In this document: piece after piece, positions 1 to 64,000 of the stretch
Position numbering within the stretch: position 1 is the first letter of the stretch
Layout: each line of letters starts with the position of its first letter
Sequence record: OZ346201.1
Source of the DNA: a phage
Length of the DNA: 64,000 nucleotides
Direction: 5' to 3' (one strand)
The notes under the pieces: generated by a model
Databases searched by the model: none
What the model was told of the DNA's origin: nothing
Seen by the model: only the letters and a program-made list of their open reading frames with translations
Made by a program: the position numbers and the translations under genes

Positions 1-50
1 AGTGTTGCCAATCTTAATTAGATGTGGTACAATAAAGTAATTGGAGATAC

Positions 51-77
51 TAGCCCTCTGACGAGGGCTATTTTGTT
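51..77 (+). terminator. intrinsic terminator upstream of portal gene
   Basis: Hairpin TAGCCCTC-TGAC-GAGGGCTA (8-bp perfect stem) followed by TTTTGTT; read directly. Confidence 0.5.
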
Positions 78-101
78 ATACTGTTTTGAGGGTTAAAGCT
101 T

Positions 102-1658
102 GTGTCCAAAAAGAACCGCAGGAAACACAACGCCACAGCCAAAACTGTGAATAAATCTGGGAACGCAGGCGCACCAACTCATAATGTTCGTATGAGTGAG
201 ATCGGTTCTGGCGCACTTTCCCAAATTATGGCAGAATCGCAATCTATGATGGTTGAGGAATTGCGTTGGCCTCAGCTGATTGCCACAGTGGAGACTATGA
301 AATGTGATTCCACAGTTGCTACTGCCTTAGATACAAAATATGTTTTCATCACGAAAGCATTCAATGATTTTAAGATCCTTTATAATGTTAAAAGTGAAGA
401 CTCTAAGAAAGCTGCCGAGCTTATAGAGTATTCTTTGCGTAATTTGGCAAACCAACAAACTCTTCGAGATATTGCAAGAAGCGCAGCTACCTTTAACGAG
501 TATGGTTTTTCACTGTTTGAGAAAGTATACCGCAGAGAGAAAGAAGGTAAATATGCCGGGATGCTTCTTATTGATAAAATTGCATTCCGACCTCAGGCCA
601 GCCTGTCCAGATCAGAGCCGTTTGTTTTTGACAAGAATAGTAGAACACTGACAGGTATTTATCAATCACCTAATGCATTTCTAAACACGCAGAATGCACG
701 CTGGGCTGGTCCTCTTGCTGCAATGCCTTCAAAAGGCTTTAATGAGCCTGAAATTTTCATCCCTGCTAAAAAGCTTATGCTCATGACCCTGTCAGGAACA
801 GAATCTAACCCTGCAGGTGTGTCACCGATGATAGGTTGCTACAGATCTTTCCGTGAGAAAGTTCTGATTGAAAACCTTGAGGTTGTTGGCTGTTCCAAAG
901 ACCTTGGTGGTGTGCTTGAGCTGAAAATTCCTTCCAATATTTTGAACAAGGCCAGCATTGACCCGAATTCAATGGAAGGGAGAATGGTTGCAGATCTTAT
1001 GCTTGACGCAGCAAACGCCCATAGTGGTGAGCAAAGTTTCTTTATACTTCCGTCTGATAGAGATAAGTCTGGTAAAGAGCTTTACTCCATGACCCTGAAG
1101 GGGGTTGACGGTATGGGTAAGCAGTATTCCACTAAAGATTTGATTGATGCCCGTAAGAAGGCGATTCTTGACCGTTTCGGTGCTGGCTTTATTAACCTCG
1201 GTAACGATAACGTTGGATCCTTCTCTCTGTCTGAGTCAAAACAGTCTATCCATGGTCATTTTGTTCAGCGTGATATAGATATTATCACTGAAGCCTTCAA
1301 TAAGGATCTTATTCCACAGCTTCTGGCATTGAATGGTATCATCCTTGAAGATGATGATATGCCTAAACTGAAACCTGGTCTGATTGAAGAAGTGGATATG
1401 GAGAGCTTCTCCAAGTTTGTCCAGAGGATCGGTGCTGTAGGTTACTTGCCAAAAACTCCTGCAGTAATTAATAAGATTCTTGAAGTAGGCGGGTTTGATG
1501 AAAGATTTGACGAGGACATGGATCAGGAAGAGCTGATGAAGCTCTTGGGCCAGGACATCAGTAGAGCTGGTGATGGAATGGCTGCAGGATCCACTGGCAA
1601 CGGCACTTCTAAGATATCATCAACCAGAGATAATTCCATATCCAACATGGAAAATTAA
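102..1658 (+). CDS. portal protein (putative)
   Basis: 518-aa ORF, GTG start after GAGGG RBS; first gene of head module upstream of scaffold, decoration and capsid genes; size typical of portals. Assigned by position, not by a recognised motif. Confidence 0.55.
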   Translation: MSKKNRRKHNATAKTVNKSGNAGAPTHNVRMSEIGSGALSQIMAESQSMMVEELRWPQLIATVETMKCDSTVATALDTKYVFITKAFNDFKILYNVKSEDSKKAAELIEYSLRNLANQQTLRDIARSAATFNEYGFSLFEKVYRREKEGKYAGMLLIDKIAFRPQASLSRSEPFVFDKNSRTLTGIYQSPNAFLNTQNARWAGPLAAMPSKGFNEPEIFIPAKKLMLMTLSGTESNPAGVSPMIGCYRSFREKVLIENLEVVGCSKDLGGVLELKIPSNILNKASIDPNSMEGRMVADLMLDAANAHSGEQSFFILPSDRDKSGKELYSMTLKGVDGMGKQYSTKDLIDARKKAILDRFGAGFINLGNDNVGSFSLSESKQSIHGHFVQRDIDIITEAFNKDLIPQLLALNGIILEDDDMPKLKPGLIEEVDMESFSKFVQRIGAVGYLPKTPAVINKILEVGGFDERFDEDMDQEELMKLLGQDISRAGDGMAAGSTGNGTSKISSTRDNSISNMEN

Positions 1659-1713
1659 AAATTATCAACACAGGGGGTTGCAAAACCTCCTTTGGCGTGA
1701 TAAAATAATCCAC

Positions 1714-2145
1714 ATGGGGAATAAGATGCCACAGGAAGAAATGATTTCCTACGAAATCATCTACGAGCCTGACACTAAAGATGCTCACGGTGAGTGGATG
1801 AGTAAAGACACCATCAAAAAGGCTAAAGATAACTGGGACGCAGCATACGCTGCAGGCCTAGTTTCTGAAAACCTTTTCCACTTGACCTCTACAGATGCTT
1901 TCACTATTGAAAAGACGTGGATTCAAGAAGAGTTTGATGTTGTAGTAATTGGCACTGAGCAGGTCATCAAGGCTGGCTCTTGGGTTGCTAAAGTTAAATA
2001 CAATAATCCTGAATTATGGGAAGCTAAGAAGGCTGGCATTGTTGGTGGCCTAAGCATTCAGGCAACAGGTAATGTTGATGAAGAAACTGGTGAAATTACC
2101 AACGTAAACTTCGGGATCAGTGTTGTAGAAGAGGGCAATGAATAA
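1714..2145 (+). CDS. head morphogenesis protein, possible prohead protease
   Basis: ORF-track frame 1570..2145 overlaps the portal 3' end; an in-frame ATG at 1714/1726 after GGGGAA is the more plausible start. Position between portal and scaffold matches a protease slot. No catalytic motif recognised. Confidence 0.35.
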   Translation: MGNKMPQEEMISYEIIYEPDTKDAHGEWMSKDTIKKAKDNWDAAYAAGLVSENLFHLTSTDAFTIEKTWIQEEFDVVVIGTEQVIKAGSWVAKVKYNNPELWEAKKAGIVGGLSIQATGNVDEETGEITNVNFGISVVEEGNE

Positions 2146-3122
2146 TGTCTGAAAAAACGATTACTATTAAAGAGAAGGGGATTGCCCTGTGCCATAAGGC
2201 GCAAGGCTATAGCGCTAACAACAGACCTGTATCTCTTTTGATGAAGAGTGATCTTAAGCCTGAGCAGTTAACAGACGATATTGTTAAGGCACTTCGCCAA
2301 GTTACTGTGGAGCTTAGCTTTGAAGAATACCTGCGTCGTTTCTTCGATATGTGGTATGATGATGCTAAAGCACTTGCACACATGCTTGGTTTTGAGATTG
2401 AAGAGGAGGCTTGGGCTAAAGAGCATCCTGATTGGGAATGGGCGCAAGCTGACGCAGAGTCTTGTATTGCATGGCTGGAAGAGCGTTGTGATAACGTGAC
2501 CATTCATAAGGCTGCAAAAGAAGGCAAGCAGCTTAGTGTGGTAGATCAGTACAGCCTGTTAAAAACACAACAGATTTTTGAACAAGTAACCGCTGATCTC
2601 TTCGATAAAGAAGGGAACCTGATCAAGGCGGTACAGGAACCTGCTGAGGTGGATAAAACTACCGAGGTGGATGATGTTGCAAAATCCGCAAATACCGAGG
2701 AGAATCCGGTGGACGTAACCAAAACTAAAGAGTATCTGGATCTGCTGAAGCAAGTAGAAGAGCTGAAAGCAACCCAGAGTAAAGCTGAAGAAATCATCAA
2801 GGCCCAGGTTGAAGTTGAAAAAGCTAAAATGCTGACTAAGGCTCAAGCTTTAAGCTTTGTTGGTGAAGAAGATCACGCAACCCTGGTTGACTTCATGCTG
2901 GAAAAAGCTAACGAACCTATCGTAGCTATGCTGGAGAAAGCTCAAGCAAAAATTGAAGAGCTGGAAGCAGAGGTGCATAAAACTAAAGAAGAGTTTGCCA
3001 CCACTGAACATGGTAATGATGGCGAACCTGTTGTGGATGATATTGCGAAATCCGCAGAAGAAATTCTTGCTGAAAACGTTGCAAAAGCACTTGCTCGTGC
3101 ACGTGCAGAATCTAACAAATAA
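2145..3122 (+). CDS. scaffolding protein (putative)
   Basis: 325 aa, acidic, Ala/Glu/Lys-rich with long predicted coiled-coil segments (e.g. EKAQAKIEELEAEVHKTKEE); start overlaps the upstream stop (TAATG); lies between portal and capsid. Confidence 0.5.
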   Translation: MSEKTITIKEKGIALCHKAQGYSANNRPVSLLMKSDLKPEQLTDDIVKALRQVTVELSFEEYLRRFFDMWYDDAKALAHMLGFEIEEEAWAKEHPDWEWAQADAESCIAWLEERCDNVTIHKAAKEGKQLSVVDQYSLLKTQQIFEQVTADLFDKEGNLIKAVQEPAEVDKTTEVDDVAKSANTEENPVDVTKTKEYLDLLKQVEELKATQSKAEEIIKAQVEVEKAKMLTKAQALSFVGEEDHATLVDFMLEKANEPIVAMLEKAQAKIEELEAEVHKTKEEFATTEHGNDGEPVVDDIAKSAEEILAENVAKALARARAESNK

Positions 3123-3142
3123 GACATTAACGGGGGAAATAA

Positions 3143-3532
3143 ATGATTACCGCTCAATATTCTGATATCGTGCTCGGCAAAGTTGATTCTAGCGATGCTG
3201 GCTACAATTTTAAAGAGATGGAAATTACACTGACAAAGCACCACCATGCGGGTACTGTTGTAACAAAAACTGGCACTATCGCTAACGATGATGGCTCAGA
3301 CGTTTATGGTGTTCTTGTAGACCGAGCTTTGGTAAAAGATGCAGGAAAAGTTCATCTTGCTGAGCCTCTGCAAACAGGTCAGAAATATAAACTAGTTGTC
3401 GCAGTTCACGGTGTTACCTTTGCAAAAGATAAGCTGCTGGGGTCTAACGGTGAAGCAGCTAAGCAGGATGTTCTTGAAAAGCTGGAAGCTCTGGGTAACA
3501 AAGTTCACGTCCAGACTCTTGGTGAAGAGTAA
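3143..3532 (+). CDS. head decoration protein (lambda gpD-like)
   Basis: 129 aa, RBS GGGGGAA; immediately upstream of the major capsid gene, as in the lambda D-E arrangement. Confidence 0.45.
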   Translation: MITAQYSDIVLGKVDSSDAGYNFKEMEITLTKHHHAGTVVTKTGTIANDDGSDVYGVLVDRALVKDAGKVHLAEPLQTGQKYKLVVAVHGVTFAKDKLLGSNGEAAKQDVLEKLEALGNKVHVQTLGEE

Positions 3533-3580
3533 GTCCTAAATTGTTCGGGAAAATATTTAAGTTTTACTTTGGAGAAATAA

Positions 3581-4588
3581 ATGATTACTCGTAAAGATGA
3601 ATTTGGCATTGTTGATTTAGGTGCTACTCTGGACCTTGTTCCACGTCAATTCCGCCTGATTACTGGTATGGATCTGTTCGAAACCCGTCTCGGCACCTCA
3701 ACAATTGCTCAGATTGAGCGTGTTGATGAAGTTGTAACCGACATTCCGGCACGCCGTCGTGGTGGTGAGCGTAACTACGTTGGTAGTGAACGTGCTCAGG
3801 TTAAAAACCTGAACATCCCGTTCTTCCCTCTGGACAAAGGCATCACTGCCGCAGATGTTCAGAACTTCCGTCGTTACTTCACTCCTGATGCTCCGAAAAC
3901 TGTTCAGGACGTAGTAACCCGCGTTGTTCGCCGTATCCGTGTTTCTCATGAAGCACTGCGTGAGAAAGCGCTGTTCCAGGCTATTCTGGGTAAATCCTAT
4001 GCACCTGGTGACACCACCTGTCAGTATAATTACTACACTCTGTGGGGTGTGTCTCAGAAGTCTGTTGAGATCGACCCTGCAAAAGCAGATCAGGATCCTA
4101 TGGAGGTTCTGGAAGAAGCTCGTCTGCACATCGCACTGCAAGCTGGTGATAACGCAGCTGGCTATCGCATTGTAGCTCTGTGCTCACCGGAGTTCTTCAG
4201 TGCTGTTACTCATCACCCGCTGGTAGAACTGGCATACACCTATTACGGCTCTGCTCAGGAACCTCTGCGTCGCCGTCTGGGTGCTGGCGGTCAAGACAGC
4301 GTATACCGTGTGTTTGAGCATAAAGGTATCACCTTTATCGAAGATATCTCTGGCAATATTCCTAAGAAAGAAGCTCGCATTCTGCCGATGGGTATTGATC
4401 AGATGTTCCAGCTGCACTTTGCTCCGGCAGACGATGTTAACGAAGCAAACACTCCAGCACAGGAACTGTACATGTGGTATAAACACTCTGCATACCTGCG
4501 TGAAGAGAAGATTGAATCTGAAACTTCCATGCTGGCAGTTAACACCCGTCCAGAGCTGGTTGTTAAAGCAACTCTGAAAGGTGAATAA
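3581..4588 (+). CDS. major capsid protein (lambda gpE-like family)
   Basis: 335 aa, strong RBS GGAGAA, followed by a terminator; size and position match gpE-type capsid proteins. Confidence 0.65.
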   Translation: MITRKDEFGIVDLGATLDLVPRQFRLITGMDLFETRLGTSTIAQIERVDEVVTDIPARRRGGERNYVGSERAQVKNLNIPFFPLDKGITAADVQNFRRYFTPDAPKTVQDVVTRVVRRIRVSHEALREKALFQAILGKSYAPGDTTCQYNYYTLWGVSQKSVEIDPAKADQDPMEVLEEARLHIALQAGDNAAGYRIVALCSPEFFSAVTHHPLVELAYTYYGSAQEPLRRRLGAGGQDSVYRVFEHKGITFIEDISGNIPKKEARILPMGIDQMFQLHFAPADDVNEANTPAQELYMWYKHSAYLREEKIESETSMLAVNTRPELVVKATLKGE

Positions 4589-4610
4589 TCATGAAGGTGA
4601 TTCATCCCAT

Positions 4611-4648
4611 ATGGGGAGGGGGTTCTTCCCCTTTCCCCTTTTTATTTA
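4611..4648 (+). terminator. intrinsic terminator after major capsid gene
   Basis: GC-rich hairpin GGGGAGGGGG-TTCTT-CCCCTTTCCCC followed by a T-run. Confidence 0.4.
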
Positions 4649-4671
4649 TTAGGGTTTAACAGGAGTGTCCC

Positions 4672-5517
4672 GTGAAGAGAGCCGTATATCCAGTTGAGTA
4701 TGATCCTCTATTAAGAGTTTTCAACAATCAGTTAAGTTTTTATCAATTTTTAGCACAATATAATCCAGAAATCAATGTTGGTTTATCAGCCCTGCTGCCA
4801 CCAACAGAGTTCGTTATTGGCAGTGTTCACTATCCATGCAGAACGATTGTAGACTTCTTCGAGAAGATTGCAAAACACACAGGCCTGCCAATTGATACTG
4901 GTATTTCAACTATCCGTATGGGTGTTATTCTTCTGTTCTTCACAGAGAACCTTGATGAAAGCACTTTAACACTGCAAAGCGGGGATGTCAATATTACACT
5001 CACTCCGTCAGTGTTTAAAGAGGTAGATGCTGCTTTCAAAGTTTCCGTGGCAGAGGGCCATCTGTGGGACCCTGAAGGTATGCCTAAAAAAGTGACCATA
5101 AACGATGAGCAATGCAACATTGTTTATGAAGAAGATACCCAAACTTTCACCATCGAGTGGCCTAAGAAACGTTCTCAGGTTGTAAATCTTGGGCTGGTTT
5201 CTACAGTAGCTCCACTGCCTGAACCAGAGCCGGAGCCACCTGTAGGTCCTACTGAACCAGGTGGTGGCGGTGAAGAATCCCCAGATCCGGCTGCACCGGG
5301 AGGCACTGAGCAGGATCCTGAACAGGCACAAGAATCAAGATCTTCTCGCAGTGATGTTGATGCCATACTGCAGCAGGCCGCAGCTCTTAACAACGAAGAT
5401 GACAAAAGTGGTTCAAAAGATGCACTCCAAACCTTCGCCAAAGAGCACGGTGTTATCTTAAGTAAGGCAAAAACTTTCCAAAATATGATGAAAGATTTTG
5501 AGGCTGCACTGGCATAA
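4672..5517 (+). CDS. hypothetical virion protein with Pro/Glu-rich linker
   Basis: 281 aa, GTG start after AGGAG; internal low-complexity PEPEPEPPVGPTEPGGGGEE linker; in head module. Confidence 0.4.
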   Translation: MKRAVYPVEYDPLLRVFNNQLSFYQFLAQYNPEINVGLSALLPPTEFVIGSVHYPCRTIVDFFEKIAKHTGLPIDTGISTIRMGVILLFFTENLDESTLTLQSGDVNITLTPSVFKEVDAAFKVSVAEGHLWDPEGMPKKVTINDEQCNIVYEEDTQTFTIEWPKKRSQVVNLGLVSTVAPLPEPEPEPPVGPTEPGGGGEESPDPAAPGGTEQDPEQAQESRSSRSDVDAILQQAAALNNEDDKSGSKDALQTFAKEHGVILSKAKTFQNMMKDFEAALA

Positions 5518-5524
5518 TTTTGTT

Positions 5525-5567
5525 AAGGCCCCTTCCAAATCAGGAATGGGGCTTTATTTTTACGAGG
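5525..5567 (+). terminator. possible terminator or attenuator
   Basis: GGCCCC...GGGGC stem with long loop, followed by TTTATTTTT; weak. Confidence 0.25.
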
Positions 5568-5576
5568 TATTTTCAA

Positions 5577-6197
5577 ATGGCATGGTATGAAGATGAAGAG
5601 ATTATCCAGTCACCGCCTAACCATGATGGTGTAGTCGATACCCCAGAAGAACCACCAAAAGAAGATCCTGTACCTCCGGAACCTGATCCAGACCAACCTC
5701 TTATTAATATTATGAGGTTGTTGCTTGGCAATGTTGATGAGGAAACCCTCCCTGATGAGGTAATTAAAACATTCCTTGACATGGAGAAGTTGAAACTAAA
5801 TTATCCGGCAGATCCTGATAAGCTACCTCTACTTAAGTACAATGTGCTTGTGCAGCTGGTGCGGTGGCTGATGATGCAGGAAGTGTCCAGCGGTAATGCA
5901 AGTATAACTTCCCGTCTGGAAAAAATAGGTGATGAGACCATAGAGATTCGTGGTGGATCTTCCTACGCCCAATGGAAGGATTTCCTTGATTGGCTGCTGG
6001 CACACCCAGACTATGTAGATTCTGAGCTAGATGCTTACAGCAGAATGATTATCATTGGTGGTGTTTGTGTAGACGAAGGAATTCGGGTTAAATTTAATGA
6101 AAACAGCAACGGACCGTTCGATGTCCAGGGGATTACACCTATCAGCGGTCTAAATAACCAACCTCCTCGCCACCCAAGACGCAAACGCAGTTTTTAA
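5577..6197 (+). CDS. hypothetical protein (head module)
   Basis: Track ORF starts at a TTG at 5520 inside the hairpin; ATG 5577 (MAWYEDEE...) after GAGG is more plausible. Acidic Pro-rich N-terminus. Confidence 0.4.
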   Translation: MAWYEDEEIIQSPPNHDGVVDTPEEPPKEDPVPPEPDPDQPLINIMRLLLGNVDEETLPDEVIKTFLDMEKLKLNYPADPDKLPLLKYNVLVQLVRWLMMQEVSSGNASITSRLEKIGDETIEIRGGSSYAQWKDFLDWLLAHPDYVDSELDAYSRMIIIGGVCVDEGIRVKFNENSNGPFDVQGITPISGLNNQPPRHPRRKRSF

Positions 6198-6204
6198 AAA
6201 TTGT

Positions 6205-6233
6205 TGCTTTTGATGTATCTTTGTGGTAAAATA
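6205..6233 (+). promoter_or_regulatory. sigma70-like promoter TTGCTT-N17-TAAAAT
   Basis: -35 TTGCTT, 17-nt spacer, -10 TAAAAT inside the conserved motif GGTAAAATAC; read directly. Confidence 0.45.
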
Positions 6234-6250
6234 CATTAGTGAGGGATATA

Positions 6251-6715
6251 ATGCTAAAGGTTAAATGTCAAACAAGGTTCAACCTAAAGCGTTTAGATCG
6301 CTTCTACAAAGAACTTGTGAGACTTGAAAGTAAAACAATAACCTACGGCTTTTATGACGAACCTCACCCGTCAGGCTTAAATATGGCAACATTGGCAGCC
6401 ATTCACAACTTCGGTTGGAACGGGCTGCCTGTTCGCAATTTTATGGAGACAGCTTTTGCATTTCACAGCACTCAACTACAGACCTTGACAGAAAAATTGT
6501 TGAGAGCTATGGCTAGAGGATCAAGTGCAGAGGCTATTCTTAAGCAGATGGGGGACACAGGGGCCAAAGCTATCCAGTTTGTTATTGAGGCTGGTCAGTT
6601 TAGTAACCCTACTGTTAGTGAGCAGTGGGCACAAGAGAAGGGCTTCAACGAGGCTATGCGGCATTACGATGTGCTGCTGGAATCTGCAACCTTTAAAATT
6701 GGACAGCAAAAATAA
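6251..6715 (+). CDS. hypothetical head-tail joining protein
   Basis: Track ORF starts at a GTG at 6239, about 6 nt after the -10; ATG 6251 after GAGGGA is preferred. Confidence 0.4.
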   Translation: MLKVKCQTRFNLKRLDRFYKELVRLESKTITYGFYDEPHPSGLNMATLAAIHNFGWNGLPVRNFMETAFAFHSTQLQTLTEKLLRAMARGSSAEAILKQMGDTGAKAIQFVIEAGQFSNPTVSEQWAQEKGFNEAMRHYDVLLESATFKIGQQK

Positions 6716-6724
6716 GGGGGTTGA

Positions 6725-7150
6725 GTGGCAGCAGGTTATAAGCTGATAGGAAAGAACAGGCTAATACCCCGTAAAACATTCAAAGGTCGCCACAGAGTGT
6801 ATAACAAAACAGTTGGTGGTCCTTTTGCTAACGAGGGGTTAGAATTTGAGTATGAAGAGTTTGATGTCTTAGAGTGTGTTGTGCAGCCGTTGACAGGAAG
6901 GGCAGCTAAAGATTACTCCTCTCAAATAAATCCAGAAGGTGACAGACAGTACGAGGCTTTTACAGTCTACTCCTCAACCAAGTTGTATAGTCCAGATGAA
7001 GGAACATATGCAATGGCTGATCAAATTCAGCTGCCTGACATTCGTGGTGACTTGAAATGGTTTACCGTTTTAAAATGCGATGCATATGTTACCTCTGGTG
7101 GTGGGAGATATAGATTTTTTGTGGTAGAAGAGCCTGAAGGAGAAGACTGA
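6725..7150 (+). CDS. putative head-tail connector / neck protein
   Basis: 141 aa, GTG start after AGGGGG; between head and tail genes. Confidence 0.35.
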   Translation: MAAGYKLIGKNRLIPRKTFKGRHRVYNKTVGGPFANEGLEFEYEEFDVLECVVQPLTGRAAKDYSSQINPEGDRQYEAFTVYSSTKLYSPDEGTYAMADQIQLPDIRGDLKWFTVLKCDAYVTSGGGRYRFFVVEEPEGED

Positions 7151-7701
7151 TGGAAGCTTTCGAAAAAGTTTTTTCTGATCTTGAAACAACCATTGCTAAG
7201 CTTGTCAAGGTTGCCACAGGAAGAACTGTAGTTTTGGCAGAAAGCTCTACCATACCGAAGCCGGAAGGTGAGTTTGTGCTTTTACAAACCTTGGCGATCA
7301 ATCCCACCACTTGGGAAGATAATGAGTTTCAAGATGCGGAGGGTAATGCTTACGTCACCCACAGCTACACTGTTACTTATCTGTTAACAGCTTATCGTGG
7401 CAGGGCATATGCTGCACTTAGCAGAGTATTGCAAGCAATAAACCTTCCAATGTTTTATGACAAGTATTTCCCTCTGGGATCGTGCTTTGCCTACTCTAAC
7501 AATTCAACAATCTCACCTCAAAGAGTGCCGTTGAATAAGCAGACGTATGAAAATAGAGCCACTGTGATGCTGACATTTAACGTAAGGTTTGTTGAAACAG
7601 ACATTGGGGCTTTTGAGGATCTTCAGGGAATTAAGGCTGAAATAACCACACACTTCCCTTCACCCAATTCTGGTAAAGCGGTTACAGACAGTGGTCAGTA
7701 A
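7150..7701 (+). CDS. putative tail completion / neck protein
   Basis: 183 aa, start overlaps upstream stop (TGATG); directly upstream of the sheath gene. Confidence 0.35.
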   Translation: MEAFEKVFSDLETTIAKLVKVATGRTVVLAESSTIPKPEGEFVLLQTLAINPTTWEDNEFQDAEGNAYVTHSYTVTYLLTAYRGRAYAALSRVLQAINLPMFYDKYFPLGSCFAYSNNSTISPQRVPLNKQTYENRATVMLTFNVRFVETDIGAFEDLQGIKAEITTHFPSPNSGKAVTDSGQ

Positions 7702-7711
7702 TCGTTATAAT
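7682..7711 (+). promoter_or_regulatory. possible promoter for sheath/tube genes
   Basis: TTACAG-N18-TATAAT overlapping the end of the previous gene, followed by a short hairpin GTGTAAT-G-ATTACAC. Confidence 0.2.
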
Positions 7712-7773
7712 TGTGTAGTGTAATGATTACACTGCGTGTTTGATATCCGTGCACAGATATTAAGAGGAAACAA

Positions 7774-9150
7774 ATGCCATATTTAGATAAAGTGGTAGAT
7801 GTTACAGTTAACCTCGGAACCCAGCCTATTGACACTGTAGGTTTCGAAACTCCCCTGTTCATCGCTATCCACAACAACTTTACTGAGCGAGCTCGCGTAT
7901 ATGCAGAGCTGGATCAGATGGTGGAAGATGGTTTCGCACAAGGCTCTGCAGCGTATGAGTTTGCAGCAAAAGCTTTTGGCGGTGTATTCCCTCCACAATA
8001 CGTTATGATCGGCAGACAGGCCAAAGAAAAGACCACTGTAGATTTTAAAGGTATTGCTGCCGCAGCTGATACCGATGTCGTAATGACTATTGCAAAAGGT
8101 AGCTACAATACCTCTTTGATAGTCCCTATCTCTGGTGGAACAGCTGCAACTCAGATTGCAGAGTCAATGAAGACTAAAATCGAAGCAGATGATAACTTGG
8201 ACGATATCACTGTAGAGGCTGCTGATGGTGTTATCACCATCACTGGTGACTGTACTGTTGGTTACCATACTGGTAACTATACAATCAAAAATATCGCCAA
8301 TGCTGAAAAACCTTCTACAGTAGTTGATAAGATCAATGCTGAGCGTGACAATTGGTACTTCCTGTGCCATGAAGACCACACCGACATTGAAGCATGTGCT
8401 AAGTGGGCTCAGGCTAACTACAAGCTGCATGTCTACTCTACTGCAGAAGATGTGACTGGTAAAGATAATAACATCGCCACCAAACTGAAAGCTGCACAAT
8501 ATGACAGTGTCGGCATGTACGATCCTCGTGCAGATAAGGACTTCCCGGAGGGTGGTATCATAGGTGCTATGGCATCCAACGATCCGTCTTACGGCGACAG
8601 CTTGCACTTAAAACAGATGCCAGGTGTGATTGCACCGTCTCTGACTTTAACTCAGCGTATGGCTATTTGGGAAAACCACGTTAACTTCTACAGAATGATT
8701 AACGGTGTTGGCGCTTTCTGGGAAGGTAAGTGTGCTTCAGGTCAGTATGCAGACGCTATTCGTTTTGCACACTGGATCAAGTTCAGATCTGAAGAATCTA
8801 TGTTTGGGTACATGCATCGTCGCTCCAACATGGGTTTAAGCATGAAGATGTCTGATGATGATCTTCCGGTTATCAAGTCTGTTCTGATGAACAACCCAAT
8901 CAACACTGGCATTAAGAATGGTGCGATCCTGACAGGTTTTGACGAAGACAACAATGTGTTCTACGACCCGATCATCACAGTTCCTAAACGTGCAGAAATC
9001 CCAACCAATCAGTTGGCTGCTCGTGTTCTGGAAGGTGTGAAAGTGGAACTGGTGTATAACAACGCCCTACACTTCGTTCGTATCCGGATCAACGTCCTTC
9101 TGGACAAAGTTGGTTCTAAATCCACCAATGCTGTTGCAATGACTGAATAA
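7774..9150 (+). CDS. tail sheath protein (putative)
   Basis: 458 aa, RBS AGAGGA; followed by a 157-aa tube-sized gene, a chaperone pair and the tape measure, the canonical contractile-tail order. Confidence 0.55.
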   Translation: MPYLDKVVDVTVNLGTQPIDTVGFETPLFIAIHNNFTERARVYAELDQMVEDGFAQGSAAYEFAAKAFGGVFPPQYVMIGRQAKEKTTVDFKGIAAAADTDVVMTIAKGSYNTSLIVPISGGTAATQIAESMKTKIEADDNLDDITVEAADGVITITGDCTVGYHTGNYTIKNIANAEKPSTVVDKINAERDNWYFLCHEDHTDIEACAKWAQANYKLHVYSTAEDVTGKDNNIATKLKAAQYDSVGMYDPRADKDFPEGGIIGAMASNDPSYGDSLHLKQMPGVIAPSLTLTQRMAIWENHVNFYRMINGVGAFWEGKCASGQYADAIRFAHWIKFRSEESMFGYMHRRSNMGLSMKMSDDDLPVIKSVLMNNPINTGIKNGAILTGFDEDNNVFYDPIITVPKRAEIPTNQLAARVLEGVKVELVYNNALHFVRIRINVLLDKVGSKSTNAVAMTE

Positions 9151-9160
9151 GGAAGCCTAG

Positions 9161-9634
9161 ATGGAAACTCAAATTTTAACTCCTTATGCGTATGACCCTA
9201 AAAAGGTCAAACTGTATCTGATGCAGCAGCGTGTCACTGGCTTCGCTGCTGACACCAAGATTGTTGTTTCAAGAAACGAAGACAACATCTACCCTCACGT
9301 TGGTGTGGATGGCGAAATGTCTGCGGCCCTGTCTCGTAACCAATCTGGTGTTATGACCGTGTCTTTGCAGAACACTTCTGTATGGAACGCTTACCTTTCT
9401 GACTGGCAGAAACAGGCATCGATTACTGGTCTGGTATTCTTCCCGGTTCTGCTGGAAGGTAGCCAGGGCCCTGGTATTTCCACAATCGGTTGGATCCAGA
9501 AACAGCCTGACCTGACTTACGGAACCGAAGTAGGTCAGCTGGACTGGGATATCGGTATTCTGGATGCATGGCTCAACCGTGATAACATCACTGGTGCTCT
9601 TACTGGCCTCGCAGGTCTTGCAGGTATTATCTAA
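9161..9634 (+). CDS. tail tube protein (putative)
   Basis: 157 aa, RBS AAGGAAG; between sheath and chaperone; strong terminator immediately downstream. Confidence 0.55.
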   Translation: METQILTPYAYDPKKVKLYLMQQRVTGFAADTKIVVSRNEDNIYPHVGVDGEMSAALSRNQSGVMTVSLQNTSVWNAYLSDWQKQASITGLVFFPVLLEGSQGPGISTIGWIQKQPDLTYGTEVGQLDWDIGILDAWLNRDNITGALTGLAGLAGII

Positions 9635-9652
9635 GGGCACACTTTAGCATAA

Positions 9653-9683
9653 GCCTCACCTTCGGGTGGGGCTTTTTGCTTTT
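9653..9683 (+). terminator. intrinsic terminator after tube gene
   Basis: GCCTCACC-TTCG-GGTGGGGC (UUCG tetraloop) followed by TTTTTGCTTTT. Confidence 0.65.
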
Positions 9684-9724
9684 ATGGTTTTGACACACGT
9701 TCTTGAATTGCTTGAAAGGTTAAA

Positions 9725-9753
9725 TTGACAATGCACCATAATCATGGTAAAAT
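9725..9753 (+). promoter_or_regulatory. sigma70-like promoter TTGACA-N17-TAAAAT
   Basis: Perfect -35 TTGACA, 17-nt spacer, -10 TAAAAT within the GGTAAAATAC motif. Confidence 0.55.
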
Positions 9754-9796
9754 ACACAAATATGGTGCACAACATGACTAATAAGGATGCTATAAA

Positions 9797-10270
9797 ATGG
9801 CTATAAACTTTAGACCTACAACAGAGATTGATTTAGCAGGGCACAACTTTGTGATCACCCACTGGGGACCGATGAAAGCAATGAAAAACATGCCTAAAAT
9901 CGGTAAGATTGTGGCTGTCCCGCTAGGTGCTATCGGTGGATCTATTATCTCTGGTGGTCAGAATATGGCAGAGGTCCTTCCTACTGCTCTGGCTTACCTG
10001 TTCCAAGAACTTGATGATAGCTCTATTGAAGAGTTATTTAAAATCTTGTTCGAAGATATTACCGTAGATGGTGTGGATAAGCTTAACCCAGATGTTGTGT
10101 TTGCAGGGCATCTGCTGGAGATGATTAAGCTGGCAGGTAAGGTTCTGGAGGTTAACTACGGCTGTTTTTTCACACAAGACGGTTTAGGAAGCCTTCTGGA
10201 GATGTTACAGCAGATGGGTATGATTCAGCAGGTGAACAACCTGGATCAGACTCCGGAAGAGCAGGAATAA
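9797..10270 (+). CDS. tail assembly chaperone
   Basis: 157 aa, directly upstream of the tape measure; contains slippery heptamer T_TTT_TTC at 10165-10171. Confidence 0.5.
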   Translation: MAINFRPTTEIDLAGHNFVITHWGPMKAMKNMPKIGKIVAVPLGAIGGSIISGGQNMAEVLPTALAYLFQELDDSSIEELFKILFEDITVDGVDKLNPDVVFAGHLLEMIKLAGKVLEVNYGCFFTQDGLGSLLEMLQQMGMIQQVNNLDQTPEEQE

Positions 10271-10530
10271 GCAAGGTTGTTGTGAGGGCCAGTGAGTGGG
10301 CAGCCAAGAACAGTTCACTCAACTGGTTCGACTTTCTTTGGTGTAGGGTGCTCAAGAATTTCAAAGGGGAAAATTTTGAATCGCTAAATCTTGCAGATAT
10401 GGCGTATTTCCTGAAGCTCTGTGAGTATCTTGATATCGAAGAATTCCTAGATACCGTCCAAAACAGGGAAATGGAGCGGGAGCAGAAGGCTGCCGCAGCT
10501 GCTGCGAAAGCTAAGCGCAGGAGAGGATAA
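10171..10530 (+). CDS. tail assembly chaperone -1 frameshift extension
   Basis: The -1 frame is open from 10156 to 10530 (track ORF 10282..10530 lies within it). Slip at TTTTTTC would fuse chaperone residues 1-125 to about 120 aa ending in an Ala/Lys/Arg-rich tail. Confidence 0.4.
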   Translation, partial: HTRRFRKPSGDVTADGYDSAGEQPGSDSGRAGISKVVVRASEWAAKNSSLNWFDFLWCRVLKNFKGENFESLNLADMAYFLKLCEYLDIEEFLDTVQNREMEREQKAAAAAAKAKRRRG

Positions 10531-10584
10531 TCTAAGGGCCGGATTCCTTTTCTGGGATCTGGCCCTTTTTATTATGAGGAAACC

Positions 10585-12921
10585 ATGGCTACAAACAAAA
10601 TAGTTGCCACAACAGTCAACAAGATTGGCTTTGAGATAGAGAACTCCTCCTACAAAAAAGCTGTAGAGAAAATTCGCAGTATTGGGAGGGAGTTCAGGAA
10701 ACTGGGCGAGGATTTTAACTCAGCCAACCCCATGAGTAGATGGCAGGCGGTAGCTGTTAAAACCCAGCAGACAATGCAGAGGGTTGCCAGACAGCAATCT
10801 CAGGCAAATGCTAAACTGCACAGAGAGAGCGTAGCACAGGCCAAGAAAGAGGCTGCAGTAAGGGCTGCAATAGAACGTAGGGAGAATGCGAGACGTAAAC
10901 AAGCTGTAGGTAATCTTACCGCTAAAAATCCAGAAATGGCTAGGATGCGTAAGTTCTACCAGCAGCAAGCTAAAGAGGCCAAAAAGGCTGCCAAATCTGC
11001 ACCAGTGTCTTACGGTGGTTATAAGGCACCTAAGGCAAGAGTTTTGGCTAATGCCAAATCTTTCAAATATATCCCCGGTAACCCTAATATGGGTGGTGTG
11101 GCTTCCGACCCTAACCTTGTGAAAGCTCAGACAGCCGCTATGAATCGTTATCATAGACAGCTAAGAAGAGACAGTAAAGCTGGTATGGATAATAGGCTTA
11201 TGTCGGATCGTGAGGCAAGGAGAACCCACCTCTACAACTCCGCGATAAGACTTTCTGCCAAGTATGGGGCCGGATTCCGTGGAAGCTTGCCAGGATACTC
11301 AGAGTTAGAGTCCAGGTTTGCTCGCGGGGAGATGAAGAAGTCAACCTTTAACGCCCACCTGTCAGCGCTGCAGTCTGGGTTTAAAAGCGCCACCAGCCAA
11401 ACGCTTACACTAGGCGATGCCATGAGAGACTTACGTAGATCTGTTATTAATGCAACAGCTGCGTATACAGCTTTTTCTGGATTTGCTGCGGTTAACAGAT
11501 CCGGTCACATGATGGAGGGGGCAAGTGCTGCTCTTACTGCTGTTACTGGAGATCCAAACAAAGCCAACAGTGAGGTTGCGTTTGTCCAGCAAGAGGCTAT
11601 GCGTCTTGGTTTTGATCTCAAATCTGGTCTTCAAGGTTACGCCCAGATGTCGGTAAACGCCAAAAACCAGATGACAAATCAGGAAGTGCATGAGCTGTTT
11701 TCTGCATACTCACAGTATGCTGCTGCTTATGGTGCCGATGAGGTAAAATACCAGCGCGGTATTATGGCTATCCAACAGATGCTTGGCAAGGGACAAGTAA
11801 TGTCCGAAGAACTGAAGCAACAACTTGCTGAAGCATTGCCCGGTGCATACGAACCTTTTATCAAGGCCACCAAAGAGGCTTTTGGTCTTTCTGAACTCTC
11901 CATGGATCAGTTCATGGACATGATGAAGAAAGGTGAGGTTAAAACAGCCAAGATCATGAAGTATGTGGCTAAGTACATGAACGAGGCATCTGCAGCTGGT
12001 TATGAAAGAATGCAGAAGTCTAACGTGCTGGCAGAAAACAGACTGAAAACCTTTATCGAACTGACTCGTCAGAAACTGTTCACCCGTTGGTCTGACGAAC
12101 TAACAGAGTTCTATTATACACTAATCCGCACTGGTGAGACTCTGCAATTTGTGTGGGATGCCTCTGGTGATTTTGTTAGCGGGTTTGTGAGAGGCCTTAA
12201 CTGGGTAGTTGGTGAACTGAACAACACTATAGTCAAGATCCGCATGTTTTTCCTTGAATGGGGGATTAAATGGGGGTTCATAACAGCTAAGACGAAGGAA
12301 TATTCTGAAGAGCTTCATGACACCTTTAGCTATGCTAAATGGGCAGGGTTTGCTGCTGCCATCATGCTGGTCGTCAACGCCCTAACAAAAGGTTTTGTCA
12401 TGACATCTATGCTTGTAAAAACCTTTAAATTCCTTAGCTCTCTAAGGGGTGCAGCTGGAGTAGCAGGTGCCGCTACTACAGAAGGATCTGGTGGTGGCGC
12501 TCCGGCAGGAAAAGGGGGAGGTGGCCTCAAGACACCTGGTGGCAAAGTTGGTCTGCTCGGTAAGCTGGGTATTATCGGTATAATACTAAGCGCCAGGGAA
12601 TTATTTAATGACCGTTACAACCCACTAAGTGAAAGAAATCAGCAGCTGGATACTATCAGCGATATGATTCGCAAAGATATCATATCGGGAGGTAACGGAT
12701 TTGTTAATCCTTTGGACACCTTACCGGGCGGTACTCTTCCGTTGCCAGGTGGCCCTGGTTTTGCTTCTCAATTAAGAACTATGGAAATGCTACCTTTAGA
12801 GATTAGTGATGGGAAAATCACGATTTCAATAGATGAGGGTGAGTTTAGCAAAATACTTGATGCAAAACTTGAGTGGGAGAATAACAAAGATATTAACTTT
12901 ATGTCAACAGATCTTTGGTAA
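10585..12921 (+). CDS. tail tape measure protein
   Basis: 778 aa, RBS GAGGAAA; long helical Ala/Gln/Lys-rich N-terminal half, Gly-rich hydrophobic segment (GAAGVAGAATTEGSGGGAPAGKGGGG); follows the chaperone pair. Confidence 0.7.
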   Translation: MATNKIVATTVNKIGFEIENSSYKKAVEKIRSIGREFRKLGEDFNSANPMSRWQAVAVKTQQTMQRVARQQSQANAKLHRESVAQAKKEAAVRAAIERRENARRKQAVGNLTAKNPEMARMRKFYQQQAKEAKKAAKSAPVSYGGYKAPKARVLANAKSFKYIPGNPNMGGVASDPNLVKAQTAAMNRYHRQLRRDSKAGMDNRLMSDREARRTHLYNSAIRLSAKYGAGFRGSLPGYSELESRFARGEMKKSTFNAHLSALQSGFKSATSQTLTLGDAMRDLRRSVINATAAYTAFSGFAAVNRSGHMMEGASAALTAVTGDPNKANSEVAFVQQEAMRLGFDLKSGLQGYAQMSVNAKNQMTNQEVHELFSAYSQYAAAYGADEVKYQRGIMAIQQMLGKGQVMSEELKQQLAEALPGAYEPFIKATKEAFGLSELSMDQFMDMMKKGEVKTAKIMKYVAKYMNEASAAGYERMQKSNVLAENRLKTFIELTRQKLFTRWSDELTEFYYTLIRTGETLQFVWDASGDFVSGFVRGLNWVVGELNNTIVKIRMFFLEWGIKWGFITAKTKEYSEELHDTFSYAKWAGFAAAIMLVVNALTKGFVMTSMLVKTFKFLSSLRGAAGVAGAATTEGSGGGAPAGKGGGGLKTPGGKVGLLGKLGIIGIILSARELFNDRYNPLSERNQQLDTISDMIRKDIISGGNGFVNPLDTLPGGTLPLPGGPGFASQLRTMEMLPLEISDGKITISIDEGEFSKILDAKLEWENNKDINFMSTDLW

Positions 12922-12933
12922 TAAACTGTGCAG

Positions 12934-12957
12934 GGGGGCTCCGGCCCCCTTTATTTT
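12934..12957 (+). terminator. intrinsic terminator after tape measure gene
   Basis: GGGGGC-TCCG-GCCCCC followed by TTTATTTTAT. Confidence 0.55.
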
Positions 12958-12964
12958 ATCGGTG

Positions 12965-12993
12965 TTGTAAAAACGGCTATTTTATGATACAAT
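12965..12993 (+). promoter_or_regulatory. sigma70-like promoter TTGTAA-N17-TACAAT
   Basis: -35 TTGTAA, 17-nt spacer, TG-extended -10 (TGATACAAT). Confidence 0.45.
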
Positions 12994-13026
12994 ATCTAGA
13001 TGGTATCGGAGTGTCCTGGAGAGGTT

Positions 13027-13911
13027 ATGCCAAGCAATATAGTTGATGAAAAAGACCTGTACAAGCCTCAAGAGGTTAAATCTCCAAAGGCTGAAAAGGC
13101 AGAGCAGCAAACTGAAAGCGATGTAAAGTACACTATGTTTGTCAGCGGTCTTAACTATGGCGGTCGCAATACGGAGATGAAGGGTAAAAACTTTACTAAC
13201 GATCTTGCCATTATCTTCGATCAGGTTGAGAATTACTCTTTCAAACATTCTGTTGATAAGACTGGGTTTGCGGTGGAAGATAAATCTACCCTGTCAGACC
13301 ACGCTGTAATTAAAGATGGTGTATTTTCTTTTACTGGTAGGGTAAATACATCACCACATATAATCTATGAGCAAAACTACATTGACAGGAATACTGACTC
13401 TAAAAACCCTGCAGCGTCTATGCGACCAGGCGCTGCACTGGAGGCTTTGACTGAGATCATTAATAAGCGCCAGTTGGTTTCTTTGGTTACCGAGGAGAGA
13501 CTCCTTGAGAACTACATCATAACCAGCCTTTCTGCCAACAAGTCTGTTGGTGAAGGTGCTGCGATGGTGTTTGATGTAGAACTTACAGAGTTCCGCACAT
13601 TCTACTTGAATAAGGTTGTTAATGCAACTGTATACAGCAATCCTAAGAAAGTAGGCAAGACCCAACAAAAAGGCGCTGTCAACGACTGTAAGAATGGTAG
13701 TAACGTAGGTAACAAGAGGGACACAGGAGCATTCGCAGACACTGCATCCACAAACGCTGCAGAGGAGTGGCAGCCATACAAATCTATGATGTGGACAGAT
13801 GAAAACGGTGTTACCCAATCGGCTGCGGATTGGTATTATCAGGAATATGGAAGACCTTCTACCATAGTCCCATCTGAGCAGGGAAACTACAACAAAGTTA
13901 ACGGGAAATAA
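13027..13911 (+). CDS. hypothetical tail/baseplate protein
   Basis: Track ORF starts at ATG 13000, only 7 nt after the -10; ATG 13027 after GGAGAGG is preferred. Confidence 0.4.
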   Translation: MPSNIVDEKDLYKPQEVKSPKAEKAEQQTESDVKYTMFVSGLNYGGRNTEMKGKNFTNDLAIIFDQVENYSFKHSVDKTGFAVEDKSTLSDHAVIKDGVFSFTGRVNTSPHIIYEQNYIDRNTDSKNPAASMRPGAALEALTEIINKRQLVSLVTEERLLENYIITSLSANKSVGEGAAMVFDVELTEFRTFYLNKVVNATVYSNPKKVGKTQQKGAVNDCKNGSNVGNKRDTGAFADTASTNAAEEWQPYKSMMWTDENGVTQSAADWYYQEYGRPSTIVPSEQGNYNKVNGK

Positions 13912-13923
13912 GGGGAGCGTATA

Positions 13924-14304
13924 ATGGAGCTTAAAGATTGGTGCATAATCACCTTTGTGTGGGACATTGACGGCTTTCCTGATCAAACCATGCGTGTTGT
14001 TTTAGACAATGAAACGTATGAAATGCGTATGCAATGGAATGAGAGGGATGAGTCCTGGTGGTTATCTCTTGGTCCAGTAGGTGACAGCCCTTTAGTAACT
14101 AGAAAAGTAACAGCTTGTCAAGATATTTTAGACGGACTGCATTACAGAGATGATTTACCGAAAGGTAGACTGATGGCGCTGTCGTTTAAAGACGATCAAT
14201 ATTGGGGCAGGGTTGGAAGATATAACCTTGGGGCGAGATCTGAGCTACAACTTGTATACGGCACCCCGGTTGATCTTTACAAGGAACAGCAAGGGTTAGA
14301 ATAA
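13924..14304 (+). CDS. hypothetical baseplate-module protein
   Basis: 126 aa, RBS AAGGGGAG; translationally coupled to the next gene. Confidence 0.4.
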   Translation: MELKDWCIITFVWDIDGFPDQTMRVVLDNETYEMRMQWNERDESWWLSLGPVGDSPLVTRKVTACQDILDGLHYRDDLPKGRLMALSFKDDQYWGRVGRYNLGARSELQLVYGTPVDLYKEQQGLE

Positions 14305-15308
14305 TGGCAGAGTACAGACGTAGAACATGGCGATTATTGTTTGGTCGTCCTGTAGAACATGGCGGCAAATCAAAAACCAATATCCCAAAATCTGTTGAAA
14401 AGAAAGGGGAGAGTGATTCCGGAGTTTATGAAGTTAGCTCGGACACTGGTGCTGCCAATATAGAGTTTGACATACAAAAGGACAATACCAAAGAGCCAAA
14501 CAAAGGTTATGTGACAGTTTACAACCTGTCTGACGATACAGTTAACTATCTGGATATGCATCAGGCTGATGCCCTTGCAGTTATGTTTGAAGCTGGCTAT
14601 GATAATGAGAACCAGTTGATATTCTCCGGAACTGTGGAGTTTGTTGAAGACAGGTGGGAAGGCCCGACCAGAAAAACTAAGTTCATCTTTGGGGATGGCA
14701 CTGAGAACATCATTAAGTGCCAAAGCACAAGATCTTATCAGAAAGGCACACCTCTGAACTCTGTGCTTAATGACCTACTGAAGGATATGAACTTGCCAAA
14801 AGGTAGGGTTGTGGGTTTTGGAAACCAGACTCTGCAATACTCTATGGCTTTCTCTGGAAACACTGCAGAGAACCTCCGCAGGTTTGCAAGGCTGACCAAC
14901 TCAACATTTAGCGTTCAGGATGGAGCTTTGTATTGGACCAAGGTTGGGAAAAGGTTCAAAGACTCTGTGTTTGAAATAAGTGCAGAGTCTGGGATGCACG
15001 GATCTCCTACCCCTAAAAACCCAGAACCTGCTAAAAAACGAAAAGCTAAAGCTGCTGCCAAAGGTGGTTCGACATCTAAAAAGAAAAAGAAAAACCCGAG
15101 AGAGGATGTTGGCCTTACTGTAACCACATGCCTTAACGGAGCTATCCTCCCAGAGTCCACTATTTATCTTAAAAGCAAGCAATATACAGGATTCTACAAA
15201 GTGATCACGGTGCATCATAAGGGCACCATAGAAGGCGGTGATTACACTACAGAGCTTGGCCTTGGGGAAACAGTGGGTGGGGTTGTTGACAAAACTGAGG
15301 AGGTATAA
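14304..15308 (+). CDS. putative baseplate hub / tail protein
   Basis: 334 aa, internal Lys-rich linker (PAKKRKAKAAAKGGSTSKKKKKNP); upstream of the spike gene. Confidence 0.35.
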   Translation: MAEYRRRTWRLLFGRPVEHGGKSKTNIPKSVEKKGESDSGVYEVSSDTGAANIEFDIQKDNTKEPNKGYVTVYNLSDDTVNYLDMHQADALAVMFEAGYDNENQLIFSGTVEFVEDRWEGPTRKTKFIFGDGTENIIKCQSTRSYQKGTPLNSVLNDLLKDMNLPKGRVVGFGNQTLQYSMAFSGNTAENLRRFARLTNSTFSVQDGALYWTKVGKRFKDSVFEISAESGMHGSPTPKNPEPAKKRKAKAAAKGGSTSKKKKKNPREDVGLTVTTCLNGAILPESTIYLKSKQYTGFYKVITVHHKGTIEGGDYTTELGLGETVGGVVDKTEEV

Positions 15309-15985
15309 TGGCAATAAATAGGAAAGATGCTGCTGTAAGATCCTTTATAGAAAAAATAATGAGGGACTACCACACCAGTATCAGGGCCAGAGTTGTCAGT
15401 GTTGACTACAGTATACCTTCTGCAGCCGTGCAGCCAATAGCTGAAACTACGTTTGATGACGGAGATGTGGAGAGGTACCCTCTTATCTATGACGTTCCAA
15501 TTCAGGTGATGTCTGCAAACAGTGGGAAGGCAAGGTTAACACTTCCTATTAAGGCTGGAGATGTTGTAGGATTACAGTTTTCAGAGAGAAATGAAAACAA
15601 TAACGACGATCAACAAACTCACGGCCTGTTTCCAGGGTGGGCAATCACCTCTGTCCATTCAGACTCAAACGCTTTACAGATCGATCCTGATAACGTAGAG
15701 TTATGGAATGATAGGGTTTATTTTAAACTGACACCTTCTGGCGATTTTGAGCTTCAAACACCCGGTGGGACATTACGGTGCGACAGCAGCGGGGAGTTTT
15801 CTTTCACTAACGGGGCTGCCAATTTGCGAGCTGCTGTGGATGGAAATATCAGAATGAATGGTGCCACAATAGACCCATCTGGTAGAATTATAACTGCTGC
15901 TGGTGTGGATTTGGATTCATTCTATGCAGAATATAAAGGTCATACCCACTCTTGCCCTGACGGCGAGACAAGTGGACCGCACTAA
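15308..15985 (+). CDS. baseplate central spike protein (gpV-like, putative)
   Basis: 225 aa, RBS GAGGAGG; C-terminal GHTHSCPDGETSGPH His-x-His motif resembling metal-binding spike tips. Confidence 0.4.
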   Translation: MAINRKDAAVRSFIEKIMRDYHTSIRARVVSVDYSIPSAAVQPIAETTFDDGDVERYPLIYDVPIQVMSANSGKARLTLPIKAGDVVGLQFSERNENNNDDQQTHGLFPGWAITSVHSDSNALQIDPDNVELWNDRVYFKLTPSGDFELQTPGGTLRCDSSGEFSFTNGAANLRAAVDGNIRMNGATIDPSGRIITAAGVDLDSFYAEYKGHTHSCPDGETSGPH

Positions 15986-15997
15986 TAGAGGGCTTTC

Positions 15998-16714
15998 ATG
16001 GCTACGCTTTATAGTGATATATTGATGGACCCACAAACAGGCGATTTGGCGATAGACAAAGGTCTTGAGTTGATAGATTCAAACCAAGTAAGTCTGCGCC
16101 AGCGCTTGTGGATGAGGTTTAATACGTGGAAGGGGAGCTGGTACTTTGACGAGTTGTTTGGCTTCCCTTATATGGACTTTCTCAGTAAGAAGGTCATGAA
16201 GACTGTTCTTGATAACAAGATCATGGAAGTGGCAAGACAAGAGCCGGATGTGCTAAACATCATAAACTTCCAGTCTACCATGGATCGAAGATCGAGAACA
16301 TACCAAGCGTTCTTTGAGGTTGTTACCAAAGAGAACGAGATTGTAAGACTGGCTTTCGTAGGTCTTGATCAGTTCGCCTACCCACAGCCTGATTCTGGGA
16401 CAACCTCTCTCTGTGATGATGAGGGTTGGATTAAGTGGGCTAATAAACTGTACTACCTGATCAACTTCAGATTACCTAGAACCGGAGATGCCACATGGTG
16501 GAACCAGTATGCTGGTCCTGAGATGGAAAACCCGATCCCTGTAGGCTCTCTGTTGACTCAGGATAAAGATCTGCTGATGACTGAGGCAGAACAAACCATT
16601 AACCGCAATACCTGGACGCTTGCTCCAGATGAGCGCGAATACTCTGGTGTTATTGCTACCTCCAATGATGAGGCTATTGCCAACCAGTCTGGTCGTGCTA
16701 TTGATGTTAACTAA
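15998..16714 (+). CDS. putative baseplate protein
   Basis: 238 aa, RBS AGAGGG; in baseplate cluster. Confidence 0.35.
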   Translation: MATLYSDILMDPQTGDLAIDKGLELIDSNQVSLRQRLWMRFNTWKGSWYFDELFGFPYMDFLSKKVMKTVLDNKIMEVARQEPDVLNIINFQSTMDRRSRTYQAFFEVVTKENEIVRLAFVGLDQFAYPQPDSGTTSLCDDEGWIKWANKLYYLINFRLPRTGDATWWNQYAGPEMENPIPVGSLLTQDKDLLMTEAEQTINRNTWTLAPDEREYSGVIATSNDEAIANQSGRAIDVN

Positions 16715-16723
16715 GGAGAAATC

Positions 16724-17392
16724 ATGGCTGTAGCTTATCCTACAATACCAATTCCAGATCTTGAAGATGCAGAAACAGTCCTGAGTGATGACTTCTTGGT
16801 TGTCAACCAGACTGATGGGACAAGAAAGGCTAAGATTGACGATGTTGTCAACGATCTTAGCATTACTAAGATAGTCTATTTCACAGAGGGTGGTTATCTT
16901 AAGAGCAAGAAGGACTTTGCTTATGACCCAGAAACTAAGCGCTACTACACGTGGAACGGGGATTATCCTAAAATAATCCTCCCAGACTCCACTGTAGAAG
17001 GTGCTGGGGGTGTGTCTGCAAATGCCTGGTCTGTTTTTGGCGAGCTTGCTGCAACTTCTTCTGGCAGAATAGTTGATTACGGATCTATCGGTGGTCAGCT
17101 TGATATGGATCTTGAAGTTGCGGATACCTTTAAGGTTCGACTAACTTCAAATACCACAATCTCTTTTGAAAATCAAACAGAAGGTCTTGAAGGGGTGGCG
17201 AGAACTATAACCGTATGCATTACTCAGACCTCTGGCGGCAACAAAGTCTATTGGCCTGGTAATGTTGAATGGTCCTACGGAAGAGATCCTATCCTAACAT
17301 TTACAGCTGGTGCAACAGACATTTTCAAGTTGGAAACCTACGACAACGGGTTAACTTGGTACGGGGCACTGATTATCGCAGGAGCTATCTAA
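16724..17392 (+). CDS. tail protein sharing the N-terminal domain of the 1272-aa fibre
   Basis: 222 aa; N-terminal 100 aa align with the N-terminus of the 20027..23845 product (DDxLVVxQxDxTRxxKIxDVV...F.EGG.L...DFAY...AW.V). Confidence 0.45.
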   Translation: MAVAYPTIPIPDLEDAETVLSDDFLVVNQTDGTRKAKIDDVVNDLSITKIVYFTEGGYLKSKKDFAYDPETKRYYTWNGDYPKIILPDSTVEGAGGVSANAWSVFGELAATSSGRIVDYGSIGGQLDMDLEVADTFKVRLTSNTTISFENQTEGLEGVARTITVCITQTSGGNKVYWPGNVEWSYGRDPILTFTAGATDIFKLETYDNGLTWYGALIIAGAI

Positions 17393-17393
17393 G

Positions 17394-19991
17394 ATGCGTA
17401 TTCAACACAACATTGATAACGTATTTCAGATGATTGAGGGGCACAGGAAGTGCCTCGATAACAACACAGGTATTACCAACACCCCTACACAAAATAAGCT
17501 AGTAAACCCTGATGGTCTTATAGCTGCAGGGTGGGCAGGTGATAAGATAAATAATGATTGGGCAATGCATGAGTCCCAAGCTGTGTTGATTCTGGGATAC
17601 ATTGAAGCATACAGGGCATCGAAAAGCGATTTCTATCTGGGTAGGGCAAAAGATGCTTGGGAAGCTTACAATAGCCATCTTCTGGGTGCATATGCAGTAG
17701 AAAGTAAAATGCAAAGATTGTCCCACTACCCCCTATCCACAGATGGGGTTCCATCACATGGTGGGTTTAAAGATGTGGTGGTGTCTTTTACCAACGGTAG
17801 AGGAAAAATCCCAGCTGGATCTCCGACATGGGGAGAATACCTTGACAAAGCATTCCAAGCGTATAACGGTGTGTTAGGAAGAAACACTGTAGACTCTGAT
17901 GTTTACGGTGGCACAGATGCTAACCCAGATTGGACAACATCCGGATTAAGTTGGTGGGTTGAGTGGTACATAGCATGGGATGGTAACCGCTATTGGGCTA
18001 ACGGTAGCATAGCCGACAGTGGTCATACGTCTGTAGAGTTCGGCACAATCCAATTACAAGATAAGGGTGTTACAGGCAGCCACAAGGTGACCTATTGTGT
18101 AAGATTACCTCAAGAGCAGGGCGGATCGGTGATACCTGCAGGATCCCCTGTAATTGTAAATCCTATAAACGTGGTTGCAGATAATCAGGCCCCAGAGTTG
18201 GACGGGGAAGAAATGTGGTGTGACGCTTGTTATCAACTCTACACCTTGACAGGTGAGGAAAAGTATTACACCGCGTTTAAACAGTCTTACAACAAATTGC
18301 TTAATTTCAGTGATATAAACGCCTACGACAAACTGTTTAGGAAGACCACGTTGATTAAGGCACCGTTTACAGATGGTACTTGCCTTGTTGCAGGAACAGT
18401 TCCTGCCATGAGCAGGGACAGTGACGGGTATATCAATTTTAGAATGAACGCACGCCAGCCTTGCGAAATAATTCAAAAAGGGACTACATACAAAATAGGC
18501 AGAGATGCTGAAATTGTTATGAATTTCGGAGGAGAAGGGGTTCTGTTCCAGCCACATTTCATCCTTAATGATGGCAACAATAACAAAAAACAGTACAGGA
18601 TAGGGGTTCCTTTTGGAGGGGCAGAGGTAACAGAAATAGTTGCCAAGGTTACTGATTTCGTAGAGGTAGTTGGTAAAGACGGTAATCCGTATCTCTTACC
18701 TAAAGAGGAAAACATTGTCGTAAGCGGTGGCGCTAGTGTTAGTATGCAGTATGATACCGACATTTACAACCACTCTGACAACTTCACCCGTTGTAATATA
18801 GCAAGAGGTAAAGTAACTTTCAATTTTGGGAGAGAGATTTCTTTAAACTCAGTAACTTATCGATCAGATGATGAGATGGTAAGGGTCAAATTTCTTGACA
18901 AAGATAGGTGGTTATGGTATGCTGATCTATATGCCACTAATGGACAATGGATAACAGAAACTCTTACTCTAGGAGATTTCAAACTAGATCCGACACAACC
19001 TCATCACACCGAAGAAGAGATTAAACCTTTCTTTGCTAATCCTAAGGGGCTCACCTCTGTAGATTTCAGCCTAAGCGACAGGCAGATAGGTAATGGCTTG
19101 TTTGATCTGTACTGCGTAAACACGCTGCCGCAGTTCTATATTGCAGATAGGGATGCTTATCTAATATGGTTTAGCGTATGGATGGCAAGCAAGACAGAAT
19201 CAACCGCTAAGGTTGGTGATTGCTATGTCAGAAACTACAAGCAAGGTGCATACAGGCACACACCAGGTGTGTTCCCTGCCGGAAAGGTGATAGATAAGGA
19301 AAACTATCTCTTAGAGGAAAAGCCAAATTGGCCCTACCCTGGCATGCAATACCCAGCAGTATACTGCATGGGTGCAGAAAACATAGATCGCCATAGATTG
19401 TCAAATACAATAGGCTTTCTGTATGACGCTCAAGTCTGGTATAATAATACATTTAAGACAGAGGGTCCAGTTGCCTCGCGTTATGTATGGCAGAGAGGTA
19501 ATGAAGGGCTGACTGGTTGGTGGGAGATGGTAGATAACTCTAAGCTCCAGTCAAGATCTTTTGTTGCTGCGTGCCGCACAATCTATGAGCTCAAGAAACA
19601 TAAAGAACCTGTTGATGAAAGATTATTCCTGTTCTGCCAGAAATGGGCATGGTTCCTCAACAGATTCCAGTCATCTCATTCAGGAAATCTGCCTACAGAC
19701 TTTAACACCTCTGGGGGATATTCTTATCAAGACAGAGGGGACAGGATGTGGGTGGTAGGTGAATGGCTTGCAGGTTGCTGCTGGCTAGGTCTGTGCGGGT
19801 ATTCAGAGACAATACCTCAAATAGACATTGTTGTAGAAGCCTGTATGAAGCTACTGCAAAAGCACCACTTCATCAATGGGGATAATGTTTTAAACGGCTG
19901 CTGGGCAGTTTCTGATCCGGTGGGCTATCACTCTGGCGAAATCCTTCGCGGTCTGGGCCTTTATGCTCAATACCGTGGATTGTACCTTTAA
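17394..19991 (+). CDS. large tail/baseplate protein, unknown function
   Basis: 865 aa, Trp/Tyr-rich; possible enzymatic domain but no motif recognised. Confidence 0.4.
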   Translation: MRIQHNIDNVFQMIEGHRKCLDNNTGITNTPTQNKLVNPDGLIAAGWAGDKINNDWAMHESQAVLILGYIEAYRASKSDFYLGRAKDAWEAYNSHLLGAYAVESKMQRLSHYPLSTDGVPSHGGFKDVVVSFTNGRGKIPAGSPTWGEYLDKAFQAYNGVLGRNTVDSDVYGGTDANPDWTTSGLSWWVEWYIAWDGNRYWANGSIADSGHTSVEFGTIQLQDKGVTGSHKVTYCVRLPQEQGGSVIPAGSPVIVNPINVVADNQAPELDGEEMWCDACYQLYTLTGEEKYYTAFKQSYNKLLNFSDINAYDKLFRKTTLIKAPFTDGTCLVAGTVPAMSRDSDGYINFRMNARQPCEIIQKGTTYKIGRDAEIVMNFGGEGVLFQPHFILNDGNNNKKQYRIGVPFGGAEVTEIVAKVTDFVEVVGKDGNPYLLPKEENIVVSGGASVSMQYDTDIYNHSDNFTRCNIARGKVTFNFGREISLNSVTYRSDDEMVRVKFLDKDRWLWYADLYATNGQWITETLTLGDFKLDPTQPHHTEEEIKPFFANPKGLTSVDFSLSDRQIGNGLFDLYCVNTLPQFYIADRDAYLIWFSVWMASKTESTAKVGDCYVRNYKQGAYRHTPGVFPAGKVIDKENYLLEEKPNWPYPGMQYPAVYCMGAENIDRHRLSNTIGFLYDAQVWYNNTFKTEGPVASRYVWQRGNEGLTGWWEMVDNSKLQSRSFVAACRTIYELKKHKEPVDERLFLFCQKWAWFLNRFQSSHSGNLPTDFNTSGGYSYQDRGDRMWVVGEWLAGCCWLGLCGYSETIPQIDIVVEACMKLLQKHHFINGDNVLNGCWAVSDPVGYHSGEILRGLGLYAQYRGLYL

Positions 19992-20026
19992 CATAGGGGG
20001 CTGTTTGCCCCCTTTCAGGAGAAAGA

Positions 20027-23000
20027 ATGGCTGATATTAAAGTTGTCAGAATTGAATCTCTTCCTGCCACTACCGCAGTGACAGAGGATGATTACCTGGT
20101 TGTTCAACAACCAGACCTGACCCGTCGTGTAAAAATTGGCGATGTTGTCCATGTGGATGGGACTGTTTCTCATGTAATCTCCTTTAAGGAAGGTGGTAAG
20201 TTAAACGGCCCAATGGATTTTGCCTATTTCGAAGAGGAAGATCTCTACCTGCGTTGGAAAGGCGAATTTCCACACACTGTTCCTGCACTATCTTCACCGT
20301 ACTCAGATGGTGGGATTACTGACGCTGCATGGATGGTATATACTGACCCGTCCCTAAGGGAGGAGCTGGAATCTACCATTGGCGCATCTATGATCATGAC
20401 AGCCGAAGGGCAGTCTGTCCAGGATGTAATGGATGTTACTGTTCAGACAGCTAACGATGCTAAAGCACTTGCACAGCGTGTAGATTTTGGTACGGTGCAC
20501 ACTGTAGGTGATGTTATTCACCTTGATAACTTTGTGGGTCCTGCAGTTATTGAAGAGGGAAGAACCACCAACTACCCTTCTGTAGCAGCTGGTGAAAAAT
20601 TTCTGAACGGTGTGGTATCTCGTCGTGATACTACAACTGTTGATGGTATTTTCCGTGGCGCTACCTCCGGAGCCATGTATACCATTGCAGTAACCAACGG
20701 TGTAGCAACAACAAAAAGAATAGCACTTCGTGATGAATTTAAACGCCTAGAGGCAAACAACCCAACAAGAACAGTTATCCGTGCTGGAGATGATTTAAAC
20801 ACGGCAGGGTACTTGCAGCTTGATGCAACAGGCCGTTGGGGTATGTGGAACCAACAAACAGCCTCGTGGCAACCTCTTGCTATAGAGCAAGGCGGTACAG
20901 GGGCCAGAGATGCCGCTGGAGTGCGTATCAATATTGGGGCTTTCTATAAGCAACGTGCAGCCCTTGAGCCCAATTTCAATATCAATAACTTGACTGGTAA
21001 TCAGGATGGTGTATACTACCAGCCGAGGACTGCTTATGCAACTGAGGCAAATGGTTACCCTGCAGGTTCTGGTGCTGGTCACTTGATTGTCTGGCAGAAC
21101 AATGCTAACGGAGGTACAGGTTGTCGTCAGGAATACTATCCATTCTCTAACGTAGATGTTTGGTATTTGAGAACCTATCAGGCCAACACAAACCAGTGGA
21201 CTGCATGGCAGCCGATGGTCAGACCTCGTAACGATGATACCTTCAGATCTCATATTGGTCTCGGGCCTAGAAATACCCCTACCTTCGGGCACATTTACCT
21301 GTCTCAAAGTTCTGCTGATGTTAAGTCAGCCTCGGGTATTGTTAACGGGGACAAATACAGCGCTGACGGTGTCCTTGAGCATGGATATAGGATCTATTCT
21401 GAGGTAAGAAACGACAATAAGGCTTGGCTGACAATCCACCTGCACAAAGGTGCAAAAGGATCTGAAACTCATAAATATTTAGGTTTCCGCGAAGACGGCG
21501 TATTAGACTGCCCTAAATATATGCAGGTTGGGGATCTTACTGGTCAGCTGACAAACTGGGGACTTGGAGAATGGATTCGTAGTTCAGGAGCAGAAAGAGG
21601 CTTCTGGGGGTCCAAGAAAGCCGCCAAGATGGTTATCTGGGATGGTGGGATGGACGAATCCGGTAACGGCACTCTGGAATGGGGTGTTTATAACAACCGG
21701 AAGGCCAAGTGGGAACCTCTACCTCAAGCCGCAGGTGGCACTGGGGCTACAACTTTAGCAGATGCTCAGAATCTGTTCAAAGTTCCTGTAGCGGCAGGCG
21801 TAAAAGACTTCTTAACACTGCCAAGAACTGCAGGAATGGAAGATGGGAAATACTACCCAATCATCGTTAGAACAGATCCGTATTACGCCCTTTCGACAGG
21901 TACAGATATTACTATAGTCACCAGGTCTTCATCTGGAAATGACCCTATGAACTGTGCCACCCTGCAGTGTCATTATAGAACTGGTGGCTGGACGGACAGG
22001 GGAGATTCTTTCCAAGGGGTTATTAATTTCTACCAAAACGAGAGAGCAATTCTTGGGTGTGTGGCTCCAACCAGAGGGAAGCAGGCGTATGTTGCATTCT
22101 ATGTTGAGGCGCGTGCTTTCCCTGTCAGTGTCTACGCAAGCAGAAACGTTCTTGAGGTATTTACCAGAGAAAATGACTGGCAGGTAGGGGATGTGACTAA
22201 CAACCAAAATGGTGTCAAGTTTTGCGCCCCTCTTGCGTCAGATAATTTAAGTCTTGCAATTAAAGGTGATGATGTAACAAACACCAGACCTCTTGCTGAG
22301 TTCAAGGGAACATCAGGGTTCTATACGGGTGGTGCTACAGGCTGGCACTATGTAGGCACACCTGACAGAATGGTTCTGATGAGTAAGACAGAGATGCCTC
22401 CTGTAGAGATGTGGTACAATGGTCTTAACTACATTTGCCCAGGTAGCCAAACCACTAGAAAAGCACTGTTCTCTAACGCAGGGTTCCAAGCTGCATCGGA
22501 AGGAACAGAGGATCTGATCAATAATACCTTTACCTCTAAATGCGGTAATGGTGCAAGACTGCAGGGACAGGCAGAGTTCAGATCCACCCCAGAGGCTGGT
22601 CAAGTTATTGTTCGTGATATTGTAGGCACAGCCCATAGATTCTACAACTTCAACAAAGATGGCACTTTCTCAGCTCCGGGCGGTTTTGTATGCCACACGG
22701 GTGCAGACTGGAACAACCAGTTTGGGCCTAACAACCCGTCAAAAATAATAGCTGGTAATGTTAACGGCCCACAAGATACCATGGTTGTAGGCGGGTTATC
22801 TGTAGGATTCTCGGGAAACTACGCTTTCCAGATTGCTGGCAGACAAAGTAACTTATACACCAGGTCTATAGAAGGTGGTAATCACCATCCCTGGAATAAG
22901 GCCATGCAACACAGGGGTCAAGGTCTTGGTTCTTCAGACCTTAACACCTATCACGGATTGTGGGAAGGTATTTACCATCAGCCTGCAAATAATGATGCAA

Positions 23001-23845
23001 CATATGATCGTCATTATCCCGTAAATGAGGCCGGAACACTTATTGTGTTGCAAAATAACGCCAATAACGGTAATGGGTGTGTTCAAGAGTATATTACCTA
23101 CCATGGCGATAGATTCACACGTTATGGGAATATGGTGAAACAGGTCTTCACTTGGGGCCCGTGGACTCAAACAGGTGGTAATGGTGTTAGCTTCAGGTAT
23201 GGAGGAACAACCCCAGAAGGGGAAATACCAACCCCAGAGTTAAAGGTGTATATTTCTGGAAGCCATGTTACTAATAACGGTGGCAACATGCCTGCTAATG
23301 CCGCCCATATGTATTATTGGGGTAACGGCAGCACAGGAGATCGTCCAAACGTGTTAGAGTTTAAGGTTCTTGACGAGTCTCAATCAAATTGGGTATGGCA
23401 TTGCGGTACCTTGCCGGATAAATCAAGATATCTTTCTGTAAACGGCGCTGTGAATTGCACATCTGTCAATCAGAGTTCTGACAGAGACCTGAAAGATAAC
23501 ATAGCTGTTATTCCTGATGCGTTAGAAGCTATCCGGAAGATGAAGGGTTATACTTACACTCTTAAAGAGAACGGTATGCCTTATGCAGGTGTTATAGCAC
23601 AAGAAGTGCTTGAAGCTCTGCCGGAAGCGGTTAGCTCTTTCGTGCAAAGAAAGGAAATCCCAAACCCTGATCAAGATGGAACTCCTTTGATAACAGAGGA
23701 AAGATTCTACAGCGTGGATTACGCAGCTGTAACAGGCTTGCTTGTCCAGGTTTGCAGGGAACAGGATGATAAAATAACCGCCCTTGAGGAGCAGGTTAAA
23801 AAATTGACAGAGGTTGTTACTGGGTTGCAAGAGAAATTGAAGTAA
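20027..23845 (+). CDS. tail fibre/tailspike with C-terminal intramolecular chaperone domain
   Basis: 1272 aa; C-terminal 120 aa (SDRDLKDNIAVIPDALEAIRKMKGYTYTLKE...coiled coil) match the autoproteolytic chaperone domain of endosialidase-type fibres (peptidase S74 family). Confidence 0.7.
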   Translation: MADIKVVRIESLPATTAVTEDDYLVVQQPDLTRRVKIGDVVHVDGTVSHVISFKEGGKLNGPMDFAYFEEEDLYLRWKGEFPHTVPALSSPYSDGGITDAAWMVYTDPSLREELESTIGASMIMTAEGQSVQDVMDVTVQTANDAKALAQRVDFGTVHTVGDVIHLDNFVGPAVIEEGRTTNYPSVAAGEKFLNGVVSRRDTTTVDGIFRGATSGAMYTIAVTNGVATTKRIALRDEFKRLEANNPTRTVIRAGDDLNTAGYLQLDATGRWGMWNQQTASWQPLAIEQGGTGARDAAGVRINIGAFYKQRAALEPNFNINNLTGNQDGVYYQPRTAYATEANGYPAGSGAGHLIVWQNNANGGTGCRQEYYPFSNVDVWYLRTYQANTNQWTAWQPMVRPRNDDTFRSHIGLGPRNTPTFGHIYLSQSSADVKSASGIVNGDKYSADGVLEHGYRIYSEVRNDNKAWLTIHLHKGAKGSETHKYLGFREDGVLDCPKYMQVGDLTGQLTNWGLGEWIRSSGAERGFWGSKKAAKMVIWDGGMDESGNGTLEWGVYNNRKAKWEPLPQAAGGTGATTLADAQNLFKVPVAAGVKDFLTLPRTAGMEDGKYYPIIVRTDPYYALSTGTDITIVTRSSSGNDPMNCATLQCHYRTGGWTDRGDSFQGVINFYQNERAILGCVAPTRGKQAYVAFYVEARAFPVSVYASRNVLEVFTRENDWQVGDVTNNQNGVKFCAPLASDNLSLAIKGDDVTNTRPLAEFKGTSGFYTGGATGWHYVGTPDRMVLMSKTEMPPVEMWYNGLNYICPGSQTTRKALFSNAGFQAASEGTEDLINNTFTSKCGNGARLQGQAEFRSTPEAGQVIVRDIVGTAHRFYNFNKDGTFSAPGGFVCHTGADWNNQFGPNNPSKIIAGNVNGPQDTMVVGGLSVGFSGNYAFQIAGRQSNLYTRSIEGGNHHPWNKAMQHRGQGLGSSDLNTYHGLWEGIYHQPANNDATYDRHYPVNEAGTLIVLQNNANNGNGCVQEYITYHGDRFTRYGNMVKQVFTWGPWTQTGGNGVSFRYGGTTPEGEIPTPELKVYISGSHVTNNGGNMPANAAHMYYWGNGSTGDRPNVLEFKVLDESQSNWVWHCGTLPDKSRYLSVNGAVNCTSVNQSSDRDLKDNIAVIPDALEAIRKMKGYTYTLKENGMPYAGVIAQEVLEALPEAVSSFVQRKEIPNPDQDGTPLITEERFYSVDYAAVTGLLVQVCREQDDKITALEEQVKKLTEVVTGLQEKLK

Positions 23846-23852
23846 CTGTTTT

Positions 23853-23880
23853 GCCCTCGCTTCGGCGGGGGCTTTTTGTT
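23853..23880 (+). terminator. intrinsic terminator after fibre gene
   Basis: GCCCTCGC-TTCG-GCGGGGGC followed by TTTTTGTTTG. Confidence 0.65.
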
Positions 23881-23884
23881 TGTA

Positions 23885-23913
23885 TTGCGTATTAACTCAA
23901 AATCTGGTAAAAT
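23885..23913 (+). promoter_or_regulatory. sigma70-like promoter TTGCGT-N17-TAAAAT
   Basis: -35 TTGCGT, 17-nt spacer, -10 TAAAAT in GGTAAAATAAC context. Confidence 0.45.
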
Positions 23914-23944
23914 AACTATCATGATTGTTTAACCCGGAGGCACA

Positions 23945-24535
23945 ATGTTTTTATGGGAAAGGCCTAGATACCTTCCAGATATTAGATTGGAGCTGCTGGC
24001 AGATATTGTTACGTTTAAAAGTCCGTTTACAGGTAAAACGCAAAAAGTAACCTATGCCACACCTAATTGGAAAGGCACTTTGACGGTCTCTAATATCAGC
24101 GAGTCACAGTTGTTAGAGCTTAAGAGCTTTGTTGATCAGGTGTATAAAGATGGAAACATCTTTCTTATTAAAACTTACGGTCACTCAGTAACAGCTAATG
24201 AGCCAATCGCCCTGGGGCCTACTGGTAACGACGATTTTTTGAAGACGGTTGGGTGGGAGCCAAACAGAGACATAGCTAGAGCTGGCGATAAAATATCTGT
24301 CAATGATGAGTTGAAAGTGGTAACAGCTCCAGTGCGCAGCGATGGTGTTGGGGCTGCTGTTATAAGCATATCTCCAAGACTTAGAAAACCTATTGCCGCA
24401 GGGGACACTATGAAGATAATAACTCAATCCCCGAAGGGTAGGTTTCATATCAGAGATATTCATAAAATTAAGCAAAAAGTCGATGCTATGCAAAAAGGTG
24501 ATAATATAGTTATCAACTTCTTTGAGGATTTCTAA
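23945..24535 (+). CDS. putative minor tail protein (tip module)
   Basis: 196 aa, RBS GGAGG; first gene of a four-gene block ending in the J-like protein. Confidence 0.4.
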   Translation: MFLWERPRYLPDIRLELLADIVTFKSPFTGKTQKVTYATPNWKGTLTVSNISESQLLELKSFVDQVYKDGNIFLIKTYGHSVTANEPIALGPTGNDDFLKTVGWEPNRDIARAGDKISVNDELKVVTAPVRSDGVGAAVISISPRLRKPIAAGDTMKIITQSPKGRFHIRDIHKIKQKVDAMQKGDNIVINFFEDF

Positions 24536-24536
24536 G

Positions 24537-25088
24537 ATGATCAGAGCGCCATTAGATAATTTATTTCTTGAAAAGCTGGAGCTTGATGGTGTTGAGATTT
24601 TAATTGCTGCAAAGCTAGAGCTACCGACAGGAACTGTCAGGGTGTGCTCAGGCACTGGTGTGGTAGTAATTGAGGGGCAACATTTTATAGGGATAGGTGG
24701 ATCAGCAACATTAACTGCTGTGTCTGAGAAAGATGCCACCAACTTCGGATCTGTGGTAGCGACATTGAACGGGTTTGATCCTAAGTATGTGGGTGATCTG
24801 CTGAAGACGGAGTATTCTGGTTGTCGTGCTACGTTGTACATTACCGCTATGGAGAATGGTCTGCCTGTTACAACTAATGGCTTGTTTGACGGCCTTATAA
24901 CAGATATGGCTATTCAGACAGGTGAGAATAGTGCTTTGTCCATATCCATCTCTTCCATCTTCAACAGTTGGTTAAGAGGTTTTCCTTATCGGTACACGGA
25001 GGAAAGCCACAGCTCAAGAAACGATAATGACAGATTTTTTAAATATGTGGATCAGGTGGCGAGCCGCCCGATCATTTGGGAGGTTTAA
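24537..25088 (+). CDS. putative minor tail protein (lambda gpL-like position)
   Basis: Track ORF starts at a TTG at 24522; ATG 24537 after GAGGA is preferred. Confidence 0.4.
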   Translation: MIRAPLDNLFLEKLELDGVEILIAAKLELPTGTVRVCSGTGVVVIEGQHFIGIGGSATLTAVSEKDATNFGSVVATLNGFDPKYVGDLLKTEYSGCRATLYITAMENGLPVTTNGLFDGLITDMAIQTGENSALSISISSIFNSWLRGFPYRYTEESHSSRNDNDRFFKYVDQVASRPIIWEV

Positions 25089-25513
25089 TGAGCACACACC
25101 CTCGTTTAGTGGATTGGCAAGAAAGATTGTGGAAAGTGTTTGACGAAGAGGCCACCATACCTTTTGAATGGGGATTCCACGATTGTTGCACCTTTGCAGC
25201 TAAGTGTGTTGATGCCCAATACGGAACAGATTTTCTTTCTAACTTCGAAGGAACGTATAAAACAGAGTTGGAAAGCAAAAGATGGTGCATGCTTCGTTTC
25301 AAAACTACACACCTGCCTACTATTTTTGATCTCTTTATGACTCGACTGGATACTCCTAAACAGGTTCAGCGTGGCGATATTGTTATTTTCGAAGGTCTGA
25401 ACGGGCTCACCGCTGGTGTGTTCTGGAACAACCAGATTTGGGCGAAAGGTGATAAAGGGGTCTTTATGTTCGACATGAAAGATTCTATCGTTGTTGATGT
25501 CTGGAGGTATTGA
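25088..25513 (+). CDS. putative tail protein (lambda gpK-like position)
   Basis: Track ORF starts at a TTG at 25076; ATG 25088 after GGGAGG, overlapping the upstream stop (TAATG). Contains an HDCC motif. Confidence 0.35.
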   Translation: MSTHPRLVDWQERLWKVFDEEATIPFEWGFHDCCTFAAKCVDAQYGTDFLSNFEGTYKTELESKRWCMLRFKTTHLPTIFDLFMTRLDTPKQVQRGDIVIFEGLNGLTAGVFWNNQIWAKGDKGVFMFDMKDSIVVDVWRY

Positions 25514-28500
25514 TGCCAATTGCAATGATTGATAACATCGTTGCTTCTGCAAGATCTTCAAGTTATGACTGGAACGCATCCAAGGCAGCTCTGGCTGACA
25601 GCCTGAACACTGTGACCACCAGAACTTTGGATAAGATTTTTGAGGGCAACAAATCTTACAGAAGTCAGCAAGATAGACAAAAGCTTCTCAGATCTTCTGC
25701 TGCACCTTGCTCTGTAGTGTATGGAAAGACACGCACATCTGGATTGCTTGCGTTTTTGGAGCAGGATAGCGACAGAACCCTCCATTGTGCTATTGTTCTT
25801 GCCAATCACCCTCTGGAAGGTATAGAAGATATACTTATCGACGGTAATCCTATTTCCTCGTATGGAGATCTGGTATCGTGGGAGCTACATAACGACAGAA
25901 AAACATCTGATCCTTTCATGGGTACACACTGCCCATCATGGTCACCTGACATGATAGGTAGAGGGATCAGTTGGCTACGTGCCAGCTTCAGGTTTGACCC
26001 TAACAAGTTTCCTTTTGGGTTGCCAAACGTTACACTCGTCAAGATTGGTAAAAAATGCTATGATCCTCGTATCAGTAAAGAGGTGTACACCAATAACGCT
26101 GCCTTGGTGATCCTAGACTATTTAAGAACGTACCTTAAATGTCCTGACGAAACCATCAACTGGGAGTCCTTCAAGGAGGCTGCCAACATATGCGACGAGG
26201 CGGTAAAAAACGCAGACGGAACCAGTGAGCGCCGTTACACCATTAACGGTGAGTTTGACATGGATGAGGCCCCAGCAAGTATTATGGCAGAAATGCTGAA
26301 AGCTTGCGGTGCAGATCTTAGTTATGTTGCTGGTAAGTATGGTTTGCTGGTTGGTGCATACTATGGCCCAGCAACAATGACACTTAGTGAGGACTGTGTC
26401 TGTGGTGAGGTTAAGATCTATCCGGAAGCCTCATTTGACAAAAGATCCAACACAATAACTGGCAGATTCACTAGCCCGACCAAAGGGTATTCTGAAACAG
26501 ATTTTCCATCAGTGTTTGTCCCAGAGTGGATAGAGAAGGATGGAGAAAGAAAGATAATCGATATAGATTATCGCTTTGTTACCAGTCCTTATCAAGCTCA
26601 GCGTGTTTCTGCAATCTTCCTAAGACGTGCTAGAGCTGGCAGGATTATTGAAGTCACCTGCAATATGCGAGGTTTTAAATTTAAGCCTGGCCGTTATGTT
26701 ACAATGGACCTCCCAAGTATTGGTATCGTGGGCCAAGAAATGAGGGTTCTTGAATGGGAGTTCACCAAAAAGGGCGGTGTCAAGGTAAAACTTCGTCAAG
26801 ATGCTAAAGAGTGGAATGATGCCACAGGGCAACTTCCGGATTCCGGCGATGTAGATATTCCGATATCCCCGTCCGGTGTAGCTCAGCCGCAAAACTTCAG
26901 ATACTCCGTTCTCCAAGCTGGGGAAGTAACTCACGGTGTTTTGGCCTGGGACAACGTTGGGACTTACGCTCAAAATATTGTGCAGGTAAGAAAGAACGGA
27001 GAGATTGTTTGGACAGCACAGACAGTTGAGCAGTTTGTCCGTGTTGAAGGTCTGACTAAAGGTTCCTACACAGCCACTGTTGTTGCAACATCTTATAAAG
27101 GTGGTGTATCTCCAGAAGCGTATTGTGAGTTTAACATTCAGGCACCTGAAGCTCCGGTTTCTGTAGAGGTTAAGCAAGGATACTTTGCTATCACCTTGAT
27201 TCCGCATAGTAGGGATTTAGCAAGTGTTAGCACCCAGTATGACTTTTGGACATCCGGTATGACAAGGTTGCCCGACACCAGTGATGCAACCGTTACTTCA
27301 AACGCCACCCGTATGGGTGTTGGTTCAACTTGGACATCTGAAGGTCTGCAGAACGATAAGGTTTATTATTGGTATATTCGAACCACAAACGCTTTTGGTA
27401 GTTCTCAGTTTGTAGAATGCGCTGCACGCTGCTACACCTCTATTGAGGATTTGATGCCTCAGATAGATGCTGAATTCAAAAAGACAGAAACTTATAAAGA
27501 GTTGATGAGCACTTTGGATTCCTCTATTGAAGAGGTTGAAAATCGTGTCACAGAACTTAACAGGTACATGGATGGTAGGGTAGATGAGGCATTCCAGCAA
27601 CTTGGAGACAGAATAGGTGCGGTAGTTACAGAGACAACTCAGAAGTTTGAGGATGTCAATGGCAATATCACAGCGCTGGATAGGAAACTTGTTGCTGCAC
27701 AGAACAAGTTCACCAACGATCTGAACACTGAAAGTGGAAGATTGGCATCCCTGATTGAGACAACCAATAAAGCAACTACTGATCTTCTGAACAAAAAGAC
27801 AGAGGCTTTAGATGAGAAATTGGTTGCCGCCAAAGGTGAGCTGGTAGAGCAGATAGAGGGAGTTGAGAGCGGGTATTTAGCCGGAGATAAAACTCTGGAT
27901 GGTAAGATCAATACTCAGAGAACAGAACTTGACGCAAGCATCTTGAGCACTAACCAGGCCACTGTGGATCTTTTGAACAGGACATCTGAAACTCTGGATC
28001 AAAAGATTAGTCAGACAAACGCGACGGTATTTAAAAACTATACCACCCTTGACGGCAAGATAACTACCGCAAAAACTGACCTCAACACCTTGATTGCCAA
28101 TACCAACAAGGCCACCACTGACTTGTTGAATCAGAAAACATCTGCACTGTCAGAGCAGATAACTTCTGCACGTGGGGAGATTTCTACCAACAAGCAAGCG
28201 ATTGATGCTTTGGATGGAAAACTGACCTCCACAAAAACAGCGCTGGATGCTACAATTTCCGATACCAATAAAGCCACTGTGGATCTTATCAACGGCACAG
28301 CGTCAGCTATTCGTCAAGAACTTGCTGTTGCTAAGCAGGAGATCATTGATGATGTTGGGGATGTGTCTGAGATCAGGGCTGCAGTAGCTACAACATCTAA
28401 GGCTGTAACCGACTTAGAGGGTAAAGTAAATGCTCAATGGGGCACAAAAATACAGGTAGACTCCGCAGGGAATAAATATGTTGCAGGTATTCAGTTGGGG

Positions 28501-29352
28501 ATGGAAGGGTCTGGAGGCCAAGTTCAATCCTACTTCATGGTTAGCGCAAACAATTTTGCGGTATACAACCCTGGCAATGGAACAGCAACCCTTGCTTTCG
28601 CAATCAAGAACAACCAAGCGTTCTTGAAAGACGCTTTTATAGAGAATGGCACGATCTCCTCTGCCAAGATTGCACAAGAAATTTCGTCAAACAACTACGA
28701 TGGCAACGGGTACCATAAATACGGTTGGTATATTAACAAGAACGGGCACGCCCAATTTATGGATGTGTGGGTGAAAGGCAACATCAACGCCAGTTCTGGT
28801 AACTTCACAGGGGCAGTTAACGCCACTAGTGGTACCTTCCGTGGGGATGTTTATGCCAATAATGGTAGCTTTAGAGGCACCATAGATGCAACCGGAGGTA
28901 CCTTCCGTGGTCGTGTAGAAGCTTCTGTTATCCGCGCTAACCAGTTCGAAGGTGCAATTGTTGCACACAGGACTTACGGAGATTGTGCTCCAGTATATAA
29001 CTCCCAGCAAAGGGTTTGCCGTTGGAGGTGGAGATACGTAGATAACGTTTCAGGTCAGGGTAAGAACGTAACATTCTTCTTTAAACTGAATGGTACTCTT
29101 GCCAGCTCTCAGCTTAACGTTTGGATAGCCGGACATCAAATCCTTGCAGGTAAGAAGTACGGAAACGACAACAACGGCATGTGTGCGGTAGGGATAACGG
29201 GTCTTGGTGAACAAACCATAGATATTGTTGTTGAAATCTACACACCATGGTCAACGTCTTCTGTAACAGGGGTCGCAATATCCTGTCCTACTGTTGTGGT
29301 AAGCCGTTCTAACTCTAGTTTCCAAGGACCTTGGAACGAGTCTCACGACTAA
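25513..29352 (+). CDS. host-specificity / central tail fibre protein (lambda J-like)
   Basis: About 1279 aa from ATG 25513 after GGAGG. N-terminal region typical of J-like tip proteins, central 55-aa imperfect repeats, C-terminal Gly/Asn-rich beta-type region (GNFTGAVNATSGTFRGDVYANNGSFRGTIDATGGTFRG). Confidence 0.6.
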   Translation: MPIAMIDNIVASARSSSYDWNASKAALADSLNTVTTRTLDKIFEGNKSYRSQQDRQKLLRSSAAPCSVVYGKTRTSGLLAFLEQDSDRTLHCAIVLANHPLEGIEDILIDGNPISSYGDLVSWELHNDRKTSDPFMGTHCPSWSPDMIGRGISWLRASFRFDPNKFPFGLPNVTLVKIGKKCYDPRISKEVYTNNAALVILDYLRTYLKCPDETINWESFKEAANICDEAVKNADGTSERRYTINGEFDMDEAPASIMAEMLKACGADLSYVAGKYGLLVGAYYGPATMTLSEDCVCGEVKIYPEASFDKRSNTITGRFTSPTKGYSETDFPSVFVPEWIEKDGERKIIDIDYRFVTSPYQAQRVSAIFLRRARAGRIIEVTCNMRGFKFKPGRYVTMDLPSIGIVGQEMRVLEWEFTKKGGVKVKLRQDAKEWNDATGQLPDSGDVDIPISPSGVAQPQNFRYSVLQAGEVTHGVLAWDNVGTYAQNIVQVRKNGEIVWTAQTVEQFVRVEGLTKGSYTATVVATSYKGGVSPEAYCEFNIQAPEAPVSVEVKQGYFAITLIPHSRDLASVSTQYDFWTSGMTRLPDTSDATVTSNATRMGVGSTWTSEGLQNDKVYYWYIRTTNAFGSSQFVECAARCYTSIEDLMPQIDAEFKKTETYKELMSTLDSSIEEVENRVTELNRYMDGRVDEAFQQLGDRIGAVVTETTQKFEDVNGNITALDRKLVAAQNKFTNDLNTESGRLASLIETTNKATTDLLNKKTEALDEKLVAAKGELVEQIEGVESGYLAGDKTLDGKINTQRTELDASILSTNQATVDLLNRTSETLDQKISQTNATVFKNYTTLDGKITTAKTDLNTLIANTNKATTDLLNQKTSALSEQITSARGEISTNKQAIDALDGKLTSTKTALDATISDTNKATVDLINGTASAIRQELAVAKQEIIDDVGDVSEIRAAVATTSKAVTDLEGKVNAQWGTKIQVDSAGNKYVAGIQLGMEGSGGQVQSYFMVSANNFAVYNPGNGTATLAFAIKNNQAFLKDAFIENGTISSAKIAQEISSNNYDGNGYHKYGWYINKNGHAQFMDVWVKGNINASSGNFTGAVNATSGTFRGDVYANNGSFRGTIDATGGTFRGRVEASVIRANQFEGAIVAHRTYGDCAPVYNSQQRVCRWRWRYVDNVSGQGKNVTFFFKLNGTLASSQLNVWIAGHQILAGKKYGNDNNGMCAVGITGLGEQTIDIVVEIYTPWSTSSVTGVAISCPTVVVSRSNSSFQGPWNESHD
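27740..28380 (+). repeat. intragenic imperfect tandem repeats in J-like gene
   Basis: Four 50-60-aa units of pattern TNKATxDLLNxKTxxLxxxI...LDGKxxTxxTxLDA; corresponding DNA repeats seen near 27770, 28100 and 28260. Confidence 0.5.
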
Positions 29353-29360
29353 CCTTTAAA

Positions 29361-29387
29361 GCCCCGCTTCGGCGGGGTTTATTTTTA
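29361..29387 (+). terminator. intrinsic terminator after J-like gene
   Basis: CCCCGC-TTCG-GCGGGG followed by TTTATTTTTAT. Confidence 0.65.
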
Positions 29388-29395
29388 TGCTCAGA

Positions 29396-29424
29396 TTGAC
29401 TATTGTTACAAAATTTGGTAAAAT
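29396..29424 (+). promoter_or_regulatory. sigma70-like promoter TTGACT-N17-TAAAAT
   Basis: -35 TTGACT, 17-nt spacer, -10 TAAAAT within GGTAAAATAC. Confidence 0.5.
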
Positions 29425-29457
29425 ACCTTGTAGAGATTTTCATACCGGAGGAGTGAC

Positions 29458-30948
29458 GTGGCTAAGTATGGATTGACAGAGGCTGGTTTCGTTATACCAA
29501 CCCTAAATGACCTAATCGTTGAAACTAAGCAAAGCCTGATCCGTGCTTTTGGCGAAAACTTCAACGTACAGAGTAACTCCGTTGCAGATAAGCTGACCAC
29601 TATCTTCAACGAGCGAGAGTATCAACTTATTCTTATGGCAGCATCTGTATACGCATCACAGACGCTGTATGGGGCAGAAGGTATTTACCTGGATGAGCTT
29701 CTTGGAAGACAGGGTATTTACCGAAGAGGCCGTTCTAAATCATCAGGTACCTGCCAGTTGACAATCAACACAACTGTGCCGTACAATATGATTTATGATT
29801 CCAAAACTTATACGCTGGATAGTGGCAACTTTGTTCTTAGCAATGATGTGCAGGTGGCAGGGAATCTTATTGCCCACAGAATAAATGCTCCAGACCTAAG
29901 GATTGGTAAATACAACTTTCAAATCACCAACCAGACAGATGGAAGTATCAAAACAAAAAGTCTGGTTTTAACAGATAAGTCTCTGGACTCCTCTGATCTG
30001 CCAAGCTTTTACGGAGAGATTAAGCAGTTCATTGTCGATAATACAACCCTGTTGAACGACGATTTGATTCAGATCGATATGTTGACAGGAACGTTGTGGA
30101 TAGGGTACAATTCGAATCTTGATCAAGTTGGACTTAATAGTAGGGTAGATTTCAGAGTATCTCCGATTGTAGGGGAAAGAACTATCACCCTAGATGTTAT
30201 CGCTAACGAGGCTGGTGAGCTGTCAAGAGAGGCAGAAACCGTGACAACAATGTCACCTACTCCCAGTGGATTTATCAAGCTTACCAACAGAGAAAGATTC
30301 AATGAGGGCAGGGATGTTGAGAAAGACTCAGAGTATCGCTTAAGAGCTTCCAGCACAAAACAGTTAACATCGAAGGCTACCCGTCCTGCAATCCTTAGCG
30401 CTGTAAGCGAGGTGAAAGGTGTTGAGAAAGTGAGAGTGTTCTCCAACAACACTGATAAAACTGATGCTAAAGGTATACCTCCTTACAAGTTCCAAGTGGT
30501 TGTGTTTGGTGGTGCAACGGAGGACATTTGCCAAGCACTTTACCAAACTATAGCCTGTACGAACAGGACTTATGGTAATATTTTCTACGATGTCACTACA
30601 TCTGACGGTCAAACTGAAAGAATTTATTACTCCAAGGCAAATACCTACCGCTTAGATGTAAGAATTACCTACTCCGGTGCTGCGCTTTCCACAACCGAAA
30701 AAGATGCCATTGTAGAGGCTCTTTTGCAGGTTGTTAACGGACTGGATGTTGCAGATACGTTATACAATATCCAATTGGTCGGTGCTGCATCCGCTGCTGT
30801 GTCAATAGGCAGATTTAATAGACTGGTAATTCAAGTTAAACCAGTAGGAGCTTCTGATGAAGCTTACACTACAAACGATATTGTTGCGAACATGACCGAG
30901 GTGTTTGACCTCGACGAAAGTAATATAACTTTCCAACAAACTATTTAA
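29458..30948 (+). CDS. baseplate wedge protein (baseplate J-like, putative)
   Basis: 496 aa, GTG start after GGAGGAG; size and position upstream of an I-like gene and fibre genes. Confidence 0.45.
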   Translation: MAKYGLTEAGFVIPTLNDLIVETKQSLIRAFGENFNVQSNSVADKLTTIFNEREYQLILMAASVYASQTLYGAEGIYLDELLGRQGIYRRGRSKSSGTCQLTINTTVPYNMIYDSKTYTLDSGNFVLSNDVQVAGNLIAHRINAPDLRIGKYNFQITNQTDGSIKTKSLVLTDKSLDSSDLPSFYGEIKQFIVDNTTLLNDDLIQIDMLTGTLWIGYNSNLDQVGLNSRVDFRVSPIVGERTITLDVIANEAGELSREAETVTTMSPTPSGFIKLTNRERFNEGRDVEKDSEYRLRASSTKQLTSKATRPAILSAVSEVKGVEKVRVFSNNTDKTDAKGIPPYKFQVVVFGGATEDICQALYQTIACTNRTYGNIFYDVTTSDGQTERIYYSKANTYRLDVRITYSGAALSTTEKDAIVEALLQVVNGLDVADTLYNIQLVGAASAAVSIGRFNRLVIQVKPVGASDEAYTTNDIVANMTEVFDLDESNITFQQTI

Positions 30949-30959
30949 GGCGGCGAGAT

Positions 30960-31646
30960 ATGGCAGAGATTAAGTCGGATGTTAACCACATCCACACTCT
31001 GCCAGATTTTGTTCAGGGAGGTCTTGACTACCTACCTGGAGATTTTCTGGCTGAGAAGGTTAATTTAGTCACATTCTTAACCGTATACCTTAAAAGGTTG
31101 GAGGATGTTGATAAGATGCTGGTAGGTTTGGCTGAAGGAAGATTGCTTAACAATGCCAGCGGAAGATACCTTGACGAAGTTGGTAATCAACTTGGTATTC
31201 TTAGGAATGGACTTTCAGATGCTGATTTTCGTGCCACACTAATTATTCAGCAGGCCGCAGCATCAAGGGGCGGGACTCGCGAAGATGTCATCTCCACCTT
31301 GCGACAATTGTTCGGAAGAGACAATTTCGATACGTGGAAAGGAGACAACTTCAGGTTTGACATAAATATTAGAAAAACTTGCTTTGACATATTGCAGTCT
31401 ATCGATCAGATCTTAGATATGCTACCATTGCCTTGTCATTTGCGTCTTACAGAATCGCAAGGGCAAGCTTTTGGTTTTGAAGGGGACTCTACAGCTCTGG
31501 GCTTCGGATCAGTGTGGGAAGAAAACCAATTCGGAGTTGGTGGGCTGGCTACTTTGCTATATGTTCCTGACGTAAGACCTGATTGGGACACCACAACCAT
31601 TTATTGTGAAAGTATTACAGTAAACGCAACTAGACAGGAGGGTTAA
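30960..31646 (+). CDS. putative baseplate/tail protein (P2 gpI-like position)
   Basis: 228 aa; follows the J-like wedge gene. Confidence 0.35.
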   Translation: MAEIKSDVNHIHTLPDFVQGGLDYLPGDFLAEKVNLVTFLTVYLKRLEDVDKMLVGLAEGRLLNNASGRYLDEVGNQLGILRNGLSDADFRATLIIQQAAASRGGTREDVISTLRQLFGRDNFDTWKGDNFRFDINIRKTCFDILQSIDQILDMLPLPCHLRLTESQGQAFGFEGDSTALGFGSVWEENQFGVGGLATLLYVPDVRPDWDTTTIYCESITVNATRQEG

Positions 31647-33718
31647 TGGCAACAGCTGTTTTTAAACCTTACCGTGATTACTCTACAATGGCTGCACAGT
31701 TTCATTACCGCACAGTTCAGGATACTGCCGTTCCTGGTAGAGATTATGATCATGTTGAGGGCGATGTAACTATCCCAGTTGGGGCAACCAGTATTGAGAT
31801 CCCAGTGGAAATTGTTGACAAATTACCCAACAGGTTGCCAAGAAGCTTCTTTATGGAGTTTTCATCAAAATCTCAAGGAGTGATGATTGGAACACAAAGG
31901 GCGAAATGTACAATAGTTTCAGATGAGAATCTTGACAGGATATCTTGGGATACTGTTGAGGAGAGAATGTTTCACCCAAGATATTGGGTTACAACCACTC
32001 AGCAGACTGAAAGTACCTGTATTGTTGCAGATAACAACTGTTGTATTAACCGTTTAGTGTCAAGAACATATGGAGGTATGGCTGGGTGCATTTGGGAAAC
32101 AGTTGACAAGTATGACCATTTCGGTATTGGGTTTGATGATCACTATGAGATGAGAAACACCAAGCTTTGGTTCAGAATGTCAATAACCAACGCCAGCAAC
32201 TTCTCCACTCCTGAAAAGATGATTATGACTGTAGACCTTGTTGATGGCACAATCATCTATGTTCCTTTAGCTCAATATGCTGTCAGCATCTCAGAGGATA
32301 AAAATGTTGCAGAAATTCATATTGATTTTGAGGACTGCGTCGGGATGGACCAGAACAACAACATGATGGGTGTTGATCCTCGGCAGGTGAGAAGGATTTT
32401 AATACCACTTATGCCTAAAGACTGGGTAAGTAATAGCACAGATCCAAGAACGGAAAATGTAGAGTGTGAGTTGCGCCTAGATCTGCTTCAGCCAGACACA
32501 GGCTGGAAAATGATGCAACTTAATAATATCCAGGTGAGAGAGCACGACGTTGGGATCTGCACCGCATATGACGATATGTGGAACGTGTCCCCTTTAAGGG
32601 TGTTGAACAATATCAAGCGTCTGGGCTATACCGGAACCATAAACCATTATGTTGGTATGAGTCATTATTATGACTACACATGGTCAGGAACCCAATGGTC
32701 TATAAACAGAACAGGAGCGCTAAACGCTGCAGCTTATAAATGGCATGATGATTTTATGTACAATGCCAAACGACATAACTTCGACGTTATGCAATCTGTA
32801 AGTTTTGAGCTTTTCAGCGATGCCTGCCCGTTGGAATGGACCCAAAGAGACTGGAACGATAACTACGCTAAAACAGGGTATACACCTTGTAGCTACCTCC
32901 TGTCTCCAACCATTGAAGAGGGTATGAATTTCCTTACTGCAGTATTTAAGAATTTTGCATCAGCCGCTATGAGAAACAACCTGCCAGTGATTATGCAGGT
33001 TGGTGAACCGTGGTGGTGGTACAATACCGATACTCGTAGACCTTGTATTTATGATTACCCTACAAAACAGGCGTTTTATGATGAGACAGGCGAGTATGCA
33101 TTAGATATTGGGACTATTGACGATCCTAAAACTGGCGGTGTTTACGATAAGTATGTAGCATTTTGTCGTGGTAAGCTTGGCGCTCGTATTGCGGCTATTT
33201 CAAAGGCAATAAAGGCACACGCTGCATCAGCTCAGATGACAGCTCTGCTGTTTTTCCCAACCATTATGGAAACCGAGCTTACGCAAAAGCTTAACCTTGC
33301 TGACCAATATAAAAAGGAAGCAGGTGCTCTTGATTTCTTCTGCACCGAGTGCTACGATTGGGTGATGCAGGGAGGTATTGAAAAGGCAAAAGAGTCTGTA
33401 AACATACCTATCGTTAAGTTAGGTTGGCAACCGTCTGAAATACAATACCTTGCAGGGTTCGTTCCTAGTAAAGAGCTTGCTCCGGTATATGGTTACGACC
33501 CAACCAGGAATTACCAAGAATTTTTATGGAGATGTATTTGCGGAAACATGGCAACTATAGAGTATAGATATCCTGAGGTAAAACAGTATGTGTGGGCATA
33601 CCCGCAAGTAATGTCTGACAGCATCACTGTTACCGCTAGAGATTCTACCGTGCTTCATATGGGGCAGGTTGCTCTGAAAGGGTATGTAGAAGATGTTGTC
33701 CCGCCAGACTTCTCATAA
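31646..33718 (+). CDS. large structural protein with N-terminal Calx-beta-like segment
   Basis: 690 aa; N-terminal segment RDYDHVEGDVTIPVGATSIEIPVEIVDK resembles a Calx-beta fold motif; Trp/Tyr-rich C-terminal part. Confidence 0.4.
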   Translation: MATAVFKPYRDYSTMAAQFHYRTVQDTAVPGRDYDHVEGDVTIPVGATSIEIPVEIVDKLPNRLPRSFFMEFSSKSQGVMIGTQRAKCTIVSDENLDRISWDTVEERMFHPRYWVTTTQQTESTCIVADNNCCINRLVSRTYGGMAGCIWETVDKYDHFGIGFDDHYEMRNTKLWFRMSITNASNFSTPEKMIMTVDLVDGTIIYVPLAQYAVSISEDKNVAEIHIDFEDCVGMDQNNNMMGVDPRQVRRILIPLMPKDWVSNSTDPRTENVECELRLDLLQPDTGWKMMQLNNIQVREHDVGICTAYDDMWNVSPLRVLNNIKRLGYTGTINHYVGMSHYYDYTWSGTQWSINRTGALNAAAYKWHDDFMYNAKRHNFDVMQSVSFELFSDACPLEWTQRDWNDNYAKTGYTPCSYLLSPTIEEGMNFLTAVFKNFASAAMRNNLPVIMQVGEPWWWYNTDTRRPCIYDYPTKQAFYDETGEYALDIGTIDDPKTGGVYDKYVAFCRGKLGARIAAISKAIKAHAASAQMTALLFFPTIMETELTQKLNLADQYKKEAGALDFFCTECYDWVMQGGIEKAKESVNIPIVKLGWQPSEIQYLAGFVPSKELAPVYGYDPTRNYQEFLWRCICGNMATIEYRYPEVKQYVWAYPQVMSDSITVTARDSTVLHMGQVALKGYVEDVVPPDFS

Positions 33719-33730
33719 TCAGGAGATAAA

Positions 33731-34771
33731 ATGTCAAAACCTAGTTTTCCATTAGAGATTTGGGCAGAGGAGGATCAGGTTCTGCCTAACACCCACAGAC
33801 AGAACAGGCTACGCCCGATTGATGATTTGTGGAGAAAAGGTTGGGATCTTGGTCAAAAGCCCTCATGTGAAGAACTTAACTATATTTTCAATATGCTCGG
33901 GACTTGGGCAAAATACATCGCTGACGAGCAGATCCCCGCTCAAGAAGGCCGTTATCTGGTACGTGATAATAACTTGAGTGATCTTTTGAACATTCCTGTT
34001 GCCCGTAGAAACCTTGGGATTATTACTAAGGAAGAGGCAGACGCCAGGTATGTAAAAGTTACAGGTGATACAATGACAGGCCCATTGGGTTTGCAACGTA
34101 TCAACTTTAAAGCTGCCGAGTCAGATAAGGCTTGGATAGAGACAACTATTGGCCCAGATAAGACAACTCTCGACTTTGGGTTAAGTGATAATACCGGGTC
34201 GTTTGATGATGGTGGTACATCTACAGTGGATGCGTTCCGTTGGAGATTCCAGCCAACTCAGCCGGATATTAATCCAGAGTTCACTTTGATGTACCTTAAC
34301 GCGATCACGGCTAACCGTGCGCTGTTGAAAGTGGTAGGCAATGTTGAAGTTGTCGATAACATGAGGTGCAATAACCTTACTATCAGCAATACAGCGACAT
34401 TCACCAACTGTAATGTGGCTAGTCAGTTGACGGCTGGGTCAGTGTATGTTAATGGTGGTGCAAGTTGTGACAGTATGGTTGTAAGAAGCCAGCACTGTGT
34501 TGTCGGTAACAGAAATGTGGTTCGCTCTGTGAACGGAGTGACGGCTAACGGTAACGGTGATGTAACGATCACTATCCCGCAGACAGGTGTGCAAGACATC
34601 AGAATCGGTGCAAGACTTGTGGACGGAGTTTCTGAATCTCCAATCCGCAACGGCTACGTTGTCACAGGCTGGCATTTCGGTGACAAAAAAGAGATGCGTG
34701 GTTCAACCTACTGGGCAGGACCTTTACAAAAACTTGTAAATGGTCAATGGATCACTGTTAATTATGCATAG
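33731..34771 (+). CDS. tail fibre protein (cassette A)
   Basis: 346 aa; N- and C-termini paralogous to the 35786..36829 product (C-terminal ...QKLVNGQWIT(V/I)xYA); followed by a Tfa-like gene. Confidence 0.55.
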   Translation: MSKPSFPLEIWAEEDQVLPNTHRQNRLRPIDDLWRKGWDLGQKPSCEELNYIFNMLGTWAKYIADEQIPAQEGRYLVRDNNLSDLLNIPVARRNLGIITKEEADARYVKVTGDTMTGPLGLQRINFKAAESDKAWIETTIGPDKTTLDFGLSDNTGSFDDGGTSTVDAFRWRFQPTQPDINPEFTLMYLNAITANRALLKVVGNVEVVDNMRCNNLTISNTATFTNCNVASQLTAGSVYVNGGASCDSMVVRSQHCVVGNRNVVRSVNGVTANGNGDVTITIPQTGVQDIRIGARLVDGVSESPIRNGYVVTGWHFGDKKEMRGSTYWAGPLQKLVNGQWITVNYA

Positions 34772-34785
34772 ATCGGAGGACTAGC

Positions 34786-35370
34786 ATGAAAATACTTCAA
34801 GAGTTTAAACTTTACCAACCGGGATCTGGCGAATACCGCACCAACAAGGAAACCAAGGAGCTGACCCCTCAAGAGGTTGAGGATTACACAGCATACACTG
34901 GGTATTTTTTACGTAATGATGATGGCGATTGGTATGTGCAGTCACGAACATTACGACAAGAAAATCCGGGGTGTATCTTCCTACTTGTTGACGAGAAGGG
35001 AATTCTTAAGACATCTACAGAAGAACCTGATGCCTTATGGCCTGCTCCAGGTCTTCGTGTGGTTATCGCCAAAAAAGAAGAGGTACCAGAAAACATTATG
35101 CTTCACCACGACGCTTTGCGTTTAGTTGGTGATGAATTTGTCACAGACAATGAATTCTTTGTTCAACAGGCAGAGGGTGTCATAGAGACAGAACTTGCTT
35201 GGGCTACTGCTAGAATTGGTGCCTATCAAGACATGATTGACCTTGAATATGATCTTACTGATGACCAGAAACGTAACATCAGAGATTTGAAAATGTACAG
35301 GGTAAAACTTCTTGAAATAGATACATCTAAAGCCCCTGACATTTTCTTCCCGGAGCGACCTACCCTCTAA
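34786..35370 (+). CDS. tail fibre assembly protein (Tfa-like)
   Basis: 194 aa; C-terminus (...RNIRDLKMYRVKLLEIDTSKAPDIFFPERP) matches the conserved Tfa signature; immediately downstream of a fibre gene. Confidence 0.55.
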   Translation: MKILQEFKLYQPGSGEYRTNKETKELTPQEVEDYTAYTGYFLRNDDGDWYVQSRTLRQENPGCIFLLVDEKGILKTSTEEPDALWPAPGLRVVIAKKEEVPENIMLHHDALRLVGDEFVTDNEFFVQQAEGVIETELAWATARIGAYQDMIDLEYDLTDDQKRNIRDLKMYRVKLLEIDTSKAPDIFFPERPTL

Positions 35371-35381
35371 GAGGAGGTGTT

Positions 35382-35696
35382 GTGGAGTTGGATTTGGCGG
35401 CATTGTACGGTATCTGCATGGGTACCGTTGTCCCGATCTGTGTATGGGCTTTCAACCAGTGGCACACCAAATGGAAAGGCATTTCCAAGAGGTTGGATGA
35501 ACTGGAGAAAGACCTCATCTTAGTGAAAAACAGTATGGTTACAAAAGATAAACTTGATTCCGTTATCGAGACCCGGTTAAGTAAGCTAGAGGCCGATATT
35601 AACGACCTTAAGCAGGATGTCAGGACAGATGTCTCCGGTATCCGAGCTGATGTACAAAAGATTTTGCACATGCTCGTAGAGCATAGTAAAAGGTAA
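35382..35696 (+). CDS. membrane-anchored coiled-coil protein (possible spanin- or holin-associated)
   Basis: 104 aa, GTG start after GAGGAGG; one N-terminal hydrophobic helix (LYGICMGTVVPICVWAF) followed by a coiled-coil region. Confidence 0.35.
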   Translation: MELDLAALYGICMGTVVPICVWAFNQWHTKWKGISKRLDELEKDLILVKNSMVTKDKLDSVIETRLSKLEADINDLKQDVRTDVSGIRADVQKILHMLVEHSKR

Positions 35697-35726
35697 ACAA
35701 AGGTCAGAACGGAAAGGACTCTGTTC

Positions 35727-35755
35727 TTGCATTTTGTTCCCTAAAGTGTTAAAAT
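35727..35755 (+). promoter_or_regulatory. sigma70-like promoter TTGCAT-N17-TAAAAT
   Basis: -35 TTGCAT, 17-nt spacer, -10 TAAAAT (GTTAAAATAG). Confidence 0.4.
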
Positions 35756-35785
35756 AGTCCTAAGGAATTTTCTCAGGAGAACGTG

Positions 35786-36829
35786 ATGACTAAACCAGTT
35801 ATCCCTCTTGATATTTGGGCCAATCAGGATGTTGTGCTTGAAAATACGGGAGAGTTGAATAAGTCTCAACCAAAAAAAGAAGAGAGATTGAAAGGTTGGG
35901 ATATGACACAAAGAGTGGCATGTGAAGTTGTTAACTTTGAACTTCACATGCTTTCTGCGTGGTTGAAGCATTTAACAGAAGATGTTGTCCCAGGATGGGA
36001 TAATAGATTCTTAAGGGTCACTAATAATCTAGCAGACGTTCCAGACAAAGCTGCTGCACGTCAAGTTCTCAATGTATACTCACCTGAAGAAATGGACGAT
36101 CTATATGTTGACAAGTCTGGAGACATAATGACTCAGACTCAAACTTTAGGTCTTCAAAGAATCGAGTTTGCATCTGCGTCAACAGACAGTGCGGCAATAT
36201 ATACCACCATAACTCCAGACAAGACGACGATGGATTTCTGGATTATGGACAACATCGGTGGTGCTGACGGCACAGACCTTGATGATCCTTCTCACCAAAT
36301 AGATGGGTTCCGTTGGAGATTTCAACCTTCTGGTGGGCAGCCTGTGTTTTCAGCTATGAAGCTCAATGCTATAACTGCCAACCGTGCAAGACTGGCTATC
36401 CAAGGAAATCTTGAATGCAACGATGCAAAAAGTTCCTCTGCAAATGCCAATGCGGTCACGATACCAAGAGCCACTGTTAATGGACAACAATCCTGCGGAA
36501 GCGCTCAAATAGGTGGAAGAGTTGATTGTAACGATGAAACCGTCAGGGGCCAATATGCAACAGTTGGTGGAAGAAACGTGGTCCGCAGGGTAAATGGTAA
36601 CGGCGCAGACAGTAGTGGTAACCTTACTATTCCTATGCCTAGCAGAGGGGTTGATGATGTAAGGATAGCAAACCGTTTCAAAACCACCTACAGAGAGTCA
36701 AGAGTCTACCCTGGACATGTGATGTGCTCTGGTAACTACGCTTATAAACACCCTTATCAAGGTGATTACTGGACAGGTGCTATCCAAAAACTTGTAAATG
36801 GTCAATGGATCACTATATCTTATGCTTAA
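35786..36829 (+). CDS. tail fibre protein (cassette B, paralogue of cassette A)
   Basis: Track ORF starts at GTG 35783; ATG 35786 after AGGAGA. Shares N-terminal 65 aa and C-terminal 20 aa with cassette A, divergent centre. Confidence 0.55.
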   Translation: MTKPVIPLDIWANQDVVLENTGELNKSQPKKEERLKGWDMTQRVACEVVNFELHMLSAWLKHLTEDVVPGWDNRFLRVTNNLADVPDKAAARQVLNVYSPEEMDDLYVDKSGDIMTQTQTLGLQRIEFASASTDSAAIYTTITPDKTTMDFWIMDNIGGADGTDLDDPSHQIDGFRWRFQPSGGQPVFSAMKLNAITANRARLAIQGNLECNDAKSSSANANAVTIPRATVNGQQSCGSAQIGGRVDCNDETVRGQYATVGGRNVVRRVNGNGADSSGNLTIPMPSRGVDDVRIANRFKTTYRESRVYPGHVMCSGNYAYKHPYQGDYWTGAIQKLVNGQWITISYA

Positions 36830-36840
36830 AAAGAGGGTAA

Positions 36841-37107
36841 ATGAAACTAACTCAGTTTTTATGGGGACTGGTTGCGGCATCTGATGACCCTACGAAAGTA
36901 TCCCAAACTAAGCTATGGTCGAACATAGGCATGGCGGTGATGACTGGGGTGTTTATTCATATGGGGTATAATGATACGCTTCCTGAATGGTATGCGTGGA
37001 TATACGCGCCTTCAGTAGCTTGCCCCCAGCTTATTAGCAAATTCATCTCGCTCCGGTGGGGTTGCCAGCACCCTGACCACGTTAAAAACGAAGAGCAAAA
37101 AGCTTAA
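36841..37107 (+). CDS. small hydrophobic protein (holin-like candidate)
   Basis: 88 aa with two hydrophobic stretches and a charged C-terminus (HVKNEEQKA); RBS AGAGGG. Confidence 0.3.
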   Translation: MKLTQFLWGLVAASDDPTKVSQTKLWSNIGMAVMTGVFIHMGYNDTLPEWYAWIYAPSVACPQLISKFISLRWGCQHPDHVKNEEQKA

Positions 37108-37116
37108 GGAGAAATC

Positions 37117-38862
37117 ATGGCGCAAGACATGACAAGCTTTGAGCAGGCGGTAGATCAAGTAATTGTTGATTCTGAACGTTTGCACCTGATTGTCAACGGT
37201 AACGCTGTGGATGAAGTTGTCGTAGAGGATGGGACCACCATCCCTACGGTACGAAAAGCCATGCTTGACACCCTTTATTTTAAAACGCCACCGATCCCTT
37301 GGGCGTATGGTGCATCCACAACAGTTTTTAACCAGCTGTACGAGTTTAAAGGGGACACAGGCCCTCAGTGGTGGTACGCTCCCGCAGCATCAAAATCTAA
37401 CCCGGTTAGAATGCCAGCAGATCCTTCACAATCTCCAAACTGGAGATTATATACCGATTCTGCAGTAATGGCAAAATACTACGCAAAACTTAACAGTCCG
37501 AGGTTCGAAGGTGACCCGCGAGTACCTACGCCTCCAATGGACGACAAATCCGAGTCTATAGCAAACACAGAGTTTGTTGTTGACTATGTGGATAGCATAT
37601 TTGAAGCCATGGAGGGAATGAAAGTTACTGTAGGGTCTTTGGTGGTAAAAGGTCTTACAGAACTTGCTAACACTATAGTTGGTGGCACACTCACCTTACA
37701 TGGGCCTGTTAATGGAGCAGATTCTACTGCACGCTTCAGGAACCTAATCCTCACGGCAAATACTTCTACACTTACTTTTGCGTGGAGTGATCCTAAGCAT
37801 GCAGACTGGAGAAGCACAGAGCTGCAACCTCATGAAGTGTCCACCCACAGGGTTATAGCTGACACTATAACTTCTGGGAAACCAGTGGCTAATAATAACG
37901 ATGTGCATTTTGATGGTCTAGGTAATAACTTTTTTGACTACGTGTACATTCGTGGTAATGCCATGAAGGCAGCAACCGAACCGACATTGCAGGTAGATGG
38001 AACCACCAGGGTTAAGAACCTTGAGGTGACAGGCACTGTTACAGGGATAACATACTCTGTCGATGGCACCATGATCTACCCTAGCTATATTGAAAGCACG
38101 GGTGATGCATTGATAAATGGCGATTTGGAGGTTGGCGGGTCTGTAGTTATTCGAGGTACAGCCTCTATCCAAAATATAGCTCTGAATACTCTAAGAGTCA
38201 ATGAGCGTGCAACTTTTGAAGGAGAAGGGCTTACAGCCAATAAAGGTACAATTACCGAGCTGACCACCACCACTTTAACTGCAACAACTGCAAACTCTGA
38301 AAACTGCAACATTACCAGAAACTTGCAGGTAAATGGAGATGTTAGTTTAAACGCCGCAGGGACTGGCACCACCTACCTTCACAATCTTGAAATATCCGGC
38401 ACAGTGACCGGATGGCTGCCAGACTTCTCTAATGTCAACTTTGTCTGTAATGGCATTAACTCCAGTGGTAAGATAACCACCTCTCAAGAAATTGAGGCTG
38501 GTAAAACCATCACTGCCCCTACTTTCCACGCAGGAAAGGTAGATTTTGACTTAGAGGAGGTTGACGCGTCCAGTGGGACATGGACACCTAACGGGCAGGC
38601 CAGTATGTATGTTGTCCACGCTAAAGGGGATTTTACAATAGGTCAGTGGCCTGGGACATCAGCGGAAGATAAACCTTATCCATTCACTGCAGTTATCTAT
38701 GTCATTCAGGATGCTGTAGGTCACAACGTGACTTTGCACGATAAGTATGCTATCCTGTCGGCAACACCTGTTATTAACAACAGGGCTAACAGTGTTACCT
38801 TGCTGCAATTAACGTATTGTGGTGTTGGTGATATTGTAGACGTAGTAATTGCACAACGTTAA
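37117..38862 (+). CDS. tail fibre protein
   Basis: 581 aa, RBS AAGGAGA; Thr/Gly/Asn-rich beta-type repeats (LEVTGTVTGITYSVDGT..., TITELTTTTLTATTANSENCNIT...). Confidence 0.5.
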   Translation: MAQDMTSFEQAVDQVIVDSERLHLIVNGNAVDEVVVEDGTTIPTVRKAMLDTLYFKTPPIPWAYGASTTVFNQLYEFKGDTGPQWWYAPAASKSNPVRMPADPSQSPNWRLYTDSAVMAKYYAKLNSPRFEGDPRVPTPPMDDKSESIANTEFVVDYVDSIFEAMEGMKVTVGSLVVKGLTELANTIVGGTLTLHGPVNGADSTARFRNLILTANTSTLTFAWSDPKHADWRSTELQPHEVSTHRVIADTITSGKPVANNNDVHFDGLGNNFFDYVYIRGNAMKAATEPTLQVDGTTRVKNLEVTGTVTGITYSVDGTMIYPSYIESTGDALINGDLEVGGSVVIRGTASIQNIALNTLRVNERATFEGEGLTANKGTITELTTTTLTATTANSENCNITRNLQVNGDVSLNAAGTGTTYLHNLEISGTVTGWLPDFSNVNFVCNGINSSGKITTSQEIEAGKTITAPTFHAGKVDFDLEEVDASSGTWTPNGQASMYVVHAKGDFTIGQWPGTSAEDKPYPFTAVIYVIQDAVGHNVTLHDKYAILSATPVINNRANSVTLLQLTYCGVGDIVDVVIAQR

Positions 38863-38869
38863 TATATCT

Positions 38870-38898
38870 AACCGCTCCTGACGGGGCGGTTTTCTTAT
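38870..38898 (+). terminator. intrinsic terminator
   Basis: AACCGCTCC-TGAC-GGGGCGGTT followed by TTTCTTAT. Confidence 0.5.
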
Positions 38899-38910
38899 CT
38901 GGAGAACACA

Positions 38911-41900
38911 ATGCTTCCAATCCCTTTGCTAAAACTTGGTCGTCATTTCCTCGATAAGAGGGGTGGAATTAAGGAACTTGCTGTTCTGTCATACCCAATA
39001 GACAACAGTGATGGTACAAGCAACACAGTATCCTATGTAAATAGCTTGGCTATACTTTTTGATGATGGTCAGCTTAATATTACGGGCTATAACAAGTTCG
39101 GGGAGTGTCGCACTGGGGATCGTAACCCTATAAACTACCCAAGCGAAACAGCCTGGAATGTTGATCATGTGTGGAGAGCAGACCGTGCGTTTGTGATCCG
39201 GACTTTTGATAACCAGTTTTTCTACATCGGCTGCACTGCAGGTCTTATCGGATCCACTGCGGCAGGCGGTAATGATGTTTGCGTAAACGAGTGGACACCT
39301 CTTCCGGAACAGATTGTTAAAGGGTTGCACCTTGACACCCACCCAGAGCGCCTTATTGAGGTGATGGGTGGTATTAACAACACTGTCTGGGTTATTGCAG
39401 AGGCAGAAGGCACTGGCATACTTAAACTATATGGATCTGGTAACAACACCTACGGATCTTTGCATGTAGATAAAAATCAGCATGCAACCCCTGTAAAGAT
39501 TGGTGAGACATCGGAAAATCCGGAAACAGGTCCTTGGAAAAACCCAAGCATCAACTGCGAGGTGCATGACAACTCTGTTATTTTCGGTGGTCCTAGAGGC
39601 TTCTGGATTGCTGGATACGACTTTCTAAGAAATAACAGTAGAAACGACCTTGTTTGGCCTCCTGTGCAGATTACTCGTAACGATTTGAGGGGCATTCCTG
39701 CAGATGAAGAGTGGAAAGGGTTTATGTGCGGTCCTAACGGGGCAATAATTGCCACACAGAGGATGCACAAACCAAATGACCAGCAGCTTGTTAACGTATT
39801 CTACGGGCAAGACGTTTGGGGAGATGACACGTGGCGTTCCTTAAATATCACCTACACCCATGAGGTGATAATGGCTCGTGGATACGGCACAAGTGGCATT
39901 TTCTTCAATAATGGCACTAAACAGTATCGTGGATTCTCTCGCAACTTGTGTAATGATATTGGTGCACAATCTGCAAACAATAGCCCTAGGGCTAATTTTA
40001 TCCACTATCAGGCTCTTGCTACAGCTAAATATGTTGAGCAACGCCTGCCAGTTAGCTGGACAGAGAGTGTTTATTTCCAAGGCATCCACAGGGAAGGTTT
40101 CTTAGGAACCTTTACTGTTGTTAATGGCAAACTTTGGTGGTCAGGCATCCCAAGGGGGAGTTTTGCAGGATCTAACAACCTCTTTGGCGGCAGACTTAAC
40201 AGCCAAGGGTTCACAGAGATTCCGGAGAATTGGTATAAAAATGTCCCGGTAGATAGCTGGGGTATCGAAGACATCTTTGATGTCAATGGTGTGAGCAATG
40301 TTAGCAACATTTACATCGGAGATACTGTCAAGATGAAATTGAAACCTCAGCCGGAGGGTGCTACGTTCATTATTGACAAGATTGAGTTGGTAAATGCTGC
40401 AGGCACTGTTGTTACAGATGCAAACTATCAGTTCTCCACTAACTGGAACCATGGTGGTGCTAACGAAGTTGTGGTCACCCAGTATAACCGTAACATCAAC
40501 AGACGTGGTTTGTATTCTATCAAGATCACCTACCATGACAAGCATGGCACTGGAAGAACCTATACGACAAGAACTTTGAACTGGAACACTATAGTTCCTG
40601 CGTATCCGTCCAACGGCAAGTGGCATACCGTTGGTAGAAACAAGCAGTTCCATGTTAACGATACTGTATACTTTGGGCTGAATGGGACCCAGCCTGCAGT
40701 AGAAGGGGATACATCGTATATGGTCAGACTCCACAGAATGGATGCTGGATCAGTCACTTATGATGTGACCCAAGAGATCTACGATCAAAGACGTGCCACG
40801 TATGACAATATTGTAAAAACACAAGCCTTGTGGGAGTTCAATCCTAATGGCAAGGGTGGTAAAATGTTGCAGGTTAATGAGCAGAACGGAACGTCGTTGA
40901 CTGTTCACGAACACCCAGACCCTTGGCCTGATCCTGGAAAACCTCGCCCGGGAGCTCGTACACTGAAAATTGTCAGCCATGATGCAGGATATTTCGGAAT
41001 ACGCTGGGAAGCTACAGTAAGATATGTCGACGGGACAACAAACAACATAGGGATTACACTTGGCGGCACTAGTGAAGATAACTCGCTGAAAATTGCCTAC
41101 ACGCCCAGAGGTATCTCTATTGATAGTATGGATGTTGTTCGCAATGGCTACGGCGATGTGAATGTCAAAGTTACTCTTGGCGAACATCTTGGTGGGGAAA
41201 GGATCATCATGTATACCTTTGATCATGATCCACGCACCAATGGAACTTATGCAAATCAGGCATGGAGTTACCTGATAAATGCACCTGAGCCGAATACTAA
41301 AGAGTTCTACTATGGTATGAAGCGAGATGTGTGCAAGAAAACAGGAACACATGACTGGATTGCTATCTGCGTTAAAGATGAGCGCACAGCTTGGGATGAG
41401 CCTGTTAACAGATGGTTCATAGGTATTCCTACCAGAAGTGATAAGTATGTCGCAGAATATATTGTATGCATGGGCGGTACCAACCTAAACATGTGTTGGA
41501 ACGAAGATGTAAACAAATACTCTGATTATGACTATATGAGGGATTACTCTTGTAATTTGTGGTTTAACCAAACTACAGGTTACCCTCCAAGACAGGCGAG
41601 AGTAAACCCTGCAATCTTCACAGACACGCAGGTTTTCTTGACAAAACAGGCCAACGAGGTTCAGACCTTCAAGAATAAATACGCTCCTAACAAGTGGTTC
41701 TACAACTGTTACGGCGCATTTTTCTGGGGACCTGGTGAGTTACCTGGTGGGGGATCTTGCTTGAATGAGGCAACTTACGCAAGTGACTACATCATGGGGC
41801 AGGTCAAGAAGTATAAGATAATCCCCGGTCCTGAGACTTTGGGCAATGCCGTTGACCCTTATATCATCATGACTGCACTGAGATCAAACATGGATGGGAC

Positions 41901-44547
41901 ATCCATGTCCATGCAAATTCCGGTAACAAACGGATACAAACGTGTTGTGATGATCATTAAGTGCGACCTGATAGGTAAACAAGTTCTTGCAGAAAACGGG
42001 ACATCCACACATCCTTTTGAGATCGCTCTGCACTATCAGTTTGCTGACTCACCTTTTGCAGGGGATAAGAGAATATCTGATACAGACGCACAGCGTTGTA
42101 AGAAAGTATTGTTGGGTGCAGGTTGGTGGTGGTATGAGTTTGATTTAACAGACAAATTCACCGACACGTCTAAAGTTGTAACAGGACTTCGTCTAGACCT
42201 TGGCGAGAACATGCACAAAGCTGTTTGTGATGGCACCTATGGTGACCCTACAATATACCTAAAATATGTTTCTTTTGAGCATCCGGAAGATGTTGTCTAC
42301 GGTCCAAAACTGAGATTGTTTGGCAGCTGGATTGCAAAAGATAGGGTAGGCATGGGTAAGAAGGTAAGAGGGCTCTTGGTTGATGCAGGAACAGAAGACA
42401 TGCTGGTTAATGCAGTGTGGCCTGAATTACCTGGGACTCAGTGGGACAACTCAGCCAAATCTATAAACTGGTTTAACATTCATAGGGCCATGTGGACCAC
42501 TAACTGCTACTTGTGGAGAGAGCTTAACGATCAGGCCTTTGGATTCAGCGATGGTAGAAGGATGGCGATCATTTGCTGGACAACACTGCAAAGATGTTAT
42601 GACCATGACTATGAGATTGGGGGCAGGGCATGGAAAAATATCAGGGATAGAATCATAACCAATTTTGCAGACGACAACGGTGGTGGAGCACATAACTTTG
42701 GCACAAGCCGACTCATCCATTTGAACGGATCCTCAGCCTACAAGAAAGAAGGTTACTCTGGGTCTATGATCGAGTGGGGTCTGGTGAAAGATGCTCGCGT
42801 ATTGATGGGCCAGCAACTTGCTGCCGCAATAGGTCCCAGCGCAGTGCAGTCGGTTAAACCAGCGTGGTTCGATATTCCATTGTGGTCACCCGGAACACCG
42901 GGAACTGCTGCAATCAACCCTACCACTGGGGATCTAGAAATCTCCTGGGAGGACTTGAAGCAGGTCGGTGGTTGGGACAAAACAGGGTACCAGGTTCAGT
43001 GGTGGAGAGCTGATGGATCTTTAGCTGCTGATGAGTTTGTTAAGGACAATTTCTACACTATGTCCTCTGCAAAAGCACAGCAATTATTTGGTCAGGCAAC
43101 TCCGTCAACGATCACCATGTCTATGTGCTGTAAAGACAACAGGACTGGAGCTTTGGGGCCAAGGGTTGCTAAAGTTTTCTCAGGTATTAAATGGAATCTA
43201 CCTGTCCAAAGTATTTCATGGAAGCAAATAGGTGATAACAAGCTGCTGGTTACCCCTGCCTGTCAGTTCAACGCAACTCTTAACGTTGATCCTGCTGTTG
43301 CGGCAAACTCAGCTAAAGCTTCTGACTTCTCTGTGTCTAACACTGCTATGGCAGATGTGAGGAAGATTGACACGCTGAACGCCAGAATTACCTGTAAAAA
43401 CACTTATGGCACATTCCAGATCATCAACAACTTCACAGATGCTGATTCTAAGGTAGTGAGGACAGCAAGCCAGACTTTGAGTTTAGGAACTCTGGCCTAT
43501 GCGGCCCTAATCACTGAACAGTCGGCAACACTCCAAGGAGGTGGTGTAGGCAAGTCCATTACAACACCTGTGTGGAAGCCAAATGAGTGGGTTGTGTTTG
43601 ATTTGACTGTGGACTTCTCCAGCGATAATAACTGGACATGGGTAAGGAATTGTTTGTCACAGTTGATGGGCGGTCCAAGCTCCGTTAGTGATAGTCACGA
43701 CTCTACTGACCCGAGTGTGTTCCAGGTAGGTAAAACTCACCCAGAGACTGGAGAAACGTTGCCTGACAGGAAGTATGCTTTGGTTTGCATCTCTTACGGG
43801 AAGGCAGATGTCACCTTCTCAGGGACACACACTTATAACGGAACCTACAACTTCTCAAGGAAGTATAGTCTCAAAGCAGGGAACATTATAGACGAGGTTG
43901 GTGTGCTGTATAATCCGGGCAACGGCATAGGGATTGTTGGTGGTAAACTGCAGATGCAGGAACCTTCTATTACCCCTTCCAACGTATCCGGGATTAGAAA
44001 GACTTGGGAAAGTAGTAATACCAACATTGCAACAGTGGATGCCACCACAGGACTGGTAACATTTAAAGCTACTGGGAATGTCACCATAAAGTTTGTAGTT
44101 ACAGATGATGCAGGGCGCAAAACGTCTTCAACATCTTTTACTGTCAAACAGATGGCACCACAGTGGAGAATGTGGATAGGTACAGCAACAAACGGGGCAT
44201 ACCCTAATCCGGCAGGTACTTCTGGTATGAAGACTTTCTCTACAAGCAAACCGATGGAGTACGGCAGCGGTCCTAAGGTAGGGCAGATGGTGTACTTTGG
44301 TGCGTATATTCCTGAAATTATAGGGCTTCCGAGAAGTCAGCTTCAGTTGCTGTTTGGGGCTGGTGTTGACGATCTTGCCACTTTCGGGTATAGCGACAAC
44401 ATCGAGGCTGCAAGGAGTTCAGGATGGGTAGGGTTCAGAATGGAGTCTGGAAAGGAAGGCAGGATTCTAGGGACAGCCTCTATAGGTGTTATGTTCCCTG
44501 GTGACCAGCAGTATCGTCTAGAAGCCTACGCAACCTTTTCTCGTTAA
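38911..44547 (+). CDS. giant virion-associated multidomain protein (Ig-like and FN3-like domains)
   Basis: 1878 aa, RBS GGAGAA; C-terminal Big_2-like segment (SNVSGIRKTWESSNTNIATVDATTGLVTFKATGNVTIKFVVTDDAGRKTSSTSFTV); FN3-like region (PGTPGTAAINPTTGDLEISWEDL...GYQVQWW); last gene of the late block. Confidence 0.55.
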   Translation: MLPIPLLKLGRHFLDKRGGIKELAVLSYPIDNSDGTSNTVSYVNSLAILFDDGQLNITGYNKFGECRTGDRNPINYPSETAWNVDHVWRADRAFVIRTFDNQFFYIGCTAGLIGSTAAGGNDVCVNEWTPLPEQIVKGLHLDTHPERLIEVMGGINNTVWVIAEAEGTGILKLYGSGNNTYGSLHVDKNQHATPVKIGETSENPETGPWKNPSINCEVHDNSVIFGGPRGFWIAGYDFLRNNSRNDLVWPPVQITRNDLRGIPADEEWKGFMCGPNGAIIATQRMHKPNDQQLVNVFYGQDVWGDDTWRSLNITYTHEVIMARGYGTSGIFFNNGTKQYRGFSRNLCNDIGAQSANNSPRANFIHYQALATAKYVEQRLPVSWTESVYFQGIHREGFLGTFTVVNGKLWWSGIPRGSFAGSNNLFGGRLNSQGFTEIPENWYKNVPVDSWGIEDIFDVNGVSNVSNIYIGDTVKMKLKPQPEGATFIIDKIELVNAAGTVVTDANYQFSTNWNHGGANEVVVTQYNRNINRRGLYSIKITYHDKHGTGRTYTTRTLNWNTIVPAYPSNGKWHTVGRNKQFHVNDTVYFGLNGTQPAVEGDTSYMVRLHRMDAGSVTYDVTQEIYDQRRATYDNIVKTQALWEFNPNGKGGKMLQVNEQNGTSLTVHEHPDPWPDPGKPRPGARTLKIVSHDAGYFGIRWEATVRYVDGTTNNIGITLGGTSEDNSLKIAYTPRGISIDSMDVVRNGYGDVNVKVTLGEHLGGERIIMYTFDHDPRTNGTYANQAWSYLINAPEPNTKEFYYGMKRDVCKKTGTHDWIAICVKDERTAWDEPVNRWFIGIPTRSDKYVAEYIVCMGGTNLNMCWNEDVNKYSDYDYMRDYSCNLWFNQTTGYPPRQARVNPAIFTDTQVFLTKQANEVQTFKNKYAPNKWFYNCYGAFFWGPGELPGGGSCLNEATYASDYIMGQVKKYKIIPGPETLGNAVDPYIIMTALRSNMDGTSMSMQIPVTNGYKRVVMIIKCDLIGKQVLAENGTSTHPFEIALHYQFADSPFAGDKRISDTDAQRCKKVLLGAGWWWYEFDLTDKFTDTSKVVTGLRLDLGENMHKAVCDGTYGDPTIYLKYVSFEHPEDVVYGPKLRLFGSWIAKDRVGMGKKVRGLLVDAGTEDMLVNAVWPELPGTQWDNSAKSINWFNIHRAMWTTNCYLWRELNDQAFGFSDGRRMAIICWTTLQRCYDHDYEIGGRAWKNIRDRIITNFADDNGGGAHNFGTSRLIHLNGSSAYKKEGYSGSMIEWGLVKDARVLMGQQLAAAIGPSAVQSVKPAWFDIPLWSPGTPGTAAINPTTGDLEISWEDLKQVGGWDKTGYQVQWWRADGSLAADEFVKDNFYTMSSAKAQQLFGQATPSTITMSMCCKDNRTGALGPRVAKVFSGIKWNLPVQSISWKQIGDNKLLVTPACQFNATLNVDPAVAANSAKASDFSVSNTAMADVRKIDTLNARITCKNTYGTFQIINNFTDADSKVVRTASQTLSLGTLAYAALITEQSATLQGGGVGKSITTPVWKPNEWVVFDLTVDFSSDNNWTWVRNCLSQLMGGPSSVSDSHDSTDPSVFQVGKTHPETGETLPDRKYALVCISYGKADVTFSGTHTYNGTYNFSRKYSLKAGNIIDEVGVLYNPGNGIGIVGGKLQMQEPSITPSNVSGIRKTWESSNTNIATVDATTGLVTFKATGNVTIKFVVTDDAGRKTSSTSFTVKQMAPQWRMWIGTATNGAYPNPAGTSGMKTFSTSKPMEYGSGPKVGQMVYFGAYIPEIIGLPRSQLQLLFGAGVDDLATFGYSDNIEAARSSGWVGFRMESGKEGRILGTASIGVMFPGDQQYRLEAYATFSR

Positions 44548-44561
44548 CAAGGGGGTAAATA

Positions 44562-44592
44562 AAAAGGGGCCAAACGGCCCCTTTCTTTTTAT
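44562..44592. terminator. bidirectional intrinsic terminator between convergent blocks
   Basis: AGGGGCC-AAAC-GGCCCCT flanked by A-run on one side and T-run on the other, so it works on both strands. Confidence 0.65.
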
Positions 44593-44594
44593 AG

Positions 44595-44795
44595 TTAGTA
44601 ATACTCCCAACATGCCCCATCTTCAGACGGCTTGACGCGCTTACCTTTATGGTCAACATAGGTATAGCCACAACCTTCACAAATAACAGGTGCTGCATAG
44701 CCTTCCTTCCACTGATCCTCAGTGATCAATCCTTTCAGATCTCCGCAGTCACGACCAAACAACTCTTCAGAACAGTCTTTACAAAAATCAGCCAT
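44595..44795 (-). CDS. small zinc-ribbon protein
   Basis: 66 aa with CxxC(5-8)...CxxC pairs (CKDC...C; CEGC...C). Confidence 0.45.
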   Translation of the reverse strand: MADFCKDCSEELFGRDCGDLKGLITEDQWKEGYAAPVICEGCGYTYVDHKGKRVKPSEDGACWEYY

Positions 44796-44864
44796 CTCTA
44801 TCAGTCTCCATATTTAACCAATCTATATTACATATTGCCGAAGAAACAGTATTTCATTTCATCA

Positions 44865-45083
44865 TCACAGATCTCCAACAACTTCCCAAATACCCCAGTG
44901 AGCATCTATATCCTTGATAAAGTATCTTTCTCCACGGTTTGTCCACACACCTATCCCAACTTTACCATCTATCCCATTGTATACATCTGCCTCATACTCT
45001 TTGCCCGGTGTAAAGTGTACACCCATCATAAGGGCTGTTATTCCATTAGGATTTTTAAATTTAACAAATTTTACTTTGCTCAT
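44865..45083 (-). CDS. hypothetical protein
   Basis: 72-aa ORF co-directional with neighbours. Confidence 0.35.
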   Translation of the reverse strand: MSKVKFVKFKNPNGITALMMGVHFTPGKEYEADVYNGIDGKVGIGVWTNRGERYFIKDIDAHWGIWEVVGDL

Positions 45084-45084
45084 A

Positions 45085-45414
45085 TTACTTAATCCTTGCA
45101 GTTACAGTAGCGCTATACCCCATGTAGTTATGAGACATAAAGAATGTAAGCCCTTTAAGTTCAGGATTCTTTCTAAGAAATCGTTTCAATTTTCGAATGC
45201 AATTAACACCATGATCATAGTTTGAGAAATTAAATTTAATACCCTGCTCCATCATAGTGCACACTTCTCCATGGGTATGCCATTGTCTATCGTGGTCACA
45301 AAACCAGTAACCAATACCTTCTTTTTCTTGGATATGCAATCCCCAAAATACTTTATGCATTGGATATTTTGGTTTTCTACCATGATAATGTAGTTTAATA
45401 TTCACATGTGCCAT
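45085..45414 (-). CDS. hypothetical His/Cys-rich protein
   Basis: 109 aa rich in His, Cys and Trp (possible metal binding). Confidence 0.4.
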   Translation of the reverse strand: MAHVNIKLHYHGRKPKYPMHKVFWGLHIQEKEGIGYWFCDHDRQWHTHGEVCTMMEQGIKFNFSNYDHGVNCIRKLKRFLRKNPELKGLTFFMSHNYMGYSATVTARIK

Positions 45415-45448
45415 TTTTTTGTTACTCCGTTCTGTATCTGTGATAATG

Positions 45449-45478
45449 AGAATAGCAAACTGGGGTGTGTGCTGTCAA
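45449..45478 (-). promoter_or_regulatory. possible sigma70-like promoter TTGACA-N18-TATTCT (minus strand)
   Basis: In the 170-nt intergenic gap upstream of the 45414 start; reverse-complement read. Confidence 0.3.
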
Positions 45479-45583
45479 CAACATTTTTAAGCGTTTTGGG
45501 GAAGTTTTTTGAAAGGTGGGTGTAATCACAAGAGAGGGTGGAGTTATTGAAGGCACAGGCCTCTTTTGAGGCCTTAAAATCGA

Positions 45584-45964
45584 TTATGACACTTTGACGT
45601 AGCGCTCTGACAGAGCTGGAAAGCCAAAAGCAGTACCTATACTACCGTATGCTACCCACCATTGAAGTTCATCGTGACACCATTTTCCGATCAGGAAGGT
45701 GCTGGAGTAGCGGGTCAGTATTTTGGCATAAGCTTTAGGGTCTGCATCTTCTGGGATAATGATACTTGGAACATCTTTGTTATGGCCACAGCAGCAGTTT
45801 AGAGTTTTCAATCCTGCCGCCCATAGACTCATGATAGGCTTAGCCATGCACTTATCAAGGCACACACGTTTTTTGCCGTCACGGAGCTTTTTAGGCACAT
45901 CAACGATAACATTTTGATGCTTGGCACCTTTCACTTTCCAATTATAGGATTTACACTTGCACAT
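45584..45964 (-). CDS. hypothetical Cys-rich protein
   Basis: 126 aa, multiple Cys clusters (MCKCK..., CLDKC, NCCCGH, WCHD). Confidence 0.4.
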   Translation of the reverse strand: MCKCKSYNWKVKGAKHQNVIVDVPKKLRDGKKRVCLDKCMAKPIMSLWAAGLKTLNCCCGHNKDVPSIIIPEDADPKAYAKILTRYSSTFLIGKWCHDELQWWVAYGSIGTAFGFPALSERYVKVS

Positions 45965-45994
45965 TTAATCAGTCTCCATCTAGAAAGCAATACT

Positions 45995-46165
45995 TTACTT
46001 AAAATCTTTGTCACCTATTACGATTGCACGAATCCACTCATTGTGATGTTCAATGGCGGTAAGGTGTAACATAATGCAGTGATTGTCATTACCAAACACG
46101 GTGCGGTAAGCTTTAGCAGCACCATGATATAACTTCCACATCAGGTAATGATATCTTCGCCTCAT
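45995..46165 (-). CDS. small hypothetical protein
   Basis: 56-aa ORF (MRRRYHYLMWKLYHGAAKAYRTVFGNDNHC...), start overlapping the upstream stop (ATGA); below the ORF-track length cutoff; coordinates +/-2. Confidence 0.25.
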   Translation of the reverse strand: MRRRYHYLMWKLYHGAAKAYRTVFGNDNHCIMLHLTAIEHHNEWIRAIVIGDKDFK

Positions 46166-46641
46166 GGCTCTTTCTCCGGTTCAGGATCTGGGTAATCTTC
46201 AATAATAAAGGGCCATCCGTTCCGCTTAGCCTCAGACTTGTACTCAATCTCCTTCATTGCAAACTCTAACTGATTTTTAGCCGGAATACATGCCGGAGAA
46301 TCATCAACCCAGATATCTGGGTAGATATCAAACTGCGCCAGGTAGGATGCCTTCTGAACACCGCCAGTATAAAACACACCAACATCGAGCTCCTTGCGCC
46401 AATACTCAATGTCCACATTGTCTTGAGTAATGAATCGGAAAGTCACAAGGTATACTGTCCACCCCTCCTTCTTCAGGTCCCTGATCAGGCGGGAGAAGAT
46501 GAACGGACTCGCATTGAACGTTCCATCAAAGTCAATGGCAATGATGTGTGTGCCGTGGCGAGTCTCATATGGATTGCTTGTGGTAAGATTGCTGTAGTTA
46601 AAAGGAACTTCTTCCCCGCAGTAGCTGTAGTCCATATTCAC
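46162..46641 (-). CDS. putative HAD-superfamily phosphatase
   Basis: 159 aa; N-terminal IIAIDFDGTF fits HAD motif I (hhhDxDGT). Confidence 0.35.
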   Translation of the reverse strand: MNMDYSYCGEEVPFNYSNLTTSNPYETRHGTHIIAIDFDGTFNASPFIFSRLIRDLKKEGWTVYLVTFRFITQDNVDIEYWRKELDVGVFYTGGVQKASYLAQFDIYPDIWVDDSPACIPAKNQLEFAMKEIEYKSEAKRNGWPFIIEDYPDPEPEKEP

Positions 46642-46913
46642 ACCTTCTCGTTGATAAATTTACGGGCGGTTTGGTGAGTTGTTTCTGCTGTCTTCAGAAT
46701 GATATTAATTTTATTGTCAAGATCATTCATCTCTGCAGTTAATTCAGGAATCTCTCCGGCATGCATAGTGAAATCATACATAGACATGCCCAGAATCTCA
46801 TTGATGCGGCGGTTGCATTCTGCAGCACGCTGGTTCATTTTCCAAGCTAACACCAAAGCCTCCTGCGTAGCCTCTAGTGCAAAATCTAATACATCGGCCT
46901 CTTCTTTCGTCAT
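46638..46913 (-). CDS. hypothetical protein
   Basis: 91 aa, helical; overlaps the downstream gene start by 4 nt. Confidence 0.4.
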   Translation of the reverse strand: MTKEEADVLDFALEATQEALVLAWKMNQRAAECNRRINEILGMSMYDFTMHAGEIPELTAEMNDLDNKINIILKTAETTHQTARKFINEKV

Positions 46914-46968
46914 CTCAGTCTCTCCTGTTGTATTGTTGGTAGGTGCATGAACACCTTATATCTCACTT

Positions 46969-47535
46969 TTATTCAAACTGCAATAGTAAGTCCACCACCG
47001 CGCTAGGTCTGTCAACAAATTCCCCAGGTCCACATGCCCACAGAGGGTATCCGTCTACATACCGCCAAATCCAACCTGCAGTGTGGAGTTCGAGCAGGGC
47101 AGTACCGTCCTTACTGTCAACCACTCTTTCCCACAGTGTTGGGCAGCGAAGCTTGAGAATCGGATCACCTCCCTTATACCCGTCCATGTAGATACCCATT
47201 GCAAAGTTCAGCATCATCTTTTTGTGCACTGATCTCTTACTGAGGGTGCTCATCACTTCCTCTTTGTGAATGTTTGTAAGCTTCTCTTTGGCTACCCGCA
47301 GATCGTTGCAACCATTGTTCAGCAGATCTTCCAGACACTTGATCCGGAGGTCGTGAATGTCTTTGTCGTGTACCGTTGGCACAGGGTCGTAGCGGTATAG
47401 CACTGTTGATACAAGGTTGCTCGGGTGTGGGTCTGACAGCAACCCATAACCCCAATACTCTTCTGTATCTGAAAGGACAAGACACCCAATGTCTCTGTCA
47501 AGCTTTCCTGTGTTGTAAGCCACATTGACCGCCAT
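46969..47535 (-). CDS. hypothetical protein
   Basis: 188-aa ORF, no motif recognised. Confidence 0.4.
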   Translation of the reverse strand: MAVNVAYNTGKLDRDIGCLVLSDTEEYWGYGLLSDPHPSNLVSTVLYRYDPVPTVHDKDIHDLRIKCLEDLLNNGCNDLRVAKEKLTNIHKEEVMSTLSKRSVHKKMMLNFAMGIYMDGYKGGDPILKLRCPTLWERVVDSKDGTALLELHTAGWIWRYVDGYPLWACGPGEFVDRPSAVVDLLLQFE

Positions 47536-47537
47536 GA

Positions 47538-47783
47538 CTATAGCTCCACTAGCAAAGTGCTTTCAAAGTGCCGTTCATGCAGACCGTTGTAAGGGACCAC
47601 TTCCACAACACCATCACGGACATACGGGGCCATCATAGTGGTATAATCTCCAAACGGGTTGGTATTGTCACTAACCACAACCACCTTCTGCCCTTCCTTG
47701 GCAGAGTGCCAAATAGATCTACACTTCATCAGGTGTTCGAGAGCTCCAGGTAAAATTTTGTTACGTTCTTTACGGGTCTTCAT
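47538..47783 (-). CDS. hypothetical protein
   Basis: 81-aa ORF, tightly packed with neighbours. Confidence 0.35.
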   Translation of the reverse strand: MKTRKERNKILPGALEHLMKCRSIWHSAKEGQKVVVVSDNTNPFGDYTTMMAPYVRDGVVEVVPYNGLHERHFESTLLVEL

Positions 47784-48229
47784 AACAGATATAGCTCCTT
47801 ATGAAAGTGGTCTTTTAATTTCTCACTGAGAAACTTCTTGATACCTTCCTCTAAAGTGTTTTCGATGTAGTCCAGCTTAACTGCTTCGATGGACATATCA
47901 TAGATTGCCAGCTCTAAGCTGTCAAGTCCCATCATAGCATGAACCATAAGATTTTCATCTTCAGATACATTCAGGGGACTTCCTATAACATCTGGAGGCA
48001 GAATAGTTTCCCAATTATTCTGGGTGGTAGTTCTCCCGCCATCTACTTTACGGCGCAGTTCGAATGTGTTCTTAGTGTAGAACACTTCATAAGAAACGAT
48101 ACGACTGTCACTCTCATAATAAACGAAGTTCAGGTAGGAGCCTAGCCGCAGTCGGCAAACTTCCACCCCAAACCATTGTTTCTTATAAGAATTCAGGCTA
48201 ATGCTGTCGCATTCACGTTTGCTCAACAC
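47780..48229 (-). CDS. hypothetical protein
   Basis: 149-aa ORF. Confidence 0.4.
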   Translation of the reverse strand: MLSKRECDSISLNSYKKQWFGVEVCRLRLGSYLNFVYYESDSRIVSYEVFYTKNTFELRRKVDGGRTTTQNNWETILPPDVIGSPLNVSEDENLMVHAMMGLDSLELAIYDMSIEAVKLDYIENTLEEGIKKFLSEKLKDHFHKELYLL

Positions 48230-48245
48230 GGCTATCTCCTTTTTG

Positions 48246-48480
48246 TTAATCTTCGTAAATCAGGATTTCTGCTTTAGGTTTTCGTGCTTTCAGGTCCAGC
48301 TCTATCCAGTGCACCATAGCTGTTTCAAGAAAAACAGCTTGGATGCATCCGTCCTCAGCGTGCCCCCACCAACATAACGAGATCTTCACCTTCGTCATCT
48401 GCATCACGAACATAAAGAATCTCTCCAGATTCGAAGTCTTTCACAACCTGATTGCTAGATAATTTTCGAATTTTTGCCAT
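48246..48480 (-). pseudogene. frameshifted fourth copy of the 87-aa tandem paralogue family
   Basis: ATG after GAGGG gives 41 aa (MAKIRKLSSNQVVKDFESGEILYVRDADDEGEDLVMLVGAR*); the family's C-terminal signature (...ELDLKARKPKAEILIYED) continues in another frame after a GGGGG run. Confidence 0.45.
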
Positions 48481-48481
48481 A

Positions 48482-48745
48482 TCAGAAACCCTCTAAAAAG
48501 CTCTTGTAGAAAACAATCTCAGTATCCACACCAGTCACAATCTTGTCGTTCCTGATTTCATCGGTAAGATAGGTGTCAAAACGCAGAACCTGTGTGGTGT
48601 TGTCACACATCCACTCAGCTGTGACCATTGCGAAAATCTTAGCATCTTCATTATCTGGTGTGAATGTTACCACCTCACCGCACTTAAACTTTTCGATAGG
48701 CTGAGTGTTAGCTTTCGGTTCTGCGATAGTGATTTTTGTGGTCAT
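48482..48745 (-). CDS. small protein, tandem paralogue 3 of 4
   Basis: 87 aa; shares G(T/E)VV.F..D...D......V...FD....LP....VTE.D..I.ILGE pattern; start overlaps upstream stop (TAATG). Confidence 0.5.
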   Translation of the reverse strand: MTTKITIAEPKANTQPIEKFKCGEVVTFTPDNEDAKIFAMVTAEWMCDNTTQVLRFDTYLTDEIRNDKIVTGVDTEIVFYKSFLEGF

Positions 48746-49008
48746 TATTCTCCTCCTTCTTTTGAATAGCTTGTCTCTCCAAGGATGGTAATTTTGGTGT
48801 CAAGCTCTGTAACTTTCATGTTTGGCGGCAGATCGTACAACTCATTATTTTCTAAATCGAACCCCCACACACAATGTTCTCCTGTTTTGACAATCATAAC
48901 TATGTTTTGAATGCCGTCTCCGTCGCAACTTACCACGGTCCCACACGGAAAACTGTCTGCACGCTTTTTGTTCTTCACCTTAGAATTGAATACAATGCTG
49001 GTAGCCAT
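48745..49008 (-). CDS. small protein, tandem paralogue 2 of 4
   Basis: 87 aa, same family; TAATG overlap with the upstream gene. Confidence 0.5.
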   Translation of the reverse strand: MATSIVFNSKVKNKKRADSFPCGTVVSCDGDGIQNIVMIVKTGEHCVWGFDLENNELYDLPPNMKVTELDTKITILGETSYSKEGGE

Positions 49009-49271
49009 TATTGTTCCTCCACCATAACTTCGCCAAGAATTTCTATGCAGGCATCCATTTCTGTAACAACCAAACTGTGAGGTAGTTCTACAAACACCTT
49101 TCTGAACAGGTCAAATACCCCAACATATATGTTTGCAGGATGTGATTTTACAACAAGTGCTGTATTCACATCCCCAAGTTCATCAACAAACATCACCACA
49201 GTGCCCGGAGCTACTGAGGACAGATACTTCTTAGTTTTACGGTTTGATGCAAATTTTAACTCTGTTGCCAT
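49008..49271 (-). CDS. small protein, tandem paralogue 1 of 4
   Basis: 87 aa, RBS GAGAGGAGG; same family. Confidence 0.5.
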   Translation of the reverse strand: MATELKFASNRKTKKYLSSVAPGTVVMFVDELGDVNTALVVKSHPANIYVGVFDLFRKVFVELPHSLVVTEMDACIEILGEVMVEEQ

Positions 49272-49286
49272 AAATAACCTCCTCTC

Positions 49287-50747
49287 TTACTTAGCGTACT
49301 CGATTAATTCCACAGTTTTCCCAAAGCTCGGGATATAATTTTTATTATACCCCTCAGTGAGGACCCATAGAGTATCGTACTTTTTCCACTTGTTGTCAAC
49401 AACCTTTTGTTCAAAGTTATGCTCAAAGTATAGGTCGGTCAGGACGATGACATCTTTTGCATTAGGTATGTTGGCATCCAGATACTCGAACACGCAAGCA
49501 GCTGTTGTGCCCCATGTTGAGTGGACCTCATAGTTGATCATCTCGTCTATGTTGCCGCGAGTGTATACTTTAACCTCTCCAACCTCAGTTGACCAACAGA
49601 ACATTGTAACCTTAAACTCTTTATACAGATTGCACAATCCGGTGATTTCATTGAACATTTTCTTTAAAGTTCTTTGAGAGATCGAGCCAGAAACGTCTAA
49701 AGCCACCACAATATCTATAGTGTTTTCCGGATTACGACCAGGAACAATAACGTGCTGGTTCTTGTTTATAGCCCCAACTTTTCGCATTGTGCTGGTCAAA
49801 GACCCAGATCGGCGACCAGGTTTTCTGTAGGTCAGTTCGGCCTTTCTTTTAGACAACATACGTTGCTTAATGATGTCTATATAGTTGATTACAGGCTTAC
49901 CTCTGTTCTTGACAAACTCACGCACCGCCTCAGGGCAACGGCCTCCGGACGCTTGCATTGCTGCCTCCAGCATATCACCAGAGTCCTGCATGGCCTGATC
50001 TTTATCAGATTGGCTGATTACAGGTTGTGGCTGATCATACCCCATAGCCTTTCCAAGATTATCACTGGTGCCACCGTTCCCACTCATGTGATCATCGGTT
50101 TGTCGCTTATCACTTTGAGAGTTCTCACCTTTACCGTTCTTACTTTTACCGTTATTCTGATCTCTTTGCTTATCAAGAACTGCATAAACGTTCTCAGCAA
50201 TCCATCCATGAAACTTCATGTCGCAGTAGCAGCTGGCTAAGAAGCCAAAAGGCTTACCTTTCATGAACGTAGTGCTTTTCCCCTTCGGGAAGAAAACACA
50301 AGGAGGTTTGCTAAAGTCAACCACAAGGCCTGTGTTGATAACGTGATCACAAGCAATATTGAACAGTTCCGGCTCAAAGCTTTTACCACGGACTAGGTGA
50401 TCACAGATAATATGCCCCACCTCATGTGACAGAAGGAAGGCCACCTCTTTCACAGATTTTGGGGAATAGAAAACTTCAGCCATCTCAAACTGCTCGTCAG
50501 TTAGAGAAGCCTTAAGAATAGCCTTGCGTTCATCAGCCAATCCCATAATGAACTCAGGACTGTAATAGATGCGTTTATGGTCGGTTGCCATGGTGGAGCA
50601 CCATGTGTGGTTTTCTACGAACTGCAACCCTGACAGTAGTGTGCCATAAAACGGCAGCTTTTCAAGGAGATACATACGTGCAGCCTGCAACATTCTCAGG
50701 GCATCATCTTTCTGCGAGGCAATGATTTCTGAACTTCTGCTATCCAT
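49287..50747 (-). CDS. metallopeptidase-like / von Willebrand factor A domain protein
   Basis: About 486 aa from the second ATG (MDSRSSE...) after GGAG; the track ATG at 50768 lies in a hairpin loop. N-terminal HExxH (SHEVGHIICDH); C-terminal VWA with MIDAS motif (VVALDVSGSIS). Confidence 0.6.
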   Translation of the reverse strand: MDSRSSEIIASQKDDALRMLQAARMYLLEKLPFYGTLLSGLQFVENHTWCSTMATDHKRIYYSPEFIMGLADERKAILKASLTDEQFEMAEVFYSPKSVKEVAFLLSHEVGHIICDHLVRGKSFEPELFNIACDHVINTGLVVDFSKPPCVFFPKGKSTTFMKGKPFGFLASCYCDMKFHGWIAENVYAVLDKQRDQNNGKSKNGKGENSQSDKRQTDDHMSGNGGTSDNLGKAMGYDQPQPVISQSDKDQAMQDSGDMLEAAMQASGGRCPEAVREFVKNRGKPVINYIDIIKQRMLSKRKAELTYRKPGRRSGSLTSTMRKVGAINKNQHVIVPGRNPENTIDIVVALDVSGSISQRTLKKMFNEITGLCNLYKEFKVTMFCWSTEVGEVKVYTRGNIDEMINYEVHSTWGTTAACVFEYLDANIPNAKDVIVLTDLYFEHNFEQKVVDNKWKKYDTLWVLTEGYNKNYIPSFGKTVELIEYAK

Positions 50748-50756
50748 TAAAACTCC

Positions 50757-50775
50757 AGAAGGGGCCATTGGCCCC
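50757..50775 (-). promoter_or_regulatory. intergenic hairpin (attenuator or terminator candidate)
   Basis: AGGGGCC-AAT-GGCCCCT between the stop of the 50781..51575 gene and the VWA gene start. Confidence 0.3.
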
Positions 50776-50780
50776 TGTCA

Positions 50781-51575
50781 TTATTTAACGTGTTTGAAAA
50801 TACCTGCCAACTCGGTCATTGTCATGCGGGTGGTCTTCATAAGATCTGTCATAGCTTTCTCCATAATTGGAGATACTACCATAAAGTTTCCTTTAGTGAA
50901 ACCTTTATTCCAGTCGGTCACCAACAGGGGTTTAAGTCCAGCTCCAAGACGTTCACCAGTTAAAGCACAGCATTTGCGAATATACGAACTCTTAAATTGG
51001 CTGAACGACAGATCAACTTTCATACCTACATCGTAGAACGTTTGACAATAGAAAGTGTAAGCTTTGGCAATCTCAACATCATCAGGTAGTGCAGGAACCT
51101 CTTCTGTAAGCTCCTCTTCGACCTCCTGAGTCTCTTTTTCCTCTTCATGCACCTGTTGCGTCATTTCTTCAATCTCTTCTGTGATAGGCTCGTTTACAAT
51201 GTCGGAAATGTGCTTCTTGGGTGCACGATAAGTAACTTTAGACATCGGTAGCATATCTTCCTCCTCTTCTTCGTCAAAGAGTGCTAGTTTATCCTCTTCC
51301 GTTCCATATTGCAAGATGAAATCTTCAAAAGTATAATCACCTTTCAATTTCTCCATACGCTCTTCGCTCAGGTGGAGCATCATCTGCTGGACAATTTTTC
51401 GATCAGTTTCGTCTTTAATCAAGACTGCAGTCTTTTTATCTACCAGACAGTCCTTTAGAGAGTTGCATCTCAATCCCACCACACAACAGTTATCAACCGC
51501 ATAAGGACCTTCATCATCTATCCGCTCCAGAGATGGGTAGAAAGGATTCCCCAGCCCGTTTTCATCTGTGTGCAT
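50781..51575 (-). CDS. hypothetical protein with Cys-rich N-terminal domain and acidic C-terminal region
   Basis: 264 aa; first 23 codons lie in the left palindrome arm; internal LPMSKVTYRA identical at 27 nt to the start of the 52791 gene; preceded internally by GAGGAGG. Confidence 0.45.
   Translation of the reverse strand: MHTDENGLGNPFYPSLERIDDEGPYAVDNCCVVGLRCNSLKDCLVDKKTAVLIKDETDRKIVQQMMLHLSEERMEKLKGDYTFEDFILQYGTEEDKLALFDEEEEEDMLPMSKVTYRAPKKHISDIVNEPITEEIEEMTQQVHEEEKETQEVEEELTEEVPALPDDVEIAKAYTFYCQTFYDVGMKVDLSFSQFKSSYIRKCCALTGERLGAGLKPLLVTDWNKGFTKGNFMVVSPIMEKAMTDLMKTTRMTMTELAGIFKHVK
51222..51248 (-). repeat. 27-bp inverted-repeat copy 1 (CCGATGTCTAAAGTTACTTATCGTGCA)
   Basis: Exact 27-nt identity, in inverse orientation, with 52788..52814. 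Confidence 0.6.
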
Positions 51576-51760
51576 GTCAAAAGGTATAAGGGTATAGTCG
51601 CATACTCCATCTCCTAAAAGTTTTTTACCAAATATTTGGTAAAAAACTTTTAGGAGATGGAGTATGCGACTATACCCTTATACCTTTTGACATGCACACA
51701 GATGAAAACGGGCTGGGGAATCCTTTCTACCCATCTCTGGAGCGGATAGATGATGAAGGT
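51507..51760. repeat. 254-bp perfect palindrome at the divergent junction
   Basis: Arms about 127 bp, centre ...TTACCAAATATTTGGTAA... at 51633/51634; the ORF-track N-terminus of the leftward gene equals the mini-ORF I translated from the right arm (MHTDENGLGNPFYPSLERIDDEG). Confidence 0.7.
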
Positions 51761-52502
51761 TATTGAGCGTAGATTGGTATCTGGGTCTGATAAGTGGACA
51801 TATTTAGATAATGAAGGACACACCTATTCCAATGGGTATGTCGATATAAAAGTAGAATACGCGGTATCATACCGCCGGAGCGGTTCTGTAACTTTCAACT
51901 TCTCTGGAGGTTTTCGATCTCTGGCTACCTCACCTTTTGTTTCCTCAGAGGAGAAGTATGAGCTGCCATTTCTTTGGATGATGGCTAACGCGACAGGAAA
52001 AACCCCCGTTAGCATCCGAGTAAAATACAACTACAACGGATCTAGTAAGATCTATGCCGAAAGTGTCTCAGCAAGTTTTTATTTTGTGATGGGGGATGGA
52101 ATCCTCAAACATATAAAGATGTGCGATATGCATGATGTTATAAATGAAGTGACTGATAAGAATGTTCTAGTGAAAGACCTCAACAATTTTTATACACCCG
52201 GAGACTATTACGTCAGCCGTCCACTGTGCATCTTTAATGCCGCACACCCTCTAGGTGAGTATTTGATCGCCAATAGCGATATTGCCAATAACCGCTTCGA
52301 GGTAGCAAGAGTTCAGAATGAGGTATTGACATCTTGCAAGAGCGGTGATAAGTTTACCGAAGAAGAGATGGGTGTTTTAGAAATGATGGGATATAAGTGT
52401 AGCCTTTGGGTAGATGAGGTGTTCAATGATTGCATCTATGGACAGGATATTTACCCATTAAAGAAGTATACTGATTCCAGTTTAATTTACGCGGAGATTT
52501 GA
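51750..52502 (+). CDS. hypothetical protein
   Basis: 250 aa; ATG lies in the last 11 nt of the right palindrome arm, RBS GGAGCGG. Confidence 0.45.
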   Translation: MMKVIERRLVSGSDKWTYLDNEGHTYSNGYVDIKVEYAVSYRRSGSVTFNFSGGFRSLATSPFVSSEEKYELPFLWMMANATGKTPVSIRVKYNYNGSSKIYAESVSASFYFVMGDGILKHIKMCDMHDVINEVTDKNVLVKDLNNFYTPGDYYVSRPLCIFNAAHPLGEYLIANSDIANNRFEVARVQNEVLTSCKSGDKFTEEEMGVLEMMGYKCSLWVDEVFNDCIYGQDIYPLKKYTDSSLIYAEI

Positions 52503-52504
52503 CT

Positions 52505-52777
52505 ATGATGAAGTCATGTGGTAGTGTATATTATGTTGGTGAGAATGTTCAGGCAGATAGTGTGTGGAAATCCATTAAGTCCACCACCGATGATGCCTTT
52601 CTGAGCGGGTTATGTTTTCCCAGCCCAGGGGACACTCTCCCTTACCCTGGAGATTTTGTTGTCAACAAGATGGACGGTTATACCGTGTGCCTGATGGTTG
52701 AAAAAATCTTTTTAGACACTAGACACAATCACCGTCTTGTGTTAAAATTTCAAGAATGTAAAATGACAATTGCCTAA
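52505..52777 (+). CDS. hypothetical protein
   Basis: Track ORF starts at a TTG at 52499; ATG 52505 after GGAGA is preferred. Confidence 0.35.
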   Translation: MMKSCGSVYYVGENVQADSVWKSIKSTTDDAFLSGLCFPSPGDTLPYPGDFVVNKMDGYTVCLMVEKIFLDTRHNHRLVLKFQECKMTIA

Positions 52778-52787
52778 GGAGACCTTG

Positions 52788-52814
52788 CCGATGTCTAAAG
52801 TTACTTATCGTGCA
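52788..52814 (+). repeat. 27-bp inverted-repeat copy 2 (CCGATGTCTAAAGTTACTTATCGTGCA)
   Basis: Exact match to the reverse complement of 51222..51248; contains the ATG and first 8 codons of the 52791 gene. Confidence 0.6.
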
Positions 52815-53147
52815 GCTATTTACTGCAATGAACACCCAATCAATAATGATGGTCACTGCCTTTTTAAAGAAAATCAATTGGGCTGTATTGTCCTCCCTGA
52901 TGAAGGGGAAGGTTATCTGATTGCGTTGACAGGGTTTGAACCTGAAGCTCTGGAAGCCAATCTTGACTACCTGGTAGAGGAGGGTGCTGCAGACCTGGTT
53001 GCCAATGGCCTCTCCATAAGCCTTGACGAAGTGGAGCGCTTCATGGGCAATTACCGTGTAGTGCGTGAGTTTACTATCGAGGTGGAAACTCCCGAGTGGG
53101 GTAGCCATGAAACTAATGCCGAAGAAAAAGAAGAGGAGGTAGAATAA
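52791..53147 (+). CDS. small acidic protein
   Basis: Track ORF starts at a TTG at 52770; ATG 52791 after AAGGAG is preferred. Strongly acidic (C-terminal EEKEEEVE). Confidence 0.45.
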   Translation: MSKVTYRAAIYCNEHPINNDGHCLFKENQLGCIVLPDEGEGYLIALTGFEPEALEANLDYLVEEGAADLVANGLSISLDEVERFMGNYRVVREFTIEVETPEWGSHETNAEEKEEEVE

Positions 53148-53404
53148 TGAAAGTGCAGATCTTGACTAATGCCGAGAAGATGTTTATTGAAGATACACCT
53201 TTTGAAGCTGGTGAGCTACAGTTCGTTTATTTTGTTGACTTAGATAAGGTGTTTCCTGCACTGAATCTAGGTTTGGATGAAGTTCCTCATAAGGTTTTGT
53301 GCCAAGTTGTTCGTGCCTTAGCGGCAGAGGGGGAGTTCCACACCCTTCAAGATATCCAGACCTACGGGTATCTTGAACTACAACGAGAAGAAGAGGTGGA
53401 CTGA
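53147..53404 (+). CDS. small acidic protein
   Basis: 85 aa, RBS GGAGG, start overlaps upstream stop. Confidence 0.4.
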   Translation: MKVQILTNAEKMFIEDTPFEAGELQFVYFVDLDKVFPALNLGLDEVPHKVLCQVVRALAAEGEFHTLQDIQTYGYLELQREEEVD

Positions 53405-53406
53405 TA

Positions 53407-53787
53407 ATGGCTCAGTGGAAGACAACAGTTGACCTTCATGATCAGTGGTTAGGACGCATCACTGAAGACGGGAAGCTAGTGGAGTGGGACAATAAGCATG
53501 TTAGCGAGTTGGCAAGTATTGTGGCTGGCAAGTTACGCTCCAAGTTCCCTGAACAACTGGATCCTGATAGTTCAAAGTTCGATCCTGAGTTAGAGGATGT
53601 TGTATACTACTTCGACACCGTTGATGACTACGACGCGTGGTTTGCAGCACGGGAGCTTTACCCACAAGGCTCTGCTATGCGCCAGATGGAAGAAGATTAT
53701 CCTCCGTGTGAGCAATTCAATAGTGCAATGACTTGCCTCTATGATTGGGCAGATAAGAACCTTGTCTGGATTCGGACTGCATTTTAG
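53407..53787 (+). CDS. small acidic protein
   Basis: 126 aa, Asp/Glu/Trp-rich. Confidence 0.4.
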   Translation: MAQWKTTVDLHDQWLGRITEDGKLVEWDNKHVSELASIVAGKLRSKFPEQLDPDSSKFDPELEDVVYYFDTVDDYDAWFAARELYPQGSAMRQMEEDYPPCEQFNSAMTCLYDWADKNLVWIRTAF

Positions 53788-53831
53788 TGGGCAGGAATGG
53801 CGGCAAGGATGCTGCTTAAGGAGTAGTAGAG

Positions 53832-54101
53832 ATGTTATACCAGCAATATGAACTTCGTGCAGAAAAAGAGTTAAATTTTGACAAAGATATTCACAGATAT
53901 TATTATGGGAAAGTTAGAGGGCAAGCAAGAAAGTGTACTCCAACACTCTTTTATGCCAGCAGACGACTAGCGCCAGAAGAGGCAACAGCAGAAAGGGTTG
54001 CGTACAACTGGAGAGTCACGTATGATATTGACAGATTCGATGTGATATCTGTTTTGGAAAACTTTGAAAACACTTACACACAAGTAGAGGACTTTTACTA
54101 A
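53832..54101 (+). CDS. hypothetical protein
   Basis: 89 aa, RBS AAGGAG. Confidence 0.4.
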   Translation: MLYQQYELRAEKELNFDKDIHRYYYGKVRGQARKCTPTLFYASRRLAPEEATAERVAYNWRVTYDIDRFDVISVLENFENTYTQVEDFY

Positions 54102-55285
54102 TGTCAAGAAACGTATTCGAAAGTGGTCAAATCACTGTCCGTGAGTTGCCAGCTATTATTCAGTTTGCCCAACGTCATAGCCGATCTGTCCTAATTTTGG
54201 GACCAATGGGTGTGGGTAAAAGCCAGGTGATGAAGCAGATCGCTGATAATATGTTCGGTGAGCGAGATGACAACCTTGTTGACGTGCGACTGTCAGATAA
54301 AGATCCTGCCGACTTATCTGGGCTACCTATCCCTGTAGAAGCGGATGGAACTACACGTACAGTGTTTGCAATTCCAGAATTTTGGCCTGCGGATCCTGAC
54401 TGGAGCGGAATTATCTTTCTGGATGAGCTCACTCATGCAGATAACTACCTGCAAAAGGTTGCAATGCAAATTATGCTTGACCACAAGTGCGGCACCTATG
54501 CATTCCCTAAGGGTTCTGTTTTTGTGGCTGCGGGTAACCGTTCTACAGATGGTGCGGTTCTTTCGGCGCTCGAAGCCCCTCTGGCTAACCGTTTTATCAT
54601 TGTAGAGGTTACAAGCAATGCAGAGGTGTTTATTGAGGACTACGCATTCCTCAACGGGGTTCACTCCTCTGTAATTGGGTATCTGAAAAGAGTTCCATCA
54701 GCTATTGATAATTATGAGGCTATGGCTGAGATTAATTGTCCATCTTTTGCCACACCACGATCTTGGGTTGCTGCATCTGACATCTTGCACGATTTTGACA
54801 GCGGTATTATTTCTGACGCTATGGCCCGTGTTCTTCTACAAGGTGCTATTGGTCACACTGCAGCGGTAGAGATCTGGACTTACCACACCAAGAAACGTAA
54901 TTTACCGGAAATCGGTCGGATTATGGCAGGTGGCTGCAAAGAATACGTAGGTCCTAAGCAGCCAGACATTTTGTGGATTCTTGGATCTGAAGGTTGTATC
55001 GCTATTCGCAATATGATGGAAAATGCAAGTATCTCCGACGAAGATCTTGTTAGCTGTGTGGCAAACTTCCTCGATTTCCTTTGGGAAAATTTCAAGGACG
55101 AGAACCGAGATTTTGTATTCTCAGTCTTTATGGCGATGATGAAACCTAACGCCTTAGGAAATGCCTTGCTTATCGGTAAAGGGCGTGACAAGATTGTTGC
55201 TCAGTTGATCAAAGCATATCCAAACCTGATGAAGATTGTAAAAGAGTTTGGTGAAGAGTTTAGCGCCATTTTGGCTAAAGCTTAA
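54101..55285 (+). CDS. MoxR-like AAA+ ATPase
   Basis: 394 aa; Walker A GPMGVGKS, Walker B IIFLDELTHA, and VAAGNRSTDG...ALEAPLANRFIIVEV typical of MoxR/AAA_5-type ATPases. Confidence 0.65.
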   Translation: MSRNVFESGQITVRELPAIIQFAQRHSRSVLILGPMGVGKSQVMKQIADNMFGERDDNLVDVRLSDKDPADLSGLPIPVEADGTTRTVFAIPEFWPADPDWSGIIFLDELTHADNYLQKVAMQIMLDHKCGTYAFPKGSVFVAAGNRSTDGAVLSALEAPLANRFIIVEVTSNAEVFIEDYAFLNGVHSSVIGYLKRVPSAIDNYEAMAEINCPSFATPRSWVAASDILHDFDSGIISDAMARVLLQGAIGHTAAVEIWTYHTKKRNLPEIGRIMAGGCKEYVGPKQPDILWILGSEGCIAIRNMMENASISDEDLVSCVANFLDFLWENFKDENRDFVFSVFMAMMKPNALGNALLIGKGRDKIVAQLIKAYPNLMKIVKEFGEEFSAILAKA

Positions 55286-55294
55286 GGGGGTTGT

Positions 55295-55675
55295 ATGGCT
55301 AAAGTAGGTAAGCGGGGAAACTACCTGGTGGTATTGACCGAGGAGCCGGAGAAGGAGTACGAGTGCAGCTCCACTTGCGTGATCGATATCCGAGAAAAGG
55401 ATGTGGATGAAATCTGGTTTGAAATATTAGACGCTTGCGACAGCAGTGATTATTTCTTCATCTATGTCAACGATAAGGCTGGATTCTTCCATGACGACGG
55501 AGAGTTGCCGTATGAAATCTATGAACTTGTAGAGGCTTGCCATCGTGGAGATGCGGAGTTGTTTGGCCTACGGCTGAAAAGCGGTAAATTCTTCTATCAA
55601 GATGAGTGCATGAATCTTCATAACTTTGTAGAGGGAACTTGCAACGATGGAGAGATTTTGGCACACTACGATTAA
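55295..55675 (+). CDS. small acidic Cys-containing protein
   Basis: 126 aa, RBS AAGGGGG; followed by a terminator. Confidence 0.4.
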   Translation: MAKVGKRGNYLVVLTEEPEKEYECSSTCVIDIREKDVDEIWFEILDACDSSDYFFIYVNDKAGFFHDDGELPYEIYELVEACHRGDAELFGLRLKSGKFFYQDECMNLHNFVEGTCNDGEILAHYD

Positions 55676-55687
55676 TTTCTAAGACCT

Positions 55688-55714
55688 CCCCCGCTTCGGC
55701 GGGGATTTTCTATT
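55688..55714 (+). terminator. intrinsic terminator
   Basis: CCCCGC-TTCG-GCGGGG followed by ATTTTCTATTT; same stem sequence as the 29361 terminator. Confidence 0.6.
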
Positions 55715-55724
55715 TGGAGTCATT

Positions 55725-56225
55725 GTGAAAATTAAGATCTTTGCTATTATTTTGAGCGCACTTTTATCGCTGCCTGTTGTTGCAGCACCAAAACAAAAAG
55801 TATATCATACTTGCAAGCCATCAGATACTAAGGAAAACATTCTGGCATGCAATATCTACAGGGAAGCTAGAGGAGATGGCACGATGGGTATGCTGGCATC
55901 TGGGTTTGCCACACTAAACAGGAAATCCCACCCTAAATACCCAGACACTATAAGAAAGATTGTCTACCAACCTAACCAGTTTTCGTGGACAAACCACGGC
56001 AAAACTTTTAAGGTGACAGAAAAAGATTCATGGGATCACGCTAAAAGTCTTGCAAAGATGCTTCTAAAGGTCTATAATAACAACCATGTTGCATACATGG
56101 CTATGGACATAACAGGTGGAGCAACACACTACCATACAACCAAAGTACGACCGAAATGGGCAAAAAAGATGCAGAGGACAGCTCAATTCGGGAGCCATAT
56201 CTACTACAAGGAGCGCAATAAATGA
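55725..56225 (+). CDS. secreted cell-wall hydrolase (SleB/CwlJ-like), endolysin candidate
   Basis: 166 aa, GTG start after GGAG; N-terminal signal peptide MKIKIFAIILSALLSLPVVAAP; NIYREARGDG...YQPNQFSW region resembles the Hydrolase_2 family. Confidence 0.5.
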   Translation: MKIKIFAIILSALLSLPVVAAPKQKVYHTCKPSDTKENILACNIYREARGDGTMGMLASGFATLNRKSHPKYPDTIRKIVYQPNQFSWTNHGKTFKVTEKDSWDHAKSLAKMLLKVYNNNHVAYMAMDITGGATHYHTTKVRPKWAKKMQRTAQFGSHIYYKERNK

Positions 56226-58204
56226 TCGTAAACAGTAATGAAACTAAAGCGGTACTAACCGGGAATATGGAGGTCACCAGGGGCTCAATTTCTCTGAACA
56301 AAGAGACTTTTGGGCTAATCATTAAAGGGATTTACGAAGATAAGGTGCTGGCAAGCTGCCGTGAACCAATCTTCAATGCCGTGGACTCCCATGTTGAGTC
56401 TGGACGGGGTGATGTACCGATCATTATTCACTCTCCTACAGACCTTGAACCATACTTCTTTGTGCAGGACGTTGGATTGGGCATGTCAGAAGAGATGGTC
56501 CGCAACACTTTCATGAACCTCGGGGAGTCAACCAAGCGCAACAGCAACGCTCTGGTAGGTAATAAAGGTGTTGGTTCAAAGGCTCCGTTCAGCATGGTGG
56601 ACACTTTCGATGTTATCAGTGTGCACAATGGTGTTGAAAGCACATATCTATTGTTCTTGGATCAGGGTATCCCAAACGTTACCAAGATCCGTGAGCGGAA
56701 GACTGAAGAGCACAACGGGGTAAAAGTTCAGTTCCATGTTAAGAAAGAGCATGTCCTGAAATATCGCACTGCTATTGCATCGTGCTTACGCTATGCGAAG
56801 TTTCCGTTCATCGTCACCGATCCTATGACCAGTAAGATGTTAGAAGGTGACAAGGTTGAGGCACAGTATCATTACGAGAAGGATGGCTGGAAAATGACCA
56901 TCCTGAAAGGTTATACCAGTTCTGATGAGAGCCGTGTTGTGATGGGTCACCAACCTTACCGCTCCAAGTTCCTGGAGACATTGACCGATTACCCTGCAAT
57001 CTGCGTGGAAATTCCTATTGGGGATTGCAATATTAACCCTGGGCGTGAATGGACCATAGAGGGCCATGACGACGGTGGATTCCAGGATCGCCTGGAGGCC
57101 TTTGTCAAAGAAGGTATACGTCTTCGCGGGGCAGAAGTTGTTGCAGAACTGGAGACGGCAAAAACCTCCGCAGAAGCACGTGAAATGATGAAGAATAGTG
57201 GAGTGTTCGGACACATCTTCGGCAAAAACTTTATGTGGAACCGTTGGGAAGAAACAGGGCTTGGCGACTTAGGCGATTGTGAAATTTTCGCTGGCGGCTT
57301 AAATAAAGGCCGCATAGGCTATGCTCGTTACGGAAAGTCGGAGTTCTTACGAGGTGTATACCTTGTATTTAACGACGGAGACGGCAAATATAACCGGAAT
57401 AAGTGTAACTACTTAAGCGAGATCACCGGACGCAACGTTTTCTATTGCCGGAACACGGATCTGGTGAAAGAGTTTAAAGAGGCGGCACACCATCCGTTCT
57501 TTGCAGATACGGTCAAATTGTTATCGGAGCTTCCACGCCGACCTGCGAAGAAAGGTGAAACCAAAACTCGATACGAGCCAGGCTACTGGGTTAAGAAGCT
57601 TAGAGAGGATGGCTACTTCCATCGTGAGCGCCTCACGAAGGCAGAGTTCAAGAAGATTAAGCATTGCATCCCTTATGAGGGGGATATCCAACGGGGAAGC
57701 TGCTGGCTGGGCCAGATGAGTAACATCTACCAGCAAAATTATGACCGTGTGCGTGCGGCACTCCAGATTCCTGAAGGGGAAGACCTGTACCTGGTATCAG
57801 AATCCCGTCTGCTTTGGACTGATCCTGATTGCCAGTATGTTACAGAGAAAAATGTGGAACATTTGTTGAAAGAGGACGCCTGGAAATTCTTACTGACTCG
57901 CGCAGCAAATGAAACTTCATATGACAACCTGTATAGACAATTAGGGAAAATTATCCCCATGCAGGATTTTGGAAATTATCGGCCACATTTCCACAAGTGG
58001 GAAGGTAACACCGCGTGGAAGCACAGTGAGCTAAATCATCGTGCCAAAATCTTAATCGCCAACCGGGTTAAGTGCGGGAAGGCCTATATTGCAAGATTGG
58101 AAAAGAAATATCCACTTTTGAAGCATGTGGGCTTGAAATATTGGGACACTTCTGCTATGATTGAATACCGTGAACTGATCGATACAAAGAATAACATCAA
58201 ATAA
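56222..58204 (+). CDS. rIIA: rIIA-like protein (GHKL-type ATPase fold)
   Basis: 660 aa; N-terminal region matches T4 rIIA from memory (GVGSKAPFSMVDTFDVISVH versus T4 [20 protein letters not shown]); immediately upstream of rIIB. Confidence 0.65.
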   Translation: MIVNSNETKAVLTGNMEVTRGSISLNKETFGLIIKGIYEDKVLASCREPIFNAVDSHVESGRGDVPIIIHSPTDLEPYFFVQDVGLGMSEEMVRNTFMNLGESTKRNSNALVGNKGVGSKAPFSMVDTFDVISVHNGVESTYLLFLDQGIPNVTKIRERKTEEHNGVKVQFHVKKEHVLKYRTAIASCLRYAKFPFIVTDPMTSKMLEGDKVEAQYHYEKDGWKMTILKGYTSSDESRVVMGHQPYRSKFLETLTDYPAICVEIPIGDCNINPGREWTIEGHDDGGFQDRLEAFVKEGIRLRGAEVVAELETAKTSAEAREMMKNSGVFGHIFGKNFMWNRWEETGLGDLGDCEIFAGGLNKGRIGYARYGKSEFLRGVYLVFNDGDGKYNRNKCNYLSEITGRNVFYCRNTDLVKEFKEAAHHPFFADTVKLLSELPRRPAKKGETKTRYEPGYWVKKLREDGYFHRERLTKAEFKKIKHCIPYEGDIQRGSCWLGQMSNIYQQNYDRVRAALQIPEGEDLYLVSESRLLWTDPDCQYVTEKNVEHLLKEDAWKFLLTRAANETSYDNLYRQLGKIIPMQDFGNYRPHFHKWEGNTAWKHSELNHRAKILIANRVKCGKAYIARLEKKYPLLKHVGLKYWDTSAMIEYRELIDTKNNIK

Positions 58205-58214
58205 GGAGACCAAG

Positions 58215-59420
58215 ATGATTTTCATCTACGAACATTTCAAAACCCGTAAAGAAGCACGAGACCGCCGTGCAGAACTTGAGAAGAAGGGTTTCACATGTGC
58301 CATTGAGAAAGGCGACACAACCTGGACACTGGCAGTGGGTGCCCCAGAGTTGTTCGATCCTGACCGTGACAGCGTCTGCTACACCCGTGAGGATTTTGAA
58401 ACCCGCGAAGAGGCCCGTTTATCCCGCTATGGATTGGAAGATAATGGTAAGTACGCCATGATCTTAGACTTAGGCGAAGGTTCCGTTAAACGTTGGGGCG
58501 TGGTATACCCACTGTGTGTTGTTCACGGTGTGGGGTTCACTGGGGTGGCAATCAAGTCAGAAGAACCTTTAGTAGAAGTTAAAGATCCGGTGCTGGAGGT
58601 GGTGAGCAGTGTGTCTCAGCAACAAACTCGAAGCATCGAGCCTTTGGTAGTTATTTGTGGGGAACTCCTCCAGATCACCTGCAACGAAGGCATTTTTGAA
58701 ATTCGCCGCAGCGAAAGTGAGGAAGTTTACCAGAAAGTCTTCGACCATATCTCTGTTCAGGAATATGACGAGGCAATTGGTGAAATCCTTGTCTGGCTGG
58801 AACGCAAGAATGAGTTCACCACACTTGCAGACAACCTGATCATGAAAGATGGTAAGCTCTACTACTACGGTGTAGAGATGCGATCCACCATTGCAAAGAA
58901 AATTGAGAAAGATTATGCAGACGGAACGCTGGATGACCGCTATGTGAAATTCCTCGTTCGCCTGCTACGCAATCCTTCTGCAAAATCTGTAAACATGCTC
59001 TACGATTTTATGCAGGCCAATGATATTCAGATTGCAGAAGATGGTCGAATCATTTGCTACAAAGGGGTTCAGTTTAACGGTAGCAAGTGGGTGGATTGGC
59101 ACAGTGGTAAAGTCCCACAATACCAAGGTGCTTTTGTATCCATGCCTCGTAACTTTGTAGAGGATGATCCTGAAGCTGCGTGCTCCTATGGCTTACACTG
59201 CGCCAGCAAAGAGTATGCGAAGAGCTACGGCACTGTAATGCCTGTCATGGTTGACCCTGCAGATGTGGTTAGTGTGCCATACCAACACAATAGCGCTAAG
59301 TGCCGTGCATGCCGCTATGAGATTGTGGTAGCTCCGGAAGCACGCAAGGACGGAGACCCGATTGAATACGTGGTTGACCGAGACGGTAACACTATCGACA
59401 TTCTTTACGAGGAGGCGTAA
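58215..59420 (+). CDS. rIIB: rIIB-like protein
   Basis: 401 aa; C-terminal half matches T4 rIIB from memory (NPSAKSVNMLYDFMQANDIQIAEDG; CSYGLHCASKEYAKSYG; DPADVVSVPYQHNSAKCRACRYEIV). Confidence 0.65.
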   Translation: MIFIYEHFKTRKEARDRRAELEKKGFTCAIEKGDTTWTLAVGAPELFDPDRDSVCYTREDFETREEARLSRYGLEDNGKYAMILDLGEGSVKRWGVVYPLCVVHGVGFTGVAIKSEEPLVEVKDPVLEVVSSVSQQQTRSIEPLVVICGELLQITCNEGIFEIRRSESEEVYQKVFDHISVQEYDEAIGEILVWLERKNEFTTLADNLIMKDGKLYYYGVEMRSTIAKKIEKDYADGTLDDRYVKFLVRLLRNPSAKSVNMLYDFMQANDIQIAEDGRIICYKGVQFNGSKWVDWHSGKVPQYQGAFVSMPRNFVEDDPEAACSYGLHCASKEYAKSYGTVMPVMVDPADVVSVPYQHNSAKCRACRYEIVVAPEARKDGDPIEYVVDRDGNTIDILYEEA

Positions 59421-60790
59421 TGGAAAAAGGGCAGTATGATGTAGGCACAGATGCTGCCCTCGTTGCAATCATGAGCGGTGAGAATGTCTTCGTTTCAGGA
59501 CCAGCAGGTTGTGGGAAGACGTACCTCATCAACATGATCCAGTCAATGTATGGAGACTCTTGCATAACGGTTGCCCCGACAGGGGTAGCCGCTTTAAACG
59601 TTAATGGAGCAACAGCACACCGAACCTTCGATCTTGCAGCAGGTGTGAGCATGGAGTCAGACTGGACCGCAATAAGGGCAAAAACAGCAAAGCCTTTGAA
59701 AAGCAAGGCATTTACCATCCTGATTATCGATGAAATCTCTATGATCCGTGCTGATAAGTTTATAGAGATGGATAGGAAACTTCGCTTCCTTCGAAAAAAT
59801 GACAAACCTTTCGGAGGCATACAGGTCATATTGTTTGGCGATTTTTACCAGGCACCTCCTGTTGTCTCTTCTATGGAGAAGGAAGCCTACTTCAACTTCT
59901 ACCATACAGACCTGTGTTGCTATACCGAATCTTGGAAAGAGCTTGACCTCCACAACATAGCCCTAATAGATCAGTTCCGACAGGAGTCTATTCGATTTGC
60001 CACAATGCTCAACTGTGTTCGTGAGGGTCGTCGCATAAAAGAGGTTGTAGCAGAACTTAATGCTCGCTGTTACAAAGGCGGTGTACCAACAGACGCTCTC
60101 ACAATTTGCGCCACCAACAAACAAGCAGAGGAAGTGAACAGAAGGTTCTATGATGCCATCAACGCCCCGGAGAAGGTATACACTGGGGAAATGAAGGGTA
60201 AGTTTCCCTCCACCCTGCCAGTTGAGCAGGAGATGAAGTTGAAAATTGGCATGAAAGTTATGATAACCGCCAACGATGTTGACCCGACGCACAAAGTACC
60301 TTATTATGTTAACGGAACACGTGCCACAATTGTTAAATTTAAGAACAAGGCGGTGGTGGTAGAGCTTGAAGATGGAACACAGGTTGACATAGAGCAGAGG
60401 TTGTGGGAGAATAACGAGTATAAGCCATCTCAGAGATACAACATTGCAGAAAGGAAGATGGAGAAGTTTATAGAGAGGGTAGTGATTGGGTCATACAAGC
60501 AACTTCCTCTGAAATCTGGGTACGCCGTAACATCTCATAAAAGTCAAGGACTTACGCTAGATTGTTACAACCTAGACCTTGGAAAGAACGGAGCTTTCTC
60601 TCCTGGGATGACGTATGTCGCTTTGAGCAGAGTTAAGACAATACAAGGAATAAACTTGTTGCGTCCACTAAGAGAAGTTGACATTATTGTTGACCCGCGA
60701 GTCGTAGAGTTTTACAATACAACATTCCCTGACTTAGACAAAATTGTCAGGAAAGATTTTGAAACCAGAGCCGAAGAGGGGGGCGTATGA
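59420..60790 (+). CDS. SF1B DNA helicase (Dda/PIF1/RecD-like)
   Basis: 456 aa; Walker A GPAGCGKT, Walker B LIIDEISM, C-terminal VTSHKSQGLTLD...TYVALSRVK resembling Dda/RecD motifs V-VI. Confidence 0.6.
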   Translation: MEKGQYDVGTDAALVAIMSGENVFVSGPAGCGKTYLINMIQSMYGDSCITVAPTGVAALNVNGATAHRTFDLAAGVSMESDWTAIRAKTAKPLKSKAFTILIIDEISMIRADKFIEMDRKLRFLRKNDKPFGGIQVILFGDFYQAPPVVSSMEKEAYFNFYHTDLCCYTESWKELDLHNIALIDQFRQESIRFATMLNCVREGRRIKEVVAELNARCYKGGVPTDALTICATNKQAEEVNRRFYDAINAPEKVYTGEMKGKFPSTLPVEQEMKLKIGMKVMITANDVDPTHKVPYYVNGTRATIVKFKNKAVVVELEDGTQVDIEQRLWENNEYKPSQRYNIAERKMEKFIERVVIGSYKQLPLKSGYAVTSHKSQGLTLDCYNLDLGKNGAFSPGMTYVALSRVKTIQGINLLRPLREVDIIVDPRVVEFYNTTFPDLDKIVRKDFETRAEEGGV

Positions 60791-61128
60791 GTTTGTGGAG
60801 AAATATCGTTAACTACGTGTGTGGCAATCCAACTCCTGAAGAGAAGGATGTTGTGATTCACGATTTTACTAAAAGATCTCGTGAAAAAGATCTACTGCTA
60901 ACAAAGGTGACTGATAAAGATCCTGCAGTAGGGGACTGGGCAGGTTTTGCATTCACATCGGACAAATACACCTTTAACAAAGGTGACTACCTTGTTGTGG
61001 ATTTTAACGAAGACATCGAGGGTGCTGAACCTTACTATCAGACCCTTATTGTTGCAGGGTGTGTTGATCTCTCTGCAGGCATGCACAGTTTGATTCTTTT
61101 TGAGCTTGACTCTGAAGACCTTGAGTAG
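60787..61128 (+). CDS. hypothetical protein
   Basis: 113 aa, start overlaps the helicase stop. Confidence 0.4.
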   Translation: MSLWRNIVNYVCGNPTPEEKDVVIHDFTKRSREKDLLLTKVTDKDPAVGDWAGFAFTSDKYTFNKGDYLVVDFNEDIEGAEPYYQTLIVAGCVDLSAGMHSLILFELDSEDLE

Positions 61129-61189
61129 TAAGATGTGAGTATAAAGGGGAGGCCTCCTCCCCACAAAAAACTAAGGAGAGCACCAAACG

Positions 61190-62518
61190 ATGAGCAAAAC
61201 CAAATTAGAACTTACCTGGATAGGTAAAAACGAGCGCAAAAAATTAGAGCCACACATTTTGTTAGAAGACCCGAGCAAGTCTTATCACGCCAGCCAAAAA
61301 GTGACCGAAAACGATATTTTTGATAATAAACTGATTTTTGGCGATAACTTATTAGCATTGAAGGCGCTAGAGCAAGAATATGCAGGCAAAGTGAAGTGTG
61401 TTTACATAGACCCACCATTCAACACCGGGAGGGCTTTTGAGCACTACGATGATAGTCTGGAGCATTCCATTTGGCTGGGCTTAATGAGGGATAGGTTAGA
61501 AATAATTCGTAATCTTCTAAGTGATGACGGGGTAATATTCGTTCACTTAGATGATTGCGAAATGGCGTATTTAAAAGTTTTGATGGACGAGATTTTTGGT
61601 CGTGCAAATCAGTTAAATACCATATCGATGACCACAAATTCCCCTTCGGGATTTAAGGCAACAGGAGCCACAGTTTTCTCCACAGCAAACTTTTTGCTTG
61701 TATATGCAAAAGATCGCACCCAGAAACCGCTTAACAAAATCTATATACCTAAAGGGTATGATACCGGATATAACAAATACCTATTAAACCCGGATGATCA
61801 TTATAAAAATTGGACGTGGTGCGGTATTGCCGATGCGTTTGCAAAGGCCAATGGCTATAAAGATGCAAAAGAAGCCAAGAAAAAACTGCCTGACACATTC
61901 GATGATGAATTAGCACAATTTGCAATTGATAATGCAGAACGTGTATTTCAATCTGTTGCAATTGGTGGTGGTGCTAAAATAAAGAGAAAAGAAACTATAG
62001 AGAAGTCAAAGAAAGATAGGGATAAGGTTTATGTACATCCAAATGAGGATGTTGAAGGATTTTATATCGCAAATGGTAGGCAAATGGTCTTTTACTCCAA
62101 CAGGCTTTTGGAAATTGACGGTGATATGCAACCTGCGGAACTAATAACTGATGTTTGGACAGACATTAGTTGGAATGGAATAGCAAATGAAGGCGGCGTT
62201 AGTTTCAAAAATGGGAAAAAACCAGAAGCGCTTTTGAAGCGGATTTTCGAAATGTGTACGCGAGAAGGTGATTTGGTATTGGATTCATTCGGTGGTTCGG
62301 GAACTACTGCCGCTGTAGCTCACAAGATGAAAAGACGTTGGATCTCCATCGAGATTGGTGATCATTGCCATACCCATATTATTCCGCGCTTGGAAAAAGT
62401 GATCGATGGGGAAGATCAAGGTGGTATTTCTAAGTCTGTAAACTGGCAAGGTGGTGGTGGCTTCCGTTATTACAAACTTGCCCCGACCTTAATTGCGAAA
62501 GATAAGTCTGATCAATAA
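61190..62518 (+). CDS. DNA methyltransferase (beta-class N6-adenine or N4-cytosine), orphan
   Basis: 442 aa; catalytic DPPF motif N-terminal to the SAM-binding FGGSGTT motif; no restriction endonuclease partner adjacent. Confidence 0.6.
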   Translation: MSKTKLELTWIGKNERKKLEPHILLEDPSKSYHASQKVTENDIFDNKLIFGDNLLALKALEQEYAGKVKCVYIDPPFNTGRAFEHYDDSLEHSIWLGLMRDRLEIIRNLLSDDGVIFVHLDDCEMAYLKVLMDEIFGRANQLNTISMTTNSPSGFKATGATVFSTANFLLVYAKDRTQKPLNKIYIPKGYDTGYNKYLLNPDDHYKNWTWCGIADAFAKANGYKDAKEAKKKLPDTFDDELAQFAIDNAERVFQSVAIGGGAKIKRKETIEKSKKDRDKVYVHPNEDVEGFYIANGRQMVFYSNRLLEIDGDMQPAELITDVWTDISWNGIANEGGVSFKNGKKPEALLKRIFEMCTREGDLVLDSFGGSGTTAAVAHKMKRRWISIEIGDHCHTHIIPRLEKVIDGEDQGGISKSVNWQGGGGFRYYKLAPTLIAKDKSDQ

Positions 62519-62531
62519 AGAGTACAATCAA

Positions 62532-62837
62532 ATGATGAAACGTTATAAACCATACACTTTTGAAATCGATTTCGAACTTGACGATATGTTCACTGTAGAA
62601 GCTCAGGCAGTTGTCCAGTTGCCAGACCCGGAGTGCCGTGATTCTGATGTTGACTATTACGGATTTAGACAGATCACTGATGTGCATGTTTACCACAACG
62701 GTGAAGAGGTGGACTTCCACCAACTGCCAAACGATATTCGCCACTCAATTTACAAACGTGCAGCCCGTGAACTAGAGTCCTATCTGGATGCAGCGACGAC
62801 AGCAGCTGCATTTGCCGAAGAAGTGGGAGGTTTCTGA
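62532..62837 (+). CDS. hypothetical protein
   Basis: Track ORF starts at a TTG at 62493 overlapping the methyltransferase; ATG 62532 (MMKRYKP...) is preferred. Confidence 0.35.
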   Translation: MMKRYKPYTFEIDFELDDMFTVEAQAVVQLPDPECRDSDVDYYGFRQITDVHVYHNGEEVDFHQLPNDIRHSIYKRAARELESYLDAATTAAAFAEEVGGF

Positions 62838-63235
62838 TGATTACAGGTGTGAAGATTCTCCAATACCACTTAACCAAATTGGAAGATGCTGAAAAAGAGC
62901 TTGCAGAAGTTCTGAATAGTGGATATACTTTGCTATCATGCGCCTGCTCAGACACCTACGTTGTGTGGACACTTATCCGGAAGGAAGAGCCTGCAGGGAT
63001 CTTGGTGCCAAACCCTAAGATTATTAGTGAGGTGGATGACTATTCCCAGGACGGCCTGCCAGAAGGCTGGGAAGTATGGGAAGGTGGTGAAAACCCTGCA
63101 CCAGGTAAGTGGGTAAAATATAAACTACGTAGTGGTGCACAGTACGCTGACTACTCTGATGACCTAGACTGGAGTCATTCTTCACCAGGATCGTCTGCAA
63201 GTTCATATGATATCGTTGCTTTTCAGGAAGAATAA
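62837..63235 (+). CDS. hypothetical protein
   Basis: 132 aa, RBS GGGAGG. Confidence 0.4.
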   Translation: MITGVKILQYHLTKLEDAEKELAEVLNSGYTLLSCACSDTYVVWTLIRKEEPAGILVPNPKIISEVDDYSQDGLPEGWEVWEGGENPAPGKWVKYKLRSGAQYADYSDDLDWSHSSPGSSASSYDIVAFQEE

Positions 63236-63247
63236 GGAGATAGTGTT

Positions 63248-63730
63248 ATGTCAGCTTTTATGTGGAAAGTAGGTTACGCAGCTCCTGAAATGTGTGAGGC
63301 TTGCTTTGTGAAAATAGGCCGCGAGGATATCGACAAAGTGATCCTTAAGTTTCGTGATGTGGCTGTGATCGGCAACCGAGTGCTTAAGCACTTAAAGAAT
63401 TTGAAGCTCACCAAAAAGAAATTCTTCGGGCTTTTCGAAGAGAAAGTTGATGCTTGGACCCATTGCATTCAGGAAGCTAAATCTCACTACAGCGCTATCG
63501 TTACCCCAGAACGGGTAGCCAAGATGGAAGGATTCATCAACAGCACAGAGTTTGAGTGCCTGAAAGCTGCACTTGATAGTTATCCGAAATGCCTCAAGCA
63601 CTTGGACAAGTATGTAGAAAAGGATGGGGAAATGTACCTAACCCTGGACGCATATTATGAGATGCAAGAAATTTTAAATTTAGATTTGACATTGGTATCC
63701 ACCGAGTATACAATAGGTATCCGGGTTTAA
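63248..63730 (+). CDS. hypothetical protein
   Basis: 160 aa, RBS AAGGAGA; followed by a terminator. Confidence 0.4.
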   Translation: MSAFMWKVGYAAPEMCEACFVKIGREDIDKVILKFRDVAVIGNRVLKHLKNLKLTKKKFFGLFEEKVDAWTHCIQEAKSHYSAIVTPERVAKMEGFINSTEFECLKAALDSYPKCLKHLDKYVEKDGEMYLTLDAYYEMQEILNLDLTLVSTEYTIGIRV

Positions 63731-63736
63731 CACTAG

Positions 63737-63766
63737 GCCCTGCCCGAAAGGGTGGGGCTTTTTGCA
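63737..63766 (+). terminator. intrinsic terminator
   Basis: GCCCTGCCC-GAAA-GGGTGGGGC followed by TTTTTGCATT. Confidence 0.5.
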
Positions 63767-63781
63767 TTAGGAGACAGCAAA

Positions 63782-64000
63782 TTGAAATTTATCTACAAAG
63801 AACACTACCACAAAGGTGTTGTGTGGAGCCTGTTTGACGGATCTGGTGGTGCAGTCATTGACTGGGCAAAAGCTGGGTATCTGTGCCTGTGCTTTAATGC
63901 AGAAGGTGCTGATCACGGCAGTTATGCAGAGGTGATAACCGATCATCCCAACATTCACTATGTGGATTATTGGATTGACCCATGGTTCCCTCAGGAAACT
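63782..64000 (+). CDS. putative DNA methyltransferase, 5' fragment (truncated by window end)
   Basis: TTG start after AGGAGA; N-terminus VVWSLFDGSGGAVIDWAKAGY resembles a SAM-binding motif I (FxGxGG); ORF runs off the window. Confidence 0.3.
   Translation, partial: MKFIYKEHYHKGVVWSLFDGSGGAVIDWAKAGYLCLCFNAEGADHGSYAEVITDHPNIHYVDYWIDPWFPQET

Follow-up and report, generated by a model that had tools for sequence, protein, structure and literature searches.

A 1878-residue multidomain protein closing the tail-fibre cluster of rV5-like phages: a candidate accessory adhesin of the virion

The closest described relatives of the gene analyzed here are rV5 gp27, bas48_0041 and bas54_0041 (PHROG 15684). 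These are direct orthologues: they are 1875–1878 aa long, share 94–99% protein identity with our protein, occupy the same genomic slot and show no substantive difference from it. At the DNA level the gene is ∼97% identical to genes of more than 100 deposited phages, including Murica and CarlMeissner. It is already catalogued, and its function is uncharacterized in the orthologues too. Their labels vary from hypothetical protein, through Ig-like domain protein, to lateral tail fibre with intimin domain; the BASEL label for bas48_0041 and bas54_0041 is ‘lateral tail fiber protein with intimin domain’.

A second group, PHROG 11922 ‘tail protein’ (ESCO5 gp226, GAP31_232, PVP-SE1 gp40 and phi92 gp152), is found in the same genomic slot and shares an M-x-P-I-P start. 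The product of the syntenic last tail gene measures 567 aa in GAP31, and the ESCO5 and phi92 versions have 890 and 202 aa; each of the three proteins begins with M-x-P-I-P and each contains Big_2. With the exception of the phi92 protein, in which the propeller is wholly lost and the N-terminal peptide retained, these proteins share an RCC1-like N-terminal domain with the 1878-aa protein (BLASTP 2e-28; hhalign 99.6%), and, as in that protein, Big_2 domains lie downstream of the N-terminus. All four are nevertheless far shorter (202–890 aa) and have no counterpart of the orphan region at residues 836–1320, of the FN3-like segment or of the C-terminal domain.

Accessory virion proteins with Ig-like domains, reportedly discussed by Fraser et al. 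in 2006, are said to include T4 Hoc, the C-terminal Ig domain of lambda gpV and the N4 gp65 sheath; the 1878-aa protein is far larger than these and has a putative N-terminal RCC1-like propeller and a big orphan region. With intimin/invasin and giant Ig-repeat adhesins (for example SiiE) it has in common a Big_2 domain like intimin D1/D2 (phmmer E 0.003) and sandwiches arranged as beads on a string, but the beta-barrel anchor, LysM domain and C-type lectin tip of intimin/invasin are missing. An NCBIfam scan returned only a trivial intimin Big_2 fragment (intimin_all, 22.7 bits over just 39 residues, against a cutoff of 1400 for the full-length family). We therefore rejected an intimin homologue, Big_2 being the sole common domain: the ‘intimin domain’ of the label means no more than Big_2.

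The locus and its flanking signals

The window, a 64,000-nucleotide stretch of phage DNA (OZ346201.1), comes from a Vequintavirus, that is, an rV5-like myophage. Its gene order is that of Bas48 and Bas54, in which the gene is likewise the last of the tail-fibre cluster. The gene and its flanking signals are as follows.

38870..38891, + strand: intrinsic-terminator-like hairpin, 9-bp stem with 6 GC pairs, then TTTTCTTAT
38901..38904, + strand: Shine-Dalgarno GGAG, 6 nt upstream of the ATG, read off the sequence
38911..44547, + strand: coding sequence of 1878 aa, orthologue of rV5 gp27 and bas48_0041/bas54_0041, full-length match to PHROG 15684
44563..44584, no strand: bidirectional-terminator-like hairpin, bounded by an A run and by a T run

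The open reading frame starts with ATG and is a real gene, coding for a protein of 208.5 kDa (pI 6.6) with 25 Cys and 57 Trp. A preliminary description, made from the sequence, had called it the largest gene in the window and had placed it at the close of the late module. Both statements hold: the next largest products are 1280 and 1272 aa, and on the + strand the tail-fibre cluster ends with this gene, directly after which the coding strand switches. The sign of the GC skew flips near the switch, at about 44 kb. The gene takes up about 4% of the genome, and the fibre genes adjoining it encode glycosidase and deacetylase domains.

The same description had the gene flanked by terminators, which agrees with what we find in the two flanking intergenic gaps. 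The first hairpin follows the stop of the upstream fibre gene at 38862 and precedes the ATG; the second lies between the stop of the 1878-aa gene and the end of a convergent − strand gene (44595–44795). They are the two best hairpins in a 10-kb scan (9-bp stems, 6 GC pairs, a T run after), and the annotators of phage Alma independently put terminators at both sites; across the region as a whole, terminator-like sites are in no excess (9 versus 8.2 in shuffles). Given a hairpin just upstream and no space for a promoter ahead of the ATG, expression would be kept low, matching the low abundance of the orthologous protein in virions (see below).

Domain organization

Structure prediction with AF2 was run on residues 1–840 and 830–1878, using alignments of 16–17 sequences, and gave models of poor overall quality (mean pLDDT 50.5 and 53.8). 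Fold searches are informative for the sandwich domains only, because the models leave the propeller and the helical parts of the centre unfolded. The following parts can be distinguished.

38911..38937, + strand: N-terminal peptide MLPIPLLKL, candidate virion-anchor motif
38968..40245, + strand: RCC1-like repeat domain, residues about 20–445, the best-conserved part of the protein
40246..41415, + strand: several Ig-like beta-sandwiches, residues about 446–835, modelled by AF2 fairly confidently at 445–565 and 735–840
41416..42870, + strand: conserved central region, residues about 836–1320, with a jelly roll inserted at 969–1125
41815..42285, + strand: CBM-like beta-jelly-roll, residues about 969–1125, AF2 pLDDT 65–84, the insert in the central region
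42901..43137, + strand: FN3-like beta-sandwich, residues about 1331–1409, AF2 pLDDT 58–76
43198..44187, + strand: Ig-like region, residues about 1430–1759, from Pfam, AF2 and phrog_215
44188..44544, + strand: C-terminal beta-rich domain, residues about 1760–1878, in the most variable third

Within the N-terminal peptide, M1, P3, I4 and P5 do not vary between genera. The domain that follows contains seven blade-like repeats (residues 46–427, identified by eye) and is, judged by its sequence, probably a seven-bladed beta-propeller. Assignment to RCC1 is transitive only, since a profile of rV5-type N-termini alone has no PDB match at E<=10; a Pfam scan of the 1878-aa protein likewise gave no RCC1 match at E<=1. 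The connection runs through ESCO5 gp226 and GAP31_232, which pass PF00415 (24.2 and 32.7 bits versus a cutoff of 21.7), match PF25390 (the RCC1-like domain model) under its curated cutoff, and align to residues 1–197 and 393–440 of the 1878-aa protein. The hhalign comparison of the 1878-aa family with the ESCO5-type homologues has an E value of 1.3e-23, and a joint profile of the two matches nothing in the PDB other than the propellers of UVR8, HERC (HERC1/2), RPGR and RCC2, with E values down to 1.2e-15. Compared with those propellers the blades have diverged strongly and contain insertions, and direct scores lie below every threshold. In the AF2 model of residues 1–440 the domain is unfolded (pLDDT 24–66) and Foldseek matches are uninformative. 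Of the ‘beta-propeller or lectin-like’ N-terminus proposed earlier, what stands is an RCC1-like domain recognized via homologues; direct Pfam or PDB matches and a folded model do not back it. There is no reason to expect the nucleotide-exchange or chromatin functions of RCC1 proteins here. A role in DNA condensation, after the label ‘regulator of chromosome condensation’ of some PHROGs, was rejected, the label being an artefact of how the RCC1 fold is named.

For the models of residues ∼446–835, Foldseek matches were limited to multi-sandwich proteins. Nearer the C-terminus, the Big_2-like Ig domain of the preliminary description is borne out: Pfam PF02368 (Big_2) covers residues 1682–1733 (nt 43954–44109) at 33.5 bits versus a cutoff of 22.8. 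Residues 1591–1759 have AF2 pLDDT values of 80–93, and a match to phrog_215 (‘structural protein with Ig domain’) spans residues 1592–1877. The FN3-like segment of that description corresponds to a sandwich modelled with moderate confidence, but a Pfam fn3 match is absent. In the AF2 model, residues 969–1125 adopt the jelly-roll fold of carbohydrate-binding modules; Pfam and PDB profile searches gave no match to any CBM family. The C-terminal beta-rich domain is a candidate distal ligand-binding tip.

The central region is the second-best conserved part of the protein, after the propeller. Its flanks on either side of the jelly roll (residues 836–968 and 1126–1320) are helix-rich and Trp/Cys-rich and contain the invariant motifs GTEDMLVN, NWFNxHRAMW and EGYxGSMIEWG. 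An exhaustive phmmer search with residues 830–1320 against 1.84 billion representative proteins found the protein's own family only; a profile of the region against the PDB and a member-wise Pfam search, at E<=10, both came back empty, and AF2 leaves the two flanks unfolded (pLDDT 20–35). This central part of roughly 350 residues, with no recognizable relatives, is an orphan at the level of sequence. Its two most conserved segments may have an enzymatic or a wholly different function.

Along the protein, identity drops from N- to C-terminus: it is 70–80% in the propeller versus 15–40% in the last third. The last 289 residues come as two alleles among Vequintaviruses (95–100% and about 81% identity). 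A word-indexed homology search with the whole protein returned just 15 same-family clusters plus fragments, and such searches with the N-terminal 460 aa and with the family alignment gave nothing beyond that result. Homology cluster P0001 carries the precomputed Pfam accession PF26918.

Virion association and alternative readings

In rV5, gp27 (1878 aa, 208,334 Da) was detected by MudPIT in CsCl-type virion preparations, where 9 spectra, assigned to 3 peptides, covered 3.1% of the sequence (PMC3606486, supplementary files 3 and 5); the signal is weak and could reflect carry-over. In bas54_0041, whose orthology to the 1878-aa gene we checked and confirmed, disruptive transposon insertions are tolerated on E. 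coli K-12 (bioRxiv 10.1101/2025.11.20.689424). The primary receptor on K-12 is ascribed to a different fibre, of the gp34/phi92 gp142 type (10.64898/2026.04.02.716166). The cryo-EM studies of Bas49/Bas54 (PMC12143355, in its accessible part) and phi92 (PMC13450770) assign no density to the counterpart of the 1878-aa protein, and the phiTE, phi92 (2026) and RBPseg papers make no assignment of its family. The preliminary description had missed the widely deposited known orthologue, the dispensability on K-12, the lack of trimeric-fibre hallmarks and the orphan conserved centre.

We favour, with moderate confidence, a low-copy accessory virion protein of the rV5-like myophage, located on the periphery of the tail or baseplate and acting as an auxiliary, probably monomeric adhesin and not as a load-bearing trimeric fibre. 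A tail-associated accessory adhesin is preferred because the gene closes the tail-fibre cluster, because its product combines a conserved N-terminus and a variable C-terminus with domains of extracellular type, and because the rV5 orthologue is found in virions. The ‘adhesin-like fibre’ of the preliminary description is thus favoured in its adhesin part, on cluster position, domain type and virion detection of the orthologue, but probably not as a fibre of the trimeric kind. By the logic of conservation, the M-x-P-I-P peptide and the RCC1-like propeller would dock the protein on the particle, and the chain of Ig-like, FN3-like and CBM-like beta-sandwiches would point outward. The orphan central region and, at the variable C-terminus, the Ig and tip domains may then touch glycans of the host surface or of the environment (mucus, exopolysaccharide), a contact that would boost adsorption efficiency or broaden host range in natural conditions. 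The hint of such glycan binding comes from the class of the folds, of which the Ig-like and the jelly-roll kinds are both generic. The protein is needed neither for virion assembly nor for infection of E. coli K-12, as shown for the orthologue.

An alternative that we consider unlikely is that the protein is mainly an enzyme: residues 836–968 and 1126–1320, with the inserted CBM-like module, would form a new virion-borne catalytic domain that degrades or modifies glycans (one more blade of the Vequintavirus ‘Swiss army knife’), and the Ig-like domains would be spacers. The high conservation of the centre, with its invariant acidic, His and Trp motifs, is consistent with this, as are the glycosidase and deacetylase domains of the neighbouring fibre genes and the interruption by a jelly roll, a common layout in carbohydrate-active enzymes. 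However, exhaustive phmmer, Pfam and PDB profile searches all came up empty for enzyme-family similarity, the models of the two flanks are unusable, and conservation by itself is no proof of catalysis. Also doubtful, though bolder, is the proposal that the central segments form a new fold with a new glycan-active or ligand-binding activity and that the whole protein represents an undescribed class of appendage, a monomeric ‘whisker’ of ∼2,000 residues anchored by M-x-P-I-P and the RCC1-like propeller, and not a trimeric fibre.

Were the protein a subunit of a classical, trimeric lateral tail fibre, as in the BASEL annotation, it would belong to one of three Vequintavirinae lateral fibre sets and act as a primary receptor-binding protein on some hosts. 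Its location in the tail-fibre cluster, its label and the N- to C-terminal drop in conservation, as seen for receptor-binding proteins, are what such a fibre would show; in addition, the available part of the HIDEN-SEQ preprint (10.1101/2025.11.20.689424) describes some lateral fibre genes, unnamed there, as conditionally essential on clinical isolates. We nonetheless regard this as quite unlikely. Pfam, PHROGs and AF2 secondary structure reveal neither an N-terminal adaptor, nor a coiled-coil or beta-helix shaft, nor a C-terminal chaperone or knob, and the coiled-coil, beta-helix, collar and S74 chaperone modules, unlike in neighbouring fibre genes, were not found in Pfam and PHROGs. Instead, the N-terminus is RCC1-like and no known trimeric adaptor, several parts are modelled as Ig-like sandwiches that are monomeric and independent of one another, and the longest helix has 30 residues. 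For 18 copies of so large a protein (208 kDa), the abundance seen by mass spectrometry is very low, and in the accessible part of the Bas49/Bas54 cryo-EM study (PMC12143355), density is reported for only 3 of the 9 annotated fibres, with the counterpart of the 1878-aa protein going unmentioned.

Decoration of the head or neck in the manner of T4 Hoc, with capsid-displayed Ig-like domains binding mucus or cell-surface glycans, appears very improbable. PHROGs files phrog_215, matched by the C-terminal 290 residues, under head and packaging, and a Hoc-like outer capsid protein is among the BFVD neighbours, but the likeness is limited to generic Big_2 domains. The gene ends the tail-fibre cluster, outside the head module, and in rV5 the head is already decorated by an abundant protein, gp61, with 85% coverage versus 3.1% for gp27. 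Gene position and very low abundance thus make the ‘capsid decoration’ option of the preliminary description unlikely. Its other option, an ejected internal protein, was rejected on the extracellular-type domain content and the 25 Cys. That the gene is decaying or non-structural, and its mass-spectrometry detection contamination, is barely credible. K-12 infection proceeds without it, frameshifts split it in several genome records (Alma, ime, naswa, magaca and APECc02), and in phi92 it is represented by a 202-aa remnant, but its peptides are present in virion preparations, and strong purifying selection is indicated by a 5.6-kb reading frame that is intact in about 100 genomes (91–99% protein identity among the full-length records listed) and also in metagenomic relatives of 40–58% identity, with many invariant residues.

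Meaning for rV5-like phages

Phages of the rV5 type are among the coliphages that are isolated most often and infect the broadest range of hosts, and they are candidates for therapy and biocontrol; the roles of their roughly nine ‘fibre’ genes are still largely unassigned individually. For this member of the set, a function of a familiar kind is most likely. A gene kept intact under strong conservation and yet dispensable on K-12 would have a role that shows only under natural circumstances, for instance with other hosts, with capsules or in mucus. A probably non-classical fibre, an RCC1-like N-terminal module shared across genera and a conserved centre without relatives offer handles for experiments and for the engineering of receptor-binding proteins.

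The gene, its flanks and its orthologues

Read from the window sequence, the gene at 38911-44547 (plus strand) is an ORF of 1878 codons with an ATG start and a Shine-Dalgarno-type GGAG 6 nt 5′ of it; the predicted protein has a mass of 208.5 kDa, a pI of 6.6, 25 Cys and 57 Trp. It is, as the preliminary description held, the largest gene of the window (the next ORFs encode 1280 and 1272 aa), and it closes a long plus-strand block: the ORFs beyond it lie on the minus strand and the GC skew switches sign at ∼44 kb. The terminators proposed on both sides were also found: the top two terminator-like hairpins of a 10-kb scan, 38870-38891 and 44563-44584, lie one in each flanking intergenic gap, each with a 9-bp stem that contains 6 GC pairs and has a T run behind it. 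Although the total count of such sites in the scan is not above that of shuffled sequence, the positions of these two are telling, and annotators of the phage Alma record (OV101294.1) placed terminators at both corresponding sites. Only 19 nt separate the upstream hairpin from the ATG, leaving no room for a promoter.

The gene shares ∼97% DNA identity with its counterparts in Escherichia phages Murica, pangalan, nimi and CarlMeissner (Bas48), and 121 deposited records match it, almost all Vequintavirus. As in Bas48 and Bas54, the gene order of the window runs from baseplate genes through several fibre genes, a pair of paralogous short-tail-fibre genes and a fibre of glycosidase type to the 1878-aa gene. 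DNA identity and gene order together define it as the orthologue of rV5 gp27 (1878 aa, 208,334 Da), which supplementary table 3 of PMC3606486 lists as ‘conserved hypothetical protein, Big_2’, and of bas48_0041 and bas54_0041, both annotated ‘lateral tail fiber protein with intimin domain’; bas54_0041 was confirmed here as a 1875-aa orthologue in the same slot. PHROG 15684, of unknown function, matches the protein end to end. The precomputed annotation of a 96%-identical protein cluster (P0001) lists PF26918.1, an accession not in the Pfam copy used here.

Under the name ‘Campylobacter phage’ (MG0656xx, host listed as C. jejuni), 15 records carry the gene at full length and ∼95% identity; such near-identity to a gene of E. 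coli rV5-like phages suggests mislabelled hosts or coliphage contamination of the data set. In Alma, a single 1-nt deletion at the site equivalent to window 39531, outside any long homopolymer, yields two annotated CDSs, and the gene is annotated in two to three pieces also in ime, naswa, magaca, APECc02 and V18. These split versions could be sequencing errors or true loss of a dispensable gene.

Genes upstream of the 1878-aa gene (window coordinates)
33731-34771 and 35783-36829: paralogous short-tail-fibre genes, 346 and 348 aa, both phrog_4465, with a chaperone-like gene and a small ORF between them
36841-37107: 88-aa predicted membrane protein, phrog_1322, inside the fibre cluster
37117-38862: 581-aa fibre gene, directly upstream

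In a metagenomic relative (L006) the counterpart of the 581-aa fibre gene carries Pfam Phage_phiTE_241_N and _C, named for a phage phiTE protein; the Pfam copy used for the window proteins did not include these models.

The N-terminus and its cross-genus slot

In tblastn searches of all phages, full-length relatives were limited to Vequintavirus. Over residues 1-197, however, the final tail-module gene of three other phage groups is 30-41% identical.

Last tail-module genes matching residues 1-197
Phapecoctavirus: ESCO5 gp226 (L002:9001-11673), 890 aa
Seunavirus: GAP31_232, 567 aa; SSE121, GEC_vB_MG and PVP-SE1 gp40
Other related phages

The shorter ESCO5/GAP31-type proteins score above the Pfam cutoff for RCC1 repeats; against the RCC1-like domain model, whose cutoff is 150, they reach 42.3 and 38.9 bits over residues 40-330. 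They also match PHROGs labelled ‘regulator of chromosome condensation’ and carry two Pfam Big_2 domains after the RCC1-like part. They align collinearly with the 1878-aa protein across the whole 1-445 region, and profile-profile comparison of rV5-type with ESCO5-type N-termini gives 99.6% probability (E 1.3e-23, columns 1-186). Searched against PDB, the joint N-terminal profile matches RCC1-type propellers only (UVR8, 1.2e-15, then HERC1, HERC2, RPGR and RCC2). We infer, with good support, that the N-terminus is an RCC1-like propeller, to which seven blade-like repeats read by eye at residues 46-427 may correspond. Detection is transitive rather than direct, because the rV5-type profile by itself matches nothing in PDB and AF2 left the region unfolded (pLDDT 24-66). 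Of the two N-terminal folds suggested in the preliminary description, beta-propeller or lectin-like, the propeller is thus upheld through homologues, but neither by Pfam, which finds Big_2 as the sole domain of the 1878-aa protein, nor by a predicted fold.

In Septuagintavirus phage W70 (Vequintavirinae), three virion proteins detected by mass spectrometry are annotated RCC1-type (IPR009091) and were read by their authors as DNA-condensation factors (PMC11370258). That reading probably reflects no more than the name given to the RCC1 fold. Proteins of RCC1-like type seem to recur in the virions of Vequintavirinae.

The family proper comprises just 15 clusters at 90% identity, and its members evolve as modules. 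Identity is 70-80% in the propeller but only 15-40% over the final third of the protein; metagenomic relatives (52-58% identity) share residues 1 to ∼1430 and differ in the C-terminus, and a further relative, 40% identical, spans the full length and occupies the same syntenic slot. Vequintaviruses carry the last 289 residues in either of two alleles (95-100% and ∼81% identity). In phi92 the slot (L010:21321-21929) encodes gp152, 202 aa, in which the N-terminal peptide MYPIPLF... (first ∼16 residues kept) is joined straight to two Big_2 domains, 67% identical to residues 411-584 of ESCO5 gp226; gp152 is a naturally occurring deletion form of the RCC1+Ig protein that has lost the entire propeller. 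The adjacent gp153 is unrelated. M1, P3, I4 and P5 are unchanged in every version compared. Constancy at the N-terminal end combined with variation in body and tip is typical of proteins that dock on a conserved particle and display variable binding modules. The pattern also suggests that anchoring involves the short peptide and not just the propeller. This cross-genus slot, with versions of 202 to 1878 aa having an N-terminal peptide in common, is new here.

Sandwich domains and orphan segments

Both AF2 models (residues 1-840 and 830-1878) are weak overall (mean pLDDT 50.5 and 53.8) and usable just for discrete beta-sandwich domains.

Beta-sandwich domains of the 1878-aa protein (AF2)
445-565: beta-sandwich
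735-840: beta-sandwich
969-1125: CBM-like jelly roll
∼1331-1409: FN3-like
1591-1759: beta-sandwich including Big_2, pLDDT 80-93
1789-1869: beta-sandwich, moderate usability

The Big_2-like Ig domain described near the C-terminus is confirmed by Pfam (residues 1682-1733, 33.5 bits, cutoff 22.8); the segment described as FN3-like is modelled by AF2 as an FN3-like sandwich at moderate confidence and is not detected by Pfam.

Flanking the jelly roll, segments 836-968 and 1126-1320 are helix-rich, second only to the propeller in conservation, and rich in invariant Trp, Cys and charged motifs (GTEDMLVN, NWFNxHRAMW, CWTxLxRCY, EGYxGSMIEWG). With the central region as query, an exhaustive phmmer run against 1.84 billion representative proteins returned nothing outside the family; the family profile of the region had zero PDB matches at E<=10, and Pfam had none in the region for any family member. 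AF2 gave the segments a pLDDT of 20-35. These ∼350 conserved residues, without detectable relatives and resisting structure prediction, are a result added here.

Place and role on the particle

A weak signal places the orthologue rV5 gp27 in the virion: 3 peptides, 9 spectra and 3.1% coverage by MudPIT, given in supplementary file 5 and not mentioned in the paper's text, compared with 83-85% for the major capsid and head decoration proteins (PMC3606486). The orthologue bas54_0041 is dispensable on K-12: the HIDEN-SEQ transposon study of Bas54 places it among ‘bona fide tail fiber genes’ tolerating disruptive insertions (10.1101/2025.11.20.689424). Cryo-EM of Bas49/Bas54 reports density for only three of nine annotated fibres (PMC12143355), and the 2026 phi92 structure leaves the protein of the corresponding slot without assignment (PMC13450770). 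The primary receptor of these phages on K-12 is the NGR glycan (an earlier BASEL paper gives ECA), and its binding is credited to the deacetylase-domain fibre of rV5 gp34/phi92 gp142 type (10.64898/2026.04.02.716166).

The 1878-aa protein is most likely a low-copy, non-essential accessory adhesin at the tail periphery. Its N-terminus would dock it, probably as a monomer, on the particle; a beads-on-a-string chain of sandwich domains would bear the CBM-like and Ig-like candidate glycan-binding modules; and the docked protein may aid adsorption or broaden the host range outside the laboratory. The upstream terminator, with no promoter room behind it, may keep expression low.

A serious alternative, or addition, is that the orphan central region is enzymatic, as its conservation and the CBM-insert architecture would fit. 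A classical trimeric fibre is a less likely reading, given the lack of trimerisation modules, the atypical N-terminus and the very low abundance. Hoc-like head decoration is unlikely because of gene position and abundance, as is a non-functional gene, since the 5.6-kb ORF is strongly conserved.

The gene itself is not a discovery, because over 100 genomes already list it, it turned up in a virion proteome and it was hit in a transposon screen, and accessory Ig-domain proteins of phage virions are a familiar kind that covers the probable function of the adhesin proposed here. Assignment of the RCC1-like N-terminus and of the CBM-like module is new. The gene would gain weight from evidence that the orphan region is an enzyme or adopts a new fold, or that the protein defines a non-trimeric class of appendage.

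Follow-up and report, generated by a model that had tools for sequence, protein, structure and literature searches.

Tandem paralogues of a small, predicted SH3/Tudor-like protein family beside a metallopeptidase/VWA gene in an rV5-like coliphage, with a fourth copy broken at a G5 run

We analysed a window of 64,000 nucleotides, the whole stretch taken from phage sequence record OZ346201.1, and focused on a set of small minus-strand genes that we call c1 to c4. The first three, c1 (49008-49271), c2 (48745-49008) and c3 (48482-48745), each encode a protein of 87 aa. They are translationally coupled through a TAATG stop/start overlap at both the c1/c2 and the c2/c3 junction, and the ORF coordinates and junction sequence agree on this point with an earlier reading made from the sequence alone. 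The c3/c4 junction is TGAtATG, so that these two genes are adjacent with no overlap, and a GGAGG-like ribosome-binding site lies ahead of every start in the array. The fourth gene is broken into two parts, both on the minus strand. Its N-terminal fragment (48355-48480) reads 41 aa and then TGA, and residues 1-39 are those of rV5 gp016 at the same positions. A GGGGG run (48363-48367, minus strand; CCCCC on the plus strand) has one G more than the GGGG of relatives, a +1 insertion by which the frame of c4 is shifted. The C-terminal remainder (48246-48362; 38 codons and a stop) continues in the shifted frame and also belongs to rV5 gp016. In the minus-strand ORF listing, a 55-aa ORF in a frame other than that of the 41-aa ORF ends at 48246. 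When one G was removed from c4, the result was a 77-aa protein identical to rV5 gp016, which bears out the sequence-only reading that the fourth copy is broken at G5 and is restored to 77 aa by a one-G deletion. That reading had placed the run within 48355-48365, whereas the run itself is real and its true position is 48363-48367; and its title spoke of four 87-aa copies, which holds for c1-c3 and not for c4, as its own text says. A further G5 run, in frame, is contained in c2 (48862-48866).

The array is flanked by genes that can be recognized. Upstream of c1, in the same operon, lies a gene (49287-50768, minus strand) in which Pfam detects a DUF2201_N metallopeptidase domain with an HExxH motif (E 4.4e-28) and a DUF2201 VWA-like domain (E 6.1e-11); relatives annotate it as a 486-aa CDS, and its stop codon falls 15 nt before the start of c1. 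The placement of the array directly downstream of a metallopeptidase/VWA gene, already claimed from the letters, is thereby upheld. The gene preceding the VWA gene is the Srd-like 'anti-sigma factor' of rV5. Downstream of c4 is a homologue of rV5 gp017 (47780-48229, minus strand; phrog_6790), and the gene of a 394-aa AAA ATPase (54101-55285), which carries a MoxR label in some relatives and matches AAA models weakly, is encoded on the strand opposite to the array. Rfam and promoter/terminator scans of the region gave nothing beyond chance, except for hairpin matches on a palindrome.

The region 47500-51600 shares 99.7% identity with Escherichia phages pangalan, ime and rV5_ev146 and 99.6% with Murica. 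It is matched by 119 GenBank records, all of them rV5-like (Vequintavirus), and the window derives from an rV5-like coliphage of the Murica type. The annotations of pangalan and Murica list the four genes as hypothetical proteins of 87, 87, 87 and 77 aa, and more than 100 GenBank genomes label the array proteins 'unknown function' or 'hypothetical protein'. We found full-length matches (E 1e-41 to 1e-62) to phrog_10698, which also includes rV5 gp014, for c1 and c2, to phrog_12861, which is rV5 gp015, for c3, and to phrog_12046, which is rV5 gp016, for c4; the pangalan annotation gives pVOG VOG5597 as the label for c1/c2. Searches of Pfam, NCBIfam and PADLOC returned no match to the array proteins, and literature searches found no study of the array genes. 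One nr TPA entry of the family (P0065) bears a DUF1883 label that our searches did not reproduce: the entry has no PF08980 match, and it and seven other members gave no Pfam hit at E up to 10.

Next, we examined whether the four copies are related. The proteins c1 and c2 are about 39% identical, and their Smith-Waterman score of 103 was reached by 0 of 1000 shuffles (mean 23.7, z=19). Pairwise scores involving c3 and c4 are marginal (z 1.3-4.7), so the paralogy of these two copies rests on profile methods. A c3 profile aligned with a profile of c1, c2 and rV5 gp014 at an hhalign probability of 91% (E 1.1e-6, 79 collinear columns). An HMM search of 1.84 billion protein representatives yielded two further true members, both distant (P0043 and P0044), together with one spurious repeat protein. 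When the family profile was extended with these two members, the c4 profile matched it at 90.7% (E 1.3e-6, 68 collinear columns). As a control, c4 as a single sequence scored 35.1 against the extended profile, compared with a maximum of 19.7 among 150 other window ORFs of 60-130 aa, and 100 shuffles of c4 reached at most 18.7 (mean 9.8, sd 1.9), which places c4 13 sd above the shuffle mean. Furthermore, an hmmsearch of 457 ORFs with the combined c1/c2/gp014 and c3 profile recovered gp016 (c4) at E 1.1e-4, followed by the 41-aa c4 fragment (E 0.092) and an unrelated ORF (E 0.23). A profile of a sister clade that has a single copy linked to each of the three groups, at 97%, at 81% and, with 64 collinear columns, at P=0.0034. 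It is very improbable that c3 and c4 are unrelated small ORFs that resemble c1 and c2 by chance: the weak direct scores (z=1.4 for c1 with c3, z=1.3 for c1 with c4, and P=0.015 for the c1/c2/gp014 profile with c4) and the failure of PHROGs, with three separate families, and of pVOGs to merge c3 and c4 would be expected under chance resemblance, but the extended profiles align end to end, c4 stands well above every other window ORF, the single-copy clade is an intermediate that matches all three groups, and the copies are alike in length, strand order, position and coupling. Together, these comparisons indicate that c1, c2, c3 and c4 are all homologous and are true tandem paralogues, as had been proposed from the sequence. 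PHROG holds the same proteins as three unrelated families, which are joined here into one superfamily.

We also asked what these proteins may look like. A model of c1 built from a 12-sequence alignment (pLDDT 82.6, pTM 0.69) contains seven beta-strands and predicts a small SH3/Tudor-like beta-barrel; the modelled barrel is five-stranded, strongly bent and antiparallel, and superposes on known SH3-like and Tudor-like members. The likeness, which is one of fold only, extends to Tudor domains (SMN, TDRD3), the uL2 C-terminal domain, KOW/Spt5 and EF-P domain I, and also to the Tudor-like domains by which bacterial UvrD/PcrA and CarD bind RNA polymerase. The phage proteins differ from SH3-like barrels in that they stand alone, with one more strand at the N terminus and a long one at the C terminus. 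No array protein matched the Tudor, KOW or SH3 families of Pfam at E up to 1-10, and the best hit of a profile search against the PDB had an E of 0.72; the family resembles these domains by fold analogy or very remote relationship and does not belong to their families. Foldseek searches of BFVD with c1 returned many uncharacterised phage proteins of 70-90 aa and none of known function, and a fold search from the low-confidence c4 model gave meaningless matches. Among the fold neighbours of c1 is N4 gp21, at a weak Foldseek E of 0.02 and with an hhalign probability of 0.5% against the family. All members are acidic (pI 4.2-5.0) and 77-88 aa long.

The distribution of the family was then compared with the relatedness of the VWA protein. 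In Seunavirus and Mydovirus, whose VWA proteins are 46-48% identical to that of the window, there is no copy, and the VWA gene is followed directly by the phrog_6790 gene. Since these two genes adjoin there, the array is an insertion between the VWA gene and the gp017 homologue. An uncultured sister clade (more than 50 protein clusters, on contigs mostly of 125-145 kb; VWA 62-63% identical) has one copy of 82-88 aa. Phages of the rV5 type (VWA about 95% identical, as measured on the three-gene contig L017) have three, namely gp014, gp015 (c3) and gp016 (c4), and four, c1-c4, are present in the Murica-type phages, the window and a divergent lineage, L014, with a VWA identity of 82%. About 44 of 118 GenBank relatives carry four array genes and the rest carry three. 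The first cassette alternates among relatives between c1+c2 and gp014. The latter is about 40% identical to c1 and to c2, and the idea that it is a fusion of the two by unequal crossing-over was rejected, as it is equidistant from them in both halves (18/44 vs 15/42 and 16/41 vs 17/41 identities). A tblastn search of 50,697 phage records matched only Vequintavirus, and in these searches the family is confined to rV5-like phages. Small genes beside the VWA gene in other phages (the phrog_10489 proteins, KB57_221, N4 gp21 and an 84-aa ORF of L012) were considered as candidate members and showed no profile similarity to the family. These observations suggest a history in which a single gene between the VWA gene and the gp017 homologue would have been tandemly duplicated repeatedly, giving 0, 1, 3 and 4 copies in successively closer relatives. 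The new result here is that three orphan families are joined into a single SH3-like paralogue family with this 0-1-3-4 history.

The individual copies evolve at different rates. For c3 the dN/dS was 0.01-0.04 and for c4, in relatives, 0.04-0.08, with 21-40 synonymous against 3-12 non-synonymous differences in these two genes. Between the window and the L014 lineage, protein identity is 57% for c1, 64% for c2, 98% for c3 and 95% for c4, compared with 82% for the VWA protein and 61% for gp017. Hence few genes of the region are as conserved as c3 and c4, and c1 and c2 change fast but no faster than the neighbouring gp017. Positive or diversifying selection was rejected, with dN/dS at or below 0.19 wherever it was measurable, and the earlier suggestion of a diversifying family is not favoured by these rates. 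Our results indicate that c3 and c4 are functional genes under strong constraint, and the strong purifying selection on c4 implies that it is a working gene elsewhere.

The alignment shows GGGG at the c4 run in pangalan and Murica; 117 GenBank records match c4, and among the matches listed 60 of 60 span 234 nt for the 235-nt query; the intact gene was annotated as a 77-aa CDS in both records inspected. A 71-nt G5 probe centred on the run matched none of 77 GenBank records at 99% or above, and pattern scans of IMG/VR and JGI metagenomes for the G-run region found nothing. The intact 77-aa protein is represented by several clusters and many contigs, and the 55-aa frameshift product (P0039) is recorded from one contig, Logan ERR3378739_12037, which carries the G5 allele. 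That contig is distinct from the window: identity is about 99.7% over 47000-50250 and at most 81% in some flanking stretches of 250 nt, with up to 47-59 mismatches in some of these. The c4 lesion is therefore absent from the GenBank relatives checked and common to one other public assembly, which is also new.

Because the same allele recurs in a second assembly and the window has no general homopolymer problem, the extra G is probably real, and we favour, with some reserve, a rare natural null allele. In that case the change from G4 to G5 would knock out c4 in the OZ346201.1 genome, where what is left is a 41-aa stub limited to the initial strands of the barrel, and c4 would be a dispensable accessory gene of which this phage has a rare natural loss-of-function allele. 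The main alternative is an error of sequencing or assembly, in which case the actual phage would carry G4 and an intact c4 of 77 aa. We regard this as the lesser but a serious possibility. It would account for a 1-nt insertion inside a homopolymer, for the absence of G5 from the 60 listed and the 77 probe-tested GenBank relatives, and for the damage to a gene that is strongly conserved elsewhere. Frameshifted versions of all four genes (c1/gp014, c2, c3 and c4) are also numerous in public Logan and ENA assemblies, including a c2 broken at its own G5 run (P0034). In addition, the window has a suspicious fold-back palindromic junction, within 51498-51769 and about 3.1 kb from the c4 lesion, of a kind typical of chimeric assemblies, and this lowers trust in the assembly. 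Against an error, the flanks of the second assembly that has the allele differ from the window by 3-19%. Moreover, a comparison with pangalan over 50 kb revealed three isolated 1-nt homopolymer indels, of which only that in c4 breaks an ORF, about 155 G4/C4 runs being otherwise unchanged and all large window ORFs intact, up to 1878 aa, so that a general homopolymer error was not seen. Of the two other +G differences, that at 44551 recurs in 18 GenBank records as a common natural variant, and another of the three indels lies in a polymorphic terminator region. A third explanation, programmed +1 slippage on GGG-G or a phase-variable G4/G5 switch that tunes the amount of full-length c4, is not supported and is highly improbable: a slip of the P-site tRNA-Gly from GGG to the overlapping GGG would, as read from the sequence, restore the exact wild-type ...LVGHAED..., and the G-runs of c2 and c4 are recurrent indel sites in public assemblies, but the two-frame architecture is not conserved in the GenBank relatives, which have G4 in frame in all 60 listed, the A-site codon after the run is GCA, neither a stop nor rare, and the region scan showed no stimulatory element. 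Five G are too short for efficient transcriptional slippage or high-rate phase variation. Among the causes that the sequence-only reading had left side by side, designed slippage lacks support and a rare real null is somewhat favoured over a sequencing error.

In rV5-like phages, transcription unit 11-26, which contains the array, has sigma70-type promoters (PMC3606486). On the basis of this promoter annotation of rV5, the array is presumably expressed early, from host-type promoters. In our proposal, small acidic all-beta barrels of 77-88 aa are encoded within this unit by a tandem array whose genes are tightly packed and translationally coupled. As each paralogue is kept by purifying selection, each would have a separate job of its own, and in early infection the copies would bind or inhibit, in stoichiometric amounts, different macromolecules of the host (or phage). 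The binder role is suggested by the SH3-like fold, a generic protein- and nucleic-acid-binding module, by the operon shared with the Srd-like factor, and by the size, charge, narrow range and variable copy number that are typical of such accessory genes; for this part, that the proteins bind different host or phage macromolecules during takeover, we would allow about one chance in three. Arrays of small, acidic, early accessory genes are known from lytic phages, for example in host-takeover and anti-defence clusters. These clusters likewise consist of small, acidic, tightly packed genes in a sigma70-type unit with a narrow taxonomic range and varying copy number, and likewise tolerate the loss of one member. 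The array fits this profile of variable presence and early-operon position (pI 4.2-5.0; 1, 3 or 4 copies). It differs from anti-defence and takeover proteins in that no array protein matches any described one and that c3 and c4 show purifying and not diversifying selection.

In a different role that we considered, the small proteins would serve the DUF2201 VWA protein and the nearby AAA ATPase as dedicated partners (substrates, adaptors or inhibitors), for example with acidic C-termini docking on the VWA metal site. On every long contig examined, the VWA gene is followed at once, after a gap of 12-15 nt, by the family in the same operon, even between lineages whose VWA proteins share only 62% identity; most members also end in acidic residues. 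However, Seunavirus, Mydovirus, Certrevirus, N4-like and jumbo phages have the VWA gene and lack the family, and P0043 follows unrelated genes (phrog_420) on its 2.7-kb contig, so that the family and the VWA/AAA genes do not co-occur reciprocally. There are 1 to 4 copies beside what is always one VWA gene, the proteins of the single-copy clade end in YAHR or YARQ and not in acidic residues, and the AAA ATPase gene is about 3.3 kb away, divergently transcribed and below every Pfam cut-off. We therefore consider such a partnership unlikely, and the tight VWA/MoxR link put forward in the sequence-only reading is not favoured, as other Vequintavirinae genera keep the VWA gene without the family and the AAA match is weak and on the other strand. 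The AAA and VWA pairs of the N4 gp24/gp25 type offer a comparison: the gene upstream of the array is a homologue of N4 gp25, and in N4, as here, small genes are found near the VWA pair, whereas N4-like, jumbo and other Vequintavirinae phages with a VWA gene are devoid of the family.

Collectively, the explanation that we prefer is that of a duplicated, lineage-specific family of predicted SH3/Tudor-like proteins that would act as early binders, with c4 a rare null in this genome; we assign it a probability of roughly 0.55. A stronger form, which we hold to be doubtful, is that the array is a modular toolkit of SH3/Tudor-like inhibitors, each copy directed against a different host factor or defence protein, with alternative cassettes and nulls shaping host range. 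Under such a toolkit, candidate targets could be RNA-polymerase- or RNase-associated proteins, given the Srd-like neighbour.

The finding is an incremental one, of ordinary accessory-gene evolution in phages and not of a new kind of system. A real c4 frameshift would offer a natural knockout that needs no construction; an erroneous one would mean only that a single base of the record has to be corrected. The BASEL collection includes both three-gene phages, such as AlexBoehm and JeffSchatz, and four-gene phages, such as CarlMeissner and DrSchubert. Few coliphages are isolated as often as the rV5-like phages, which also serve in biocontrol and therapy. Should the toolkit reading be true, swaps of the first cassette (c1+c2 for gp014) and c4 nulls would shape the host range of rV5-like therapeutic phages. 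The early region of these phages is almost entirely 'hypothetical', and the unified family provides a compact and testable set of targets within it.

Broken copies of the array genes are found in other public assemblies as well, among the proteins that we examined there (P0033-P0042). The second paralogue, c2, contains an in-frame G5 run at 48862-48866 of the window, and one public protein, P0034, encoded on three contigs, is c2 cut off precisely at this run. In two further proteins, P0040 and P0041, it is the fourth paralogue, c4, that is disrupted, elsewhere in the gene and at a site that is not a homopolymer. Broken forms of c3 and of gp014, the rV5 relative of c1 and c2, are likewise present. 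Since c2, c3, c4 and gp014 are all found broken, frameshifts in the array are recurrent in public data, as errors or as mutations.

Two other G-runs of the window, both intergenic, carry one more G than the near-identical phage pangalan. The extra G at 44547-44551 is a common natural variant, shared by 18 GenBank records with 71-nt identity, and the one at 12928-12933 lies within a polymorphic terminator region 3' of the tape-measure gene.

The VWA/metallopeptidase gene upstream of the array is annotated as two overlapping CDS, gp012 and gp013, in rV5 (NC_011041.1, 2757-4218), whereas in other relatives it is a single 486-aa CDS. This suggests that the rV5 reference contains a frameshift or an error in the gene, and that a mis-annotation has been propagated. 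The RefSeq name of rV5 gp012 is 'HNH endonuclease', a label also carried by PHROG 1314 and 3118, and other records use 'anti-sigma factor' or 'DNA repair ATPase'.

At 51498-51769 the window contains a palindrome with zero spacer, whose 136-nt arms are complementary at 132 of 136 positions. Compared with Murica, 410 bp are absent at this junction; they include the bidirectional sigma70 promoter region as well as the 5' ends of two genes, the Srd-like gene 11 and the fucosyltransferase-like gene 10. In their place is a second copy of the neighbouring 128 nt in inverted orientation, joined through a 10-nt microhomology, TGATGAAGGT. Both relatives compared over the junction, Murica and contig L007, have the normal arrangement, and GenBank relatives are about 300 nt longer than the window in this region. 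Rfam 'miRNA' matches here are below threshold and represent the hairpin itself. The palindrome is either a template-switch rearrangement that deleted the promoter of the array's operon, or a chimeric assembly artefact (MDA or long-read fold-back). In addition, a perfect 27-nt inverted repeat (51222-51248 and 52788-52814), each copy encoding PMSKVTYRA, has one copy within the Srd-like gene and the other within a divergently oriented ORF (52770-53147).

In the single-copy sister clade (L009 and L010), a TnpB/IS605 OrfB-like gene (2119-3258; PF07282, Cas12f1-like_TNB) is inserted in the divergent promoter region, with gene-10-like and Srd-like genes on either side.

Finally, when the window was compared with the divergent four-gene lineage L014, c3 (48482-48745) and c4 (48246-48480) formed a conservation island with a synonymous divergence of about 0.62, whereas synonymous sites were saturated in the flanking VWA gene, c2 and gp017 homologue and nearly so in c1 (dS about 1.6). 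This pattern suggests that the c3-c4 segment was exchanged recently between lineages by recombination.

Follow-up and report, generated by a model that had tools for sequence, protein, structure and literature searches.

The window analysed here, the whole 64,000-nucleotide stretch of sequence record OZ346201.1, derives from an rV5-like coliphage (Vequintavirus) and carries two genes of interest on opposite strands. The minus-strand gene (49287-50747) encodes a 486-aa zincin-VWA protein homologous to rV5 gp12 and N4 gp25, hereafter the partner, and the plus-strand gene (54101-55285) encodes a 394-aa MoxR-class AAA+ ATPase homologous to rV5 gp4 and N4 gp24. Both open reading frames were confirmed, with a spacing of 3.33 kb (50768 to 54101) when the partner frame is extended to its upstream ATG at 50768 to give 493 aa. 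This first ATG falls within a GC hairpin; translation probably begins at the second, at 50747, where a GGAG ribosome-binding site is found and which yields the length of 486 aa annotated in relatives.

The partner consists of an N-terminal putative metallopeptidase domain, a low-confidence linker that is disordered in the predicted model (pTM 0.60), and a C-terminal VWA domain with a MIDAS metal site. Both domains scored above the curated Pfam cut-offs, as DUF2201_N (4.4e-28) and the VWA-like DUF2201 (6.1e-11). In translation, the HEVGH zinc-binding/catalytic motif of the putative peptidase lies at 50412-50426 on the minus strand, and the DVSGS motif, representing the DxSxS part of the MIDAS, at 49683-49697 on the same strand; the site is completed downstream by GT (residues 420-421) and TD (residues 444-445). 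The H, E and H of HExxH and the full MIDAS were invariant across 25 partner homologues with identities down to 22%, and the invariant glutamate favours catalysis over mere metal binding. The HEVGH helix gave weak profile matches to the minigluzincin MJ1213 (E 0.025), BepA and HtpX, the N-terminal domain matched solved zincins at sub-threshold level only, and H124 or D141 may serve as the third zinc ligand. In related phages the protein is annotated as either a “putative metallopeptidase” or a “VWA-like domain containing protein”.

The ATPase is 100% identical to the protein named “MoxR ATPase” in the rV5 GenBank record. Its Walker A P-loop, GPMGVGKS (54200-54223, plus strand), carries the invariant residues G37, G39, K40 and S41, and its Walker B residues D108 and E109 (54422-54427), within IIFLDEL (54410-54430), are likewise invariant, as are the sensor 1, Arg-finger and sensor 2 positions (N146, R164 and R220). 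In the AF2 model (pLDDT 86), the AAA+ core bears a helix-2-insert hairpin (residues 75-90) and a pre-sensor-1 hairpin, and the region C-terminal to it is entirely helical. The protein fell below every Pfam AAA cut-off (AAA_5, 16.7 bits vs the 22 needed), and the MoxR assignment thus rests on transitive homology and predicted fold: homologues at 34% identity bear AAA_3/AAA_5, the domains found among homologues being PF07726, PF07728 and PF20030 (AAA_3, AAA_5 and bpMoxR), the top 15 matches of a Foldseek search of the PDB were all NorQ (including NorQ-NorD VWA complexes) or CbbQ2, and the best match of a PDB profile search was Midasin (1.9e-10). These lines of homology and modelling place the ATPase in the MoxR/AAA_5 class. 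The initial annotation had read both protein architectures from the letters alone, and both readings held; the outcomes that would have spoken against them, an ATPase of the clamp-loader or packaging type and a partner lacking conserved metal ligands, were looked for and were absent.

Between the two genes lie the heads of two divergent units. The leftward unit, which also carries the partner gene, is opened by a 5'-truncated rV5 gp11 homologue (50781-51575, minus strand) that lacks its first 61 codons, having 264 aa vs 325 aa in LL12 gene 011, with a PHROG match beginning at profile position 62. It is annotated as an “Srd-like anti-sigma factor”, a claim made for rV5 gp11 in PMC3606486; a weak match to “decoy of host sigma70” was obtained, and a Pfam search gave no support. 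The rightward unit, leading to the ATPase, is opened by a 5'-truncated rV5 gp10 homologue (51750-52502, plus strand; 250 aa vs 299 aa in LL12; PHROG match from profile position 50), annotated as an “alpha 1-3 fucosyltransferase” without domain support, its Pfam search returning zero matches. Five small plus-strand reading frames of 92, 125, 85, 126 and 89 aa follow (52499-54101), the last abutting the ATPase start. Homologues of the five were not found in N4 or uncultured phages, and only the 89-aa frame has one, a weak one, in the Seunavirus 4MG. As for the tandem array of 87-aa proteins that had been grouped with the pair, gene sizes in the two other Vequintavirinae genera examined place no such array beside the partner gene, which does not support the grouping.

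A perfect 254-bp palindrome (51507-51760) lies where the two units meet, its 127-nt arms (51507-51633 and 51634-51760) meeting with zero spacer. All 118 related phage records searched lack it, and none of them covers 80% or more of a 501-bp probe. Relative to these phages, 414 bp have given way to an inverted copy of 51517-51632 (116 bp), with a 10-bp microhomology, TGATGAAGGT, at the right junction, and the lost 414 bp held the bidirectional promoter region together with the 5' end of each of the two flanking genes. The palindrome had been regarded as the element around which the pair is arranged; it is real and perfect, but represents a rearrangement peculiar to this sequence and not an organising element. 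The ATPase and partner genes are not co-transcribed in the window, and their shared promoter region is missing. The best sigma-70-like match of the region, TTGACA-17-TATTAT (11/12; 53878-53906, plus strand), is a consensus match about 200 nt upstream of the ATPase start that is conserved in LL12, the total of such sites in the region being not above shuffled expectation; this candidate promoter could drive the ATPase without the deleted bidirectional one.

In Vequintavirinae, the pair is split onto two divergent units starting at one bidirectional promoter region, and among the genomes examined this layout was seen only there and in the closest uncultured relatives; the pair is nonetheless retained in three Vequintavirinae genera at 44-53% identity. 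Usually the two genes are direct neighbours on one strand, with the ATPase first, as in N4, uncultured phages, a cyanophage and the bacterium Sulfurivermis fontis. Taking the ATPase as anchor, the partner was present in 70 of 80 viral loci, and in nine of the ten loci without it the sequence ends within 200 bases of the ATPase frame; taking the partner as anchor, the ATPase was present in 79 of 80. Both genes were found in every one of the 71 bacterial loci with enough upstream flank. The association is far beyond chance and, on this genomic evidence, identifies the two proteins as functional partners, as had been proposed initially. Neighbours of the module include rIIA, dCTP deaminase, thymidylate synthase and a 5'-3' exonuclease.

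The further suggestion that such a pair is not a characterised phage module does not hold for the pair as such, which is already known from rV5, N4-like phages and jumbo phages. N4 gp24 (AAA ATPase) and gp25 (vWFA protein), which belong to the 14-gene core of N4-like phages (Schitoviridae), are homologous to the window pair (hhalign E 9e-37 and 3.3e-52) and share its domain architecture, including HExxH and MIDAS, as well as its position in a non-structural part of the genome with a rIIA-like gene nearby. The N4 genes, which are middle transcripts (PMC4193335), are adjacent, co-oriented and read by N4 RNAPII, whereas those of rV5-like phages lie on divergent units with sigma-70-like promoters. 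At an identity of about 21-28%, the rV5 proteins are the longer: some 40 residues are inserted in the partner after the opening strands of its peptidase domain, and the helical C-terminal part of the ATPase is extended. Iyer et al. (2021, Viruses 13:63; PMC7824862) described the same architecture in group 2.2 jumbo phages, where a MoxR ATPase is paired with a vWA co-chaperone carrying a metallopeptidase at its N terminus, and suggested, on the model of p618/p892 from the Acidianus two-tailed virus, that it acts in virion assembly; rV5-like phages differ in their split layout and their genome of about 137 kb, which is not of jumbo size. Homologues of both window proteins are also present in Rak2/121Q-like jumbo coliphages. 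Bacterial operons of an AAA_5 ATPase and a DUF2201_N/DUF2201 protein, such as that of S. fontis (AP018724), constitute the same two-gene unit in the same order; phage profiles detect both members (E about 1e-70 for the ATPase and about 1e-115 for the partner) at an identity of about 22-25%, and the genes there lie on a cellular chromosome near those for thioredoxin, ferrochelatase and Lon.

In other MoxR systems the VWA partner lacks a peptidase domain. NorQ-NorD and CbbQ-CbbO, of the MoxR CGN subfamily, share 16-22% identity with the window pair; NorD and CbbO serve defined metalloenzymes (cNOR and Rubisco), and about 150 residues of C-terminal helical sequence in the phage ATPase have no counterpart in NorQ and CbbQ. 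RavA-ViaA of E. coli, cited initially as the precedent, likewise pairs a MoxR-class ATPase with a VWA protein from an accompanying gene, but ViaA has no zincin domain, no RavA-specific domain or family match to the window ATPase was found and RavA lay outside the top sequence and fold matches, leaving it as a distant analogue only. The sole viral MoxR-VWA pair with experimental data is that of the archaeal Acidianus two-tailed virus (ATV), in which the MoxR ATPase p618 binds tail proteins as well as the VWA protein p892, which stimulates the ATPase (PMC4124505). Compared by description, p618 is a major virion component with a part in extracellular tail growth, and p892, unlike the phage partner, has no peptidase domain.

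Overall, the two genes are likely to form a client-remodelling module of a MoxR ATPase and a zincin-VWA partner. The steps may be pictured by analogy with the solved MoxR-VWA machines NorQ-NorD, CbbQ-CbbO and Midasin, a finger-in-pore and twisting model having been put forward for NorQD (PMC13036017). The ATPase would form a hexamer and grip the VWA domain via its helix-2-insert pore, the MIDAS metal would capture an acidic residue of the client protein, and ATP-driven twisting would then remodel the client, either exposing or positioning it for cleavage by the fused zincin or gating the zincin itself. From gene position and consensus promoter matches we infer early or middle timing for the pair, and our best guess, a tentative one, is that the client is a non-virion phage or host protein of the early to middle phase of infection.

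Ranking second, and a serious though doubtful contender, is the proposal that the pair, as a chaperone, folds head or tail components or assembles them while the fused zincin trims structural proteins as a maturation protease. The jumbo-phage proposal and the analogy with p618 binding p892 and tail proteins both speak for it, as does core-gene status in N4-like phages, which fits an essential morphogenetic role. It is also favoured by the gene neighbourhood, because N4-like roseophages encode some virion proteins near gp24/25, while the 32-kDa virion protein gp17 of N4 is encoded just upstream of the pair and an Hsp20 gene directly precedes it in the cyanophage S-TIM61. Against this, both genes are promoter-proximal in early units of rV5-like phages, beside Srd-like and rII genes and far from the structural module (genes 27-81), and the N4 pair sits amid replication and nucleotide-metabolism genes. 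Moreover, the main text of the rV5 paper does not name gp4 or gp12 among the virion proteins it lists, p618 being by contrast a major component of the ATV virion, and many phages with similar virions do without the module.

An unlikely reading is that of a host-takeover or counter-defence effector, in which the MIDAS would recognise a host protein that the ATPase-driven zincin cleaves or dismantles early in infection. A component of defence, transcription or proteostasis would be a candidate target. The early or middle gene position is consistent with such a role, as is the placement of the partner gene directly after the Srd-like anti-sigma gene in one unit of rV5-like phages, with rIIA/rIIB, a known counter-defence pair, nearby both there and in N4; the module also occurs in bacterial chromosomes and therefore can act on cellular proteins. 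Counter-defence genes, however, are usually variable accessory genes, whereas this pair is core and conserved across diverse phages, and no PADLOC defence-system model matched it.

Less probable still is a MoxR-VWA chaperone for metal-cofactor insertion or enzyme activation in the manner of NorQD, CbbQO and CobST, acting on a phage or host metalloenzyme with the HExxH domain as a metal-binding or auxiliary module. The closest solved structures, NorQ and CbbQ, are indeed enzyme activators or metal inserters, nucleotide-metabolism enzymes are frequent neighbours and the S. fontis copy adjoins a ferrochelatase gene, but the invariant HExxH glutamate suggests catalysis, no conserved third gene was found alongside the pair, and no one candidate client enzyme is common to all module-bearing phages, the metabolic gene sets of N4 and rV5 being widely different. 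Finally, the notion that the genes are functionally unrelated, with an ATPase of another AAA+ class (clamp loader, packaging or Clp-like) lying near the partner by coincidence, might draw on the opposite strands, the 3.3 kb spacing, the sub-threshold Pfam matches and the single-sequence searches that returned only P-loop-level matches (ClpB/ClpC and p97), yet it is effectively refuted by the near-perfect co-occurrence in both directions in phages and bacteria, the place of MoxR proteins at the head of the fold and profile matches, with clamp loaders far down, and the homology of both proteins to the adjacent N4 gp24/gp25.

The remodelling module is the reading to be preferred, and the genes in the window represent the rV5 version (gp4 and gp12) of a two-gene module that is widespread, being conserved in hundreds of large lytic phages, with carriers that infect E. 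coli, Pseudomonas, Roseobacter, Synechococcus and Bacillus.

The 6-kb region carrying the two genes was found to be 97-99.5% identical to its counterpart in more than 100 rV5-like coliphages of the genus Vequintavirus (PMBT16, A51.2, Murica, LL12, etc.). The ATPase (54101-55285, plus strand, 394 aa) is the protein designated "MoxR ATPase" in the rV5 record DQ832317, at 100% identity, and its partner (49287-50747, minus strand) is labelled in relatives as either a "putative metallopeptidase" or a "VWA-like domain containing protein"; in rV5 numbering they are gp4 and gp12, respectively. The two open reading frames (ORFs) lie on opposite strands where the initial annotation had placed them, with 3.33 kb between them. 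The true start of the partner is likely the ATG at 50747, which has a GGAG ribosome-binding site and yields the 486 aa annotated in relatives. The first partner ATG (50768) falls within a GC-rich hairpin (AGGGGCC-AAT-GGCCCCT, 50760-50776) between the stop of the gp11-like gene and the partner gene, and it may serve in RNA processing, stability or attenuation. Sixteen unannotated "Campylobacter phage" records (e.g. MG065635 and MG065654, host C. jejuni) share 98-99.7% identity with rV5-like phages of E. coli, suggesting mislabelled or contaminating phage in these deposits.

The partner was described from the outset as an HExxH module joined to a VWA domain with an intact MIDAS, and this description is borne out. 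It matches Pfam DUF2201_N ("putative metallopeptidase"; 4.4e-28, 99 bits against a cut-off of 23) and DUF2201 ("VWA-like"; 6.1e-11, over the curated cut-off), with no other Pfam match. Its translation contains HEVGH (50412-50426, minus strand; H115, E116, and H119) and the DxSxS signature of the MIDAS as DVSGS (49683-49697, minus strand). Across alignments of 21-25 partner homologues, down to 22% identity, H115, E116, H119, H124, and D141 are invariant, as is the whole MIDAS (D358, S360, G361, S362, G420, T421, T444, and D445); H124 and D141 are the candidates for the third zinc ligand. In the AlphaFold2 (AF2) model (pLDDT 81), the N-terminal domain is helical, and a disordered linker (208-235) joins it to a C-terminal alpha/beta domain with the Rossmann-like fold of a VWA domain. 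A search of the PDB with the single sequence returned no match; the family profile matched the integrin alpha-X I-domain (1.7e-5), and the HExxH helix gave weak profile matches to minimal gluzincins and M48 peptidases. A literature search on DUF2201 found nothing relevant. Clustered at 50% identity, the family numbers 5,480 representatives at an E-value of up to 0.001 and at least 1,107 at up to 1e-10. It corresponds to phrog_1314, and wrong names for it are widespread in the records of relatives, namely "HNH endonuclease", "anti-sigma factor", "DNA repair ATPase", or "homing endonuclease". The first of these, being the PHROG name of both phrog_1314 and the gp11-like family phrog_3118, was rejected; Pfam sees only DUF2201_N and DUF2201 in the partner and nothing in the gp11-like protein.

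The class of the ATPase was less readily settled. Single-sequence searches of the PDB, NCBIfam, and Pfam gave matches at the P-loop level only (ClpB/ClpC, p97, and AAA families below cut-off), so that profiles and a predicted fold were needed. Every Pfam AAA model falls below its cut-off for this protein: AAA_5 scores 16.7 bits against a cut-off of 22, and AAA_3, the MoxR model of Pfam, is absent. Homologues at approximately 34% identity (E ~1e-44) do bear PF07726, PF07728, and PF20030 (AAA_3, AAA_5, and bpMoxR), marked "weak". Walker A and B are intact, and G34xxG37xG39K40S41, D108, E109, N146 (sensor 1), R164 (the arginine finger, in PLANRF), and R220 (sensor 2) are invariant in 24 homologues. 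A helix-2 insert together with a pre-sensor-1 beta-hairpin marks the AAA+ clade that includes MoxR, dynein/midasin, the chelatases, and McrB. In the AF2 model of the ATPase (pLDDT 86, pTM 0.82), helix 2 is followed, before the Walker B strand, by a predicted hairpin (75-90), and a short one (128-135) precedes the sensor-1 strand. When this model was compared with the PDB by Foldseek, ranks 1-15 were taken by NorQ (including NorQ-NorD VWA complexes) and CbbQ2 (E 6e-8 to 4e-6; target-normalised TM 0.57-0.65), with clamp loaders, Clp, and MCM beneath them. NorQ and CbbQ2 are MoxR proteins that act with VWA partners. The best PDB match of the 24-homologue profile was to the AAA domains of Midasin (E 1.9e-10). 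Profile, predicted fold, and structural ranking are thus all consistent with the MoxR type first proposed, and none points to the unrelated clade that had been named beforehand as the contrary outcome. The coupling of the gene to one for a VWA-domain protein, described next, also fits the class.

The two genes are partners, as judged by their co-occurrence in both directions and in viral and bacterial loci alike, which upholds the functional pairing first put forward. The partner-anchored locus scans were run with the narrower partner alignments (A4 and A5), the broad one (A3) being too divergent. Among 80 viral contigs encoding a relative of the ATPase, a DUF2201 gene lies immediately downstream on the same strand in 68 (gaps of 14-550 nt, plus one overlapping ORF pair) and 3.6-3.8 kb upstream on the opposite strand in two; nine of the 10 contigs with no DUF2201 gene stop within 200 bases of the ATPase ORF. 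Conversely, 79 of 80 partner-anchored viral contigs carry the ATPase, 66 of them adjacently, eight on the same strand 0.7-2.4 kb away, and five divergently. The 80 bacterial loci came mainly from sulfur-oxidising Gammaproteobacteria; the ATPase is present in every one of the 71 whose upstream sequence is long enough, and in Sulfurivermis fontis the pair sits within an ordinary chromosomal context. When 50,697 phage genome records were searched by tblastn, 813 yielded the ATPase and 621 the partner, and the host profiles of the two sets matched (Escherichia 214/211, Pectobacterium 26/26, and Cronobacter 17/17). The pair is found in Vequintavirinae, where every genome examined carries it, in N4-like phages, in PA5oct-like and Rak2/121Q-like jumbo phages, in a cyanophage, and in Bacillus phage G. 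No conserved third gene was seen: between the small flanking ORFs of rV5-like phages, 4MG, an Erwinia phage, N4, and uncultured phages, no similarity was detectable except for the 89-aa ORF, which matches 4MG gp100 (E 0.001).

The layout in the window, on opposite strands and 3.3 kb apart, departs from this majority, the ATPase-then-partner order on one strand being adjacent in 68/70 ATPase-anchored and 66/79 partner-anchored viral loci. Three genera share the divergent arrangement, at 44-53% protein identity: Vequintavirus, Seunavirus (4MG), and Henunavirus (Erwinia phage pEa_SNUABM_55). In the Vequintavirinae genera compared, the leftward unit from the divergence point comprises the gp11-like gene, one or more small genes, and the partner, and the rightward unit comprises the gp10-like gene, several small genes, and the ATPase; in a CB7-like contig further removed from them (L008), the two genes are adjacent. 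Because nearly all other loci are adjacent, the simplest reading of the split is as a derived state in Vequintavirinae, and the retention of both genes after it supports a functional link between them.

The divergence point in the window coincides with a perfect, spacer-less 254-bp palindrome (51507-51760; junctions against LL12 at 51634/51635 and 51750/51751), around which the initial annotation had supposed the pair to be organised. The window and LL12 are collinear to 51634 and again from 51751 on; 414 bp of LL12, present in all relatives, are swapped for a 116-bp inverted copy of 51517-51632, with 10-bp microhomology at the right junction. Gene 11 thereby lacks its first 61 codons and gene 10 about its first 49, and the spacer between them, with the bidirectional promoter region, is gone. 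The palindrome occurs in none of 118 related phage records and is therefore either a private fold-back deletion or a library or assembly artefact, lying outside the design of the module. The truncated 250-aa gp10-like product is absent from the records, and the 264-aa gp11-like product appears elsewhere only through a different choice of start in phage Alma, where the locus is intact.

If real, the palindrome would strip the shared promoter from both units. In LL12, a consensus scan of the 142-bp spacer between the divergent units picked out facing sigma-70-like sites, not enriched over shuffles, from which we infer that one early control region probably drives both genes. The best sigma-70-like match of the region (11/12; 53878-53906, plus strand) lies in an 89-aa ORF just upstream of the ATPase, is conserved in LL12, and could still serve the ATPase once the shared promoter was lost.

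Just downstream of the ATPase are a cell-wall hydrolase (Hydrolase_2; 55725-56225, plus strand) and an rIIA homologue (phrog_612, HATPase_c_3; 56222-58204, plus strand). The leftward unit continues, directly after the partner, with three tandem ORFs for 87-aa paralogues (48482-49271, minus strand), also present in LL12 and Alma. Going by gene sizes, this array is not evident in the corresponding place in Seunavirus 4MG or the Henunavirus Erwinia phage, and its supposed connection with the pair was not substantiated. The gp11-like gene (50781-51575, minus strand; 7495-8472 in locus L001), which precedes the partner in every Vequintavirinae genome examined, was termed an Srd-like anti-sigma factor in the rV5 paper (PMC3606486). 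Its acidic middle has a weak PHROG match to a "decoy of host sigma70", and its N-terminus has weak matches of the endonuclease VII type. Neither the full-length gp11-like nor the full-length gp10-like protein has a Pfam match; the former family (phrog_3118) is labelled "HNH endonuclease", and the label "alpha 1-3 fucosyltransferase" carried by the gp10-like gene (51750-52502, plus strand) was discarded for want of Pfam support. PADLOC returned no defence-system match for the ATPase, the partner, or the two genes between them. In cyanophage S-TIM61 (locus L251, 3024-5659), an Hsp20 gene lies immediately upstream of the pair and ThyX downstream, the former hinting at a proteostasis context for the module.

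The RavA-ViaA pair had been offered as the precedent. A RavA-type ATPase consists of an AAA+ domain plus a LARA domain. Neither window protein matches the RavA, ViaA, or LARA families in Pfam or NCBIfam, and RavA and ViaA are missing from the best PDB sequence and fold matches of the pair, so membership of that system was rejected. The closer counterparts are gp24 and gp25 of phage N4, to which the ATPase (hhalign probability 99.9, E 9e-37) and the partner (probability 100, E 3.3e-52), respectively, are homologous. In N4, the two genes are adjacent and a few genes upstream of an rIIA-like gene, whereas the window pair is split; this is a layout variant and no argument against the homology, and the proximity of rIIA to the pair in both may be remnant synteny. 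Both gp24 and gp25 are among the 14 core genes of N4-like phages and belong to middle transcripts (PMC4193335, PMC2784036), and a module of this architecture was described in jumbo phages by Iyer et al. (PMC7824862). Given this homology, the core status, and that description, not only the kind of module but these very genes had already been recognised, with rV5 gp4 annotated as a MoxR ATPase, and the novelty claimed for the pair falls. A literature search for MoxR with rV5 found no paper; in the CRISPRi-ART paper, EdH4 and N4 figure solely through capsid and rII targets, the module goes unmentioned in a phage Tn-seq preprint and in a preprint on the core genome of nucleus-forming phages, and a proteomics paper on an O177 Vequintavirus makes no mention of either protein by the terms searched.

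The domain content and the pairing can be read directly from the genomes; the complex, its activities, and its client are proposed here by analogy. A finger-like extension of the VWA domain into the ATPase pore is seen in NorD and Midasin. In NorQ-NorD, the finger enters the pore formed by the helix-2 inserts, and, as ATP is hydrolysed, the VWA domain is twisted against a second point of attachment (PMC13036017). Following NorQ-NorD, CbbQO, and Midasin, a hexamer of the ATPase would grip the VWA domain of the partner, whose MIDAS would bind an acidic residue of the client, and ATP-driven motion would then either gate the fused putative zincin or remodel the client so that the zincin can cleave it.

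As to when such a machine might act, gene context tentatively favours a pre-late, non-virion role, on the grounds that the pair belongs to a probable early unit beside the putative Srd-like anti-sigma gene and rIIA, that N4 reads its homologues as middle genes, that nucleotide-metabolism genes are frequent neighbours, and that gp4 and gp12 are missing among the listed rV5 virion proteins. Following closely, as a possible but somewhat less probable reading, is a part in virion assembly, which Iyer et al. proposed for jumbo phages together with proteolytic processing, citing p618/p892, the MoxR/VWA pair of Acidianus two-tailed virus; this precedent, the presence in roseophages of virion protein genes close to the pair, and the Hsp20 neighbour in a cyanophage all speak for it. 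More specific than the pre-late role, and unlikely as it stands, is the proposal that the module is an ATP-gated, MIDAS-targeted, site-specific protease used before assembly by rV5-like, N4-like, and many jumbo phages, either to cut or take apart a host component that is universally conserved or to mature a non-structural phage component.

No new entity is reported here, the initial annotation having been correct on domains and pairing and wrong on novelty. The by-products are an explicit link between rV5 gp4/gp12 and N4 gp24/gp25, evidence of a split layout departing from the adjacent one of the majority, and the correction of "HNH endonuclease", "DNA repair ATPase", and "anti-sigma factor" as names for the partner family. 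If the protease proposal is true, the module would be a new class of phage-encoded regulated protease, co-expressed with an Srd-like anti-sigma gene for host takeover in rV5-like phages, and its near-universal retention would be explained by an essential takeover step rather than by morphogenesis. The identity of the client would extend the MoxR-VWA chaperone paradigm to a protease-coupled variant and fill a gap in the biology of the therapeutic phage groups concerned, namely rV5-like, N4-like, and jumbo phages.

Follow-up and report, generated by a model that had tools for sequence, protein, structure and literature searches.

A private 254-bp perfect palindrome in an rV5-like phage, probably the scar of a fold-back template switch

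The window analysed here, the whole 64-kb stretch of phage DNA (64,000 nucleotides), contains a 254-bp perfect palindrome, which is probably a recent, non-functional rearrangement scar that arose in vivo and is private to one phage lineage. The structure of the palindrome, both of its junctions, the deletion that accompanies it and the privacy of the event are directly evident from base-level comparison with related phages. The locus thus adds one more case to a known class of rearrangements, unless it is an artefact mimicking that class.

Structure and genomic setting of the palindrome

Reverse-complement comparison of positions 51507-51760 confirmed the 254-bp perfect palindrome with exact arms of approximately 127 bp that had been reported in the initial annotation. 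The two 127-nt arms are separated by zero spacer and contain zero mismatches, the centre lies between positions 51633 and 51634 within CCAAAT/ATTTGG, and the symmetry first breaks at arm position 128 (Table 1). The single-stranded DNA fold has a free energy of -163.9 kcal/mol compared with -30.2 +/- 3.6 kcal/mol in shuffled sequences (z = -36.8), and a chance origin of the palindrome is ruled out (4^-127). Apart from the palindrome, the 64-kb window contains just two exact inverted repeats of 16 nt or longer, namely one 27-bp pair and one 16-nt self-palindrome, a self-reverse-complement sequence at positions 46307-46322. The palindrome forms the right-hand edge of a leftward gene island of ~7 kb in a genome that is otherwise oriented rightward; the leftward island ends here, in agreement with the previously described switch between leftward and rightward gene blocks. 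GC skew changes sign at this divergent gene boundary, where it merely tracks the coding strand.

Table 1. Features of the palindrome locus. Coordinates refer to the window unless marked L001 (parental locus of phage PMBT16).
Feature	Position	Strand	Remarks
Left arm, original copy	51507..51633	-	Internal segment of the Srd-like anti-sigma gene; colinear with relatives
Right arm, inverted duplicate of left arm	51634..51760	+	Replaces 415 bp of parental DNA
Centre junction, self-complementary TA	51633..51634		Creates an SspI site (AATATT) that is missing in relatives
Outer junction, 10-nt microhomology TGATGAAGGT	51751..51760		End of the inverted copy equals parental DNA 415 bp past the break
Left member of pre-existing inverted 10-mer pair, ACCTTCATCA	51507..51516		Set the arm length
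Native leftward promoter TTGACA-17-TACGAT	L001 3291-3319	-	Deleted from the window
Native rightward promoter TTGACT-17-TATAGT	L001 3333-3361	+	Deleted from the window
Truncated Srd-like anti-sigma gene, 264 aa	50781..51575	-	Remnant with 5' loss; ancestral gene 325 aa
Truncated conserved gene, ancestral 299 aa	51750..52502	+	PHROG 12338; first 50 codons lost
24-aa mini-ORF, MHTDENGLGNPFYPSLERIDDEG + Y	51692..51766	+	Mirror of the first 23 leftward codons; overlaps the ATG at 51750

Phage identity and sampled relatives

By sequence comparison, the window is assigned to an rV5-like myovirus of Escherichia coli, genus Vequintavirus. It is colinear and 96-99.6% identical with more than 110 GenBank phage genomes, among which the closest relatives vary by segment (PMBT16, A51.2, MaxBurger and RudolfGeigy). 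The 25 kb surrounding the palindrome are colinear with RudolfGeigy, and outside the palindrome just four small indels distinguish the window from MaxBurger over 25 kb. The phage is predicted to use its own DNA polymerase, primase-helicase, ligase and nucleases, and an EndoVII-type junction nuclease is annotated in relatives.

Among the database records, 16-18 unannotated 'Campylobacter phage' entries with C. jejuni as the host (for example MG065635, MG065654, MG065655, MG065658, MG065661, MG065666 and MG065682) are 95-99% identical to E. coli Vequintaviruses over the window. Judging from this identity, the C. jejuni host label looks doubtful and may reflect contamination or mislabelling. Furthermore, several metagenome and Logan assemblies of close relatives (L019, L020 and L021) show two ORFs in place of the single rIIA homologue of the window (56222-58204, 660 aa), which represents either frameshift errors or natural disruption of rIIA.

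The ancestral locus in related phages

PMBT16 (L001) served as the reference parental locus for the base-level comparison, complemented by an alignment of nine relatives that includes PMBT16. With a 3501-bp locus query, each relative matches in two pieces that span 3799 bp. The window is colinear with L001 up to window position 51634 (L001 3135, 99.7% identity), window 51634-51760 is the reverse complement of L001 3008-3134 (100% identity), and the window from 51751 on equals L001 from 3550 on. Accordingly, 415 bp of parental DNA (L001 3135-3549), which occupy positions 20673-21087 in PMBT16, have given way to an inverted 127-bp copy of the neighbouring sequence, and the locus is 298 bp shorter as a result. 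The uninterrupted parental sequence is present in 32 of 32 relative loci and the 415 bp also in 118 records; in the nine-relative alignment this block is nearly invariant, even where the genomes are only 95% identical overall. A search of the 64-kb window for the deleted 415 bp showed that they have not been relocated elsewhere within it. Lost with this block were the divergent pair of early promoters and the 5' end of each flanking gene. A recent inverted duplication of a gene start, one of the candidate explanations initially put forward, is therefore correct with regard to the inverted duplication, but comparison with relatives revealed that an internal segment was copied rather than the true gene start and that a 415-bp deletion accompanies it.

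The rearranged locus appears to be restricted to this phage. A 271-bp probe across the palindrome was covered by 0 of 118 phage records, and the palindrome centre was found in 0 of 32 relative loci from GenBank, ENA metagenomes and Logan assemblies. An exact 40-mer scan for the centre in IMG/VR, JGI metagenomes and GTDB genomes, an exact 36-mer scan for the outer junction in IMG/VR and JGI metagenomes, and a megablast search of the palindrome against complete E. coli genomes each returned zero matches. Absence from IMG/VR weighs little, because in the positive control only one relative with the parental sequence was found there; the meaningful comparison set comprises the 118 GenBank records and the Logan/ENA contigs. 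Literature searches found no reports of rV5 deletion mutants at this locus and none specific to a 254-bp palindrome. The two arms differ at zero positions while relatives vary by single-base changes inside the same 127 bp, and the event must thus be younger than any sampled divergence.

Flanking genes

The gene to the left of the palindrome encodes, in its intact form, a 325-aa protein matching PHROG 3118/4592/1400, which comprise Srd-like anti-sigma or sigma-70-decoy proteins. A Pfam search of both flanking proteins gave zero matches, and the Srd-like assignment derives from the PHROGs. Annotations of Murica, Gotham, FFH2 and the BASEL phages place the ancestral start at L001 3259. In the window, the first 42 codons of this gene are deleted and the first surviving in-frame start is the ancestral Met 62, which has lost the promoter and has no Shine-Dalgarno sequence upstream. 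The start codon previously placed in the left arm is indeed an ATG (position 51575), but represents this internal methionine of the ancestral 325-aa gene; the arms are thus ordinary coding sequence and not a regulatory element. The accompanying description of the ORFs holds, as the left arm contains 23 codons and the mini-ORF repeats the same 23 residues and overlaps the ATG of the rightward gene. This mini-ORF is a mirror-image by-product of the duplication and is not independently supported as a gene.

The start of the Srd-like gene is annotated variously in identical sequence of relatives, yielding products of 346, 325, 311 or 264 aa, which are named anti-sigma factor, anti-termination protein, HNH endonuclease or hypothetical protein. 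The 346-aa version, which overlaps the leftward promoter, is probably over-extended. In phage Alma, a different start call results in an identical 264-aa product (exact protein match) at an intact locus. Exact protein look-ups with the 250-aa truncated product, the 493-aa ORF, the 1878-aa fibre and rIIA returned zero identical entries.

The rightward gene belongs to a PHROG class of unknown function and is sometimes labelled 'fucosyltransferase'. Its remnant is supplied by luck with an in-frame GGAG-N7-ATGATG at the junction. As the deletion removed the promoters together with the 5' ends of both genes, the phage would be a natural double knock-out.

Promoters and functional readings

The two deleted sigma70-type promoters are arranged back-to-back, and both are annotated in Gotham. 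Their -35 boxes form a 23-bp inverted repeat, GTCAACATCAAAAACGTGTTGAC (L001 3315-3337), which is exact in 30 fetched loci. On a small scale, this repeat constitutes a naturally occurring symmetric divergent promoter, and it may also act as an operator for a regulator. A search for promoter-like sites in window 51338-51840 found zero, and the palindrome neither contains nor creates any. Strong sigma70-like promoters are located 2.2 kb rightward (53878-53906, + strand) and 3.7 kb leftward (47925-47897, - strand), each with 11/12 matches. Based on these positions, the silenced part would consist of ~2.2 kb (rightward) and ~3.7 kb (leftward) of small accessory early genes. Since the distal promoter-like sites could serve the distal genes, viability of the phage in the laboratory without the promoter pair seems plausible.

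It is very improbable that the palindrome functions as a cis element, be it in replication initiation (origin), in symmetric divergent transcription (promoter) or as a cruciform regulatory site. The position exactly at the divergent gene boundary with its change in GC skew sign would suit such an element, and relatives do have a small symmetric promoter element at this locus. However, the palindrome is absent from the same place in all relatives (0 of 118 records, 0 of 32 loci), where the shared conserved 415 bp stand instead, and this argues against the replication origin that had been considered. The arms consist of ordinary Srd-like coding sequence, with GC skew following the coding strand. 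A symmetric divergent promoter, likewise an early candidate, disagrees with the lack of outward -35/-10 hexamer pairs inside the arms (search range 51338-51840) and with the deletion of the native pair.

Genome ends

A telomere-resolution site, a concatemer junction or a head-to-head join of true genome ends is hardly credible at this locus. Perfect palindromes do have the look of protelomerase targets and head-to-head end joins, but after a terminal join, colinearity with relatives would not pick up again 415 bp further on. Furthermore, Vequintaviruses have direct terminal repeats of 458-459 bp and a fixed packaging start (PMC7471380, PMC6563267). In Gotham, identical terminal repeat copies are annotated at 1-459 and 136567-137025, ~37.5 kb from the palindrome locus, and a search for this repeat in the window and at the locus gave zero matches. 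The terminal repeats of the relatives thus indicate that the palindrome is not a physical DNA end, which disfavours the telomere or concatemer junction initially proposed. No protelomerase is encoded according to the annotation of the close relatives RudolfGeigy (41.8-137.4 kb) and MaxBurger (3.1-28.1 kb), a check by annotation only that covers ~120 of 137 kb. An assembly artefact at true genome ends had also been suggested. The Gotham terminal repeats led us to reject its genome-end part, as the true ends are ~37.5 kb away in relatives, while the artefact part is plausible given that 254 equals 2k for k = 127.

Junctions and proposed origin

At the centre, the parental sequence ...ACCAAAT/AGGAGG reads ...ACCAAAT/ATTTGG in the window. 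The parental base past the break (A) is identical to the first base of the inverted copy, corresponding to 1-2 nt of microhomology, and because this A complements the T before the break, the switch sits in a self-complementary TA. At the outer junction, parent 3550-3559 is the reverse complement of parent 3008-3017, and the palindrome stops exactly where the TGATGAAGGT match stops; the match reaches 14/15 nt if one gap is allowed. When the hypothetical inverted copy was scanned against 2 kb of downstream parental sequence, no match of 10 nt or more preceded TGATGAAGGT along the copy and none was longer within its first 315 nt; the matching site is also located nearby. The inverted 10-mer pair is found at unchanged spacing in ~29 of 32 relative loci, making the substrate of the event ancestral.

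We propose that these features originated from a fold-back with two template switches. A nascent strand copying the locus rightward would have halted just past parental position 3135, where its 3' TA could have paired with the TA of the complementary strand (sister or lagging-strand partner), and 127 nt would then have been copied backwards to form the inverted arm. The new 3' end, TGATGAAGGT, would have annealed to its 10-nt counterpart on the original template, located 415 bp further ahead, followed by the resumption of normal synthesis. The net outcome would be a 415-bp deletion, a 127-bp inverted duplicate and a spacer-less 254-bp palindrome. Alternatively, a double-strand break followed by fold-back repair synthesis could have led to an identical product. 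The mutant was presumably fixed via a plaque-purification bottleneck or selection.

A two-step template switch would explain why the arms meet without a spacer and have exactly this length, why DNA was deleted and why each junction lies on microhomology. As expected for a fold-back, the new DNA is an exact inverted copy of the sequence adjacent to the breakpoint, both junctions lie on ancestral microhomology (TA and the 10-nt TGATGAAGGT), and the ancestral DNA between the switch points, which is seen in relatives, is lost. We infer that the event occurred in vivo, that the two switches took place in the order given and that the resulting phage was viable. The near-invariance of the 415 bp together with the exact 23-bp repeat in 30 loci suggests that their loss is costly, which counts against a real event. 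In addition, a 460-bp perfect palindrome is lethal in the chromosome of SbcCD+ E. coli (PMC4245961). By analogy with this lethality, and considering the EndoVII-type nuclease, maintenance of the 254-bp palindrome might be difficult, and its stable carriage would be mildly remarkable.

Library or assembly artefact

There is a serious, if less than even, chance that the palindrome is an artefact of library preparation or assembly and that the phage truly carries the ordinary 415-bp promoter region. Fold-back chimeras could have formed through strand-displacement amplification, through head-to-head ligation or when single strands that had snapped back underwent end repair. In a de Bruijn graph with k = 127, such chimeras could have produced an edge complementary to itself, which was then joined downstream on a short chance overlap; in a variant of this explanation, an in-vitro double template switch dominated the reads at the locus. 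The largest default k-mer size of SPAdes is 127, and its scaffolder joins path ends on overlaps of ~6-10 nt. The arm length equals this k (254 = 2 x 127). On the parental sequence, a simulated k = 127 fold-back edge forms a 252-nt palindrome with 126-nt arms, the last 9 nt of which, TGATGAAGG, equal parent 3550-3558, and a join at this position reproduces the window exactly. The simulated join has arms of 127 nt because the next base extends the symmetry by chance, so that the observed length agrees with the k or k-1 characteristic of a de Bruijn artefact. With k = 55, 77 or 99, the tail of the simulated edge matches the parent over at most 6 nt. A real event would require a microhomology located k nt from the centre by coincidence, with a chance of roughly 1 in 100-300. 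The near-invariance of the missing 415 bp in all relatives also fits an artefact. Exact palindromes are assembled through by SPAdes, and unitigs can be unsafe at imperfect coverage (PMC9528984, Rahman and Medvedev; indirectly relevant). Moreover, in >85% of chimeras from multiple displacement amplification (MDA) the sequence is inverted and the DNA in between is deleted, with complementary stretches of 2-21 nt serving for priming (PMC1855051). A literature search for a documented '2k palindrome' artefact of SPAdes found none specific.

On the other hand, such an artefact requires two graph dead ends ~400 bp apart in an otherwise clean phage assembly, as well as a chance suffix match of at least 9 nt exactly at the start of the next contig (~1e-4 to 3e-3). 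The window is clean and colinear elsewhere, and the assembly is thus not poor in general. A rare chimera would normally lose to the parental path with full coverage, and the central TA and outer 10-mer resemble polymerase priming rather than ligation. The junctions are just 127 nt apart, so single real reads could span both.

Comparison with known systems and significance

Fold-back or strand-switch inverted duplications have been described in the model of origin-dependent inverted-repeat amplification (ODIRA, PMC4689423). The palindrome shares with template-switch inverted duplications the adjacent inverted copy, the loss of intervening DNA and junctions on 2-10 nt of complementarity, one of which is determined by a short inverted repeat that was already present. 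It differs from them by its location in a lytic phage genome, its tiny 127-nt arm, the spacer-less perfect symmetry and the lack of amplification. Quasipalindrome-type strand switching, tandem-inversion-duplication junctions in Salmonella and FoSTeS/MMBIR-type events belong to the same family.

This kind of junction is also made in vitro by phi29 polymerase (Lasken and Stockwell 2007, PMC1855051). As in phi29 MDA chimeras, the sequence at the locus is inverted, the DNA in between is missing, and priming would have relied on complementarity of 2-21 nt within one molecule. However, such chimeras are rare, arise per molecule and have one junction each, whereas here two junctions 127 nt apart are present in the consensus. 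SbcCD cleaves long palindromes that have been engineered into the E. coli chromosome and into lambda (PMC4245961, PMC3315005). Similar to these, the palindrome is perfect, spacer-less, a few hundred bp long and replicated in E. coli, and hairpin extrusion is expected; in contrast to them it is spontaneous (if real), comprises 254 instead of 460 bp, and is copied by a phage replisome in many copies per cell. With protelomerase sites (telRL of N15, PY54 and similar) it shares perfect dyad symmetry only; no protelomerase is annotated in the ~120 of 137 kb covered in relatives, the site lacks conservation among them, and the direct terminal repeats of the genus lie at a different position.

If real, the locus would document, at base-pair resolution, a two-step template switch that took place naturally in a large lytic phage. 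The phage would moreover provide a ready double knock-out of a conserved early promoter pair and two early genes, including the Srd-like anti-sigma gene, and a test case for the tolerance of a phage replisome to a long perfect palindrome in SbcCD+ E. coli. It is unlikely that the phage stably keeps the 254-bp palindrome in SbcCD-proficient E. coli despite the EndoVII-type nuclease and without the promoter pair, the Srd-like factor or the 299-aa protein. Were this the case, the replisome or an accessory protein, for example an SbcCD inhibitor, would suppress hairpin extrusion or cleavage, and the universally conserved early genes would be dispensable or their loss selected, for example as an escape from a defence system sensing one of them. 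If the palindrome is an artefact, an exact-2k palindrome (254 bp, k = 127) combined with a missing conserved block would constitute a signature of hidden misassemblies in deposited phage genomes. In either case, annotation of the palindrome as an origin, telomere or regulatory element should be avoided, and both flanking ORFs should be flagged as truncated.

Other repeats and early genes near the locus

The window also contains a perfect 27-bp inverted repeat, CCGATGTCTAAAGTTACTTATCGTGCA, at 51222-51248 (- strand) and 52789-52815 (+ strand), corresponding to L001 2723-2749 and 4587-4613, which is conserved in relatives. One copy lies in frame within the Srd-like gene and encodes MSKVTYRA, and the other comprises the 3 nt before the ATG and the first eight codons (MSKVTYRA) of a 118-aa gene (52791-53147). 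We considered and rejected the repeat as a sign of paralogy between the Srd-like and 118-aa proteins, as these eight residues are all that they have in common. The repeat could serve as an inversion substrate for the promoter segment.

Further to the left, three abutting tandem ORFs of 87 aa each are located at 48482-49271 (- strand), corresponding to three 264-bp genes in relatives; they probably represent a tandem triplication of a small early gene. A GC-rich dyad, AGGGGCCATTGGCCCCT (window 50760-50776), is located in the gap of 12 bp or more between the Srd-like gene and a DUF2201/VWA 'metallopeptidase' gene and is annotated as a terminator in Murica. A terminator at this position would leave the Srd-like gene monocistronic and would call into question what drives the genes downstream of it.
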